Source: Epithemia pelagica (Eukaryota; Protista; Bacillariophyta). From it: DNA of 64,000 bases. Positions within the stretch are counted from its first letter, which is position 1. Each line of letters begins with the position of its first letter. A program made the position numbers and the translations under genes. This document shows, one piece after another, positions 1 to 64,000 of this stretch. Location of the stretch: contig OX337230.1 in NCBI GenBank assembly GCA_946965045.2, positions 3,844,001 to 3,908,000 on the forward strand, read 5' to 3'. Under the pieces are notes generated by a model, which saw only the letters and a list, made by a program, of their open reading frames with translations, did no database searches and was not told the origin of the DNA.

Positions 1-62
1 AACAGGAAATATTTTCTACATAGGCGCGCGAGTCCATGTCACACCTGCACAGGCATCGCCTA

Positions 63-640
63 CAAGCTGGTTCACGTTGCGCAGTGCATGAGTATATTAG
101 TGTATAGGACTGTACTGGAAAAAAATCGTACATAAAATTCTATAGTGATTTTCCGCAGCACAGCACCCATGACAATGACAATGACAATGGGACGTCCCTA
201 TGTTTGGGCAAATACGATGCCATTCATGGCCGCAAGCACAAGAACTGCTGCAACTAATATACGAAGTAGGTTTAATTTGTTTCTATGGGCACAGCTAAGG
301 AGATGGAGAATGATTGTCCACGATGCTCAGCAGTGGAAATACGTTCACTCCTTGTGGAGACTGAACTACAGGTCGAGATGCGCGACACCCCTATGATTTC
401 CTACTACTTTTATATCTATCCTATCGATTAGGTTGGGTGGTGCTTCGCATCTCGGCTGGTGAATGGCCATTGTCGCATGAAGCGGTCACTTGTCGTTATT
501 GCATTTTGCATTTTACGCGACAAAATGTGAGGAGCATGAAAAAGTAACTGGTTCGAAACGCTGGGGTACTGTAGGCTGAAGTGTAGTATACAATTTCCCA
601 CTCTGAAAAACTCATGCACTTCGCAACGTGAACCAGCTTG
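63..640. mobile_element. Non-autonomous Tc1/mariner-type element (MITE, 578 bp); internal-deletion relative of the element at 9815-16786
   Basis: 31-bp TIRs at 63-93 (CAAGCTGGTTCACGTTGCGCAGTGCATGAGT) and 610-640, with TA at 61-62 and 641-642. The left interior aligns by eye with 9846-10000 and the right interior with ~16480-16786. Confidence 0.92.
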
Positions 641-724
641 TAAGGCACGTGTTGCCAGGAAAAACCAAGCACCTAAAGCTCGTATTGCCGAATTTGTCTG
701 TTGCCAACACCGACCAAAACCACC

Positions 725-1651
725 ATGGAGAAGGGCCCGTCGTCGACAGATCTGGACGACTGGATTGAGAGATTATCGAAAGGCATTGTTCTCTCCGAAA
801 ATGAGGTCCTTCTACTCACCAAAATGGCCTGCGATATCTTGAGAAAGGAATCAAACGTGGCGATGGTCGAGGCTCCGGTCACCGTCGTAGGGGACATTCA
901 TGGCCAGTGGCACGATCTCATGGAACTCTTTTGCATCGGAGGCGCGGTGCCAGAAACCAACTACCTGTTTTTGGGAGACTTTGTCGATCGGGGGTCTTAC
1001 AGCGTCGAAACCGTGAGCATGGTGGTCGCCCTCAAAGTGCGGTACCCGCACCGCGTGCACATGATCCGCGGCAACCACGAGAGCCGACAGATCACGCAGG
1101 TATACGGCTTTTACGACGAATGCTTGCGCAAATACGCCTCCCCCAGCGTGTGGCGATGCTTTACGGATCTCTTTGATTACCTCCCGCTCAGCGCCCTCGT
1201 GGCAAACTCCATTTTTTGCCCCCATGCGGGCTTGTCCCCCAGCATTGATACGCTGGACAACATTCGTGAATTGGATCGCGTCCAGGAGGTCCCACACGAG
1301 GGACCGATTTGTGATTTGTTGTGGTCCGATCCGGACGATCGCAGTGGTTGGGGAATCTCCCCTCGGGGAGCCGGCTACACCTTTGGCCAAGACATTACGG
1401 AGTGCTTCAACCAAGTCAACGGAACCAGAGCCATTGCGCGGGCCCATCAACTCATCATGGAGGGTTATCAATGGATGCACAATCGTCAGCTCGTAACGGT
1501 CTTTAGTGCGCCAAACTATTGCTACCGGTGTGGTAATCAAGCGGCGATTATGGAAGTGGATGAACACATGAATCAAGTATTTCAACAGTATGACCCGGCA
1601 CCTAGCCAAGGGGAGCCGCACAAGCGAGGTACTCCGGATTATTTCTTGTAG
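725..1651 (+). CDS. Ser/Thr protein phosphatase catalytic subunit, PP2A/PP4/PP6 family (closest in motifs to PP2A-C); intronless
   Basis: GDIHG, GDFVDRG, RGNHE and [11 protein letters not shown] motifs and a C-terminal TPDYFL. First ATG is at 725; the ORF track starts at an upstream TTG. Confidence 0.95.
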
Positions 1652-2971
1652 AATAATACCACATTCCATTCAATACCACCACCTATACACACACGACAGT
1701 TTAAAACTTGTAGCCGATAAATTTTTAAGGCACCAGTTTTTCCTCCCGACAAGAGTCACACCTCTCTGCCAGGAACGGAGAGAAGTAGAACGGAGATGAT
1801 TCTTGCTTGTCGGGGCGGTTGTGTTAGCCATAGCTAGAAGCAGCTGTGAAAAATTGTGTTTCAGGAAAAAGAACTCAGATCAATGATTGAGCAAGGGTTG
1901 CTGTCTCTTTTTCTTTCCAAAGATGATGCTGGGAACTCCGGAAAGCTGGGAGCTCCGGAAAGTTGTTATCCGTGGTGTGGATCCATTGTCAACAATCCTT
2001 GGCACGGCAAGATGTCTTGTGTTACTCCGGTCATCGTGCCTTTGCTCTGTTTCATGCAACGTGCGATAGATGCGATTGAGGATGAGTCATATGTGGGCGT
2101 GGTCGGATGGGAGGGATCAATAGATAGTTTGTGATCCTTCGTGTTCCCATTGTGGCTGTCCTTCAGTTGCCTATCTACGATAGGCATGCTTTTTTCGCGT
2201 GTCACTTGCTTGCTAAGGAAATGCCCAGAAATCAGCGGACCATCGTCATATGGTACTCCTAGGAGTACTTTGATGAGGTCTATGGTGTGATGACGGAAGA
2301 TGACGTAGTGTCAACAATAGCGTTAAGGCTACTGTGGCTGATCCTTTGCTATGAATGCTACAAGCTGAGTTCAGACAGAATGTTCCTGTCGTAGCGCTCC
2401 AGTAGGAAATCTACGTAATACGCGCCAGCCATCTTTGTTAATATAGCCCTCATAATTATGCCTCTGTTGTGCAAAGTGCTTCCGAAACTCGACAATCTCG
2501 CGTTCCCCCAGAAAAACTTCGTTTTGTACGAGACTATCGTGCGTGGGGTGCATCCGATGATCGTGTTGTTGTGGATGATGCCAACCGTTTGAGCTGTTGC
2601 CCCATTGGTGGTGGTCGAATAACACCCTAAGGCACCTGGATGCAGCTCGGCAACATCTCGAACGGATGGGGTGGCCCTCCACCATGGTCAACACAGTCGA
2701 CTGTTTTTTCGTAATTTTTGATGAAAATCTAGCGTTCGGAAGAAATCACACATTACACTAAAGTTAATAAAATATTTATTTCAGCCACTAGGAAGTCGCT
2801 AGTCGGACGCTAATAACGCAGAACGCTTTCCAGGATTACTCCTCTGGTACAAATTCTACAGGAGTCTACGACAGGAACACACTCCCTGAACTCAGCTTGT
2901 ATGTATAATAGAAGTGGGGCTATGTACTCCTAGCTTTGGATCATTTTTGACGCTCACTCCAAATGCTAATA

Positions 2972-3541
2972 CTCCCTCCTGAAAGAAAATACTTCACGTT
3001 TTTTTTGGGTTATTTTAGTCGCATAAAAAGATTACGTAGGATCTGGTACAACTCTACAGGAGGACGGCCGGCTCATTCGGAGTATAAAAATTTTAGAATA
3101 ATATGGGGGAACATATTGGTTGACATGCGCGAGTCTACACTATTATAGGAAAAGTACAACTTTTGTGTGCGACGAGTGAGCAGAACCATGGCCAAAGGTG
3201 CCGTCGTTGACCATGGAATTCAGCATGGAAATGGCACGAATCTTGTCAGTTGCACGCATATTCCTACTCTTTGATGCCTCGAGGGGCCGCCCTGAAGAGG
3301 ACGTGTTTGGAGCCGCCATAGAAGTGTCAACCGGTGGGCTCTGAAGACCGATGCTCAAAATCACGCCTTTTGAACAATCGTATCTCGTTCCAAAGCAAGA
3401 ATCGAACATATAAATAATACACCAATATAGAGCTAATAAGTAGGGCTTTCTAACAAAAAAATTTTTATGGAAAAAGGACGTTCGCTCGTGAAAATATCGC
3501 TTTTTTGGTAAAATCGTGAAGTATTTTCTTTCAGGAGGGAG
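2972..3541 (-). mobile_element. Stowaway-like non-autonomous mariner derivative (570 bp)
   Basis: Perfect 27-bp TIRs CTCCCTCCTGAAAGAAAATACTTCACG at 2972-2998 and 3515-3541, with TA at 2970-2971 and 3542-3543. The minus-strand interior encodes RNMRATDKIRAISMLNSMVNDGTFGHGS, which resembles the N-terminus of plant/oomycete-type mariner transposases (from recall). Confidence 0.88.
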
Positions 3542-3552
3542 TACCTCCTACC

Positions 3553-4779
3553 ATGAAGATTCACCGTCTCGTTTCTTCCCTCTTCCTGCGGTGGTTGTTT
3601 TGCCTTGGTAGTCCTGGGCATTTTTCTCATATAAGCGCCATCGACCCTCCAATCTTTTATGGATTTGCTCCGTCGTGGCAAACCAACGCACACTTGTATC
3701 ATTGGGATTGGTTGACACACATTTGCTTGTTTAATTTGGGCAAGCCACTTCCAGGGATTTCGAATGCCACGCTGGAGGCTGCTCAAAGCTGGGTCCACCA
3801 TGCCCATGAACACAAGGTACACGTGGAGGTTCCGGGCTTTTTTGCCATATCCGACTTGACAAATCAAACACGACGAGACGAATGGATTTTGGATCGGATT
3901 GCCTTGATCCAAACAATTCAAGCGGATGGATTGAATTTGGATTTGGAAGGTCCCATTCACAACTCACAAGATCGACGGCTTTTAACGGAATTTGTCCAAC
4001 AGGTTCGTCAGACTTTGCCTTCTCAGTATTCGCTGTCGTTTGACGGAGCCTGGTCTCCTCGAGGGATCGACCAACGATTTTACGACCTCAATGAGATTGC
4101 CTTGTCGGTGGACTTGATTTTTGTCATGGCCTATGATATGCAATCACAAATCTTTGACACTTCGCGATGCATTGCGCAGGCCAATTCGCCGTACCCTCGT
4201 ATTGTACAGGGCTTGAACGAATACCTGGCCTTGCCCAATGTATCGCCCCAACAATTGGTATTGGGATTGCCCTGGTATGGCTACAATTATCCCTGTGAAT
4301 CTTTTGACGACAATAACACAGTTCCAATCTGTCACATTCGTCCTGTACCATTTCGAGGTGCTCCCTGCAGTGATGCAGCGGGATATCAACAGTGTTTTGC
4401 CACTATTCTGTCCACGGATCTCCCACTGTCTCGTCGCACGGGCGGAGGACCTCACTGGAACAACCAAACCCAATCTCCTTACATGACCTATGTCGACGAA
4501 AAGACAAATGACACGAAGCATCAGTATCATCAAGTACATTATGACAATGCCGTGAGTTTGTCACGCAAGGCTCAAATCGCTGCCGACCTGAAATTGGGTG
4601 GAACGGGTACATGGAACTTGGATTGTGTCGTTCCTCTGGCCACTGTGGAACAACGAGATGCCATGTACGCTGCGACACGTTTCCCATCCACCCTAAAACT
4701 GCACACGTCCAAACACACCGACACCGACTACCATCAGCAGCCCCTCGAATCATGGAATGTCAAAACGATCGACCAATAG
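3553..4779 (+). CDS. GH18 glycoside hydrolase, di-N-acetylchitobiase (CTBS)-like, with signal peptide
   Basis: Catalytic DGLNLDLE motif; FVMAYDMQSQI, LGLPWYGYNYPC and PFRGAPCSDAAG segments typical of CTBS; hydrophobic N-terminus. Confidence 0.9.
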   Translation: MKIHRLVSSLFLRWLFCLGSPGHFSHISAIDPPIFYGFAPSWQTNAHLYHWDWLTHICLFNLGKPLPGISNATLEAAQSWVHHAHEHKVHVEVPGFFAISDLTNQTRRDEWILDRIALIQTIQADGLNLDLEGPIHNSQDRRLLTEFVQQVRQTLPSQYSLSFDGAWSPRGIDQRFYDLNEIALSVDLIFVMAYDMQSQIFDTSRCIAQANSPYPRIVQGLNEYLALPNVSPQQLVLGLPWYGYNYPCESFDDNNTVPICHIRPVPFRGAPCSDAAGYQQCFATILSTDLPLSRRTGGGPHWNNQTQSPYMTYVDEKTNDTKHQYHQVHYDNAVSLSRKAQIAADLKLGGTGTWNLDCVVPLATVEQRDAMYAATRFPSTLKLHTSKHTDTDYHQQPLESWNVKTIDQ

Positions 4780-5014
4780 GGTTGTAATGAAGTGTGTGGG
4801 GTGACACACGACAACAAACAATATGTCACAGTCATGGAAAACAATGCAGGTCACGACTCTCTATGCTGTGGACCAAGCTTTCAGTACAGCTTGTTCCACT
4901 CGTTCCTTGACTGGTGCGGTTCTGCTGCGAGAGAACACATGCTGTTGTTGAGCCTTGATTTGTTTCAAGGCTCCAATTCTTAGCCAGCACAGACAGCGGC
5001 CAAAGACAAAGACA

Positions 5015-5136
5015 GATCATGAAGCATGCTGCAAACACGTCAAACGAGCAAAACACACTAGATGCTACCGTCGATGATCCTGAAGCATGCTGCAAACACG
5101 TCAAACGAGCAAAACACTCTAGACGCTACCGTCGAT
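5015..5136. repeat. 61-bp direct tandem duplication (2 copies)
   Basis: GATC(A/C)TGAAGCATGCTGCAAACACGTCAAACGAGC...TACCGTCGAT at 5015-5075 and 5076-5136, with few mismatches. Confidence 0.9.
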
Positions 5137-5598
5137 CAATATCTTGATCCGTCTATGAACCGCCAACGTGCTTCTTCCGCTCTCATGCTGACACTACCAT
5201 GGGTTCCATTTCGTCCTATCTGTCTAAGTTATTATCTGCTTAACCTCAAGTCCATTGGAACCTGTATTCCTCTGGCTGAAACAAAGAGGGGAGAATGATT
5301 GCGTGCTTCTTTGGCCCCCTTCTACCACAGAATACTACAGGATAGTCCCACATTTCATGTCGTCTCTTCTAGTCGTAGGTCGGAAGCAGCAGCAGCTTCG
5401 GAAAGATGCAATGAAAAGAGAGAGATCTTTCCAAGCTCCTCCATGTCAACACCAGTCACATTTTTTGTCGTACTTATCTGTTTTAAACACAAAGCTAGTC
5501 TCAGAGACTGCAACAAAACGATCCGTCGATAGCACTTTCGTGGAAACGTTGTACAACTACATGGTTTGCAAGTCCTCTGGAGCGCCGAGAACTCTGTT

Positions 5599-6703
5599 TT
5601 ACACATCTTGCAAATCCAGCGTCCGAGCCAATTGAATAATGTCGTCACAAGTCAAGAGAAGATCGTCGACAGCCTGCATGGGTCGGCCAAGTACACGACT
5701 GGCCCAAGCCATCATTTCCTCCAATTGTTCTTGCTGTTGCTCTTCCAAATCGTGGTTGGCCTTTTTTCGCTTTTGGTAGGCGGATATCTTTTCACCGAGC
5801 TTCGGTGGATCGTTGCTACTTGCATCAAACAAGAATTCGGGTGCTACGCGTTGCAAATCCTCCCAGACCAACACTCCCTTGCCGGCTTGGTCCAAATAGA
5901 CAAAGACTTGTTGGGCTAATTGTTGCTGAACCCATGCTTGGCGACAAAAGGCTTGCAATTCATTTGCTTGTTGTGTTGGCTGTTGAGACGATGATGACCG
6001 AGCCTCCCCTTTGGCAGCGGTACGTTTCTTTGGCTTGGTACTAGTATTATCGTCGTCGTCGTCCTTATCCTGGTGACTGGAATCGGACGACAAGACTGTC
6101 AAGCAATCTGACACTTTGGAACAATCCACATGAACCAATTGAAGATGCGATTCCAAACAAGTTTGAAATTGAGCAATCAGTTGACCTGGTACCACCGAGA
6201 ATGGCAAATGGCAAAATTTCATGCCAACAAAGAGAGAGTGCTTTAGTTAGAAACAAACGAGGAGTTTGCGAAACACCCAACAGTTTACAGCCAAAGACTG
6301 GGACACCAATGTACATTTACCTGTGGTCTTGTTGTGACAGTCGTCCAAAAATTCTTGCACGAGTCGATCAATTTTGCGTTGAATGCGAGAGGGAATTTTG
6401 GTCTTGGTGGCAGCCAGTGGTGGTGGTTTTTTTGGGGCTCGTGGACGCTTTCGAGATTTGCTCGTCGTCTTTTCCGTGGGTTGGTCGTCCTTATTCTTGT
6501 CGCTGGAATTGGTTGGCGGTGCTTTTTTCACAGATGCTGCTTCGGAACGAGCAGCTTTGGTCCGTGGCTACATACAGAGCACACTGTGGTGTGAGGGACG
6601 CCTAATGCCGAATCAAAATAACAGCACTTTCGTCCAATGGTCCTTTTAGCCTCTTTTAGGGGCCTTGCTTCTACCCAACAACAACATGCAGAAGACTCAC
6701 CAT
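5599..6703 (-). CDS. Spliced protein with basic N-terminus and degenerate EF-hand/centrin-like C-terminal region; predicted exons 6703-6701, 6567-6321, 6185-5599
   Basis: GT-AG introns join the ORFs in frame (837 nt, starting MPRTKAARSEAAS). FVYLDQAGKGVLVWEDLQRVA resembles a centrin EF-hand. Confidence 0.6.
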
Positions 6704-7030
6704 TCTAACACCAGCCGACTTGCTTGCTTCTTTGAGAATATGAAAGAAACTGAAAGACTGACGGCATCAATGGTGGTGTGGCGAAAACAAAAAATGAGAT
6801 GGGCGAAGTCTATACGCGACCTGTAGTCGCGTGTAGGCCATGGAGGACTACCTATACTACCTTTTTGATCGATCTCATCATGACAACGAGGACTTGGGGA
6901 TGATTCAAATGACCCAGCATGACATGACACTAATCATCAGGGTTGGCCTTTCCCTTTGCTTTGCATTCAACTACGAATCGAAGGATAGTAGCTCGAGGTA
7001 GAGCGCCTACAATACATGTTCTTTCACCTC

Positions 7031-7600
7031 TCTAGTCGTAGACCAATACAAAGATCGATGAGCAGGACGCAAAGGTACAAACAGAAGATGGAGACCGTGT
7101 GCGGGGTGTTTCAACAATGTGGTTGAGGTTTGACATGTAATTATTGACACGATGCAAAAGTGAAACGATTAGCGCTTCTTCTTTCTTTTGTTATCAAAAC
7201 GCAATAGACATAGGAGTGGGGGATAGGGTGGTAATCGGGGAGGACGTGTAGCAGTAGCAGCGGTGATTCGCTCTCCACTTCAAGCGGACCGATCGCCCCT
7301 ATCTAGTCGTAGAGATTCAGAATGGACAGAATGATAATCAGGAAGCCCTGTGGAGTGTTTCTACTCAAGGATTGTTGAGCGACATAGTTGATGTTTCGTG
7401 TTCGGTTGACATGTAATTATTGACAATATGCAAAAGTCTAAGGATAGCCGCTTCTTCGTTCTTTTGTTATCAAAGCACAATAGACGGAGGAGTGGGGGAG
7501 AGAGTGTTGATCGGGGACTTGGATTGAACGAAGGCTACCCAAAACTCGACTTTGCAACAAAGACACCATCTACGGACAGTTCGCCTCTAGTCGTAGAGCG
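7031..7600. repeat. Degenerate ~275-bp tandem repeat (2-3 units)
   Basis: TCTAGTCGTAGA at 7031, 7302 and 7586; TTGACATGTAATTATTGACA at 7130 and 7406, with alignable flanks. Confidence 0.6.
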
Positions 7601-8501
7601 AAACAGGAGTAGACGATCATCTAGGAACAACATCCCAAACTTCCCGAAGCGAGAACTTGGATGCCCCCAACACCAAAGAACTCACACCATTCAAAGTTCC
7701 AAAGTGTGCGGAACAAACCGAAGCCTTCGGACGCTTCACAATCACTGGCGTCCGGGTTGTGGCTAAAGGGTAGGGGATCTATAATCTATTATTGTTGACA
7801 TTGCGGTTGGATAGATGCAACTGGCTACCCCATCGATAAATATTCTAATACCTATCGGTTATGTCAACAAATTATTCTAAAGATCGAGGAGTTGGATAGT
7901 GGGAATGACCTCTCAGGTTTCAGAAAGTATACCCGCTGAACAGTTCGAATTGCATAATCTATCAGCTATCGGCGTCCAGTGTCCACCACGTCTGCGGCTT
8001 CAGCTTCTGAATCGTGGACATTTCAGGTATTCACTGACAGAATCTTTGGGGTAAGTTTTTCGGTGTTCGAGTGTCGTCTTTCTGCTCGATTTAATCCTCA
8101 TTTGGAGTTTGAACCGACGCCGGTCATAATGTCTGTCCGTTGAGTCTTACATTATTTAAAAGGCCCAAAACAGTCCCACGATAGCTCCCCTTTGCTCCCG
8201 TTATGTGCAAGCCCCCAAATAATGACGCACGGAAGTCTCCGTCGATTTTTCTAGCTGAGTCGACTGGTTCACGAGACGAGGCGGGGCGCATCCAGACACG
8301 CGGGGCTACCACTGCCGCCACAGCAACAAACAGCAGCGAGATCAAAATAGCACGACACAATCATATTGTCTTGGAAACAGAACGAGTCTCTACTCTTGAT
8401 GCAAACGAAACAACATTAGCCACAACAGTCTTTTCCAATCAACATAAAACAACACAATTGAAATTTTTGTCACAAAAATTAGACAGAGGAAAACAAACGA
8501 G

Positions 8502-9056
8502 ATGACGCTCACGAAAAGTAATTTCAGTCCGGCCGACATGAGAAGTACGAGTCCCCTTGAAGGCTACAGTTCCAAGCCACTGCAAGTTCCGGTCCGATGC
8601 CAATCGGCTCGTAATGTGTCCTTTTCGAAATTTCCCGTTCCGACCAAGTCATCCTCTGACGGTGGATTGCAACCCACATCGAAACGTCGAAGGTATATGA
8701 GACGTGGCTCCAAATGCCCCAGCATGTTGCTCCTTCTTTCCGCTCGAAATCATTTATCGAATTCCAGTCACGATGCCACGGGCAGTTCACCTGCCATGAT
8801 GGATTCGAATATGCCAATGAATTTGTCGTCCCCTTCCCTGTCATCATCTCCCTGCAAGTCAATGACTACCACACCCTTGGGCAAACCCACGGTTCCGGTA
8901 CGACTGCAACCACGCCGTTTGTCCATGATGACGGCCTTGAAATTATCCTTGGAACGCATCTCGGTCGTGGATCACCCGACTGCTCCGTCCGACCAATTGC
9001 GGAGCACTCCCGAATTGCGACGAAAATCCACCTATGAATTGCTGTCGCAAATATAA
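8502..9056 (+). CDS. Hypothetical Ser/Pro/Arg-rich protein (184 aa)
   Basis: ATG-initiated ORF containing a KRRRYMRRGSKCPSM basic motif; no recognisable domain. Confidence 0.55.
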   Translation: MTLTKSNFSPADMRSTSPLEGYSSKPLQVPVRCQSARNVSFSKFPVPTKSSSDGGLQPTSKRRRYMRRGSKCPSMLLLLSARNHLSNSSHDATGSSPAMMDSNMPMNLSSPSLSSSPCKSMTTTPLGKPTVPVRLQPRRLSMMTALKLSLERISVVDHPTAPSDQLRSTPELRRKSTYELLSQI

Positions 9057-10012
9057 AAACTCCAAACCGGGGAACACACTTGGGAGACGATTGCACAGTG
9101 CGGAATGTTTGTATACTACTATTACTTCTAGATGGATGGAATGACATGTTCGATGGAGCCCCTGTTGAGACTATTAGCCTTGAAAAATATACGATGGAAT
9201 TGAGAAAATCAGTTTCACTCGTTGCATAATCCATAAACTTGTGTATTTTGAAAGTCTTTTTTGTTTCTACTCCTCGATGTGGGCGCTTTAGCCATTGTAT
9301 TCATTTATTCTAGCTAGATCAAATTTTTAGAGGAGTAGTTGATTGCGAATGGTCAAGCTACTCCTCTACCATTGTTTCGTTCCATCATCTATACTTGCAT
9401 CATTTACCATGGTTGGTCCATGGAGACACGGACTGCCATGGCCGCTTTCTTTCTCGAGTACCAAAAGGCAAAAGGCAAGCTTTCTCCCAGAACACCTGCC
9501 CCACAATGGTTGATCCTATTCGGAAACGCCGTCGTTTCGTGTTCTGTTTTCTCACCTTGCAAAGAATATTATTATGGGATGCGAAGACATTGAATGTTGT
9601 AGATCGGAAGGGCGAACAGGAAAAGAAGAGGAGATGATAGATGATAGATGATGTGTATTTCCGAAGGCGGGTGTCTCTGGACAATCTCCAGATGACTTTT
9701 TGAATGTCATGATGTGTTCTCTCTATTCACCATTATTTCCCCTCCATATTGGTGAGGCGGCCAGACCAAACTCGGTCGCGTTTCGTGGACACGTGCTTGG
9801 GAGAGCTTGCTCTACGAGCTGGTTCACGTTGCGGAGTGCATGAGTATATTAGTGTACAAGACTGTACCCGAAAAAAACCAGTACACAAAACTCCACAGTG
9901 GATAATCCGCAGCAACCATGACAATGGGATGGATCGATGTTTGGACAAATACGATGCCATTCCTGGCTACAAACACAACAAGTACTATTGCTAATCGACT
10001 AAGTAGGTTCTA

Positions 10013-10552
10013 TTACGCATCTGCTGTAAAGAACAGGCTCTGGGTAGGGTATTTTGTCGTCATGTAGGCAAGAGCAGTCTTGAGCTCTTCCATGTGGAAG
10101 AGGCTCATGTAGAGGGTGACGACCATTGGGTCCATGCTGCTCTTCGTATCGATCGTGCACCGTGTGTAGAATTGAATGCGGCCCTTCTTCTTGCTGGAGT
10201 CCGTGGGTGAGAGAACTTCCTTCATCACTGTCTTGACAATGAACCCAACTGGCAGCACAAGCAGCGGGTCGGCAAACTCGGACCGCGCTTCCCTCTTGTA
10301 AAATGCCAACCGAAGATAGTCTGTGCTTGTCTCCCGTTGGAGGAGAACATGCCCACGGTCGACAACATTCCGTCCATTTTGTTCTGCGCCGTTGTCGACA
10401 ATGTCTCCAACGAGAACATTGACCCTGTCCGCGTAAAAGCTCGTCCGAAAGTTACATCGACTTCGATCGTCTTCAGAGCCAAACTTGTCCTTGTTGAAAA
10501 AGAACTCGACCTCGTCCTCCATGCCGTTGTTGATTGTTGGTGTTGGTAGCAT
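10013..10552 (-). CDS. Hypothetical protein (179 aa), transposon passenger
   Basis: ATG-initiated ORF with globular-looking composition, inside the TIRs; no recognisable domain. Confidence 0.55.
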   Translation of the reverse strand: MLPTPTINNGMEDEVEFFFNKDKFGSEDDRSRCNFRTSFYADRVNVLVGDIVDNGAEQNGRNVVDRGHVLLQRETSTDYLRLAFYKREARSEFADPLLVLPVGFIVKTVMKEVLSPTDSSKKKGRIQFYTRCTIDTKSSMDPMVVTLYMSLFHMEELKTALAYMTTKYPTQSLFFTADA

Positions 10553-10831
10553 CGTACTCCGAACTCCGCACGTTAGGTTGATTGTTCGATCGATTCAAAG
10601 CAGTGGGTTGTTTCGTGTTTGCATGTTTCGTTTCCGGATGCATCCAAAATGTGGGAGCCACACGGGTTGGTCGGATCTTTACGCGCACCTCTTTCCGTTC
10701 AGCTATCCGTTGATCTAAGTAGGTTGTTTGAGTTTGGTCTTGAGATCGCGAGCAGGTACATTCCACATCCCATTACAAGACACAGCACGATGCTCTCAGT
10801 TGTGTGTTCGTCTCACAAAAAACAAAACAAG

Positions 10832-11757
10832 ATGAGCAACAACAGCCATCGTCGCTACCCAAGTCGCACCCGCACCAAAACACCAAGCTTCCTGGATGAC
10901 ATCCAGGAAGATACTGTTCCTCCACCAGGGAAGACGCCAGGGAAGACACCAGCGAAGACACCAGCGAAGACACCGGGCAAGAAGCTCCCTCCGAAGAAGA
11001 GCTCCACGAAGAAGAACGCAAACAAGAAGCGTCGAACAAAGAAGACGAGTCCGGAGCTCCCCCCACCCCAGTCTCCAGATTTCGTCATTTCCAAGGTGGT
11101 TGAAGGGGAGACTCCAAGAGGAGCAAACGAGGACATAGTGGTATTGATGCCGGTGGCCATCGACGACAAGGCGCAGAGGCTCAAGGATGCATTGAACAAA
11201 GCAACGCAGTGGCATCTCATCCTTGGTGATGAGAATGGAGCCACGACCCTGGTGCTTGGTCGAAACCACCATCATCATTCGGGCAAAGTCTCGATTGCCG
11301 AGATTGTGGAAACGCTTAAGCAGTCTGAGCGTAGCCACAAGCCCAGAAACAATGAAACAATCAACGAAAATGGTAAGTTGATTGTGCCTTTGTAATTGAT
11401 TGGAACGATCGTAGTACTCACCTCATTTTGTTTTCAGGACAAGAGGATGGAATGCTGATGGAGACTCGCACTCCATTGAAGAAGGAGGAGTCCATTGGTG
11501 AGGCGGAGACTGTCATGAAATCCAATGTGGTGGATTGGCAGTACTTGACGCCTGGTGAGAAGCACGCCCAAAAGAGACGTGAGGCCGAGAGGGCTGTGCA
11601 TTTCATGGCTGACAGTTGTGCAAGCCCGAGTCTCTTTCGTGAGGCTGCTTCAACGACGTCGGATGATGACGCCACGTATGACTCTCACGTTGATGATGGA
11701 TTTGAAGATACGCAGGAGGAAAATATGTTTAGTCAGGAGGACTACTACAAGTATTAG
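10832..11757 (+). CDS. Lys-rich protein with KTP(G/A)K repeats and acidic C-terminus (286 aa; exons 10832-11372 and 11438-11757), transposon passenger
   Basis: A 65-nt GTAAGT...TTTTCAG intron joins two ORFs in frame. Sequence includes PGKTPGKTPAKTPAKTPGKK and KKRRTKK. Confidence 0.65.
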
Positions 11758-11821
11758 TTACGTAAAATAAACCATTCTAAATACTGAATAATTGTTGTCC
11801 TTTACTTTCATCATCGTGGCC

Positions 11822-12907
11822 TTAGTCGCTTTCTTCTTCTTCATCGTCATCTTCGTCTTCGTCGTGCAAATCCTGATCTTTCTCGTTGTTGTTGCCTTCG
11901 TCATCTTCCTCGTCATCCGAATCCGAATCTGAATCCTCATCTTCATCTCCTTCATCATCCGACTTCTCGGATTCCTCGTCGTCGTTGCCATCTGAAGATT
12001 CATCTTGCTCATCCTGGCTGCCAGTCCTCATGCCCGACGCCAGATTGTAGCACCAGAACAACTCTTGATTTTTTTTAATGTTGCGTTTGGCTGTAGCCTT
12101 GAGCTTTCCATCGACCTGGACGTTGTAGCATTTGTCGTCCGGGTCAACAGGTTGGTTGTCGTGATACTTGGCATAGTTTGGATCGTTTGCAAAGTGCAAA
12201 CCCATCCAAAGGTCTGCCGCGGATGGATCAACCAAGACAGAAGGCCTTGTACGCAGTCGGACAGCGTAAGCAGAAGGCGGACGAGACTTGTCAAGGACCT
12301 TACCACCATAGAATCCCAGCATTTCGCCTTTTTTGTAGGGCTTTGCTGCAAAAAGCCCGAGACGAGCGTTGTCCAAGGTTGATCGCTTGATGACAAACAA
12401 GTCTTCGTCGACGTACCGAACAATGCACTCGTACTTTTGTGAATTGTCGTTTAGGTCCACCATCATTGTCCCTCCGACAAGTAGATTGTTCTTGTGTTTC
12501 TTGTTGATTCCCGACCCTTTCTTATTGTTGTATTTACTTGGAGCATAGTGTTTGATTGCTGTGCCAACAGGTTTGCCCTTGGAGCCGTGGGCTTTCCGGA
12601 CCTGTGCACCTTCGATGCTCACGATGCCCTTGATGTGGGAGGAAATGAACCGATATAATTCGGTTCTTTCCTCCAAAGTACCTGATCCATACAGGCCTTC
12701 AAGCTTGGCCATGAGATTCTCCGCCTTCACTGCCCGTGGCGTTCTCGTTGTTGCAATCTTCTTCCTCGCTCGTTGTTTCTGATTGAGCTCATCCATTTTG
12801 TATTTTCGATTTTGCTGCATGCGACGAGGCGGCTTTGCTGCTCTTGTTCGTGTTCTTGCGGAACTCGCCTGTTGCTTTGTAGCGGAACGTGTCTGTCGCT
12901 TTCCCAT
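11822..12907 (-). CDS. SET-domain protein (putative lysine methyltransferase) with basic N-terminus and Asp/Glu-rich tail, transposon passenger
   Basis: STLDNARLGLFAAKPYKKGEMLGFYGG, GLHFANDP and ATAKRNIKKNQELFWCY match the SET consensus. Probable ATG at 12907; the ORF track extends to 13048 without an ATG. Confidence 0.85.
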   Translation of the reverse strand: MGKRQTRSATKQQASSARTRTRAAKPPRRMQQNRKYKMDELNQKQRARKKIATTRTPRAVKAENLMAKLEGLYGSGTLEERTELYRFISSHIKGIVSIEGAQVRKAHGSKGKPVGTAIKHYAPSKYNNKKGSGINKKHKNNLLVGGTMMVDLNDNSQKYECIVRYVDEDLFVIKRSTLDNARLGLFAAKPYKKGEMLGFYGGKVLDKSRPPSAYAVRLRTRPSVLVDPSAADLWMGLHFANDPNYAKYHDNQPVDPDDKCYNVQVDGKLKATAKRNIKKNQELFWCYNLASGMRTGSQDEQDESSDGNDDEESEKSDDEGDEDEDSDSDSDDEEDDEGNNNEKDQDLHDEDEDDDEEEESD

Positions 12908-13257
12908 GGCTGTTGCAGGCTGCTGCACTTTGTCGCTGTCGAAAAATTCTGACTGCTGCACTTTTATGAACTTGGGCTGCTGCACTTTTTGGAGAAGGCG
13001 CAGAAACGCCAACCCCTTTGAGCTTCCGAATGAGAGTGAAAACCGCATTGACAGTCATCAGACTGTCGTTTGTACACTGTGGACCAGTCTATTTTTGGTG
13101 TCACCAATAAACTTCGCAGCACTTGAGAGGTACAAAAAAGATTCTCTCATAAAATTTGCTTCTGGAAAAAGTGAAACAGAGTCTCGTGCATGACAAGCCT
13201 ACAAGTATGAAGATGAAGAGGAGTTCTATGGTACGTAAATGTGTTACAATTTGAATT

Positions 13258-16200
13258 TCAGCGTTCTGCTTCTTGTGCCTCCTTCCAGACTTGCTGGATG
13301 AACGAGTGCTCTTGATCGAGCGTGCACCGGTGAGTCTTCATACTCACATTCACATACTTCTCGATTTCGACAAACAGGATGTCATCTGTTGCACTTTGAT
13401 TCCTGCTGTCAAACAACAAATAGGTAAGCATGTACCGCCTTGCTTTCGCTGAGAACCTGCGAACGGTTCTCAGCGAAACTTTCCCCATACTGTCTCTCAC
13501 CACTTGCATGAACTTCGTCTTGTTGCCTTTCTTGTTTCTTGTCAAGCGTCGAAAGTATCGCTTCCCAAGACCCCATGCGTACTCGATCCCTTCACCCGCC
13601 AGTTCGCAGTGGTATTTTGGTGTGACGAGGATTTCAAGGTTGCGAGAATATCGCTGCGAGAGATCAGCCGCCAGTTGTTCGAGGGCTGATCTCTCATTCT
13701 TGAAGTCCTCGCACGATCCCATCAGGTAAGTCAAGGAATACTTCTTGTATTCCTCCATCTTGTCCTCACGGACCTGTCCTGAACCATCCAACCATGTCTT
13801 ACTCATGTCCTTGCGGTATTCCTGGAGCTTGGTGGTGTCAATGAAACCACGCTCGCCCAGAACTTGGAAGAGACCCTTTGGTTGCCCGAGCCAGCCCTGC
13901 TCCATGACAACTCGGTCTACCTCGGTTGGTAGCTGCCTTGCTGTCGAAATTGCCTGGAGCTGGTCAAGGGATTTGGAATGGTAGGCTTGAAGTGCCCTGT
14001 CGCCATGTTGAGCTCCTTGTTGAATGTCATGGCGAATGAGCTCACCAATCAATTCTTTCTTGGACAGCTTGTGTTTCTTTGTTTGATTGGTTGGGTGGTC
14101 GAACTTCATTCGTTGTCGTTGCTCCTCAGTGAGAGGAACACCCTTATAAGCAAATGGGCCAGGGTCCGCATCCGTGTATACCATGGATTGCTTCGACCCT
14201 GGCTGAAGACGATGAGGGTGTGGATATGGACCGATGCACTCAACAATTGTCTCATGCATTTTGGGTACCACTCCACCCCAATCCTTGTTCATGGTCTTCT
14301 CATTGAGCCCATCCTTCTGTTTTCGTCCATGACCGCTACTGTTGTCAAAGAGAAAAGCAAAATCAAAGGATGGATAGAGGACCATCAAACAATCAACCAA
14401 GTCCTCAAATTGGAGGGCCATGTGATCGTAGTTCCACCAGCCATCATTGTTGGATCCATAGTCAAAATACGTGCAGAACGCACTGGCATCCGTGATCTGC
14501 CGGATCCGCTTGCTGCTGCCACCAAGTACTTGACTGGCAGAGTCCTCGGCCAAGTACGTCTGCGCTCGACGAGATTGATTGATTGCCTCAAGCTTCTCGG
14601 GGGTGAGCAGGACAACTTCGCCTGAGTTGTCTGAATAGAACCCCCATGCGCGACTCACGAATGCACTAAGCATTAAACCGTGCCCGTCGTCTTTGGGCAA
14701 AAGAACTCCACGCTCTTTGTGGTCCCCCCAACTCTTCTTCGAGAAGGACCATTGCTTGAAAATGGCTTCATCTTGGCCAACAAGCACAACAGGACGACGC
14801 TCAGAAGGGAAACGATGCGACAAATTTCCTCCCAGCAGCTTGTTTTCATCTCTAATGTATGATGAAAACACATCAGGAAAACAATCTACATGGTATTCTT
14901 GCATTGTTTGGTTCGTCGAAGGGTCTCGAAACTCGAAAGCCCAAACATCCTTCATGAGCTTTTCGGAGACACCCTCAATCTCCCCGTTTTCTAGTTTGAT
15001 TGCTTGGTCGGATGGAATCTGAATCCATCGATGCGCAAGCTTTTCCAACTCGAAGTATTTCGAGATGAACTGCTTCCGGGCTTGAACATTGTCGGCGTCC
15101 TCGTGACGGTCCGTGTAGTATGTCTTCTTTGTTTCAGAGAATCGAAACCCAGCATAGGTGAGAATCTTCCATGCCGCACCGACTGAAACACTGGGGAGAT
15201 TCACTTTTTGACGGAACTCGTCCAACGTGAGCGGCTCTGTGGATGGCTCCCCATCTTCGGTGTCCGTCTGTTGCTCTTTTTTATATATCAATGGGATCAA
15301 ACTGTCTCGAATGTACATGGCTGCCATCTCGCAGGAGAGGGTCTCCAGATGTTGGCTCGCCCACTTCTGCAGCAATGGGAGTGCTTCTGGATATTGAGCC
15401 AGAAAGCATGGGCACGGCTTCTTCCCAATCTGGATGTACCAGTTTGGATGCGGGAACTTGCCGCTGACCCGGAATGCAACGTTGGCTCTTTGCACAGTCC
15501 GCCAATTCTGCAGACCGCTTTTTGTGATTCTACTCCGTTCGGTTGCATATTTGCAACACGAAGTCCACGTGGCACCATCCTCCATGGTGTGCAGGGCTCG
15601 CTCATACGCAAGCCTCAGCACCCGCATCCTCATAAGCATCTTTGGGACACAAGAGTTTGGCGGTGGCTCATCTTGGCCCTTGTTGACAAGAGTCAAAAAA
15701 CAATCAAACCGTTGTTCCGCCATTTCAAGTGACTCAATCCACCGTTCCAGCTTCTTTCTCGTTGTCTCCCCATTCACTCTCGGACCAAAGATTTTGCTCA
15801 CAACGGGCCGGTCGAAGAAATCTACGGCAGAAGAGTCACTGGAGGCATTGGAATGCTCGTTGTTGTTGTTGTTTCCATTGTCGTTTCCTGTGCCTGTGGT
15901 TGTTGTTGTTGTGGTGGTTTCCAGTGCCTCTTCCAAAATCTGCTCTGGGCTTGGTGGTGATGACGCTGCCGTTGTGGCAGTTTCATCATCCTTGATTGGT
16001 GTTGTGGGTTTCTTGCGTTTGTTCCTCCCTCCAATTCGAATCCGATTGTGGCTTATGAATTTAAGCCACTCGTCAATAGTGTGGTTGAATTGAGGTGGTG
16101 GATCGGTCTGACGAGCCGAAACATAGTAGAATATTTGTTTCCCACCTCGACGTCGCACCTCGTGGCGGTAGATACCCTTGGGATTCCACTCTTGCGATAG

Positions 16201-16524
16201 GAAATGGAGTCGCCATTCACTACCTGAGCGCATTAAAGATCGATTCATCATTGTTGCGTCGGATAATTCCGGAATCCACTGCTTCAAGAAGACGGCAATC
16301 TCAGCGTCAATAATCCACCGGTTTGTCCAGAGGAAGCGTATTGGATGGCATCTGAAGCCAAATTCGTCGCATATGGTTGTGTATGGCTCTGTTATATGAT
16401 TGAACCATTTTGTCTGTTCGGGCACAGGCAGAGAGATGGAGGATGAGGGGACTGCCCACGATGTTCGACAGTAGCTACTTTCACTGCTCCTGGAGACTGA
16501 ACCACAGGTCGAAATGCGCGACAC
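13258..16524 (-). CDS. IS630/Tc1/mariner-like DDE transposase with a long insertion between the second D and the E; start uncertain (GTG in the track)
   Basis: VGQDEAIF, FLFDNSSGH and TPKYHCELAGEGIEYAWG catalytic-type motifs; uninterrupted 1088-codon ORF adjacent to a TIR. Confidence 0.85.
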   Translation of the reverse strand: MSRISTCGSVSRSSESSYCRTSWAVPSSSISLPVPEQTKWFNHITEPYTTICDEFGFRCHPIRFLWTNRWIIDAEIAVFLKQWIPELSDATMMNRSLMRSGSEWRLHFLSQEWNPKGIYRHEVRRRGGKQIFYYVSARQTDPPPQFNHTIDEWLKFISHNRIRIGGRNKRKKPTTPIKDDETATTAASSPPSPEQILEEALETTTTTTTTGTGNDNGNNNNNEHSNASSDSSAVDFFDRPVVSKIFGPRVNGETTRKKLERWIESLEMAEQRFDCFLTLVNKGQDEPPPNSCVPKMLMRMRVLRLAYERALHTMEDGATWTSCCKYATERSRITKSGLQNWRTVQRANVAFRVSGKFPHPNWYIQIGKKPCPCFLAQYPEALPLLQKWASQHLETLSCEMAAMYIRDSLIPLIYKKEQQTDTEDGEPSTEPLTLDEFRQKVNLPSVSVGAAWKILTYAGFRFSETKKTYYTDRHEDADNVQARKQFISKYFELEKLAHRWIQIPSDQAIKLENGEIEGVSEKLMKDVWAFEFRDPSTNQTMQEYHVDCFPDVFSSYIRDENKLLGGNLSHRFPSERRPVVLVGQDEAIFKQWSFSKKSWGDHKERGVLLPKDDGHGLMLSAFVSRAWGFYSDNSGEVVLLTPEKLEAINQSRRAQTYLAEDSASQVLGGSSKRIRQITDASAFCTYFDYGSNNDGWWNYDHMALQFEDLVDCLMVLYPSFDFAFLFDNSSGHGRKQKDGLNEKTMNKDWGGVVPKMHETIVECIGPYPHPHRLQPGSKQSMVYTDADPGPFAYKGVPLTEEQRQRMKFDHPTNQTKKHKLSKKELIGELIRHDIQQGAQHGDRALQAYHSKSLDQLQAISTARQLPTEVDRVVMEQGWLGQPKGLFQVLGERGFIDTTKLQEYRKDMSKTWLDGSGQVREDKMEEYKKYSLTYLMGSCEDFKNERSALEQLAADLSQRYSRNLEILVTPKYHCELAGEGIEYAWGLGKRYFRRLTRNKKGNKTKFMQVVRDSMGKVSLRTVRRFSAKARRYMLTYLLFDSRNQSATDDILFVEIEKYVNVSMKTHRCTLDQEHSFIQQVWKEAQEAER

Positions 16525-18685
16525 CCCTATGATTTTCTACTACTTTTATATCTATCCTATCGATTAGGTTGGGTGGTGTTTCGCATTTCGACCGGCGAAT
16601 GGCCATCGTCGCATGAAGCGGTCACTAGTCGTTATTGCATTTTGCATTTTTCAATATGTGCGTGACAAAATGTGAGGAACACGAAAACCGTAAGTGATCC
16701 GAAACGCTGGGGTACTGTGGGCTAAAGTGTAGTATACAATTTCCCACTATGAAAAACTCATGCACTCCGCAACGTGAACCAGCTTGTAAAATGGGGTGGC
16801 TTTGCCAGCTCTCCAACTGCCAGCAAGCGGCCCTGCGTGGATGACGGTTGGTTGTTTCATGTTTCATAATTCATAATACCGGACAAGCACACAATCCTTT
16901 TCTCTTGCCAAAGCACATCGTATCAATGACATGCCAGGTGAGCTTGATCCATTGAGGATTGCCTTGACAATTACATTGCTCATGCTCACTCACACTTGTC
17001 ACTTTTGCTTGCTCTGCTCATGGGACCAGAGTCTGCTCGTCTGCTGTGTCTCTGGCTCAGCAGCTCATTACTTGCCATTGTTCATTTCTGTCAAAATGAT
17101 AGCCATAACTTCCATTGCATTTATCCACAGACTATAGACCTCCTTTTCTTTATTAACTAGAAATAGAACTCAAGTGCTAGCCATCCATAGAGCGTAGTGC
17201 CTTCTGTATTCGTGTAGTACATCAGTTTTCTGTTTTGAGCACGTCAATGACCCTCAGTTTCACCATGAACACACGACAGAGCAGCTCTTACACGCTTGTA
17301 CAGCTACAAATTGAATCATTCGCTGTTTGAATCTAGCTCTAGGAGCTGATAATTGGAAAGTAGGGTGTGGCAAGTGGCAAGAGCAAGATGGGGCCATCTA
17401 CTTGAAGCAAAAACAACAAAATGTTCGGTCGTTGAGAAATGATTGACAATGATACTATGAATAGTGAATCATCTATCCTACAGAAAACATGAAAGTAACC
17501 AACCAGCCAACAATCAAACGACAAAAGAATTACAAGAAGGGGAAAGGGAAGGATATTCCACTTGACCACAAGCAGCTTATACCCAGTCTACTCGTACAAC
17601 ATGAGACAAATCCAAAGGATCATGCAAGAACAAAAGGAAAGATTGCAGCAGTGATGAGTAAGAAGAAAGAAAAGGAGACGACAAGATTAGAAATAAGCAG
17701 CAGTAGTGAGAAGTTAAATGCGATTCAGCCCAGCATGATCCGTCCATGGTTCTTACCTCACGTCATGGTCAAGCATTTGCCTCGGTTTTGGGTTTTGTGA
17801 CAGACGAGAACAAGAGGGTTGCCCAAATTTATGAGCATTCAGAAACCACTGGACGCAAGCCGACCTTGATGTAACGGTGTTGGCAATTAGAGATACTTAG
17901 AGCTACCTGGAGCAGTGGCGGGCGATATTCAAAAAAGATAGGGTTGGGGATATGTCTGGCCGCCTCACCAATATGGAGGGGAAATAATGGCGAATGAGAG
18001 TTGAGGTGATATGGGGACGTAGCCGACATAGCAGCTGCTCGCCGAGACGAGTCATGCGGGAGCGAGTTCGCTGACGTCCCGACCGAGTGCAGACTTTTGT
18101 TACGTCATCAAACCCATGTCGCAGCAACGATGTATTGTTAACGGTTGTGTAAGAGTATGGATTAGAATGTACCACCCAGTTTCCGTTTGTGACGTGTAAG
18201 GGAGGTGACGTGGTGATGTCCGACCATCATCAGCGTTTCCGAATCGGAACAATGAAGAAAGGGGTGTCGGAAACATGCGACCCCAAATGATTCGTTTTTC
18301 TTGCCCCCTTTACGAACTGCGGCCTTTTGTGACAAGGACGATGGCCCCCAATGCCCCGCTCCGAACGGGCTTGGCCCCCTTTCTTGGGTGCATCGTTGGA
18401 TACCACTGACTTTGGGGACCAACTGGCGATGTGTCGCTTGCTCGCGATTGGACCAGAGACACAGCGGAACCAAACAAAGCACACCAAGGACAAAGAGGTG
18501 GCCGTGTCCAACACGTGAGAGAGAAGAGAGGAGACCGTCGGTTTGTTGGATGGAAACACACAAAAGAGAAGAGTTGCTGTCAAAACAAGCGGAGGCAAAA
18601 AGCAGAATCCAAATCTTGGAAGCAATCATAAAATCAAAGATTCATTGAAAGGAAGAAGAAGAAGAAGAAGAAAACTTTCAGAATC

Positions 18686-19402
18686 ATGTTGCTGAACGAT
18701 CAATCCTACCATACGCTCTTGTTTCCCAACAAAAATGACGGCAGTACCAGCAGCTCCTCCTCCAAGTCTTCGTTGGTGGTCTTTCAAGAAAAGCGCAACT
18801 TGTCCATGGTCTTTTTGGCAGCGGCCGGTGTCGTGGCGGCCTTGTTCGGCGGCTTGTTGATTGGAGCCACGATTGAAAATACCCGTGTCGCGCATTGCAG
18901 TACCAACACATCGTTGTCGGATGTGTGGATGTGTCCGGCCGGAATGACACCCTTTCCTCCCTCCCCCGCTGTCGTGGTGATCCCCTCCTCTGCGGCACCA
19001 CAAGAAGCAACGACGAGTAGTCGATCAACGACCCTTCCCATCGAACCGGTGGCGGTCGAACCCAAGGGTCCCTTGGCGGTGTTGAAACCGGCCGTGATTG
19101 AAATTGGGGTCTTGGCCTTGATGCAAGCCTTTGGGGTTCGATTCCTCAAGCATTCCCTGGCATTTGCTGTGCGCAAAGTGCCCCAATTCGGCAGCCGCAT
19201 TTTGCCCGTCTTGTCGACGGCCCGTCATGTGGCTCGCAAATCGGCCGGGGGCTTTTACAAACTCACCAAGCTCGTGTACAAGAAAACGGCGGCGTCCAAG
19301 GTGGTGACCCGGACCAAGAAAATTGTCAAGAATATTGTCAAAAAGAACAAGAAAAAGAAGATGCAGAAGCAAAAACAAAAGGAAGCGGAAGAAAAGAAGT
19401 GA
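18686..19402 (+). CDS. Hypothetical membrane protein (238 aa) with Lys-rich C-terminus
   Basis: ATG-initiated ORF with hydrophobic segments MVFLAAAGVVAALFGGLLIGA and IEIGVLALMQAFGV. Confidence 0.6.
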   Translation: MLLNDQSYHTLLFPNKNDGSTSSSSSKSSLVVFQEKRNLSMVFLAAAGVVAALFGGLLIGATIENTRVAHCSTNTSLSDVWMCPAGMTPFPPSPAVVVIPSSAAPQEATTSSRSTTLPIEPVAVEPKGPLAVLKPAVIEIGVLALMQAFGVRFLKHSLAFAVRKVPQFGSRILPVLSTARHVARKSAGGFYKLTKLVYKKTAASKVVTRTKKIVKNIVKKNKKKKMQKQKQKEAEEKK

Positions 19403-19960
19403 AGGACCAGGCCATGGTGATTCTCAAGATCCATGGAACATTCTCTGGTTGGCAGTCTACCTGTTTGCAATGAACCTTTTTTCTTGTTCAGGATGGATAC
19501 AACCATTCACACTATCATCATCACAAGCGCGCGCATGACACAAGATGGGGTCTCGAGAAGATTCACCCCTTGCCACTCACATACATGACCAGAGAGCGAT
19601 GCCAAATAGATCGCTTCTGGTTGCAAGGTGCGATAGATAGAGTATGGCCGACAACGACACTGCATATAATAAGCTAGCCATGTTATTTTGTTCTTTCAAA
19701 CTATCATTTCTAGAGGAGTAATCAATTGAAGTAGGGAGCGGTAGTTCCTGGCTGTCTACGCTGTCTACAGAATAGTCGCCACTCTATCGGACCAAGAACA
19801 AGATTGCGTCTTGAATTGTACGTTTTCCCAATTGAATGTCACCGTGATGCCGGTGTTTGACACAAAAGAGCTATCGAGACGAGCCTATAACAGTGACCTC
19901 AACACAACTACCTGTGAACTTCCTCTATTGTTTGAACAGGCCAATAACATTATGCTACTA

Positions 19961-21245
19961 CTAGTCCAATTCCTTGGGTGTAAGGGGATGATCGTCGTCG
20001 TCGGCATGTCGTTTGTCCAAAATGGTATCAATGACCCCAAACTCCTTGGCTTGTTGGACATTCATGAAATAATCGCGATCCATGACGCGTTCAATTTCCG
20101 ACAAGTCTTGTCCGGTATGATGGACAAACAAGTTGTTGAGATTGGCCCGGGTTCGTAAAATTTCGCGGGCTTGAATGTCAATGTCGGCCGCCATGCCTTG
20201 GGCACCGCCACTGGGTTGATGCAACATGATGCGGGCATTGGGCAGGGCAAAGCGACAGCCCGGAGAGCCACCGGCCAATAACAAACTCCCCATGGACGCC
20301 GCCTGACCCATGCAAATGGTATGAATCTATCAACAGACGCAACAACAACAACGACAACAACAAGACAACAAAAAAGGAGGAGGAGAACCGAACCAGGACC
20401 AGCAAGACACACCACCGTGGTTAGTAGTTGGACCGAGGGTTGGGTACAAATCGTGACGACCAAACAGAACCACAACAGGGCAACCACAACAACAATCATT
20501 TGCGGCTTGTGTGTACGTACTTCGGGTCGAATGTATTGCATAGTATCGTACATGGCCATGCCAGCCGTCACCTGTGTGTCACCACCCAAAGCACGTGCGC
20601 ACAAAGAAGAAAAAGGAGAAGAAGAAAAACATTTACTGTGAGAGAGAACCTATCAAAGTACCTGCCACTGTCAATCCACGATGGACCAGAGCCATAACAG
20701 TTGTCGTCATTGCTTTGTTATTGCTTTTCCATTTTGTTTTGGTTGTTTGTTTGAACAATACGTACCACACCCCCGGGCGAATTAATGTACATGTAGACTG
20801 GTTTGGTGGGATGTTCGGCTTCCAAAAACAAGAGTTGCGCCGTGACCAAGGATGCCATGGTATCCGTGACTTGTCCATGAACACAGACAATGCGTTCTCG
20901 CAACAAGCGTGAAAATATATCAAAGGATCGTTCGCCCAAACTACCACTTTCCAACACAATGGGCACCGTGTAGGAACGACGAATGGTGGTGCCAGGACTG
21001 GTAGGCACCGCCTTGATGCTTTTGGAAAGTACGGTCCATGAAGCGTGACGGAGAAAACGAGGAGGATTTCTAGTTGTTGTTGTTGGTGTCGTCTGGTTGG
21101 TGGTCGTCACGAGTGTCCGAACCGTGGTGGTGGAGGACGACAACAACACACGCCGGTTCGTCGTCGTCTTGATGGGGGTGGTGATGGGGATTGTCGCCAG
21201 CCGTCTCATGGTGGTGGATGCCGCCGTCCCAAGAACCATGACCAA
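19961..21245 (-). CDS. clpP: ATP-dependent Clp protease proteolytic subunit, probably mitochondrial; exons 21245-20766, 20571-20521, 20326-19961
   Basis: [19 protein letters not shown]|[21 protein letters not shown] (catalytic Ser) and IMLHQP (His). GT-AG introns restore the frame (897 nt). Long Arg/Thr-rich presequence. Confidence 0.93.
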
Positions 21246-21561
21246 ATAGAACTACCTAGATAGAATGAATGAAACAACGATGACACCTTCTTCTTCTTCT
21301 CGTTCCAAAACGAACGAACGACAAGAGAAGGAAAGAGAGAGTCAAAAGATCCCATTCTCTTTTGGTGAGCGTCTGATATGCGATCCGTTACAGCGACTCT
21401 GACGCGTCTAACATGAAGGGCTCGCAGGCGCGCACATGCGGAGCTTCCTCGCTGGCGCGCACGCCGCGATACAGAAAACTACTCTCATCTTGAAAAAGGA
21501 ACGCATAGACTATCTTATGTGCTGAGACAACTTTCGAACTCTTGGACCATGATTAGGAACC

Positions 21562-24500
21562 ATGTCCTGCTGTGACGAACCGTCATCTGTTCGCAATATG
21601 GATCCAGTAACACCACCACCCGGGGCTGTCCTTTCAAGCCAAAATGCCAAGATTTCAGCTGTCGAAACCACCCCAAGTGAATCACCAAGCAACAACAACG
21701 ATACGACTTGTAACAATACGCCAGCCACGACAGTTGGACCATCCATGGGATCCACCGCGACAGCAACCGTCGACATGCCGTCTTTTTCTCAAGGTTCCAG
21801 CAGCATGGTCCATGCGCATTCGAATGGTGACGGTGATACAGACGACGACTAGTGAGGCTGCTCAAGACATTCCCTTGTGGACCGACAAGGTATTGTGTCG
21901 GGAGGAGGAAGGAAAACTCTTGTTTCAAGCCTATCAGTCTATAAGACGGCAGAATGACGACAACAGCGACAAGAATCACCATCACAACAAGGACCATTCC
22001 AGCAAAAGCAACAACCATTCGACATCTATCGCCACTCCTCTCGTCATGATTCATGGTGTGACTGGAATTGGCAAAACCTGCTTGGCACGGTCTTTACGCG
22101 ACACGGTGACGGTCGATGGAGGATACTTTTGTGCCGGCAAATTTGATCAAGACCCGAAACCGCACGATGCCGTTTCCACTGCCTTTGGTAGTTTTTGTAC
22201 CCAAGTCTTGGACCAAAGTCCCGCCATTCAACAACAAGTATGTGACAAACTATGGGAGGCATTGGGGAGTGAAGCACCGCGCTTGATGCGACGCATTCCC
22301 AAACTGCATCAACTCTTGCAGGGAGTGGATTCAATCGACCGGCAAGAACCACCAGAATCAATCACCAACGACCCAATGGCAGAACCAACCATGCAAGGAG
22401 GAGGAGGAAGTAAAGCAATCAACCGGTTCAAGTATTTGTTGCGTCTGTTTGTTCAAGCCGTAGCCTGTCCGGAACGCCCCGTGGTATTGTTTCTGGATGA
22501 CTTGCATTGGGCCGATGAATCCTCTCTCGATTTGGTGTGGTCTCTCATCAACGATCCTCCTTCTTCTCATGGACGCCGACGTGGTGTTCTGTTCTTGTGT
22601 ACGGTCCGAGACGATGCCGATACCAGTTTGATTGACAAACAATTGTCCTGTTTGGGGCGGTCGGTTCAACTCTGGAAAATCTCTTTGCAGCCCTTTACCG
22701 CACACACCACCAATCTCGTCTTGTCGCAACTCTTGCAGACGACCGAACAACAAACGCAGTCCTTGACGGCCGTGGTGTATGGCCAAACCAAGGGCAATAT
22801 GTTCTTTATTACCGAGTTCTTGCGGCTCATGCGAGAAGAACAGTTATTGTGGTACAACAAGGCGAACCATCGATGGATGTGGGACGAGGAAGAAATTCGG
22901 ATTGAATTTGATGGAATTCATGATTTGGTCCAAAAACGAATTGGTACCCTCAGTCCAGAGACCAAAAATCTGTTGAAGCTGGCAGCCTGTTTGGGAACCC
23001 AATTGCATCAAGATTCCTTGGGCTATCTCATGGAGTCTCCCATTCTCAAACTCTTGGACGAAGCCACCGATCGCGGCATTTTCTCCATCCACCAATTCGT
23101 TTGCCTTTGCCCACGATGGAATCAAAGATGTCGTGTACAATCTAATTCCAATGCAGGACCGGGAACGATTCCACTACACGGTGGGACGACGCTTGTGGAA
23201 GGCGTATCCAGCCGACGAGTTGTTCCACAACAACAACAACAACATTTACATGATTGTCGGACAATTGCTCTTGGGCAAATCCCAAATGCTCTCCAATCCC
23301 CGCGAATGCAGTGCCGTATCCAAACTTTGTTTGCAAGCCGGAGTCCGCGCCATGCGACAATCCAGTTTTAGCACGGCCTACACATATCTCATGCAAGGCA
23401 TTGAACTGCTGGGAGGACGAGGATGGGAAACAGACTATCAACTCTGTTTGAGTTTGCACAATTTCGCCGCCGAAGTAGCCTACTGTAAGGATTGATCGAG
23501 ACAGTCCAGTCCATTGGGGTTGACTGTTGGTTTGCGTGTCTCACTCATGGTTTGTTGTTGTTGTTGTTCCAATGGTATAGGCACGGCGAATTTTGATTCC
23601 GTTTTTCAACTTGTGGAAACAATATTGGACAAGGCGCAAAATTTCAATGACAAATTATCAGCACAGGCTACTAATGTGTATGCATTGGGGAGCAGTGGAA
23701 AAATGCAAGAAGCCATTGATCGGGGACTTGATGTCTTGCGAAAATTGGGCGTCGAGTTTCCCGCCAAATTGGCTCTGCACCATGTCGGAAAGGGTCTAGC
23801 CAAAACAACAAACCAAACTCTTGCGAGGCAAGAGCATGGAATCCTTGTTACGGCTACCAGTCCTGCAAGAACCAACCACAGTTGCAGTCATGCACATGCT
23901 CAATTTGCTCATTGTCTATGCATTTTTCTCCAAAATTGAATTGGCACCCTTTCTTGGTTTCAAAATGATTGAAATTATCATGGCCAAGGGAGTCTGTGCG
24001 GTTTCTTGTGTCGGGTTTGGCGTGTACGCCATGGTTCTGTGTGGTATTGGCAATGATATCGAAGAAGGATATGTGAGTAGCTTGTCTTGTTTTTTGTGAG
24101 GCCTTTGCCGTGCCTCTCGACTAACCACGCTCTCCCTCTGGTGCTCCTGTGATCTGACAGCGGTACGGTAAACTTGCCATTGCAATGATGGAAATTCGGG
24201 TTCCAATGCATGGATCTGTCGTGTTTCGGCGCAGCACTACGGCTGCGTTCATGGATGGAAAAGACCCACCATTGAATCGGTGGAGCCGCTTCGACAGGCA
24301 TATCGCATCGGAATTGAATGCGGTAGGTATTCTTGCGGCACGTTGGATTGGTAGAAAATGTCTCTTTGGTCCTCTCGTTCTCACATCTCTTGTTTGTCCC
24401 CTTTATTTTCGGTCACACGAATCAAAAGGTGATATTGAATTTGCTATGATGAACGCGAATCTTATGGTTGGGGATCAGTTCGACTATGTTCCCCTTGATG

Positions 24501-25638
24501 TTTTGGATCAAGAGATGTCTGGAGTTGCGGATCGAATGAAGTTTTATGGACAAGGTACGTTCCAGTCGTTTCCGTTGTAGGACGCTTCTCGGATGCTTGG
24601 TATGTCGCTGACACATGTCGCGCCACATTTTGTCCCAGTTACATCCTTAATGGTACGCCATACCCACCTTAGACCTACGAGTGTGTTCCCTTGGTTCTCG
24701 AGACAACACTGGAAGCTCCTTATCAAGTGTTGTTATATTTTTTTAGGTAATGTACCCGTATTGGCAGATGTTTCACAACCACATGGGCAAAGCTAGGGGC
24801 GATCCAAAAAAGCTTATCGGAGATATGCTTGATGAAACTAGCATTGAAATAGCACCAACTGTGCGTGCGTGGTTATGCTCGCATCGGTTGCATCTGTGTT
24901 ATATGTTTGGAGATTATCAACAAGCAATGATTGAGGCCAAAGGATGTGAAATTGTCTTGTCACACCCGTTTGGAGCATCGGATGATGCCATGTAAGTGCT
25001 GCCATTTTGTGGTGCCTGAACTGTGTAGAGCACTTTAGGTGCTCACGTGACATGAACCGCTTTCCCTATGCTGAATAGCATCGTATTCTTTCGCGCTCTA
25101 ACACACTTGGCACTGGCCGCAATTACCAAGAGAAAGTACGTATTCATGTTATGACGTTTGTGGTGGACAAATCGAACGAAAACCCACTCATCCTGGTTTA
25201 TATGTTTCATGGCAGTCGAAAACTCCTGGTACAGGCCCAAAGGGACATTAAACGGATCCTCTAAATTTTCTTGGGAGACAGGTACGTTGATCAGGTACTT
25301 TCAAACCGTACAATGCTTGATGCAATTTGTCGTTGTGGCTCCCGAGTCTGAGCGATCCATAGTACTTGCTGGAAGCAGAGTTGGCAGTCGTGAAAGGGGA
25401 TCACTTGTCCACATTGACAAAGTACACGAGTGCAGTGGCTCTCTCACGGGAAGCGGGCATGCTCATGCTAACTGCACTGGCCAACGAACGAGCCGGGAGA
25501 TACTTTCTATCGATAGGCGATGAAGAGAATGGAACTCCCTTCATGAAGGAAGCATTTCGATGGTATCGGAAATGGGGTGGTGTTCTCAAGCTTCGATATC
25601 TTTCCATGGAGTTTAGTGAATTTCAAGACCAGCTTTGA
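21562..25638 (+). pseudogene. Large P-loop (AAA_16/STAND-like) ATPase with C-terminal helical repeats, copy 1; multi-exon with several apparent frameshifts
   Basis: Walker A HGVTGIGKT and Walker B VLFLDDLHWAD. Frame changes near 21850, 23085, 23810 and 24190 relative to copy 2. These may be assembly indels rather than true lesions. Confidence 0.7.
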
Positions 25639-26081
25639 AAAATGTCTCTCCTATGGTGGTACTCCTAATGCAAGAACGTGTTGGGCGACGTCGATGGATC
25701 CCTCGTGCGGTAAGATCAAAGCGTCGCGTGATGATTCTGCGCCACATTCTTTGGAGGCCTGGTATGTGTGACAGGAATATGTACCGGACCATCGCGGTAC
25801 CTGAGCTTTGGTGCAAGCAGGTGGCTTTAAGTAGACTTTTCTAGCTAGGAGCATTTTGAGCCATCATAGTCCAAAAGCTATGGACAGCGGTGCTCTAATG
25901 AACACATAGTTTTTTCTCCGAAGAGAGAGACGTGTTCAAGAAACGATTCGATGACGAACAACGGGAGAGAGAGAGAAGAGAGAGTGTCAACCAGCAAGAG
26001 CCACGTAAAAGAGGAAAACAACGATTGCTTGATTGAAGAGCTTTCTGACATGTGAATGGATGGATCCAGTGCGATGCGAAG

Positions 26082-29000
26082 ATGGAGTCATCTGTTACGG
26101 AACAACAAGTGTCATCATCGATGGATGGCAAACAGCCTTCGCCAACACCAGCACGTGCATCTGAAGAACGACAAGAAAGAGTTGACGCGTCTCCGAATGA
26201 ACTATTGGCAACCAGAGATGTGCTACTATGTAGGGACGGCGAGAGGGACATCTTGCATCGAGCATATCAAAGCGTGGGTTCCATGAGAGCACAAAACAAT
26301 CCAATGCAGACGCAATTGGCAATGATTCATGGGTCAACTGGTACGGGCAAAACGTCTCTTGCGTTTTCACTCCAACCGCAGGTTGTAGAGGATGGTGGAT
26401 ACTTTCTCTACGGCAAGCTTGATCACTTTCAAGGGACAAAACCACACGATGCAATTGCAAATGCGTTTGGGAGTTTTTGCAATCAAGTCTCAGAAAGAGG
26501 CGAAAGGGTACGGAGTGATTTGAAGCAAAAGATACTACAAACGGTTGGCGGTGAAAGCAACACACTGACTCGCGTAATACCAGAGCTCCAACAAATTTTA
26601 GGCCAAGGCGGAGAGGATCCTGTGGAGGCGGCTCAGGGGAGTGAAGCCATCAATCGCTTCAAGTACTTGTTTCGCTTGTTTGTACAAGCATTGTCATCAC
26701 CAGATCGCACGATTGTGTTGTTTTTGGATGATATTCATTGGGCCGATGAGTCATCTCTTGACTTGTTATGGTCACTTATCAACAACCCGTCCAACCGAGG
26801 AGTACTGTTTCTACTCCTATTTACTGTGCGTGATGATTCTGACACGAGCCTCATTGAGAAGCATCTCTCCTGTATGAGTCGAACAGTGGATTTGACGAAA
26901 CTAACGGTGGACAACTTTTCTACGGAGGACGTGAACGCAATAATGTCAGCGGTTCTGAACAAACCAAAAGATCAGACCAGGGTATTGGCGCATTTGATCA
27001 GCAATCAAACAAGAGGTAATGTGTTTTTCATGGCGGAATTCCTTCGAACTCTACGAGAAGACAATCTAATCGAGTACGACCATTCAAACAATACATGGTG
27101 CTGGGACGATGAGGAAATTGGAATTGAATTTAACGACGTTCAAGATCTGGTAACGAGAAGGATTCAAAGACTTAGCACGGAAGCTAAAGAAATAATGAAA
27201 GCCGCTGCCTGTCTCGGTTTCAGGCTGGACCAAGATTGTTTGAGCTCTCTCACCGAGGTTCCAATTGTCAATCTGTTGGCAGAATGTGATGATGGTGCAC
27301 TTGTACGCTTCAACAACAGTATTGATTGCTTCGAGTCTTCTCACGATTGTGTCAAGGATGTAGTCTACAGCCTCATACCACATGGTGAGCGTGAGGCTTT
27401 TCATTATCAACTCGGTCGACATCTGTTTAAGGCTTTCCCTGAAGATGGCGATGTTCTCAGCAACAATATGATTTATGTGATTGTCAGCCAACTACTTCTG
27501 GGCAGGTCATGTATCAAAGACGGAAGAGAACGGAGCGCAGTAACGAATCTCTGTCTTCACGCAGGTGTAAGAGCAATGCGACAAACAAGCTTTAGTACTT
27601 CCTTTGTTTATCTTATGCAAGGAATTGAGTTGTTGGGCCCTCGGAAATGGCACGATGACTACGATCTGTGCCTGAAAATCTACAATTTTACAGCTGAAGT
27701 GGCGTATTGTAAGTTGTAGCATGTTTGCGAGTGCAGGAGGGGTAGGTTATTCTAATGATCTTTGCGTTTTTTTCAACAGGCACGGGGGACTTTGACTCAG
27801 CATTCAAGCTAGTACATGAAACATTCTCCAACGCCAAATGCTTTAATGACACGCTCCCTGCACAAGCGACCAACATCTATGCATTGGCAGGGAGTGATCG
27901 AAGGAAGGAGGCTATTGAATGTGGGTTTAAGGTACTTGGATGTCTCGGAGTGACGCTACCCCGGAAAGTGAAGCTTCGTGATGTGGCGAAGGGTATTAGG
28001 AGAACAGAGAAACTTCTGAAGGCGCGAAGTACCGATTCGCTTCTACGATTGCCCGCCTTGCAGGATACTGAGACCATTGCAGCAATGCATATGTTGAACC
28101 TTCTTTTTGCGTACTCATTTCTTTCACAAATGGAGCTTGCGCCATTTATTGGCTTCAAAATGGTCGAGATCACAGTCGAAAGAGGTTTATGCGCAGTCTC
28201 TTGTATTGGATTCGCTATTTACGCAATGGTACTCTCCAGCATGGGCAATCAAATTGATGAAGGATTCGTGAGTATTCTGAGCGATTTGTTCTGTTTTCAA
28301 CGGCCTGCCCCTCATGTCTCCTGACGGGAACTCTTTTTTCATAGAATTATGGGAAGTTGGCCATTGCCATGTACGAAAAGTCAGCAACCAAATCTTGGTT
28401 TTGCCGAGTATCTGCAATATACTACGGCTGTGTGCATGGATGGAAAAAAGCCTGTAACGGAAACAGTTGAACCACTAAGACGTGCGTCTAACATCGGAAT
28501 TGAGTACGGAGATATTGAATTTGCCATGCTCAGCGGTACAATGGTCTTGTTGAATCAATTCGACCATATTCCGGTGACCGCTCTGGATCAGGAAATGGCG
28601 TCCTGTGCAGACAGAATGAAGTTCTATGGACAAGGTAAGTGTCTTTCTTCCGGCAAAGGAGATGGTGCTCAGAACGTGCTTCTAATGACCCTCAATCCTT
28701 AATCAGAAACTAGTCTCAAGGTAAATTTGCATTTGTACCATGGCGTCGCAACACGAAAGCTTTGTGAAAATTCTAATCTAGCGTTGCAGACAATTTACCC
28801 ATTCTGGCAGATGTTGAACAATCTGATGGGAAAAGCTCGGGATGATCCCAAAAAGTTGATTGGTGATTTACACGACGAAACCGAGTTGGATGTAGGGCGA
28901 AATCCAACCGTGTATATCTGGTCGCATTTTCACAGGATGATGTTGTGCTATATTCTTTGTGATTATGATCAGGCGTACAAAGAGGGAGAAGGGTGTATGG

Positions 29001-29699
29001 TACTCATTTCCCATCCGTTCGGATCAGGAGATACGGCTGTGTAAGTGGTGTCCCTCCCAAGGCATTTTCGCCATGTAGCATTGACTTTTGACTAATCCGT
29101 TTTTCCACCACTCATCATCCAGGGTCAGGTTCATCGACGCCCTTACAAATCTTGAACAAGCCCGTAAAAGAAAGAAGAAGTAAGTTTTGTACATCCATAT
29201 GTGGCGACGAGTCTGTAGTCTATGGAAACACGTCTGAACGTTGTTCTTTATCAGTCGGAAGTACGTTATCAAAGCGGAGAGAAGCCTGGAACGCATAGCA
29301 TACTGGGCCAAGCATTCTCCATTGAACTTTGCTGCAAAACAGGTGCGTTTTTGTCTCCGGCGGTTACCGCAATGCCTACCGCCTTTCTCATGTTTTGTCC
29401 TCTTTTACCAATTTGTCCGTCCTCAGTTTTTGTTGGAAGCAGAGTTGGCCGTTGTGAAAGGAGACCATTTCTCGGTCCTCTCAAAGTATACGATTGCCGT
29501 TGCTGTTGCTCGAGAGGCTGGTATGATGATTGAAACGGCGATTGCGAATGAACGGGCTGGAAGATACTTCTTTTCCATGAACAACCACGAAACTGGCCGT
29601 CAATTCATGATTCAAGCCTTTCGATCGTACCGTGAGTGGGGTTGCGTTCTCAAGCTGGAACATTTGAAGAAAGAATATGGAGAGATTGAAGAGACTTAG
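26082..29699 (+). CDS. Large P-loop (AAA_16/STAND-like) ATPase with C-terminal helical repeats, copy 2; multi-exon
   Basis: HGSTGTGKT and VLFLDDIHWAD. Intron positions parallel copy 1 (e.g. 27709-27779). One apparent +1 shift in the A6 run at 28444-28449. Confidence 0.75.
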
Positions 29700-30074
29700 T
29701 TGTATAATGCCGTTGATCGCACCAGACGATTCCAGTTGTTATGACGACAAGACTGTGAAAGGTACTGATGGATCGACACCACAGTCTGTCGCCTTTGACG
29801 ACCAGCGTCGCCAACCATTTGTCTCGCACAACAGCTGAGCCGTATTTGCATGACAGGGCACACGCGGATCTCCTTTTTATACTATTGGGGCCCGTCGCTT
29901 GTGGAATACTCTCGGATAGACAATTGAACAAGAACATCATCATTCTTCCTTTTTGAGTCAAACGCTATTTTGTTCTAGGTAAACTTATTCATGCGAGCGC
30001 CGGGGTGTCCTTCCCATTCATTAGTTTTGGCAGGATTGCAGCACTCTTTTTGGAGGGACACGATTCTTCACACA

Positions 30075-31065
30075 TCCCTCAAAATTTGGTCACAGTCTCT
30101 TACAACTCCACGTGTTGTACATAGATAAACAATTATATGGGAGGTGTATGGAGTCCAATCCCCTTTGGGTGGGTGTTTTTTTTGTTTCGGAAATGGACGT
30201 TTCCAATTCAGGAAAGCATCCTCTGGTCCAAACACACAAACACAACTCTTCTTCGACAAGGACCCATCACACGCGCCGATTCTTGGTGCGACTACGAAGA
30301 GACTTACATGCGGTGTATTGAGTAAAAGTACGTTGGTGCGTTCCGACAAGGTTGCTTCGAATTCCTCCGACTCCAATCCAAACAGCAAGCCACTCTTTTG
30401 GGGGTGTCCACGAAAGTATTCTTCTTTTGGTGGTTGCTGCTGCGGGTGGTGGTCGGTGTCATTGGTTTGGGTCGCAGGGGTACAAAGACGCAAGTACCAC
30501 CGGCCATCGGGACTCGGAGTCTGGTCGTTGTCGTTGTTTGTGGGCGAGTTGAGCTGCCACCACAAGTGGTGTGTATATTCGTGCACAAGGGCTTGGGCCA
30601 AGGCCGGATGGGCTTGGGAGGGTGCATATTGATTGGCCTGACGGTGTGTGACCGCGGCCTACATGGTCTCCACGACAAACCTCGGAGGATCCCAATCGGG
30701 AAAGCCTTGTTGTCGCGAAAGGGGTGTAAATTCATGCCACACGGCCGGGGCATCCAAACCGTCCAAGAGATGGGCCAAACGAATGGGAGATGACGACAAG
30801 GTCGATTTGTTCTGGTGGTGGTGATGATGGTTGTTGGGATTTCCGTTGGAAAACAAGCAGCATGACACGGTTCCTCTCAAAGGAGACGACGACCAACGTT
30901 GTGATGGCAGTGTCGTTTCTGCACTATACGACTACAAGAAGCAGCAGCCATTCCATCAGAGGACCACCCACAGGATCCAAACGACCGCAATGACGACCAG
31001 GTAGACGCCGAACCACTGCAAGAACGTGACAGTCCGACCGACGATAAAAAGGACGAACGAACCAT
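30075..31065 (-). pseudogene. Truncated, internally deleted inverted copy of the 5' part of the kynurenine aminotransferase-like gene
   Basis: Translations IRLAHLLDGLDAPAVWHEFTPL and ALVHEYTHHLW match the gene at 54808-57066; ends within its first intron. Confidence 0.8.
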
Positions 31066-31399
31066 GGTAGTGCGGCTTTTTGGGATTCTTCGATGCCACG
31101 GAGTCTTCTCTTTGTGTGGGTACGATCGAGAAAAAACGTTTTGATGTGTGGTGAGTCCCTTTTCACGTATCTAATGCGCGACCGGATTAGAAAACGATGA
31201 CGAGCTTCAGTCGCACATAGTCTGTCAACTCCACTCGCTCCCAACAAGAATTCTCGTCGTCATGACGACACAACCATCGCCCATCACAATGACCCAACCA
31301 CCCACCCAAAGATTTTAGAGGCATTGCAGAACCAACCCAATTTGGTGTTGCAACCATCTCTTATTCTTATTGAGACTGCCAATTCTCTCCTCTTTCGCA

Positions 31400-31670
31400 T
31401 TCTATAGTGTGGCGGCCACAGGTTTTCACAACAATCATTTTTCGGTCGAGCCCTCGTACTTGGGTTTTGTTGTTTCGATCCTGCTCCAGACGACGGAATC
31501 CTTTGTCCTAGACTAGTCCATCGAATACGACGATCGACGACATTTGGTGTGGGCGACTGTCCCTCTTGTACTCATACCCGCAAAAGAAAAAGACAAAAAG
31601 CAGGCAATCCACAACAAGAACAACAGCAACAACAATTGTGGGTGGTGCCAATTCCCGAAGAACAACCTTT
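31400..31670 (+). pseudogene. 5' fragment of the amine oxidase gene (inverted copy)
   Basis: CAGACGACGGAATCCTTTGTCCTAG...TTGTGGGTGGTGCCAAT matches the reverse complement of 36330-36490. Confidence 0.75.
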
Positions 31671-31837
31671 CATAACATTGTGAGCACAAAATCTGGAGGG
31701 CCAGCCAAACCACAAAACACGGATCACGTACAAATAAAAAACCGTCTTTTCGTGGCGCAGCAAAAGTGGACGTCTCCTCTCTCCCTCAGACTTGCCACTT
31801 TTGTCAGCCGCAGAGAACATTTTTTTGAGCCCACAGT

Positions 31838-31914
31838 TATCGAAACATGGTGGACTATCGCCGGCTCTTTCTATACATTCGAAAGAGCCGGCGATAGTTC
31901 ACCATGTTTCGATA
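31838..31914. repeat. Fold-back inverted repeat, 34-bp arms with 9-nt loop, covering an ATG
   Basis: 31838-31871 is the reverse complement of 31881-31914 with one mismatch; loop TATACATTC. Confidence 0.9.
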
Positions 31915-32474
31915 CCTTCCAAAACGTGTATCCCACAGTCGCGTCAAGCACTGTTGTGCTCGTCTGTGTGTAAGCGAACACCACTAAGTCCACCATGGAA
32001 AGAGAGGACAATTATATGAAGGAGATGAAAAATCTCTTGCACGAAATGAACCAGAAGTTGAACCACGAAATGAACCAGAAATTCAACGAAATGAACCTCA
32101 AGACCCGTGAAACGCTGCAGAATGTTGCGTTTGGACAAGCGGGACTTATGCTCGCATTGGGATCGCCCTACACGGTGTGTCCGCCACCAACTTATCAAAA
32201 CAATCTGAGATTTTTTCTGAACGAATCGAAGCACAAGATGCTCGATTTGAAGGACAGAATGCTCAACTCCGATCCTGAGCCCACAGTTTTCCTTCGTGCG
32301 ATACATTCGAAAGAGCCGGCGATAGTCCACCATGTTTCGATACCTGAAAAAGCGTGTATCACACTGTCGCGTCAAGTACTGTTGTGCTCGTCCGTGTGTA
32401 AGCGGACACCGCTCCAAGTCCACCATCGGAATAGAGGACACTTGTGCAACGAAGCTTGCAAATGGTTTGAATGA
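31904..32474 (+). pseudogene. Leader-cassette family member (MFRYLPKRVSHSRVKHCCAR...) with a frameshift after the leader; coiled-coil body from ATG 31995
   Basis: The leader matches those at 32332, 52564, 57924 and 58509. The frame breaks at ~31985. The 3' end runs through the next cassette copy. Confidence 0.6.
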
Positions 32475-32592
32475 AAACATGACCGAGGCGAAGAATCTAT
32501 TCAATGATTTGAAATATGAAATCAAGTCGTTGAAGAGATTCTTCGCCTCGGTGATGTTTTCATTCAAACCATTTGCAAGCTTTGTTGCATAA
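32332..32592 (+). CDS. Short leader-cassette family ORF (86 aa) whose 3' half is an inverted copy of its middle
   Basis: MFRYLKKRVSHCRVKYCCAR leader; the ORF traverses the 32432-32602 hairpin. Confidence 0.45.
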   Translation: MFRYLKKRVSHCRVKYCCARPCVSGHRSKSTIGIEDTCATKLANGLNENMTEAKNLFNDLKYEIKSLKRFFASVMFSFKPFASFVA

Positions 32593-32602
32593 GTGTCCTC
32601 TA
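32432..32602. repeat. Long fold-back hairpin, 81-bp arms with 9-nt loop
   Basis: 32432-32512 versus the reverse complement of 32522-32602 shows 6 differences in 81 bp; loop AATATGAAA. Confidence 0.92.
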
Positions 32603-32615
32603 AGATCAACCAAAA

Positions 32616-33344
<729 letters not shown>

Positions 33345-33797
33345 TAGTTTCTTCATCCACAAAAGGACGATCCTACAATTGCGTAACTGCTACCTACCTA
33401 CCTAGTTCTGGTTGTCCGTAGTATCAACGTGCCTCAACGAGAGTCATGCCTTCATCGCCTCTTTCGTTCACAAGTTGTGGAATGAACTTGTTTCTAGCTA
33501 GTTCACATCTATGAAACTATGATTGTGATTTGGATTCCATGTTCCAGGACAACCTTCCAAACACAAAGCAACGAAGAGACTACGCAATTTCTAAACAACA
33601 AATTTGTTTCCACGACATCCACAGAAGCGTTGGGCCTTGTCGTTCGAACCGACATGCTCCTTGCAGTGTCCTTGAGCGACAGTAGGGATCCAGACCGCAA
33701 AAGTCGTCGATGAGGTTTTGCCCTCTCAAATTCCACCAGCATATTGGCGTCCTATCGAGAAATACGACACGCCATTGCATGTTTTGTGTAGTATCCA

Positions 33798-36614
33798 TCA
33801 GGAACTGTTCCATCGTTGTTTGTTGTATCCTAGCAGTGTGGCGGCACATTTTTCTTCGGAAGTCAATCTTCTCCAACTCTTGTCACAGGTCGGTGGTTCC
33901 TCATCCATGTCCCAAAGATGGGGAGTATATCCCAAAATCATGGCCGCTTCTTGCACATGGGGAGGAAGGTTCCGCCAGCTGTAGTCGTCATAGATTGGAG
34001 ACTCGGGTGCATCTTCTACGAGCATGGTGGCTCTTTGGGTTGTGCGTGGTTCTAGCGTTTTCGTGTTCGCGGGTCGACCCAAAAACTCGAGAATCCGTTG
34101 GGCCGTGTAACGGCCACTAAAAATGGCGGCTGGTACACTCCCTTCAAATTCCAACGAACTGGCATCTCCGGCAAAGCAGAGACTGCCATTCCATTCCGGT
34201 ATTTGCATGGCTTGACAATGATGATCGGATCCACCCATGGACAAACCGGCATAGGCACCTCGACAATACTCATCTTCTTCCCAACGTGTCACGTGGCAAT
34301 CCACACAGGCTTGTCGCAAATCACGTTGGAGGTTCATGGCCGTTTGCAAAAAGTCCAAGACGGCATTGCGAATCACCTCATCGGGTTTGTGTGTGGCCCA
34401 GACTCCTTGATCTCCCGCCAAAATGGCTTCGATACAAGGAACACCATCCTTGGCCCACAAATTGTCCAACAAGAGACAATTGCCCAGTGGATTATCAGTC
34501 GTATTAGTAAAGTCTTTCTTGGTATTATCGTCACTGTCCTTGGGTAGGAGCATCATTCCCAAAAAAGCTGGTTGTGTGGGCCAAAAAATGGCATCAAAGG
34601 TTAAAAACACTTTTTTGTATCGTCCCATGGTGAGACGTTCCAGGGCTTGTAATTTTTCCGTGCTTAGGGATGTCGTATTGGCAAACAAGGTGGCATGATT
34701 CTCCCGCAAACAACCGACTGGTATCGTGACGACACAGGCCTTGGCATATACCACCAAACCGGACTTGGTTTCGACACGGACATTGTACTTTGGTTGTGTT
34801 GTTTGCTTCTCATTGTCACTGCTGTCCTGATGGCTGGACTCGCCGGTAGGAGGATGGTGACCACCATTGGTGGTCATTGTTGGATGCTGCGGCAAATGTT
34901 GAATGCGAATGACTTCTTGATCGAGTCGAATGCAGTGTCGCACATCCGGTGTTGCCAAGGCTTGGACCACCTTGTGCATTCCCCCTTGGACGGTACAATG
35001 CGCTCCCACAAAATCACCATCTTGTTCAAATTCTTCATCGTCCCACAAGGGATCATCCTCCTCCTCATTGGAATTGTCCTTGTCGTCCTCGGAGGAGGAT
35101 GACGACGACGACGACGAATAATTGCGATTGCGATCGTCGTCCGGATCCAATCGGGTATTGCCATATTGGGCAATGGGAATGTCCTTCAAGCTAAATCCCT
35201 GCCAGTACGTCAGTAATTGTTGATAAAACAATGTCAGGGACCAAATGACTTGTCGTTGTTGTTGTTCTTGTTGGTGTGGTAGTAGGGCATCTTTGGAATC
35301 CATTCTTGGTGGTGGTAGTTGGAGGGGCAGACTGGCATTCCAGTGCTCCAAGGCACTTTGGAGACTGACATTATTGTTGGCGTGTTCGGCGAGTCCATTT
35401 TGAACCATGGTTTGGACTTGTTGATCGACCCGTCGCATAATTTGATAATGCCGACGAATCGAGGCACGAATCAAGTCATTGTTATTGTTGTTGTTTCGGT
35501 TCTTCTTCCTGTTGCTGTTGTGGGACTCTGAGTCTTGTTGTGGTGGTGGTTGTTTCATATACAGGAACGGCTGCGGTATTCGGAATGGTCCATCTTGTTC
35601 TTTGTGTGCCAATTGTGATGTTGGTGGCGGCGGTTCTAAAAAGAGGGCCAGGTTGTGGGTTCGATGCAAGACTGTGTAGGGTCGAGTCCAGGGATTGCCT
35701 CGTACGACCCGCCGCAAGTCTTGCGAGGCATTCAAATAGTCCAAGACGGGATTGCGAAGCAAGGTGGGAAATTGAGGATCGGTGACATGAAAGGCATCGT
35801 GCGGATCGGGCCAGGGTACGGGATCGACGCCATGCACCCACGCGGCACCCTGATCGATCCACAACACGACATTGCTAGTCTTGTTGTTCGAGGAATCTTC
35901 CTGGTTGTTGTTGTGGTTTTCGTCGTCGTGGTCCTCATGGTCCTCGTTCTCGTTCTTGTTGGTGGTGGGGACCATTGTTGGTTGGGGTACCGTATAGGGC
36001 GTAGTATGGACCCGTCCTCCAATTCGATTCCGCGCTTCCAAAATCAAAATATCCAGGTCACTGTCACTGTCGTCACTGGATTCTAGCAAACTCTTGGCAC
36101 ATTGCAAGCCACTGACACCCGCTCCCACAATCAACACGTCGACATATTCGACCCGATTGTCATTGTTGTTGTCATCATTGTCGTGTTGGTTGTCCTTGTC
36201 GTTGGTGGTCGTTTGGTCGTGGTGCTTGTCTCCATTCTTGTTGTTGTGGTTGTCATTGTGGTGAGTCTTTGCGTTGCGTCTACCGGTTTCGTCCGATGCT
36301 GTGATTGCTGTTGCTGGTTGTTCTTCGGGCATTGGCACCACCCACAATTGTTGTTGGTGTTGTTGTTGTTGTGGATTTCCTTTTTGTTGTCTTTTTCGTT
36401 GAGTGCAATATGGGCAGTCGCCCACACCAAAGGTCGTCACTCGTCGTATTCGATGGACTAGGACAAAGGATTCCGTCGTCTGGATCAATATTTCCAGTAC
36501 TAGAAACAAGAACAACAAGCTAGTACTACGGCGGCACAACCGAACACAAAGAATGATGGAAACGTGTGGCCCACAACAGAATGACAAAGAGCAGACAAAA
36601 AGTGGCAATCTCAA
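33798..36614 (-). CDS. Flavin-containing amine oxidase (polyamine oxidase/LSD1-like FAD fold), possible bipartite signal/plastid leader; start codon unresolved
   Basis: VLIVGAGVSGL, LEARNRIGGRVHT, IDQGAAWVHG, VTRWEED...GAY and LCFAGDA...GSVPAAIFSG. Hydrophobic stretch ending TTES-F. No in-frame ATG precedes it in the open frame. Confidence 0.85.
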   Translation of the reverse strand: MRLPLFVCSLSFCCGPHVSIILCVRLCRRSTSLLFLFLVLEILIQTTESFVLVHRIRRVTTFGVGDCPYCTQRKRQQKGNPQQQQHQQQLWVVPMPEEQPATAITASDETGRRNAKTHHNDNHNNKNGDKHHDQTTTNDKDNQHDNDDNNNDNRVEYVDVLIVGAGVSGLQCAKSLLESSDDSDSDLDILILEARNRIGGRVHTTPYTVPQPTMVPTTNKNENEDHEDHDDENHNNNQEDSSNNKTSNVVLWIDQGAAWVHGVDPVPWPDPHDAFHVTDPQFPTLLRNPVLDYLNASQDLRRVVRGNPWTRPYTVLHRTHNLALFLEPPPPTSQLAHKEQDGPFRIPQPFLYMKQPPPQQDSESHNSNRKKNRNNNNNNDLIRASIRRHYQIMRRVDQQVQTMVQNGLAEHANNNVSLQSALEHWNASLPLQLPPPRMDSKDALLPHQQEQQQRQVIWSLTLFYQQLLTYWQGFSLKDIPIAQYGNTRLDPDDDRNRNYSSSSSSSSSEDDKDNSNEEEDDPLWDDEEFEQDGDFVGAHCTVQGGMHKVVQALATPDVRHCIRLDQEVIRIQHLPQHPTMTTNGGHHPPTGESSHQDSSDNEKQTTQPKYNVRVETKSGLVVYAKACVVTIPVGCLRENHATLFANTTSLSTEKLQALERLTMGRYKKVFLTFDAIFWPTQPAFLGMMLLPKDSDDNTKKDFTNTTDNPLGNCLLLDNLWAKDGVPCIEAILAGDQGVWATHKPDEVIRNAVLDFLQTAMNLQRDLRQACVDCHVTRWEEDEYCRGAYAGLSMGGSDHHCQAMQIPEWNGSLCFAGDASSLEFEGSVPAAIFSGRYTAQRILEFLGRPANTKTLEPRTTQRATMLVEDAPESPIYDDYSWRNLPPHVQEAAMILGYTPHLWDMDEEPPTCDKSWRRLTSEEKCAATLLGYNKQRWNSS

Positions 36615-36945
36615 TGATGCTGGTTGCAGGTTACACCTACAAACACCAGACTACAACTCGCTTGGTTGGTTGGTTCTGCAATGCCTCTCGAATATCTTTT
36701 GGTCTCTCGTCGTCGTCGTCGTGGGTGTGCGGGTTTGTGATGGTTGTGTCGTCATCGGCCAAATCCAGAATTCTTGGGAGCAAAAATTTGTTGTGTGGTC
36801 GACAGGCCATGTGCGACTGCAGCTCGTCATCGTTTCAATGCGACCTATCCGCGACCTACTTCTCGGTCGCGCATTAAATGCGTGAAATGCAAAGCTCCAA
36901 GAGAGTATACAAGTATGTCTACTTCTACTGTCTACCCGACAAAAG

Positions 36946-37120
36946 TGAATAAATCCCGCCAACAGGTCGCATATTGGCGGATACATGGTCGCATATTGGC
37001 GAATATGCATCGCCTACATATGCTGCTACGCATCTAGTTTTCTAGTCATAATTTTGGTCTAGCCACTTGTTGCACGCCGTATACACCGTGTTGTAGCGTG
37101 TAGTGGCAGGATTTAATACA
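36946..37120 (+). repeat. Outer element 5' LTR (175 bp)
   Basis: TGAATAAATCCC...GATTTAATACA, repeated at 52195-52369. Confidence 0.95.
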
Positions 37121-37133
37121 GTTTATCAGACCC
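37121..37133 (+). promoter_or_regulatory. Putative primer-binding site complementary to a tRNA-Ile anticodon arm
   Basis: GTTTATCAGACCC directly follows the LTR; its reverse complement reads GGGT-CT-GAT-AA-AC. Confidence 0.6.
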
Positions 37134-37839
37134 AAATGCTGCAGCCGCAGTAGTTTAGTTGGTTTATGTACGCTGTTGGCGTGGAAGGTTTGGGGTTCGA
37201 ATCCCCATGATTTATCGGACGACCGGCCGTTGGACCCTGTATCGGGACCCACCTCTCCGATGGTAGATCAAAATGACCAGATAGTGCATCGACGTCCGAC
37301 TGTCCCCTAACTATGTTCCAATTCTAACCAGGACTATGTTACCTCGGATATTCTAAATGCTAAGGTGCTCTGTGTGCACCATGTGAGAACTCTGCCGAGT
37401 TTTGCTCTTTGCCTTTTGCCCGTACTGGCAGCGGCTGATCACCGCTTGGGAGTGTTCGCGCTAAGCTACTCGTCACGGTATGCTTGCGGCACTACTTATA
37501 GTTCACACTCGTGATGTGTGACCCATGGCACTCTCCCACGTGACGGGGAGCACTCGCTTAAGTGAGCGATTGTTTTGGTAATCTTTTCTCCATACATGAA
37601 AATATAGATACCTCCTTTTGCACCGTGCCGACGCACACGTCCTAAGTATTTGTTCTCTGCCGACTGCAGCGCAAACGCAAGTCGACACTACTTGTGCACC
37701 TTAATTCCAGGTAGAATCGCGAAATCTGCGATCTGCATCACCTTTTGGCAATGCCTCCACACTTCTGTGTTTTTTTGCCTGTGTTTTGCTCTGAACCTCT
37801 CCTGCTTCTGGCTCTCTTGCTTTCCTTTTGCCTTCCACC

Positions 37840-39393
37840 ATGTCTTCATCCACTGCCCCTGAAAATCCCAAGGAAGATTTCAAGGCTGCCGTTAAACGCT
37901 GTGGATACAATGATGCCACCGTTACCTACATCATTGAGCAGGGTTTTGATGATGCTCAATCGTTCATGACTGTTGCGGTCCATCAAGTGCCGTCGATGTT
38001 GAAGATGATGGCGAAGACCCCTCCAGAGAACGGGGCCTTTCCCTTCAGTGCTAACCTGCAGCTCCACGGCTTCCGAATGTGGCTCGAATACCGTTCGTCT
38101 CGTGGTCAGGCTCTTAAAGTCTCACTTTTCTCTGATCCGCCCCTGATCAAGAAATGGACCAAACGTACCCAGGAACTGTTTGCACTCAACAAGGAAGTTG
38201 CCTCCGATGAACTGACCCCACCGAAAGAGTTGACTTCGTTTACTCAGTGGGAGGTGTTTAACGATGCCTTGCTCACGTTCCTCGCACAGCATCGCAATCC
38301 CACAACGGGTGTCCCTTTGACATACGTCCTTCGTGAAACTAAGCCTGTCGGTTCTGAAGCAAGGAATGCTGCCTACGATACTATCGATGACGATTTGATT
38401 GCTACTACTATCCTGCAAGGTGATCAGTATGCCCTTGACAATCAACGCGTCTTCACACTGATGAAACCTTTCCTTGTTGGCGGCCCTGGCCTGATGTTCA
38501 TCAAGCCACACCAAAAGAAGAAGGACGGCCGTGAGGCGTATCTTGCGTTGACTCGCCAAGCTACTGGAACAGCAGCTGTCACCATCCGCAAGAAAGAAGC
38601 ATACGCTGCTATTGCCGACGCAAAGTTTACAGGCCGCGGTCGTTTCTCGTATCAACAATATGTTCACCGCCATCAGAAAGCTCATAATACGTTGGCTGAA
38701 CTTGATGAACCCGTTGCCGAAACCAAAAAGGTAACCGATTTCCTCAAAGGTATATCGGATCCCTCTTTGGCGGCGGGAAAGACGGTCGTCAACGGTGACG
38801 CAGCAAAGCTTTCTGATTTTGAAGCATGCCAGCAGTATTTTGGCACGTTGATTGCTGCATCTCGTACTGACAAGACCAATGACGAGAATCGAAAGATTGC
38901 TGGTGTGGGTACGACTAAGACTAGTGGAAAGAAGAATGGTCGTAACAAGCAGAATAAAAAGAAGACGCGTCATTACAGTTTGGATGAATGGCGCAAGCTC
39001 TCTGATGAAGAGAAGGCCGAAATCCTCCGTGCCCGTAAAGAACAGAAAGACAAAGAACAGAAAGACGCTAATGGAAAGCGCAAGGCCGGAGCCGTGCGAA
39101 CTGAAGATGAAAATGGCTCTCGCAAGTTGAGTAAAACTGAAACTCCAAAGTCTGATGACGTGAAATTGGAGACCACTGACCTGGATGGGGACGACGCGCC
39201 GAACCATTCCGAGCCTGATCCTCCTGTTGCTGATGAACCGACTGTTCCCAAAACCTCAGCCGGAAACAGTTTCGGACGCTTTGCCCATAGTAAAAAAGGA
39301 TCTACAAAGCCGCACAACCCTGATGAAACCAAGGAGCCTACAACTGCCGTTGCGAAAGCTGCCCTTGCTGATAAGGCCACAAAGCAGACCTGA
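37840..39393 (+). CDS. gag: Outer element Gag
   Basis: Position after the LTR/PBS; basic C-terminus; segment QQYVHRHQKAHNTL...KKVTDFLKGI; ends at TGA 39391-39393. Confidence 0.85.
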   Translation: MSSSTAPENPKEDFKAAVKRCGYNDATVTYIIEQGFDDAQSFMTVAVHQVPSMLKMMAKTPPENGAFPFSANLQLHGFRMWLEYRSSRGQALKVSLFSDPPLIKKWTKRTQELFALNKEVASDELTPPKELTSFTQWEVFNDALLTFLAQHRNPTTGVPLTYVLRETKPVGSEARNAAYDTIDDDLIATTILQGDQYALDNQRVFTLMKPFLVGGPGLMFIKPHQKKKDGREAYLALTRQATGTAAVTIRKKEAYAAIADAKFTGRGRFSYQQYVHRHQKAHNTLAELDEPVAETKKVTDFLKGISDPSLAAGKTVVNGDAAKLSDFEACQQYFGTLIAASRTDKTNDENRKIAGVGTTKTSGKKNGRNKQNKKKTRHYSLDEWRKLSDEEKAEILRARKEQKDKEQKDANGKRKAGAVRTEDENGSRKLSKTETPKSDDVKLETTDLDGDDAPNHSEPDPPVADEPTVPKTSAGNSFGRFAHSKKGSTKPHNPDETKEPTTAVAKAALADKATKQT

Positions 39394-42089
39394 GGCTGTG
39401 TGCCCAGTGATGAAATTGATAAAACGAATCTTATCCGTCCACATTTCTCACTTGTAGGCACCCCTACCTTCAGCTTAGCCTTTGCACACCGTTTATGTGC
39501 TGCCGTATCACAGTCCCATACCACTGATCCGATTGATCTGACATGTGAAATGGACTCGCATGCTGACACTTGTTGTGTTGGTCGCAACTTTGTGAAATTC
39601 AGGGAACCTGACCGTTACATCACTGTTTCCCCATTCTCAGAGGAATATAAACCCCTCGAGCGTATCCCCGTCACCACGACCGCCACTGTCTGGACTGGTG
39701 CCCACAACAATAGTTATCTATTGCTGTTTCACGAGTCGTTATTCTTCGGGGACCGATTGTCCCAATCATTGATTTGTCCCAATCAACTGCGTTCAAACGG
39801 CCTCATTGTCCATGATGTGCCGCGTCAGTTTGACCCTTACAGCACACACAGCATTCGTATTCCCGATGCTGACCTGACCATTCCTCTAGAAATGTCCGGT
39901 GTTATCTCTGGCTTCGCGACCACGAAGCCAACCCCGGAGGAGCTCGAGTCGCTCCCACGGATAGTCATGACTGCTGATTCGGTGTGGCACCCTCATTCGT
40001 CCGCCTTTGCTGCCGCAGAGGAGAAAGCCAATGCATCCAATGCATCTGCTGTCCGCCAAGTTGATCCGAATTCGATTGCCGTATCCTGTGTCCCGCGATT
40101 GGTTGCTGCCGTCCGATCATACGACGAAACCTATGGCTATTGCATGGAACTTGAGAATGACGAGGATGAACTATGCAACCGCTTAGTTGCTGCCGTTCGA
40201 GTGTCCCATCCACCGAGTGCCGAGGACACTGTGGACATTGAGGACCTTGATCCTGACGAATACTTTCTCAAAGCCGTTAAGTCTGCTTCGTCACGACCAA
40301 CGAAAGCCGTAAAAGTCTTGCCATCTTCTTCTAAGACTGTACTTGATCCCCAGACCTTGTCTTCTCGATGGAATGTCGGCCTTACTAAGGCCAAGAAGAC
40401 TTTACAAGTGACAACCCAGGCTGGGGTCCGAAATGTCCTTGTCCCATCCGAACGCAAGGTCCGAAAGAAAGCTCCATGGCTCAAATTCCCGAATGTCAAG
40501 GGACGATGGTTTTGCGACGAGATGTTCTCCAAGTGCCCATCGCTTGATCTTCACACGGGTGCTTCCGTATTTACTGATGGAAAGGGCTATGATTTTGTCT
40601 ATCCCTGGAATTCAAAGAAGCAACACCCTGAAGGTCTGATGTCCCTTATCCAGAATGTCGGAATTCCTCAGACGTTAATTTCTGATGGTGCGCAAGAGCT
40701 ATTTCATGGACGTTCTCGTGAGATCTGTAATGAGTACCGTATCAAACAAGAAGTGACCGTCCCATACAGTCAATGGCAGAATGCCGCCGAAGCGAGCATC
40801 CGTGAGTTGAAGAAAGGTGTTATTAGGAAGTTACGTCAAACTGGTGCACCACGACGCACATGGTCCTATGCGCTGAAGTGGGTTGCCTCTGTCCGCCAGT
40901 TAACTGCCTCTGATATCCCTGAACTTAATGGACGAACGCCATTTGAACACGTTCTTGGATCGACACCCGACATCTCTCCCATGGCTTTGTTTGATTTCTA
41001 TCAACCTGTATACTATTATACGCCGTCGCATGACTTCCCTCATGAGCGTAAATGTATTGGGCGCTGGCTTGGTCTTGCCGATGACTGTATTGATGACATG
41101 GCCTTCAACGTCTTGACAGAGAAAGGTCGAGTTATTGTCCGAAAAGATGTGTGGGCAATCCCTGACGACGATATGAAAAATCCCACAATCCGTCAACAAC
41201 TGGAAGTCTATGATGGTCTTATCAAGACTCTCCTCGTGGATACATCGCCGTCTTCCGATGAAGATGCCGCCAACGTTTCCCCTGATCCACCCGATGATTT
41301 CTTTGGAGAAGACGAAAGCGAATCTCTCTTTCCTGCTGCTCTTGACTCCGATACACCTCTCCCTGATGCTGACGACTACACTCCGGAGGAGTTAGACGAA
41401 TATCTCACAGCCGAAGTCATGCTGCCGCATGGCGGGGACCAGGCCAGAGCCAAGATCATAGGCCGCTCCAAAGATGAACATGGCCGACCAATTGGCAAAC
41501 GTGATCCAAATCCAATCTTAGACACACGTTTCTATGACGTGCTGTATCCCGATGGATCGACCGAATCTCTTGCTGCCAATCTCATTGCCGAGAACCTTTA
41601 CTCTCAAGTCGACACTGAGGGCAACTCCTATGCCATTGTAAAGGATATCATTGGACATCGCAAAACCAAGGACGCTGTCCTCCGAACGGATCCGGACTGG
41701 TTGAATGGCCGTAAACGCCATACAACCGTTGGTTGGGAACATGAGTGTGAACTCTCCGATGGTTCTACTGTTTGGATCCCTCTCAAAGATCTCAAAAACG
41801 ATTCGCCTGTACAACTAGCCGAATATGCCGTTGCGGCGGGGCTTGCCAAAGAACCGGCCTATGCCTGGTGGGTTTCACATACGTTACGCAAACGTGGTGT
41901 AATTCTTGCGAAAGTAAAATCTCGCTATTGGAAACGTACCCACAAATATGGTATTGAACTGCCCAAAACCGTTCAAGAAGCTCTTGAGATTGATCGTCGA
42001 ACGGGGACTGATTTCTGGCGGAAAGCCATCGAAAAGGAGATGAAAAATGTTCGCATTGCCTTTGAATTCCGTGATGATGACAAAGTACC
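39394..42089 (+). CDS. pol: Outer element Pol, 5' part (protease, integrase, start of RT region); in frame with gag across one TGA and cut by the inner element
   Basis: EMDSHADTCCVG protease; CDEMF...ISDGAQE...QNAAE integrase. Resumes at 50479 (DDDKVP|IGYKHIPCH). Confidence 0.9.
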
Positions 42090-42872
42090 TGTTAGAATTC
42101 TCACCGTCTATGGTGGTTAGATTCTACATCTCATCGATTCCCCATGTCACATAGCCTCGTGCTATCGCATCATGCCCTCTAGCTTCGAGCTATGTTTCCT
42201 AGCTTCGCGCTATATCGACCTATATTTCTTCGCAAATCATGAAAAGTGAGAATAGATTGACGAACTCACTCTCAAGACTAAACTGGGTCGTGCGGTATTA
42301 CAACGGACGTAAATTTGGCCGTTGCTCGGACATTATACTAACGCCCTAAGCGTACGCGCCCGAAATCATCGAGCGCGCCCAAGCGACATCCGAGCGCTAT
42401 CGGCATCTATCCGACCCAACGGTCTAAGTATCCCAAGCACGACACACGATCACGCGAGACCATATTTCCATTCCCACAATCTCCAAATTGTCAACAAGCT
42501 GCGCGCCATGAAAACAACTATGCCAACCCAAAGCAAGAGCTGTTGACCCTGTATATGTTATCCGCCCACATATACATGTCATATACATCACATGAATCAA
42601 CTCCAACTATTCCAAACCTGTTGCCGCCAAGAACCTATGACACATGACCCTTGGCAGGACCGAACATTTCACGTAGACCTATCGTAGTAATCAACACACA
42701 ATCTAACAATATCACCATTTATCACATCTTCTTTTGTGTCCCGACTATCCTTCTGATAGACTTCGACTTGCTTGCTTCTCTGACCCTGAGAAGCTTGTAT
42801 CGGTTGGTGACCTACCTGATTGTCTGCTCTACCGAGCATCAATGTCCCTACGATTCAGAAAGAATTGTAACA
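42090..42872 (+). repeat. Inner element 5' LTR (783 bp)
   Basis: TGTTAGAATTCTC...GAATTGTAACA, repeated at 49691-50473. Confidence 0.97.
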
Positions 42873-42885
42873 GATTAACAGTCTC
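42873..42885 (+). promoter_or_regulatory. Putative primer-binding site complementary to a tRNA-Asn anticodon arm
   Basis: GATTAACAGTCTC directly follows the LTR; its reverse complement reads GAGA-CT-GTT-AA-TC. Confidence 0.65.
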
Positions 42886-42908
42886 AAAGCTTATTTCCTT
42901 GTGGTTTC

Positions 42909-43688
42909 ATGGATACTAACGAGATTATCACTCCTGTACGACAGATCTATCGAGCCAACCTGCATCCCGGGCAGCCCGATACCCTGGTGCAGCAGGAACT
43001 GGTGCCGACGCCGAAGGCAGCCAACACATCGGTCAACATCTCCGTCGACAGTTCCAACAGCAACCCATTCGAGACTCCAACCCAGCCTCACGCTCCGATC
43101 CCTGCGCCGTTGCTTCGGCCCCCGAGTCCGCCTCGTCGGCTCGTCCCTTCTCGATCCCGTCGTACCACCCGGTTGATTGCTGATCATATCAAGTACTTCC
43201 GCCAACCAACTTGTTCGACCTTCGATCCCGAGATCATCCGTGGGGAGACCCAGATCGAACGCCAGTTCCAATCGGTGACCCACATCGTCGACCAAGAAGA
43301 CATTGACCGTCTGAACGACCAACTTCATCGTTCTCCGAGGCGTCGCCTCATCTTTGCCGCCCTCTCGGGCAACCCCATCCGTACTGTCCACCTCCGCTTC
43401 CTAACCTTCGAGCGCCCAACTGGATACTACAATATCATCCACGTCGTGAACGCGACGACTTGCCCTCTGCCTCCTAACGTTGTACGCCTAGATAACTACG
43501 TTGCCTACATCCACGAGGTCCATACCATCGAGGACCATCGTGCAACTATCTACCCTTTGCGTACCGAGGTCGAGAACCACCTGGCTGAAGGTGATACCCC
43601 TTCTTCTGTTGCTTGTGCTGCCCCATCTGAGCCTGGAAGCGACTCTGATCATTCGGAAGAGGGTGAGGATTCGGAGACCGAAGCTTAA
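42909..43688 (+). CDS. Extra ORF (259 aa) of unknown function upstream of gag-pol in the inner element
   Basis: ATG-initiated and intact, with Pro/Arg-rich N-terminus, globular middle and acidic end. Confidence 0.7.
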   Translation: MDTNEIITPVRQIYRANLHPGQPDTLVQQELVPTPKAANTSVNISVDSSNSNPFETPTQPHAPIPAPLLRPPSPPRRLVPSRSRRTTRLIADHIKYFRQPTCSTFDPEIIRGETQIERQFQSVTHIVDQEDIDRLNDQLHRSPRRRLIFAALSGNPIRTVHLRFLTFERPTGYYNIIHVVNATTCPLPPNVVRLDNYVAYIHEVHTIEDHRATIYPLRTEVENHLAEGDTPSSVACAAPSEPGSDSDHSEEGEDSETEA

Positions 43689-44008
43689 TTACTCATAGTT
43701 AACTCCCGTCCTCTCAAAACCTTTCCAAGACTTAAACTCAACGCACATCCGGGTACCCTTGGTCGCACAACACGCCACACATTCCCGTCAAATCGCGAAA
43801 ATTCGGCGAAAATTTGTTGAAACTCGGCGAAAATTTGTCGAAATCAACGGAAATTTCCAGGAGTCGCACATCACAACACACATCCGGGTATCACATACGT
43901 GGTACATACGTGGCACACGTGGTACATCCGGGTTCACATCACATCACACATTAAATAAACCACATCACACCGCACATTAAATAAACATCGAACCAACCAA
44001 ATAACACC

Positions 44009-47000
44009 ATGGATCCTCAATCACCCAAGACACCTACGACTCCTAAGGGAGAGGATAACCAAGACAATGTCTCGGACACAGACCTATTCGACCACATCAT
44101 ATTTACTGTCTGCCAATTCTTCACCAAAGAAAGGGCCGACTACTTAATGAAGTGGATGAAATACCATGGTTTTGAGAACATTACCCATGTTATCTCGTAT
44201 ATGCAAACTAATACCGAGGAATCCATGAAGGAACTGACACAATACAAGGTCAACAAACAGACACATGATCTACAAGGCCCCACAAGACAGCAGATCAAGC
44301 TCTTGGCTTATTGGGCCACATACAAGACCAATGAAATTCAAGACGAGCTATCCAATAGCGACTGGATGAACCTAACGAGGAAAGAGTTCAACACTTGGAG
44401 GATCAACACAGATTTCTCTAAGGGACCACCTAGCCAAGTCCCAGTCTCGCCAATGAAGTCACCGTCATCTGTGAAATCTGTCAGCACAGTTACTGCCGCA
44501 TCCCAATCTCAACAAGACCTTACAGCATTCAGAAAGGGAACTAAGCGCGACGCAACTGCATATGAGGTATTCAAGGATGAACGATACTATGATTCATTCT
44601 GGCGTGTATTCAAGACTACAGCTAAGGCTCAAGGCCTATCCAACGTTCTGAATTTCAAATACACACCACCCCATGATGATGAGTATGCCGAAGAACTTTT
44701 TCAAGAGCAACAAGTATTTCTTTACTCCGTTCTTGTCCGTATCATTCAGACTGACCAAGGTCGAGCCTATGTACGTGAACATGAACATGATGAAGATGCG
44801 CGTGCCGTATTGCAGAAGTTACACTCTTTGCATACCGAATCCGACCTAGCAAAGCGAGAAGTCCTCCGCTTAACCAACTACATTTCCAATCTACGTCTTG
44901 ACGACACATGGCGCGGAACAACACGTCAATTTCTTCTACACTTTCAAGAGCAGCTACGTTTGCTAGACAATTTAGTGACATTGTCTGATCGCATCCCTGA
45001 TCATACCAGGATGACCTTCCTCATGCAAGCTGTAGAAAAGGTACCTGATCTCCGCCGAGTCAAGATCTTGGATAATGTGGTGAACACCAAATCCGGTGCA
45101 AAATCCCTTTGCTATCAATCATACTTCCGTCTCCTTCTCGACGCAGCTTATGACCATGATCAAGCAACCCAGTCATCTGTTCATAGTCGCCGTCGACATG
45201 TCAAACAACATGAATCACTATATGGCCAAGATACAGATGCTGACATAACCTCACAAGATGATATGGAATATCATGTCCACAACACCAAAGCGACATCTGA
45301 ATCTCCATCCTCTTCGTCCAAGGTTAGTCTACCGCGTGACCTATGGTTCAAACTTTCTGAAGAAGATCGCAAGTTGATCATTGAGTATAACAAGGTGATT
45401 CAAGCACCTTCATCAACAACACCGAGGACAGTGCAAACACATGCCCTCGACATTGATCCGGAACCTGATCCTGACCCCAACCAAGTTGCATCTGATGACG
45501 ACTCACCTGGCGTAGTCCCTGAGCATTCAGATGATTCAGATCCGGTTACACAATTTATCAACCAAGCCATGACGACTGATATCAATCACCCGGCAACTGA
45601 CCTGACTAGTGTTCTTTCTAACGCCAAGTCCAAGACAAGCAAGAAGGTTACTTTCAAAGCCAACATGCATAAACAAGCAGGACATGTTCCACGCTATCTG
45701 TTTTCCAGGAAATCTACTTTACCAGGGAATCAATTGATTGACCGTGGTGCTAATGGAGGACTTGCTGGTTCTGACATGCGCATCCTTTCTAAGACTGGCC
45801 GCCATATCACTATTGTGGGTATTGATAACCATGAACTTACTGGACTTCCTGTCGTCACATGTGCCGCAAAGTTTGAGACCAATGATGGACCTATTGTCGG
45901 CATCTTCAATGAATATGCTTATTATGGGAAGGGCTTATCTATCCATGCTCCTGGTCAATTCGAGCATTTCGGACTTGCTGTTGATGAACGATCTGTTAAA
46001 GTTGATGGTAAACAACGCATCACTACACTTGATGGCCGTGCCATACCCCTTCACATCAAGGATGGGTTAGCCTACATACACTCCTTGGGTATCCCCAGCG
46101 ACGATGACATGGATACCTTACCTCAGATCATCTTCACGTCACCCGACGCATGGGATCCTGGTGTTCTGGACCATTCGTATTCTCCCACACCCTCTGACAA
46201 TGATCCTGATTGGAAACACGTCAAGACTGATGGTAGTATGTCGAACCATCCATATGACAACTATGGGGAGTACACTGATCGTGTTGTTTGTAACCTCAAT
46301 CTCCTTTTGGATCTCCCATACGATCATGGACCTGACGACGCACCCTTCTTTTCTATCTATGCTGACGCAGAAGGTAATGATCCTACACTTCATGCCTCTG
46401 TCCACCGTCGTTACCAGGAAGCGTATGACTGGAAGAAGTTCCGTCCATTCTTTGGTTGGCAATCTGAAGATGTTATTGCCGATACGTTCAAGCACACTAC
46501 ACGTAATGGTAGCATTACTTTTGACCACGACACCCTCAAGAAACATTTCAAGGCTCGCAATCCGGTCCTTAATATACCTCGACGCCATGAACCCGTTGCT
46601 ACTGACTCGGTTTTCTCCGACACCCCTGCTGTTGACCATGGCGGTAAAGTCGCACAAATCTTTGTTGGTCGAGATACTCTGGTTACTGATATCTATGGGA
46701 TCAAGTCAACCAAACAGTTTGTCAATACTCTTCAGGACAACATCCGGTTTCGTGGTGCCATGGAGACTCTTATCAGTGATGGTGGTTCATCTCTCATCTC
46801 TCAAAAGGTTAAAGACATTCTTCGCACTTTGCTTATTGGGGAGTATCGATCCGAACCTTATCATCAACACCAGAATAAGGCTGAAAACCGTTACCAGACC
46901 GTTAAACGTATGACCAACGCTCTCATGAATGCCACTGGTTGCCCTGCCAACACCTGGCTTCTTTGCCTTGAGTATGTCTGTGACTTATTGAACCATACGT

Positions 47001-49696
47001 CATCACCCACCCACTCCGGTCGCACTCCTCTTGAGGCTCTCTCCGGACGCCCACCCGACATTACTCATCTCTTGTTCTTTCCTTTCTGGGATGAGGTTTA
47101 CTACCGTGTCGACCCCGCTGAACCCAATTCCGGTTCATATCCATCTTCTTCTGATGAGAAACTTGGCCACTGGGTTGGTTTTGCTCACAACGTTGGTGAT
47201 TCTTTTACTTGGAAGATTCTCACCCAGGATAACCAGATCATCTACCGTTCTGCCGTTCGCCGTGTTGAATCCACTACACCTAACCTACGTGTGGATCGAC
47301 CTTCAGGGGAGGATTCGTCTGAGAAGGATGACAATGATAAGCAAGCTGACACTGTCTTCATTCGCAGTGATAGTGAAGATCCATCCAAACCAATGCCCAC
47401 GATCGATTTTGACGACATGATAGGACGCACATTCCTATGCGACACAGAAGAAAATGGGGAGCGACACCGTGCACGTGTCATCAAACGAGTCATTGATCTT
47501 AATGAAGAAGCAACGAAACAGGAAGAACGTGTCAAGTACATCTACCGAAAGACAAATTCTGATGTTGATGAGATGATATCCTATAATCAACTCATGGAGT
47601 ATATCGAACGAGATAACCAAGCTCAAACCTCTGGAGATAATCTTTTCAGGTTCAGGGACGTCATTGCCCATCAAGGCCCACTGAACACAACTGATCCAGA
47701 TTACAAGGGGAGCAAATATAATTTGCTTGTTGATTGGGAAACTGGGGAGACTACCTATGAACCTTTATCACTCATCGCCAATGATGATCCGATCACTGTA
47801 GCAATTTATGGAAAGAAACATGATTTACTCAACGAACCTGGATGGAAGCATTTGAAACGTTATGTCAAAACAAGCAAACGTCTCATTCGAGCAGCCAAAC
47901 AGTCAAGGATTAAACAAGTTCATCATTCCGTCAAGTATAAGTTTGGATTCCAAGTACCACGCAATTATGAGGAAGCTGTCGCTCTTGATAAACAACATGG
48001 CAACACAAAGTGGCAGGATGCAACAGAATTAGAATTGTCACAGATCCAGTCCTACAAGACATTCAAGGATTTTGGGAAAGCCATCTTCATTAAAGGGAAA
48101 GTATCCAATGCACCTGAAGGATATCATAAGATACGTGTACATCTTGTTTTTGACGTAAAACATGATGGACGACATAAAGCAAGACTTGTCGCAGATGGAC
48201 ATCTCACGAAAGAACCTGTTGAGACAATCTATTCAGGTGTTGTTTCCATTCGCAACCTCCGCATTGCCTTATTCCTGGGTACTTTGAATGACTTGGAAAT
48301 ATGGGGAGCAGATATTGGAAATGCATATCTGGAAGCCTTGACAGGGGAGAAAATTTTCATTGTCGCAGGACCTGAATTCAAGGAATTAGAAGGTCACATC
48401 CTGATTATATACAAGGCACTTTATGGATTGAAGTCATCAGGCGCACGCTGGCATGATGTCTTATTCGATGTTTTGACAGACATGGGATTTTCACCAAGCA
48501 AAGCAGACCCGGATATCTGGATGAGGAAAGCACCTGGAGAAGACTGTTACGAATACATTGCCGTATACGTTGATGACTTAGCCATTATTTCTACTGATCC
48601 TGGGAATATCTGCAAGATCCTGAAGGAGAAATACAACTTCAAACTCAAAGGAGATGGACCTATTGATTTCCATTTGGGATGTTGTTACACCAAGGATTCT
48701 GATGGAACATTAGTAGCAGATCCAAGACGCTACATTGGTAAGATGATGGACACTTTCGAACGAATCTTCAAGGAGAAACCCAAGAAAGCCAAAACACCTC
48801 TTATTGGTGGAGACCATCCTGAATTGGATGATTCTGAGCTCCTTGATGAAGAAGGTACTAGCCATTTCCAAACTCTGATTGGACAACTCCAATGGGTGAT
48901 CACTATTGGTCGTTTCGACGTCTTCACCGCTACAATGACGCTATCACGCTTTCGCGCTGCTCCGAGGAAAGGACATCTTGATAGAGCCAAGCGTATCTAT
49001 GGATACCTTGCACATCTCCCAGAAGGCGCAATCAGATTTAGGATTGGAGAGCCTGATTATTCAAGTCTTCCTACCCAAGAATTTGATTGGACTCGCACTG
49101 TCTATTCGAATGCAAGTGAACGTATTCCTGAAGACTGCCCAACACCTCTTGGCCGCTATGTTACCACAACTCATTATGTTGATGCCAATCTCATGCATGA
49201 CATAGTCACTGGTAAATCCGTCACTGCTGTTCTACATTTGTTGAATGGAACACCTATTGACTGGTACAGCAAAAGACAGAGCACGGTGGAAACTGCTACC
49301 TATGGATCCGAGTTTGTGGCTGCAAGGACAGCAATAGATCAGATTACAGAATTACGACATTCTCTCCGCTACCTTGGAGTACCTATCCGAGAGCGAAGTT
49401 ACATGTACGGAGATAACAGATCCGTTGTGCTCAATGCAACCGTTCCTCATTCCATACTATCCAAGAGACACCATCTTCTGTCATACCACCGAGTTCGTGA
49501 AGCCATCGCAGCAAAGTATGTGGCATTCTACTGGAAAGATGGAAAGACCAACCCTGCCGATATCCTTAGCAAACATTGGGATTTCGTATCTATTTGGCCC
49601 ATGCTCAAGCCATTGCTGTTTTGGAAAGGAGAAGTTCAAGATCTCAACAAATCCAATGATGACAAGGCTGAAACGACGAGTTGTGGGGAGTGTTAG
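44009..49696 (+). CDS. Inner element Gag-Pol polyprotein (1895 aa)
   Basis: LIDRGANGG protease; VATDSVF...ISDGG...QNKAE integrase; ADIGNAYL and AVYVDDL RT; YVDAN...GSEFVA...GDN RNase H. The stop lies inside the 3' LTR. Confidence 0.97.
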   Translation: MDPQSPKTPTTPKGEDNQDNVSDTDLFDHIIFTVCQFFTKERADYLMKWMKYHGFENITHVISYMQTNTEESMKELTQYKVNKQTHDLQGPTRQQIKLLAYWATYKTNEIQDELSNSDWMNLTRKEFNTWRINTDFSKGPPSQVPVSPMKSPSSVKSVSTVTAASQSQQDLTAFRKGTKRDATAYEVFKDERYYDSFWRVFKTTAKAQGLSNVLNFKYTPPHDDEYAEELFQEQQVFLYSVLVRIIQTDQGRAYVREHEHDEDARAVLQKLHSLHTESDLAKREVLRLTNYISNLRLDDTWRGTTRQFLLHFQEQLRLLDNLVTLSDRIPDHTRMTFLMQAVEKVPDLRRVKILDNVVNTKSGAKSLCYQSYFRLLLDAAYDHDQATQSSVHSRRRHVKQHESLYGQDTDADITSQDDMEYHVHNTKATSESPSSSSKVSLPRDLWFKLSEEDRKLIIEYNKVIQAPSSTTPRTVQTHALDIDPEPDPDPNQVASDDDSPGVVPEHSDDSDPVTQFINQAMTTDINHPATDLTSVLSNAKSKTSKKVTFKANMHKQAGHVPRYLFSRKSTLPGNQLIDRGANGGLAGSDMRILSKTGRHITIVGIDNHELTGLPVVTCAAKFETNDGPIVGIFNEYAYYGKGLSIHAPGQFEHFGLAVDERSVKVDGKQRITTLDGRAIPLHIKDGLAYIHSLGIPSDDDMDTLPQIIFTSPDAWDPGVLDHSYSPTPSDNDPDWKHVKTDGSMSNHPYDNYGEYTDRVVCNLNLLLDLPYDHGPDDAPFFSIYADAEGNDPTLHASVHRRYQEAYDWKKFRPFFGWQSEDVIADTFKHTTRNGSITFDHDTLKKHFKARNPVLNIPRRHEPVATDSVFSDTPAVDHGGKVAQIFVGRDTLVTDIYGIKSTKQFVNTLQDNIRFRGAMETLISDGGSSLISQKVKDILRTLLIGEYRSEPYHQHQNKAENRYQTVKRMTNALMNATGCPANTWLLCLEYVCDLLNHTSSPTHSGRTPLEALSGRPPDITHLLFFPFWDEVYYRVDPAEPNSGSYPSSSDEKLGHWVGFAHNVGDSFTWKILTQDNQIIYRSAVRRVESTTPNLRVDRPSGEDSSEKDDNDKQADTVFIRSDSEDPSKPMPTIDFDDMIGRTFLCDTEENGERHRARVIKRVIDLNEEATKQEERVKYIYRKTNSDVDEMISYNQLMEYIERDNQAQTSGDNLFRFRDVIAHQGPLNTTDPDYKGSKYNLLVDWETGETTYEPLSLIANDDPITVAIYGKKHDLLNEPGWKHLKRYVKTSKRLIRAAKQSRIKQVHHSVKYKFGFQVPRNYEEAVALDKQHGNTKWQDATELELSQIQSYKTFKDFGKAIFIKGKVSNAPEGYHKIRVHLVFDVKHDGRHKARLVADGHLTKEPVETIYSGVVSIRNLRIALFLGTLNDLEIWGADIGNAYLEALTGEKIFIVAGPEFKELEGHILIIYKALYGLKSSGARWHDVLFDVLTDMGFSPSKADPDIWMRKAPGEDCYEYIAVYVDDLAIISTDPGNICKILKEKYNFKLKGDGPIDFHLGCCYTKDSDGTLVADPRRYIGKMMDTFERIFKEKPKKAKTPLIGGDHPELDDSELLDEEGTSHFQTLIGQLQWVITIGRFDVFTATMTLSRFRAAPRKGHLDRAKRIYGYLAHLPEGAIRFRIGEPDYSSLPTQEFDWTRTVYSNASERIPEDCPTPLGRYVTTTHYVDANLMHDIVTGKSVTAVLHLLNGTPIDWYSKRQSTVETATYGSEFVAARTAIDQITELRHSLRYLGVPIRERSYMYGDNRSVVLNATVPHSILSKRHHLLSYHRVREAIAAKYVAFYWKDGKTNPADILSKHWDFVSIWPMLKPLLFWKGEVQDLNKSNDDKAETTSCGEC

Positions 49697-50473
49697 AATT
49701 CTCACCGTCTATGGTGGTTAGATTCTACATCTCATCGATTCCCCATGTCACATAGCCTCGTGCTATCGCATCATGCCCTCTAGCTTCGAGCTATGTTTCC
49801 TAGCTTCGCGCTATATCGACCTATATTTCTTCGCAAATCATGAAAAGTGAGAATAGATTGACGAACTCACTCTCAAGACTAAACTGGGTCGTGCGGTATT
49901 ACAACGGACGTAAATTTGGCCGTTGCTCGGACATTATACTAACGCCCTAAGCGTACGCGCCCGAAATCATCGAGCGCGCCCAAGCGACATCCGAGCGCTA
50001 TCGGCATCTATCCGACCCAACGGTCTAAGTATCCCAAGCACGACACACGATCACGCGAGACCATATTTCCATTCCCACAATCTCCAAATTGTCAACAAGC
50101 TGCGCGCCATGAAAACAACTATGCCAACCCAAAGCAAGAGCTGTTGACCCTGTATATGTTATCCGCCCACATATACATGTCATATACATCACATGAATCA
50201 ACTCCAACTATTCCAAACCTGTTGCCGCCAAGAACCTATGACACATGACCCTTGGCAGGACCGAACATTTCACGTAGACCTATCGTAGTAATCAACACAC
50301 AATCTAACAATATCACCATTTATCACATCTTCTTTTGTGTCCCGACTATCCTTCTGATAGACTTCGACTTGCTTGCTTCTCTGACCCTGAGAAGCTTGTA
50401 TCGGTTGGTGACCTACCTGATTGTCTGCTCTACCGAGCATCAATGTCCCTACGATTCAGAAAGAATTGTAACA
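49691..50473 (+). repeat. Inner element 3' LTR (783 bp)
   Basis: Direct repeat of 42090-42872. Confidence 0.97.
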
Positions 50474-50478
50474 GTACC

Positions 50479-52039
50479 AATTGGATACAAACATATCCCA
50501 TGTCATATGGTCTTTGATATCAAGTCTGATCTTCGCCGTAAAGCCCGACTGGTTGCCGGCGGGCATAAGACTGATCCACCGAAGGAATCCACGTACTCCA
50601 GTGTTGTATCCCGTGATAGCGTACGAATTGCATTCACTATCGCTGCCCTTAATGGCCTGGACGTGTTGGCCGGGGACGTACAAAATGCATACCTCAATGC
50701 ACCAACAAAAGAGCGAACTTATATTACGGCGGGACTAGAATTTGGTCCCGAAAACGTTGGCCGACCTGCACTGATTGTTCGTGCTCTGTATGGTTTGAAG
50801 AGTTCTGCTGCTCGTTGGCGTGATCACATTGCCGCAACACTTCGTGAAATGAAGTTCAACAGTTGCTTGGCTGACCCTGATGTCTGGCTTCGACCTCAAG
50901 TCCGACCATCTGATGGGTTCCAATACTATGAGTATGTACTTGTCTACATAGACGACATACTCTGTGTCAGTCATGATCCGCGATCGATTATGAATGATCT
51001 GGAAAAACGGTATACAATCAAACCCGAGAGTATTAAAGACCCAGACGAATACTTGGGATCTGAGATTCGACACTATACCATACCAGATACTGACGATCCT
51101 GAGAACAAACCCCGATGGGCCATGTCCTCCGACAAATATGTTAAACGTGCCATATCTGAAATTGAGACCGAACTGTCTAAAGTTGGCCAAAAGCTACAGA
51201 CACGAGTCTCAACTCCGCTTGCCACTGGGTATCGTCCTGAGATCGACTCATCTCCTGAACTGGACCCCCGACGTGCAAATTACTATCAGGGACTAATTGG
51301 TATCCTTCGTTGGGTTGTGGAACTTGGTCGTATCGATATCATTGTTGCCGTATCACAACTGTCCCGATATCTAGCCATGCCACGTGAAGGACACCTCGAA
51401 CAAGCCTTGCACATTTTTGCATACCTAAAAGCGCATGGACGTTCCACCCTTGTGTTCGACGACACAACTCCGACCTTCGACGAGGATCGTTTCTTCCAGG
51501 CGGACTGGTCTGAATACTACCCTGATGCTAGTGACCCTTTGCCGCCCAATATGCCACCACCTCGTGGACGGGCTGTTACCACAACTTGTTTTGTTGATGC
51601 CGATCACGCTGGTTGTCTTGCTACGCGTCGCTCACAAACTGGTATTCTTATGTTCTTACAACGAGCACCTATCTTGTGGTATTCCAAACGACAGAGTACT
51701 GTTGAGACATCAACATTTGGCTCCGAATTTGTCGCAATGAAGACTGCCATCGAACAGATAGAGGGTTTCCGTTACAAGTTGAGAATGATGGGCATTCCAC
51801 TTGATGGCGAAACCAATGTGTTCTGTGATAATGAATCTGTGTTCAAGAGTGCAACCATGCCAGAAGTCACTCTGAAGAAGAAACACAATGCGATTGCTTA
51901 CCATCGCACACGTGAGGCACAAGCCGCCAACATCGTGCGTATCGCCTGGGAAGAAGGTGAAACCAATCTTGCCGACCTGCTGACAAAATCGTTACCAGGA
52001 CCCCGATTGCGTTTTCTAGCACAACGCGTTTTGTGGTGA
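50479..52039 (+). CDS. pol: Outer element Pol, 3' part (RT and RNase H)
   Basis: HMVFDIK...KARLVAGGH, AGDVQNAYL, LVYIDDIL, FVDADHAG and TFGSEFVA. Confidence 0.95.
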
Positions 52040-52194
52040 TTACATGATCGAATTCATTGTCCTCACACCCCCTCTTTTATTGTCCGAATAGACACCCCTC
52101 TTAATTGAGAAAAAATAGTCCTGATGGACCGGCCTCTGCTGAAACAAGTCGTGGGCGACCTAGTCGAAATGCTTCCGATCTAGCTCGCGGGGAC

Positions 52195-52369
52195 TGAATA
52201 AATCCCGCCAACAGGTCGCATATTGGCGGATACATGGTCGCATATTGGCGAATATGCATCGCCTACATATGCTGCTACGCATCTAGTTTTCTAGTCATAA
52301 TTTTGGTCTAGCCACTTGTTGCACGCCGTATACACCGTGTTGTAGCGTGTAGTGGCAGGATTTAATACA
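52195..52369 (+). repeat. Outer element 3' LTR (175 bp)
   Basis: Direct repeat of 36946-37120, preceded by GCGGGGAC. Confidence 0.95.
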
Positions 52370-52563
52370 AAAGTTCTCGTCCAGATCGTACATTTTGATT
52401 GGGTACAAGGTTTTGAATCCCGCCTGACTCGGAGAAAATGTGACAAGAACCGACAGTTTTTCAAACGTGCCCCATTCTTGACCCACACGTCTCCACTCTC
52501 TCACTTGTAAACCCCAAATTTTTTGGGAGAGATCCTGATACATCGGCGATATCATAGTTCACC

Positions 52564-53151
52564 ATGTTTCGATCCTGGACCAAGCTTCTTTCCCACAGTC
52601 GCGTCAAGCACTGTTGTGCTCGTCCGTGTATGAGCGGTTACCGCTCCAAGTCCTCCATCGGAAGAGAGGACAATTATTATATAAGGAAGCTGGAAAGCCA
52701 TTTCACTGAAAACAGGAAGGAAACAATGCATCTGTGGAATGAAATGCAGATTAAGGCCAAAGAAACAAAGAACGAAATGATGAATTTAGCCAAAGAAACG
52801 AACAGGAAAATAGATACGTGGGCCATTGGACTCAGTGGACTTTTGATCTCACTGTTCGGCGGCACTGTCATTTGCTGGCAGCAGCATTCGGCGAGCGTTT
52901 CATCACGTCTCCAAGCCCAGGACGTATGGATTCAAGCCCAGAACAAAGTAATCGCGTCCCATAGCAGTAAAGAAATGAAGGAGATGAAGGATCTGTTTGA
53001 TGAAATAATGTACAAGGAAGAACAAGAAAGATTAAAGAAGGTGTGCATGGAAAGGAACAGAATGGCACAGCAATTCACACTTGGGTGTTCGGTCACGTCC
53101 GTAATCATGGGACTTGTACTCGCATTAACCGCATTAACCGCATTCTGGTGA
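52564..53151 (+). CDS. Leader-cassette family membrane protein (195 aa; coiled coils and two hydrophobic helices)
   Basis: MFRSWTKLLSHSRVKHCCAR leader; WAIGLSGLLISLFGGTVICW and LGCSVTSVIMGLVLALTALTAFW helices. Confidence 0.6.
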   Translation: MFRSWTKLLSHSRVKHCCARPCMSGYRSKSSIGREDNYYIRKLESHFTENRKETMHLWNEMQIKAKETKNEMMNLAKETNRKIDTWAIGLSGLLISLFGGTVICWQQHSASVSSRLQAQDVWIQAQNKVIASHSSKEMKEMKDLFDEIMYKEEQERLKKVCMERNRMAQQFTLGCSVTSVIMGLVLALTALTAFW

Positions 53152-53267
53152 CGTATTTTCCAAGCGAATCGATTCCCAAGGTACTCGAGGACTCTTCCAA
53201 GACTCAAAGCTACTAGCCCAGGACAAGGTGATTTCGATCCGGAGCAGCAAGAAAGGAGTTTGAAACT

Positions 53268-53815
53268 TACTCTCGGATAGACAATTGAGAAAGGAAATAA
53301 TCATTCTTCCTTTTTGAGTCAAACGCTATTTTGTACTAGGGAAACTTATTCATGCGAGCGCGGGGATGTCCTTCCCATTCATTAGTTTTGGCAGGAGTAC
53401 AGCGACTCTTTGGACAGACACGATTCTTTACACCTCCCTCGAAATTTTAGGCCTCAATGGAGTTCACACCTCCCTCGAAATTATAGGCTTCAATGGAGAT
53501 TGATGCTTGAAAGCGTTTCGTTGGATTCCATGGTGTTGTGTTTCTGTCACGACGCTGTCTCATTTTGGGATTGTACGGACTTCTCCAGTCGAAAATGTCT
53601 ATATCGTGGTCGGTTTGGATTTTGAGAGAGGATCCCGCTCTTTCATCTTGCCACGTGTTGTTCCAATCGCTGGGCCGCTTGTTGCAATGTCTCGTCCGTT
53701 TTACAAAAGGCCAATCAAATTAAATTTTGAGCCAAGGAAACATTGGGCTTCGAATAAAAGGCCAATGGTGGAATGGCCGTGACACCCACCGTTTCGGTCG
53801 GTCATCCAACAGGCA
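53268..53815. repeat. Inverted copy of 56890-57407 (aminotransferase 3' end plus downstream module)
   Basis: Examples: GGCCGTGACACCCACCGTTTCGGTC and TACTCTCGGATAGACAATTGA match the reverse complement of 56890-57407. Confidence 0.8.
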
Positions 53816-54400
53816 CGGTTGTGGTGGTTGGTTCCGTCTCTGTCGTCTTGCCCAATCGTTTGGGGGTGGCCTTGTTGTTGCCGTGCCAATCAAACAACAA
53901 CCTCCGTGCACATTGCAAGCCACTGACACCCGCTCTGTCAATCAACACGTTGACATACTCAACCGGATTGTTATTGTTGTTGTCGTTGTCATTGTCTTTG
54001 GTGGTCGTTTTGTCATGGTGGTTGTATCCATACTTGTTGTTGTTGCTGTTGGTATAGCCAATGTGATGATTGGTCTCTGCGTTACGTTTGCCGGCTTCGT
54101 CCGATGCTGTTGTTGCTACTGTTGCTTGTTCTCCGGGCATTGGCACCACCCACAATTGTTGTTGTTGTTGTGGATTGCCTTTTATTCTTCTTTGTCTTCT
54201 TTTTCGTGGAGTCCAAGAGGGGCAGTCGCCCACACCAAATGCCGTCGATCGTCGTGTTCGATGGACTAGGACAAAGGATTCCGTCGTCTGGATCAATCCT
54301 CCCAGTCCTACTAGAAACAACAACAACAACAAGTTACTAGTGCAAAGGCACAACCGAACACGAAGAATGGTGGAAACGTGTGACCGCCACACTCGAACGC
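53815..54400 (-). pseudogene. 5' fragment of the amine oxidase gene
   Basis: LIQTTESFVLVHR and VEYVNVLIDRAGVSGLQCA; breaks off after the first FAD motif. Confidence 0.8.
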
Positions 54401-54807
54401 AGACGAGAATTGGCCGTCTCTCAATGAGAATGGTTGCACAGGTTTCGAGTTTTGAGGCCAGACTTTTGGTCCCTCTCTTCTAATATCTTTTTGTCGTCGT
54501 CGTGTGTGATGGTTGTGTCGTCATCGGCCAAATCTTACCGACGAGAGAATTCTTGGGAGCACGGATTTTTGTTGTGTGGTCGACTGGCCATGTGCGACTG
54601 CAGGTTGTCATCGTTAAAATGTGACCTATCCACGACCCCAAAAATCAAGTCGCGCATTAGATGCGTGAAATGTCGAAACTCCAAGATCCAAAAGATACAC
54701 AAAAAGTTCTCTCTCGTCGTCCGTTGTTCTGTATTTTATCCGATTCTAGAGAAAGGAGACAAGAATCCGCGACATTGCAGCAGAATCCCCAACAGCCGCA
54801 ATACACC

Positions 54808-57066
54808 ATGGTTCGCTCGTCCTTTGTATCGTCGGGTTTCGGACTGTCACGTTCTTGCTGTGGCTCGGCGTCATTGTGGTCGTTTGGATCCTGCGGGTGG
54901 TCCTCTACTGGAATCATGGCTGCTGCTAGCAGTAGTAGTAGTGCCGAAAGGACACTGCGATCACAACGTTGGTCGTCTCCGTTGAGAGGAACCGTGTCGT
55001 CTTGCTCGTTTTCCACCGGCAATCCCAACAACGAAAACGACGACCACCACCAAAACAAATCGACTTCTTCTTCGTCGTCGTCGTCGTATCCCATTCGTTT
55101 GGCCCATCGCTTGGACGGGTTGGATGCCCCGACCGTCTGGCATGAATTTACGCCACTTTCCAAACAACACCAATCTATTAATTTGGGACAAGGCTTTCCC
55201 GATTGGGATCCACCCAGGTTTGTCGTGGAGGCCCTGCAAGCCGCCGTCACACACCGTCATGCCAATCAATATGCACCCTCCCAAGCCCATCCGGCCTTGG
55301 CGCAAGCCCTCGTGCACGAATATACACACCACTTGTGGAACAACGACAAGGACAGCGAAGACCATACGCCGATTCCGGACGCGGCCTGTTTCGACTTGGA
55401 TCCGACGCAACATGTGGCCACAACGGTTGGTTGTACGCAAGCCTTGTATTGTGCCTTGCAAGGATTGATCAATGTGGGAGACGAAGTCGTCTTGTTGGAA
55501 CCCGCCTTTGATATTTATCATTCGCAAGTGCGCATGGCTGGGGGTACCTGCGTCTTTGTCCCCCTGCGACCCCAACCACACATGACAACAACGATACCGA
55601 CCGCTAGTAGCAGCACTCGCACTCTCACTCGCAGCAACAACCCGGCGGCGGAAGTCAACGAATGGCATGCCAGTGACGTGTTTGGTTTGGATTTGGAGGA
55701 ATTTCAAGCCGCCTTGTCGGACCGCACCAAAGTCATTTTACTCAATACACCGCATGTAAGTCTCCTCACAATCATAATCGTACCAAGAACCGGCGCGTGT
55801 CCTGTGGTTCCTTGTTGTGTGTGTGTGTGTGTGTGTGCGTTTGGACCCGAGGACGCCGTTCGGAATTGGAACCGTAATGTTCCCAAACAGAATCACCCAC
55901 CCAAAGAACATTGGACTCCCTACACCTCTCCTGCAATGGAACATTCATGTGTATACATGTGTGGAGTTGTAAGAGACTGTGACAAACGTGCGAGAGAAAG
56001 AGAGAAAAAAAGAGAGAGACTCACGCTGCGTGTTTTTGTTCCACCACTCGTCCTCTCTCATGCTACTTGTGTATATACTCTATAGAATCCTACTGGTAAG
56101 GTGTTTTCTCGGGCCGAATTGCAAGGCATGGCGGATATTTTGCAACAACCCGAATATCAACATATTGTGGTCATTTCGGATGAAGTGTACGAACACATTG
56201 TCTTTGATCCCAACACACGACCCCACGTTTCCATGGCTACCATCCCGGGCATGTTTCATCGGACCTTGACCTTGAGTTCCTCTGGCAAAACGTACGTATA
56301 TAATCTGTCTCTCGTATGTATTGTTGTTGTTGTTGTTGTTGTGTGTGTGTTGGTCGTTGCATCCTCGAGTATATAGGGATAGGGATTGTGTGTGTGTGTT
56401 TTGTGGGTCTCACATCAGTTTCGAGAGGATGATGCTTTCCTGACGTGTCTTGTTGTTATTGGTCGTTCCTTTCTTTCTTTTTGTCTCTCACACTTGGCCA
56501 TTAGGTTTTCCTGTACGGGTTGGAAAGTGGGATGGGCGATTGGTCCTGCGCATTTGGTCCATGCTGTGACGGCCACCAATCAATGGATTACCTTTTCGGC
56601 TCCGACACCGACCCAAGATGCCATGGCGCAAGCCTTGCGTCAAGCACGAACCGAGCCCTTCCACGGCCATGCCACATATTTTGACTATGTGGCCGCAGAA
56701 TATCGTCGCAAACGCACCATTTTGCAAACGGCCTTGACCAACGCCGGCTTGACTCCCATTGTTCCCGATGGATCCTTTTTTGTCATGGCCGACACCTCTC
56801 AAGTCGAAATTCCCGAATCTTATTTGCATCACGTGACACGAGCCATGCCCCTTCGGACATTGGACCAACGACGCGTGGCTCCTCGCGATTGGGCCTGTTG
56901 TAGATGGATGACCGAAACGGTGGGTGTCACGGCCATTCCACCATCAGCCTTTTATTCGACGCCCAATGTTCCCTTGGCTCAAAATTTGATTCGATTGGCC
57001 TTTTGCAAAACGGACGAGACATTGCAAGAAGCGGCCCGGCGATTGGAACAACACTTTGGAAGATGA
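54808..57066 (+). CDS. Class I/II PLP aminotransferase, kynurenine aminotransferase/cysteine-S-conjugate beta-lyase-like; exons 54808-55755, 56086-56291, 56505-57066 (start could be 54661)
   Basis: VWHEFTPL, INLGQGFPD, LNTPH|NPTGKV, SDEVYE and SSGKT|FSCTGWKVGW (PLP lysine). Introns restore the frame (1716 nt). Confidence 0.92.
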
Positions 57067-57462
57067 GAGAGAGTGGGATCCTCTCTCAAAATCCGTGCCG
57101 ACGACGATAGGCATTTTCGATTGGAGAACTCTGCATATTCCCAAAGAGAGAGAGTTTTGATAGAAACACAACACCATGGAATCCAACGAAACGCTTTCAA
57201 GCATCAATCTCCATTGAGGCATATAGTTTGGAGGGAGGTGTGATGAATCGTGGCCCTCCAAAGAGTCGCTGTACTCCTGCCAAAACTAATGAATGGGAAG
57301 GACATCCCCGCGCTCGCATGAATAAGTTTACCTAGTACAAAATAGCGTTTGACTCGAAAAGGAAGAATGATGATTTTCTTGCTCAATTGTCTATCCGAGA
57401 GTATTCCACGACCGACGCCCCGGCCCAAGATGCAGAAACTACGAAGAGCCTCGCTGCTTGCT

Positions 57463-57924
57463 TCACTTGCTCTTGCTCTTAATAATCATATCTTGTGCTT
57501 CGATTTTGCTATCCTGGGCGTCAATTTTCCGGTCCTGGGACTCAAGCTTGTCATTTTGTGACTCAAAGCGTACATTTTGTGACTCAAAGCGTGCATCTTG
57601 TGCTTCGATTCGTTTCGAGAAACCCTCCGCCTGTCTCTGCAAATTGTTGGTGGACACATCGTGTAGAGCGATCATCAGTCCGATCATCAGTGTCCCCATT
57701 GTGACCGTAAGTCCCGCTAGTCCCAACGCAGTTTCGTTCATCTTCTGGTTCATTTCATTAAACAGACTTTTCATCTCAATCATGTTTTCGCGCAAACCAC
57801 TCTTCGTTGCATAATTGTCTTCTGTTCCGAGGGTGGACTTTGTGCGGTGTCCGCTTACAAACAGACGAGCACAACAGTGCTTGACGCGACTGTGGGATAT
57901 ACGCTTTGGAAGGTATCGAAACAT
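57463..57924 (-). CDS. Leader-cassette family protein (153 aa): basic leader, coiled coil, one TM helix, exact 7-residue repeats
   Basis: MFRYLPKRISHSRVKHCCAR; LGLAGLTVTMGTLMIGLMIAL; RIEAQDA RFESQNV RFESQND KLESQDR KIDAQDS KIEAQDM (21-bp DNA repeats). Confidence 0.65.
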   Translation of the reverse strand: MFRYLPKRISHSRVKHCCARLFVSGHRTKSTLGTEDNYATKSGLRENMIEMKSLFNEMNQKMNETALGLAGLTVTMGTLMIGLMIALHDVSTNNLQRQAEGFSKRIEAQDARFESQNVRFESQNDKLESQDRKIDAQDSKIEAQDMIIKSKSK

Positions 57925-58599
57925 GGTGGACTATCGCGGGTTCTTTCGAATGTATCGCAGGAAGGAAAACTGTGGGCTCACAAAAAATGTTCTCTGCGGG
58001 TGACGGGAAAGTGGCAAGTCTGAGGGAGAGAGGAGACGTCCACTTTTGCTGCGCCACGAAAAGACTGCAGGAGCTCCAGAGAGTCGAGAGTGTTTGGACG
58101 AAGAGGCGCCTGCACGCAAACCCAAAAGAACGGGAACAGTGAACAGTGAAGCTTGATATTTTTGATATTCCATTGTTGTGGTGTGCGTCGGGAGTTGTGT
58201 GCCCCGTCCGTCACCTCAGGATATGAATATAACTACTACTATATACTTTATACTGGTAGACATGGAGGAGGCGGTCTGTACAGTTTGAGTTATAGTGGAT
58301 CGTACGATTGTTGTGTGTTGAGGAGGCGGTCTGTACAGTTTGAGTTATAGTGGATCGTACGACTGTCAATCAATCTTGACTCTCGTGGCGCTTCAAAAGT
58401 GGCTCTCTCTCAGACTTGCCACTTTCCCGTCACCCGCAGAGAACATTTTTTGTGAGCCCACAGTTTTCCTTCCTGCGATACATTCGAAAGAACCCGCGAT
58501 AGTCCACCATGTTTCGATACCTTCCAAAGCGTATATGCCACAGTCGCGTCAAGCACTGTTGTGCTCGTCTGTTTGTAAGCGGACACCGCACAAAGTCCA
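57834..58599. repeat. Head-to-head inverted duplication of the promoter + leader cassette (arms 57834-58059 and 58383-58599), with a 43-bp direct repeat in the spacer
   Basis: The arms are near-identical over ~190 bp. GAGGAGGCGGTCTGTACAG...GATCGTACGA occurs at 58265-58307 and 58320-58362. Confidence 0.88.
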
Positions 58600-59399
58600 T
58601 GGAGGAACGAATTCCTGAAGAGGCCGTTCCTGAACAGGATTACATGATTGATGTAAGCTATGAGATGGAACAAGTTGAACTTGCTATGCAATCTGCAACG
58701 GAGGAAGGGCATTTTCTGGGGCGTCAGTGGTTGTTTCAAGGACGAGATTTGCGGGCGGAAGTTCGCTTGTCTTCACCCGAACGTCCGCTCGATGTCCACA
58801 CCTACTTACGAGGAAACAATTGCCAATCCTTCGCCCATAATCGCCATCCCTTTGTGGCTGCTTTATATTTGTTGCGAGAGGCGGACGGAGGATCAGCTGT
58901 TTACATTTCGGCTCCTTTTTTGACAGACACGTACTTTGTCGACGAGTTGTGTCATTATGCCAAGCCCATCGAGGACGGAGGACGCTCACTACAAGTCCAT
59001 CTTTTGCTAGGACCAGCGGTGTTCAATGAAACTGTGATCAGTCGTTTTATTGGCACAAGCCAAGTCCGTTTTGAATCTATTTCGCGTTTGAGCTTGAGGC
59101 GTTATGGGATTGACAACGCTGTACAAAATAGCGCGTACATGCACACCAAAGTATTAATCTCTACGGCCGGAACTATGATCGGCTCATACAATTATACGTT
59201 TGCTTCAAGATTCCGCCATCGTGAGGATGGCATCGTCATTGAAAATGGATCCATGGCCGACCGATATCGAGAACGCTTTCGGGACGTATGGAATATTTCT
59301 ACTGTCTACACGCCACGTCGACCTCCGGACGAACCGAACGATGAATATTCCAAGGAACCTGGTTTTGTGCCGGAAGCGAAACGAGCGAAATATTCTTAA
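58509..59399 (+). CDS. PLD-superfamily single-motif (Nuc/PLD6-like) putative nuclease fused to the leader cassette
   Basis: VYISAPFLTD, MHTKVLISTAGTMIGSYNYT (HxK...GSxN), REDGIVI and RERFRDVW. The canonical Asp of HxKxxxxD is replaced. Confidence 0.8.
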   Translation: MFRYLPKRICHSRVKHCCARLFVSGHRTKSMEERIPEEAVPEQDYMIDVSYEMEQVELAMQSATEEGHFLGRQWLFQGRDLRAEVRLSSPERPLDVHTYLRGNNCQSFAHNRHPFVAALYLLREADGGSAVYISAPFLTDTYFVDELCHYAKPIEDGGRSLQVHLLLGPAVFNETVISRFIGTSQVRFESISRLSLRRYGIDNAVQNSAYMHTKVLISTAGTMIGSYNYTFASRFRHREDGIVIENGSMADRYRERFRDVWNISTVYTPRRPPDEPNDEYSKEPGFVPEAKRAKYS

Positions 59400-59432
59400 T
59401 ATAATAAAATCGTCCGGCTTCTGATTTTTGTT

Positions 59433-59855
59433 TGTGCCTACGCCGCCGAGAATGGGCATTTGAAGGTGCTGCAGTGGGCAAGAGCGAACAGATGTCCATG
59501 GGACGAAGACATTTGTGCCTTTGCCGCCAGTAATGGGCATTTGGAGGCTTTGCAGTGGGCCAGAGCCAATGGTTGCCCGTGGACTGACTACACTTGTACC
59601 TGCGCCGCCGAGGGTGGGAATTTGGAGGTGCTAAAGTGGGCAAGAGCCAATGATTGTCCATGGAACTCGAGCACTTGTACCGAGGCCGCTAGGAATGGGC
59701 ATTTGGAGGTGTTGCAGTGGGCCAGAGCCAATGGTTGCCTGTGGAACGAAGACACTTGTACCTGGGTCGCCGAGAATGGGCATTTGAAGGTGCTGCAGTG
59801 GGCAAGAGCCAATGATTGTCGATGGTACCATCCATTGATCGCTCGGAGAATGTAG
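59433..59855 (+). pseudogene. Fragment of 25-aa-period ankyrin-like repeats (AAxNGHLEVLQWARANGCPW), truncated at both ends
   Basis: About five tandem repeats; no ATG; the repeat breaks off at ~59825. Confidence 0.8.
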
Positions 59856-61010
59856 GGTCATCCGTGTCCTGGTAATGTATCGCACCATGAAACCTAGTAT
59901 AGAGAGCCTCTATGTTCATCGTTTCAAGTTTCTCCGAAATCGAGGAAAAACGTTTCATATATTCTGAAATATACAGAATTAATGAGATGAATACAGTTTG
60001 GAACAAGTCAAACGATAACAGTTGTATTACCGCGCCTACCTTCACAACTATGCCACTGCATATAATTCTGTTGAAACAATTCACACGGTAGCTTCAGAAA
60101 TTTGAACGAGAAAAGCTTCAACCCACCACTCATGTCATACACAAACTGGGCTAAAGGAGTCCTCTTCACGCGAGGTAAATGGAACCTGGGATCCTTTTCT
60201 TGATTCTTGTACAGCCGTAACTCGATACCAATGGGGCGGAATATAAGATTTCGTCCGCAAACCGCACTTCCAGGATTGAGACCATCAGGTATGGCTGTCA
60301 CTGCATCCTTGTGATTTACGATTCTAAGGTGCATGATCCTACCCTGTCTCTCCAGTTCATAAAAGGCACGTGCGGTCTCAAGGTTCCCCCATCTTGGTGA
60401 GGCAAACGAGCAGCAGTAGATGGGCTTTGGAATTTCATCACCTGAAGTGGCACCAAGCCAGAAAGTGAAGAGCGAAGCAAGAGCACCTACATCACGATGC
60501 GTGATGAGTAAAAGAAGCGCACCCGTCCTCTCCTATTTCACGATCTTTTGAAACTTACCGCCAAGGCTATGCCCCGTCACGTGAATATTGAAACCAGGAT
60601 GAGTCTCCAGCAATTGGAGCAAATGGCCAAGGATGACATCATACTTGTGGGTGTTTTGCCCACGTGTGCTAAATAAATAATTGTAGAACCCGTGATGGAT
60701 GCCAATATGGGTTCCTTGTTTTATTGATGTATGGCAGCCTTCCAGTGGATTGGCAATTCGGGTTACAAACGCATCAGCATCAACACACCAATCAGTGATT
60801 GTCACAGAGCCACGGAATGTCACTCGAATGGACTTTTCTACCCTGTGAAGTCCAACACAACAATGCTGAGGTTTCCATACGTATCGCAACAAATTTCAAA
60901 TGAGGATTGCCATATAGGACACTTACTTGTCGACCGAAATACAGTACACGAGACTATTTTGCTCATTCTCATCATCAAAGACTACGATCATTTGTGCATC
61001 ACGTAGCCTG
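59689..61010 (-). CDS. Class 3 lipase (alpha/beta hydrolase), multi-exon; 5' end not resolved
   Basis: VTFRGS, IHHGFYNYL, VTGHSLG|GALASLF (nucleophile at 60574-60560), SFASPRWGN, IVNHKDAVTAIP and WHSCE; GT-AG junctions at 60558 and 60924. Confidence 0.75.
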
Positions 61011-61559
61011 GGTTTGTATACAAATGAGTCATACAGACCAAAGAATATGTCAATAGAATGGACGGTGAGAGTCACATGATATGAAAAACATATTTTTGGT
61101 TTGTATGAACAGTTCAGGAATGAGAAAGGATTTTTCAATAATGGAGGAATGATGATAGTGCTTTATGATGCCGCCATTCTACAAAAGGTTTCGGTAGTGA
61201 ATCATGGTGTTTCAGAAGAAATATAACAGCAGAGGCAGGCATGGCAAGAATATTAAAAAGTCCAACAAGTTTACCCCATGGGACATGGCATGGGACATGG
61301 ATTATGATGATGGTGTCAAGAATGGATATCATGAACGTCTTTTTATGAGAAATCGGGAGTTGAATTTTGGACCACAATTTGTTTTCTCATTTAGATATGA
61401 AAGAAGGGAAGGAGAAACTTAAGTTTCATAATGGAAAACCCATTATGCCTTTGTTGTGTGTGCAATGTGTGTGGGTGTTTCGCCTTGCCGTTCCACAAAA
61501 GACCCAATTTGCATTGCCCGCCCCCATTAAAGATGTTTATGCTTTTTCCAAATGAATCT

Positions 61560-63962
61560 CTATCGTATCCTCGGTGAATGTTTACAAACTTCAATATTCC
61601 ATCCTTCTTCGATTTTCTTCCGTTTTTGTTCAACATGTTTACGGCTATGATGATCGTACTCGTCCTCGTTATCATCATGAAAAGTCTGCCAATCCACACA
61701 GGCTTGTCGCAAATCACGTTGGAGGTTCATGGCCGTTTGCAAAAAGTCCAAGACGGCATTGCGAATCACCTCATCGGGTTTGTGTGTGGCCCAGACTCCT
61801 TGATCTCCCGCCAAAATGGCTTCGATACAAGGAACACCATCCTTGGCCCACAAATTGTCCAACAAGAGACAATTGCCCAGTGGATTATCAGTCGTATTAG
61901 TAAAGTCCTTCTTGGTATTATCGTCACTGTCCTTGGGTGGGAGCATCATTCCCAAAAAGGCTGGTTGTGTCGGCCAAAAAATGTCATCAAAGGTTAAAAA
62001 CACTTTTTTGTATCGCCCCATGGTGAGACGTTCCAGGGCTTGTAATTTTTCCGTGCTTAGGGATGTCGTATTGGCAAACAAGGTGGCATGATTCTCCCGC
62101 AAACAACCCACCGGGATGGTCACGACACAGGCCTTGGCATACACCACCAAATCGGACTTGGTTTCGACACGGACATTGTACTTTGAATGTGTTGTTTGCT
62201 TCTCATTGTCACTGTTGTCCTTGTTTACATTATCCGTAGGAATAAGATTGGTCTCACCGGTAATAGATGAAGGAGGAGAATGGTGACCACCATTGGTGGT
62301 CGTTGTTGGATGCTGCTGTTGCAAATGTTGAATGCGAATGACTTCTTGGTCGAGTCGAATGCAGTGTCGCACATTCGGTGTCGCCAAGGCTTGGACCACC
62401 TTGTGCATTCCCCCTTGGACGGTACAATGCGCTCCCACAAAATCACCATCTTGTTCAAATTCTTCATCGTCCCACAAGGGATCATCCTCCTCCTCATTGG
62501 AATTGTCCTTGTCGTCCTCGGAGGAGGATGACGACGACGACGACGAATAATTGCGATTGCGATCGTCGTCCGGATCCAATCGGGTATTGCCATATTGGGC
62601 AATGGGAATGTCCTTCAAGCTAAATCCCTGCCAGTACGTCAGTAATTGTTGATAAAACAATGTCAGGGACCAAATGACTTGTCGTTGTTGTTGTTCTTGT
62701 TGTTCTTGTTGGTGTGGTAGTAGGGTATCTTTGGAATCCATTCTTGGTGGTGGTGGTAGTTGGAGGGGCAAACTGGCATTCCAGTGCTCCAAGGCACTTT
62801 GGAGACTGACATTATTGTTGGCGTGTTCGGCGAGTCCATTTTGAACCATGGTTTGGACTTGTTGATCGACCCGTCGCATAATTTGATAATGCCGTCGAAT
62901 CGAGGCACGAATCAAGTCATTGTTATTGTTGGTGGTGGTGGACTCTGAGTCGTGTGGTTGTTGTGGTGGTTGTTTGGTATACAGGAACGGCTGCGGTATT
63001 CGGAATGGTGGCTCTTCTCCGTCTTGTTGGGCGGATGTTGGTGGCGGCTGTTCTAAAAAGAGGGCCAGGTTGTGGGTTCGATGCAAGACTGTGTAGGGTC
63101 GAGTCCAGGGATTGCCTCGTACGACCCGCTTCAAGTCGTCTTGCGCATTCAAATAGTCCAAGACGGGATTGCGAAGCAAGGTGGGAAACCGAGGATCGGT
63201 GACATGAAAGGCATCGTGCGGATCGGGCCAGGGTACGGGATCGACGCCATGGACCCACGCGGCACCCTGATCGATCCACAACACGACATTGCTAGTCTTG
63301 TTGTTGGAGGGATCTTCCTGGTTGTTGTTGTGGTTTTCGTCGTCGTGGTCCTCATGGTCCTCGTTCTCATTGTATTTGTTGTCAGTGGGGACCATTTTTG
63401 TTTGTGGGGGTACCGTATAGGGCGTAGTATGGACCCGTCCTCCAATGCGATTCCGCGCTTCCAAAATCAACACATTCAAGTCACTGTCATCACTGGATTC
63501 TAGCAAACTCTTGGCACATTGCAAGCCACTGACACCCGCTCCCACAATCAACACGTCGACATATTCGACCGGATTGTTGTTGTCGTTGTCGTCTTGGCTG
63601 TCCTTGTCGTTGGTGGTCGTTTGGTCATGGTGCTTGTCTCCATTCTTGTTGTTGTGGTTGTCATTGTGGTGAGTCTTTGCGTTACGTATACCGGTTTCGT
63701 CCGATGTTGATGTTTCTGTTGCTGGTTGTTCTTCGGGCATTGGCACCACCCACAATTGTTGTTGGTGTTGTTCTTGTTGTGGATTTCCTGTTTGTTGTCT
63801 TTTTCGTTGAGTGCAATATGGGCAGTCGCCCACACCAAAGGTCGTCGATCGTCGTATTCGATGGACTAGGACAAAGGATTCCGTCGTCTGGATCAATAAT
63901 GCTCCCAGTACTACTAGAAACAACCAGAACACCAACACGCTGCTAGTACTACAGCGGCACAA
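61560..63962 (-). pseudogene. Second long amine oxidase copy, lacking the C-terminal ~166 codons and ending in an unrelated 43-codon tail; 5' end at the window edge
   Basis: Closely similar to 34297-36580 until 61690 (ACVD|W versus ACVD|CHVTRW). The final FAGD/GA..SG FAD motif is absent. Confidence 0.8.
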
Positions 63963-64000
63963 CCGAACACAAAGAATGATGGAAACGTGTGGCCCACAAC

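Follow-up and report, generated by a model that had tools for sequence, protein, structure and literature searches.

How does a nuclease-type gene that is complete in itself come to carry a foreign N-terminal leader, and does that leader turn its product into a mitochondrial enzyme? The question is raised by an open reading frame at 58509-59399 (+) in a 64,000-nucleotide stretch of Epithemia pelagica DNA, here called the window. The initial annotation read this frame as a single-motif phospholipase D (PLD) nuclease of the Nuc/Zucchini type that had acquired a mitochondrial-type leader, and it proposed that two start codons could yield a mitochondrial and a nuclear isoform. The data are most compatible with a model, to which we give a probability of roughly 0.65, in which the fusion is a very young chimeric duplicate made by segmental duplication. 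The fused copy is most likely a neutral or decaying by-product of such duplication in a fast-rearranging region.

The chimeric reading frame is intronless and holds 296 open codons, with an in-frame TAG located 9 nt 5' of its first ATG. It consists of a captured basic leader of 30 codons (58509-58598, +) and a complete ancestral PLD frame of 266 aa (58599-59399, +), which begins at a second in-frame ATG (58599-58601; protein start MEERIPEE) and matches P0001/L001 at 99%. The two starts lie 90 nt apart, so the leader and the PLD gene are joined in frame. The PLD fold domain, as delimited by an AlphaFold model and structure matches, spans residues 60-240 of the 266-aa protein (58776-59318, +). 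The frame contains one HxK...GSxN motif, which reads HTK-x10-GSYN (59142-59192, +), with HTK at residues 212-214 (59142-59150) and GSYN at residues 225-228 (59181-59192). The C-terminus reads ...EAKRAKYS and includes KRAK (59379-59390, +), an NLS-like K[KR]x[KR] motif. Hydropathy gives no sign of a TM segment: in the 296-aa protein, no 19-mer exceeds a Kyte-Doolittle value of 1.17. As such, four features described at the outset were borne out: the single catalytic motif (now joined by a Pfam PLDc_2 match and a PLD fold), the leader set directly ahead of the second ATG at 58599, to which the breakpoint maps, the basic C-terminus and the lack of an evident TM anchor.

The leader has its source next door. 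An inverted repeat of 197 nt, at 99% identity, pairs 57834-58030 (left arm, -) with 58403-58599 (right arm, +). The right arm, composed of 106 nt of cassette 5' region and the leader, ends on 58599, the A of the second ATG, and the left arm carries the same cassette at the head of a neighbouring gene. Between the arms lies a 372-nt spacer (58031-58402), a common divergent upstream region that includes a 47-nt direct repeat present twice at 58265-58366. The neighbouring donor-type gene (P0022; 57463-57924, -) encodes an orphan protein of 153 aa with the leader, a coiled coil, one TM segment and AQD/Q-rich repeats, and its start at 57924(-) is the same as the captured leader except for S10C. Elsewhere in the window, the leader also heads the ORFs at 32332(+) and 52564(+), and a frameshifted copy lies at 31904. 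The inverted repeat is a head-to-head promoter and leader cassette of an orphan coiled-coil/TM gene family. A word-index search found this family nowhere outside assembly ERZ21939226, where it occurs on only two contigs, and a language-model search of the Atlas returned look-alikes at chance level (0.80). At another locus, L008, the same palindrome bears complete family genes on both arms, which shows the cassette in its state before the PLD segment arrived. In the cassette copy at 31904-32035, the leader has lost 2 nt close to its end and is out of frame, and the family ORF at 31995-32474 begins at an ATG of its own directly behind the position of this frameshifted leader.

The PLD gene, in turn, has a leaderless parent of 266 aa, found at L001 (ctg1309l) with an allele at L013 (ctg1313l). 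L001:6001-9080 aligns with the window at 99.3% identity, and this alignment begins precisely at 58599 and extends to 61690. Upstream of 58599 no similarity to L001 was found, the sequences being unrelated there. In a three-sequence alignment, the window follows the cassette as far as ...AAGTCC(A) and the parent from (A)TGGAGG... onwards, with a single shared A. The segment duplicated from the parent locus (58599-61690, +) holds the PLD gene, an ankyrin fragment, a 108-aa ORF and Lipase_3 fragments. The proposal that the leader had been acquired is thereby confirmed at the level of the exact junction: the breakpoint sits at the PLD gene's own ATG, the donor cassette lies alongside and a leaderless parent exists elsewhere.

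The fusion is present in three copies on two contigs, each with copy-specific substitutions: the window copy (copy A), L009 and L010 (copy B). SNPs at 58537, 58821, 59118 and 59147 distinguish copy A from the others. L009 (ctg1208l) is colinear with the window over 53268-60718 at 99.3-99.7% and is probably its other haplotype. L010 is a tandem copy located ~14 kb downstream of copy A, ~8.9 kb beyond the end of the window, and carries HTE (K214E) through an A>G change at the equivalent of 59148. The fused ORF is intact in the window copy and in L009. In L010 the homology to the parent continues for at least 6.8 kb, which indicates a segmental duplication and not an ORF-sized insertion.

These data suggest the following course of events. 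A segmental duplication of at least 3 kb would have carried the complete intronless PLD gene away from its leaderless parent (L001/L013). Its left end would have met codon 30 in the cassette's right-hand gene, with a single nt of microhomology, so that the junction falls on the A of the PLD ATG and, by chance, in frame, which would have created the 296-aa leader-PLD ORF. Subsequently, the fused unit would have been copied again, giving rise to L009 (as an allele or a copy) and to the tandem copy B. If the cassette promoter fires, ribosomes would be expected to start at the first AUG and to produce a PLD with a basic, presequence-like N-terminus.

Whether such a transcript occurs was approached with contigs from four RNA-labelled runs, aligned to 58100-59450; these come from environmental samples or a near relative and not from the sequenced strain, and rare transcripts or variants, as well as strains with the fusion, can be missed. 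Contigs X1, X3 and X5, from three of the runs, stop fitting at 58599, and their overhangs correspond to L001:5971-6000, the 5'UTR of the parent. X5, from a polyA metatranscriptome, has otherwise 1 differing letter in 336 (~99.7% identity). Among the environmental and near-relative contigs of the four runs, none enters the leader or the spacer. Over the interval from 58599 to 59397/59421, the RNA contigs and the DNA are colinear, with no sign of splice joints. In nature, therefore, it is the leaderless parental form of the PLD gene that is transcribed.

The same contigs help to place the 3' end of the gene. An AATAAA at 59403 is followed, 13 nt further on, by position 59421, at which the contigs from two of the runs part from the window (59403-59421, +); in RNA contigs from other strains, the agreement ends at 59397-59399 or at 59421. 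Beyond the PLD stop codon (TAA in the window, TGA in the parent), with nothing else in between, the same frame continues as an ankyrin ORF of ~150 aa that has no ATG and is built of 81-nt units at 59432-59855 (region 59397-59858). It resembles a piece of an ankyrin gene that lost its 5' part and was joined at ~59421. As a readthrough extension of the PLD protein it was rejected, since homologues end at the same stop and RNA contigs of other strains leave at or just after it.

What kind of PLD has been captured? The ORF matches PF13091 (PLDc_2) at E 5.5e-7 and 29.9 bits, against a gathering cutoff of 27, and its homologues also carry this domain. In a single-sequence search, the best match among solved proteins is Salmonella Nuc (1byr; E 0.003), followed by PLD6/MitoPLD (E 0.09-0.17), and a family profile run against the PDB gives Zucchini (E 0.0048) and Nuc (E 0.0051), both weak. 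The active-site His, Lys, Ser and Asn of Nuc, and a later Glu, align with the window protein. Throughout the diatom family, Ser/Thr stands in place of the Asp of HxK(x)4D, and the spacer has one residue fewer; the H, G, S and N of the motif are invariant, and the Lys is variable and lost in some relatives. The AlphaFold model, built on 19 homologues, reaches a pLDDT of 76 and a pTM of 0.80. Compared with solved structures by VIA-align, it scores Z 15.9 for FAM83, 14.1 for Nuc (rmsd 2.6 over 146/152 residues), 13.9 for NucT, ~13 for PLD3/4 and 12.2-12.5 for Zucchini, where the FAM83 and Nuc values, within ~2 of each other, are effectively tied. A Foldseek comparison, as the initial annotation had suggested, likewise returned FAM83, Nuc, NucT and Zucchini and agrees with VIA-align on a PLD fold.

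Single-motif PLDs such as Nuc and PLD6/Zucchini are homodimeric nucleases, and Zucchini is associated with mitochondria in piRNA processing via a TM anchor. By analogy, the window PLD would act as a homodimer with one active site. Judged from its sequence, it is a Nuc-like single-HKD protein and not a PLD6 orthologue. Orthology to PLD6 was discarded, as the family is equidistant from Nuc and Zucchini, has no anchor and has an acidic ancestral N-terminus. The label Nuc/Zucchini-like thus holds in so far as these two are the nearest solved sequence relatives, but does not extend to PLD6 orthology, with Zucchini and Nuc matched equally weakly. The bacterial defence PLDs DrmC and DpdK were also set aside, as they show generic PLD similarity only (E 1e-5 to 2e-3, far under the curated cutoffs). 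No papers came up in a literature search for Zucchini and phospholipase D in diatoms.

The comparison with known systems sharpens this picture. With Nuc (plasmid pKM101) and Helicobacter pylori NucT, the protein shares one HKD-type motif and a domain of ~150-180 aa. It differs in being a diatom protein of 266 aa with only 21% identity, predicted to be a nuclease from sequence and fold, in adding an acidic N-terminal region of ~60 aa and a basic C-terminal tail while having no secretion signal, and in the replaced Asp and shortened spacing of its motif. With PLD6/Zucchini/MitoPLD (4ggj, 4gel) it has in common the single-HKD PLD fold and a weak sequence match (E 0.005), whereas the ancestral diatom protein has no membrane anchor and combines an acidic N-terminus with an NLS-like C-terminus. 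Any mitochondrial link of the window PLD would therefore have to come only from the newly captured leader. The top fold matches, the DUF1669 pseudo-PLD domains of FAM83 (4urj, 5lzk; Z 15-16), extend to part of that domain's N-terminal extension, but FAM83 is without the catalytic His, while the window protein, at 15-17% identity, keeps the His, the Lys and GSxN.

Relatives of the PLD gene occur in other diatoms (Amphora, Licmophora) and in many marine metagenome and transcriptome contigs. An exhaustive profile search yielded 66 clusters at E<=1e-10, followed by a gap to generic two-HKD enzymes, with named members from diatoms only, and this small PLD-fold family appears to be diatom-associated. 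In all 19 diatom homologues, the protein opens at the position of the second ATG and has an acidic N-terminus (MEE/MED...), and neither these homologues nor the parent copy carry the leader. Near the C-terminus, K[KR]x[KR] is found in 14/18 family sequences that have a C-terminus, which, set against the known monopartite NLS consensus, suggests a nuclear location. With its acidic N-terminus, its Nuc-like HKD domain and this conserved motif, the family is probably one of nuclear nucleases. In the profile search, the match in some members starts 40-130 aa into the protein; Pfam detected no foreign domain in ten of these, and many of the late-starting members look like upstream read-through by ORF callers. 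One candidate N-terminal fusion, P0164 (378 aa), was dropped because its allele L024, with identical upstream DNA, is called at 269 aa.

Comparison with a 95.5%-identical relative gives the PLD gene a dN/dS of 0.23-0.30 at a dS of 0.10, which marks the family as a working gene. Within the genome, the picture is different: across five copies there are 7 nonsynonymous changes against 1 synonymous change, one of the former being the K214E of copy B, although these numbers are small. For such a split, P is ~0.02 with omega unchanged at 0.25, compared with 0.42 under neutrality. The reading of the fused copy as a by-product follows from these amino-acid changes, among them the lost catalytic Lys of copy B, together with the finding that RNA shows the parent transcript only. 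Several points count against a young duplicate without function. The fusion is in frame, its ORF is intact in the window copy and L009, the context of the first ATG is good and the cassette presumably has an active promoter. Furthermore, a set of seven changes is small, and an excess of nonsynonymous ones is normal among polymorphisms.

In a second reading, only a promoter was captured: the cassette drives transcription, the normal 266-aa protein is made and the leader serves as 5'UTR or as a short upstream frame. The frameshifted cassette copy at 31904, behind which the downstream gene has its own ATG, is in line with such a use of the cassette. So are the pN/pS of the leader (0.65-0.8 among paralogues), its changes being spread evenly over codon positions, and the choice of the 266-aa model by gene callers for all copies. 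However, the leader ATG is in frame with the PLD gene, so that it forms no separate uORF, and it has an A at -3, whereas the PLD ATG now has a T there, having lost its native G. This stronger first-ATG context implies that an mRNA driven by the cassette would give mainly the long form. In addition, no RNA contig from the fused copy was found in the four runs, and we consider this reading unlikely.

A third reading, which we hold to be rather improbable, is that of a functional new gene, in which the leader works as a mitochondrial presequence and sends a Nuc/Zucchini-like nuclease to mitochondria, possibly with a nuclear isoform made from the second ATG. The leader itself lends this some colour: its 30 aa include 8 Lys/Arg, no Asp/Glu (net +8), 3 His and 3 Cys, and it has Arg/Ser content and R-x-F/R-x motifs. 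In the divergent paralogue P0025, the N-terminus is different yet equally basic, so that the character is kept, and the in-frame fusion, the strong first-ATG context and the ORF intact in two of three copies point the same way. By contrast, the maximal hydrophobic moment of the leader over 18 residues, 0.46, is reached by 33% of shuffles, and across tests a fraction of 0.29-0.61 of shuffles reaches the observed moment; for the donor family, moreover, no relatives outside this assembly were found. The description "presequence-like" seems fair, and it would be the composition alone that earns the leader the name "mitochondrial". In this sense, the mitochondrial-type leader of the initial annotation stands as a basic, hydroxylated and acid-free peptide, but gains nothing from its hydrophobic moment or from its orphan donor family. 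Further evidence against a functional gene is that no RNA contig crosses the junction, that copy B has lost the catalytic Lys, that the NLS-like C-terminal motif has been kept and that the fusion, at <1% divergence, is so young that no selection is visible. The two proposed isoforms find no support: all RNA contigs that reach the start carry the 5'UTR of the parent, and the strong first AUG speaks against leaky scanning to a second start. An assembly artefact, finally, in which the leader-PLD junction is a mis-join of repeats, is very improbable, because, even though the region is rich in near-identical repeats and palindromes and all junction DNA evidence comes from one assembly (ERZ21939226, with the window protein P0022 on its ctg1299l), the identical junction was assembled three times on two contigs with copy-specific substitutions, and in four runs of the likely source organism 85-90% of the words sampled from 58380-59420 are present, a figure that by itself does not single out the junction.

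Read in this way, as a very young chimera, the locus offers a clean and datable case of a eukaryotic gene gaining a promoter and an N-terminal peptide in one step, with both parents, the exact breakpoint and three descendant copies visible at <1% divergence. Presequences taken over from other nuclear genes, by duplication or exon shuffling, have precedents, to which this locus adds a very young example. In plants, genes transferred from mitochondria include cases with a presequence derived from a chaperonin gene (PMC8317393), and the prepeptide of hominid Par17 is another N-terminal presequence acquisition (PMC2031878). These cases are alike in that the 5' region and N-terminal peptide of one gene were set in frame before another complete gene by DNA rearrangement. 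The window locus differs in that the recipient PLD gene is not organelle-derived, the donor peptide is an orphan and the event is <1% divergence old. By itself, the locus presents neither a new mitochondrial nuclease nor a new targeting system; it does define a small PLD-fold family with a conserved NLS-like tail.

The surroundings of PLD genes in related genomes raise a wider question. In Tara/JGI DNA contigs (L014-L022), relatives at 94-95% nucleotide identity (dS 0.10) share homology with L001/L013 only from ~-80 to the stop codon (window 58520-59401), and their flanks and neighbouring genes are unrelated. Specifically, a TrmO gene follows the PLD gene 49 nt downstream in L014-L022, in the place taken by the ankyrin fragment at the window locus. 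RNA contigs from near-identical strains show a like confinement to the ORF, as they part from the window just past the stop codon or at 59421. A search of ERZ21939226 retrieved no near-identical match to this PLD-flanking TrmO gene, and the best match outside its own cluster is 58%. In a second PLD subfamily, from another diatom assembly, L024 and L012 are 93.7% identical, with homology from -3 to ~10 nt past the stop. The pattern, seen in two subfamilies and two diatom genomes, suggests that the PLD ORF either moves or sits in fast-rearranging DNA. One could go further and propose that PLD genes are movable, ORF-sized modules that repeatedly land behind the promoters and N-terminal, often mitochondrial, presequences of other genes. 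This proposal, which we think doubtful, builds on the observation that close relatives share only the ORF and at most ~80 nt of 5' flank in otherwise unrelated contexts. If such captures were independent and repeated, they would speak for a mechanism of capture, or for selection that favours sending the nuclease into mitochondria, for instance as a selfish or organelle-DNA-eliminating nuclease.

Several further observations concern the PLD genes and their genomic neighbourhood. In the same assembly, L011:5900-6675 (ctg1288l) holds a second PLD paralogue, 44% identical, with an N-terminal frameshift and HSN in place of HSK, which is probably decaying; P0138, on another contig and probably an allele of it, also has HSN. 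A marine metagenome contig (L002:5885-6558) contains an 85%-identical relative that is a pseudogene: the start position lacks an ATG, the frame shifts after GRQWLF and a stop comes too early, after ...ADRY. HSP70 lies downstream, so the context is again a different one. About 750 bp upstream of the parent PLD gene, L001:2192-5256 (-) marks a 3.6-kb insertion polymorphism that is absent from the allele L013. It encodes an RT-like ORF of 686 aa, for which Pfam gave no hit, and behind it an ORF of 335 aa that matches GIY-YIG weakly (E 4.9e-4); the insertion is possibly a Penelope-like retroelement. The window also contains large direct and inverted segmental repeats at 93-98% identity (61687-64000 against 34294-36577, and 53268-57417 against 29893-31089), one of which cuts the PLD-bearing duplication at 61690. 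Finally, a long (CAA)n microsatellite at 33094-33267, within the ORF at 32616-33344, encodes a poly-Asn run of >55 residues.
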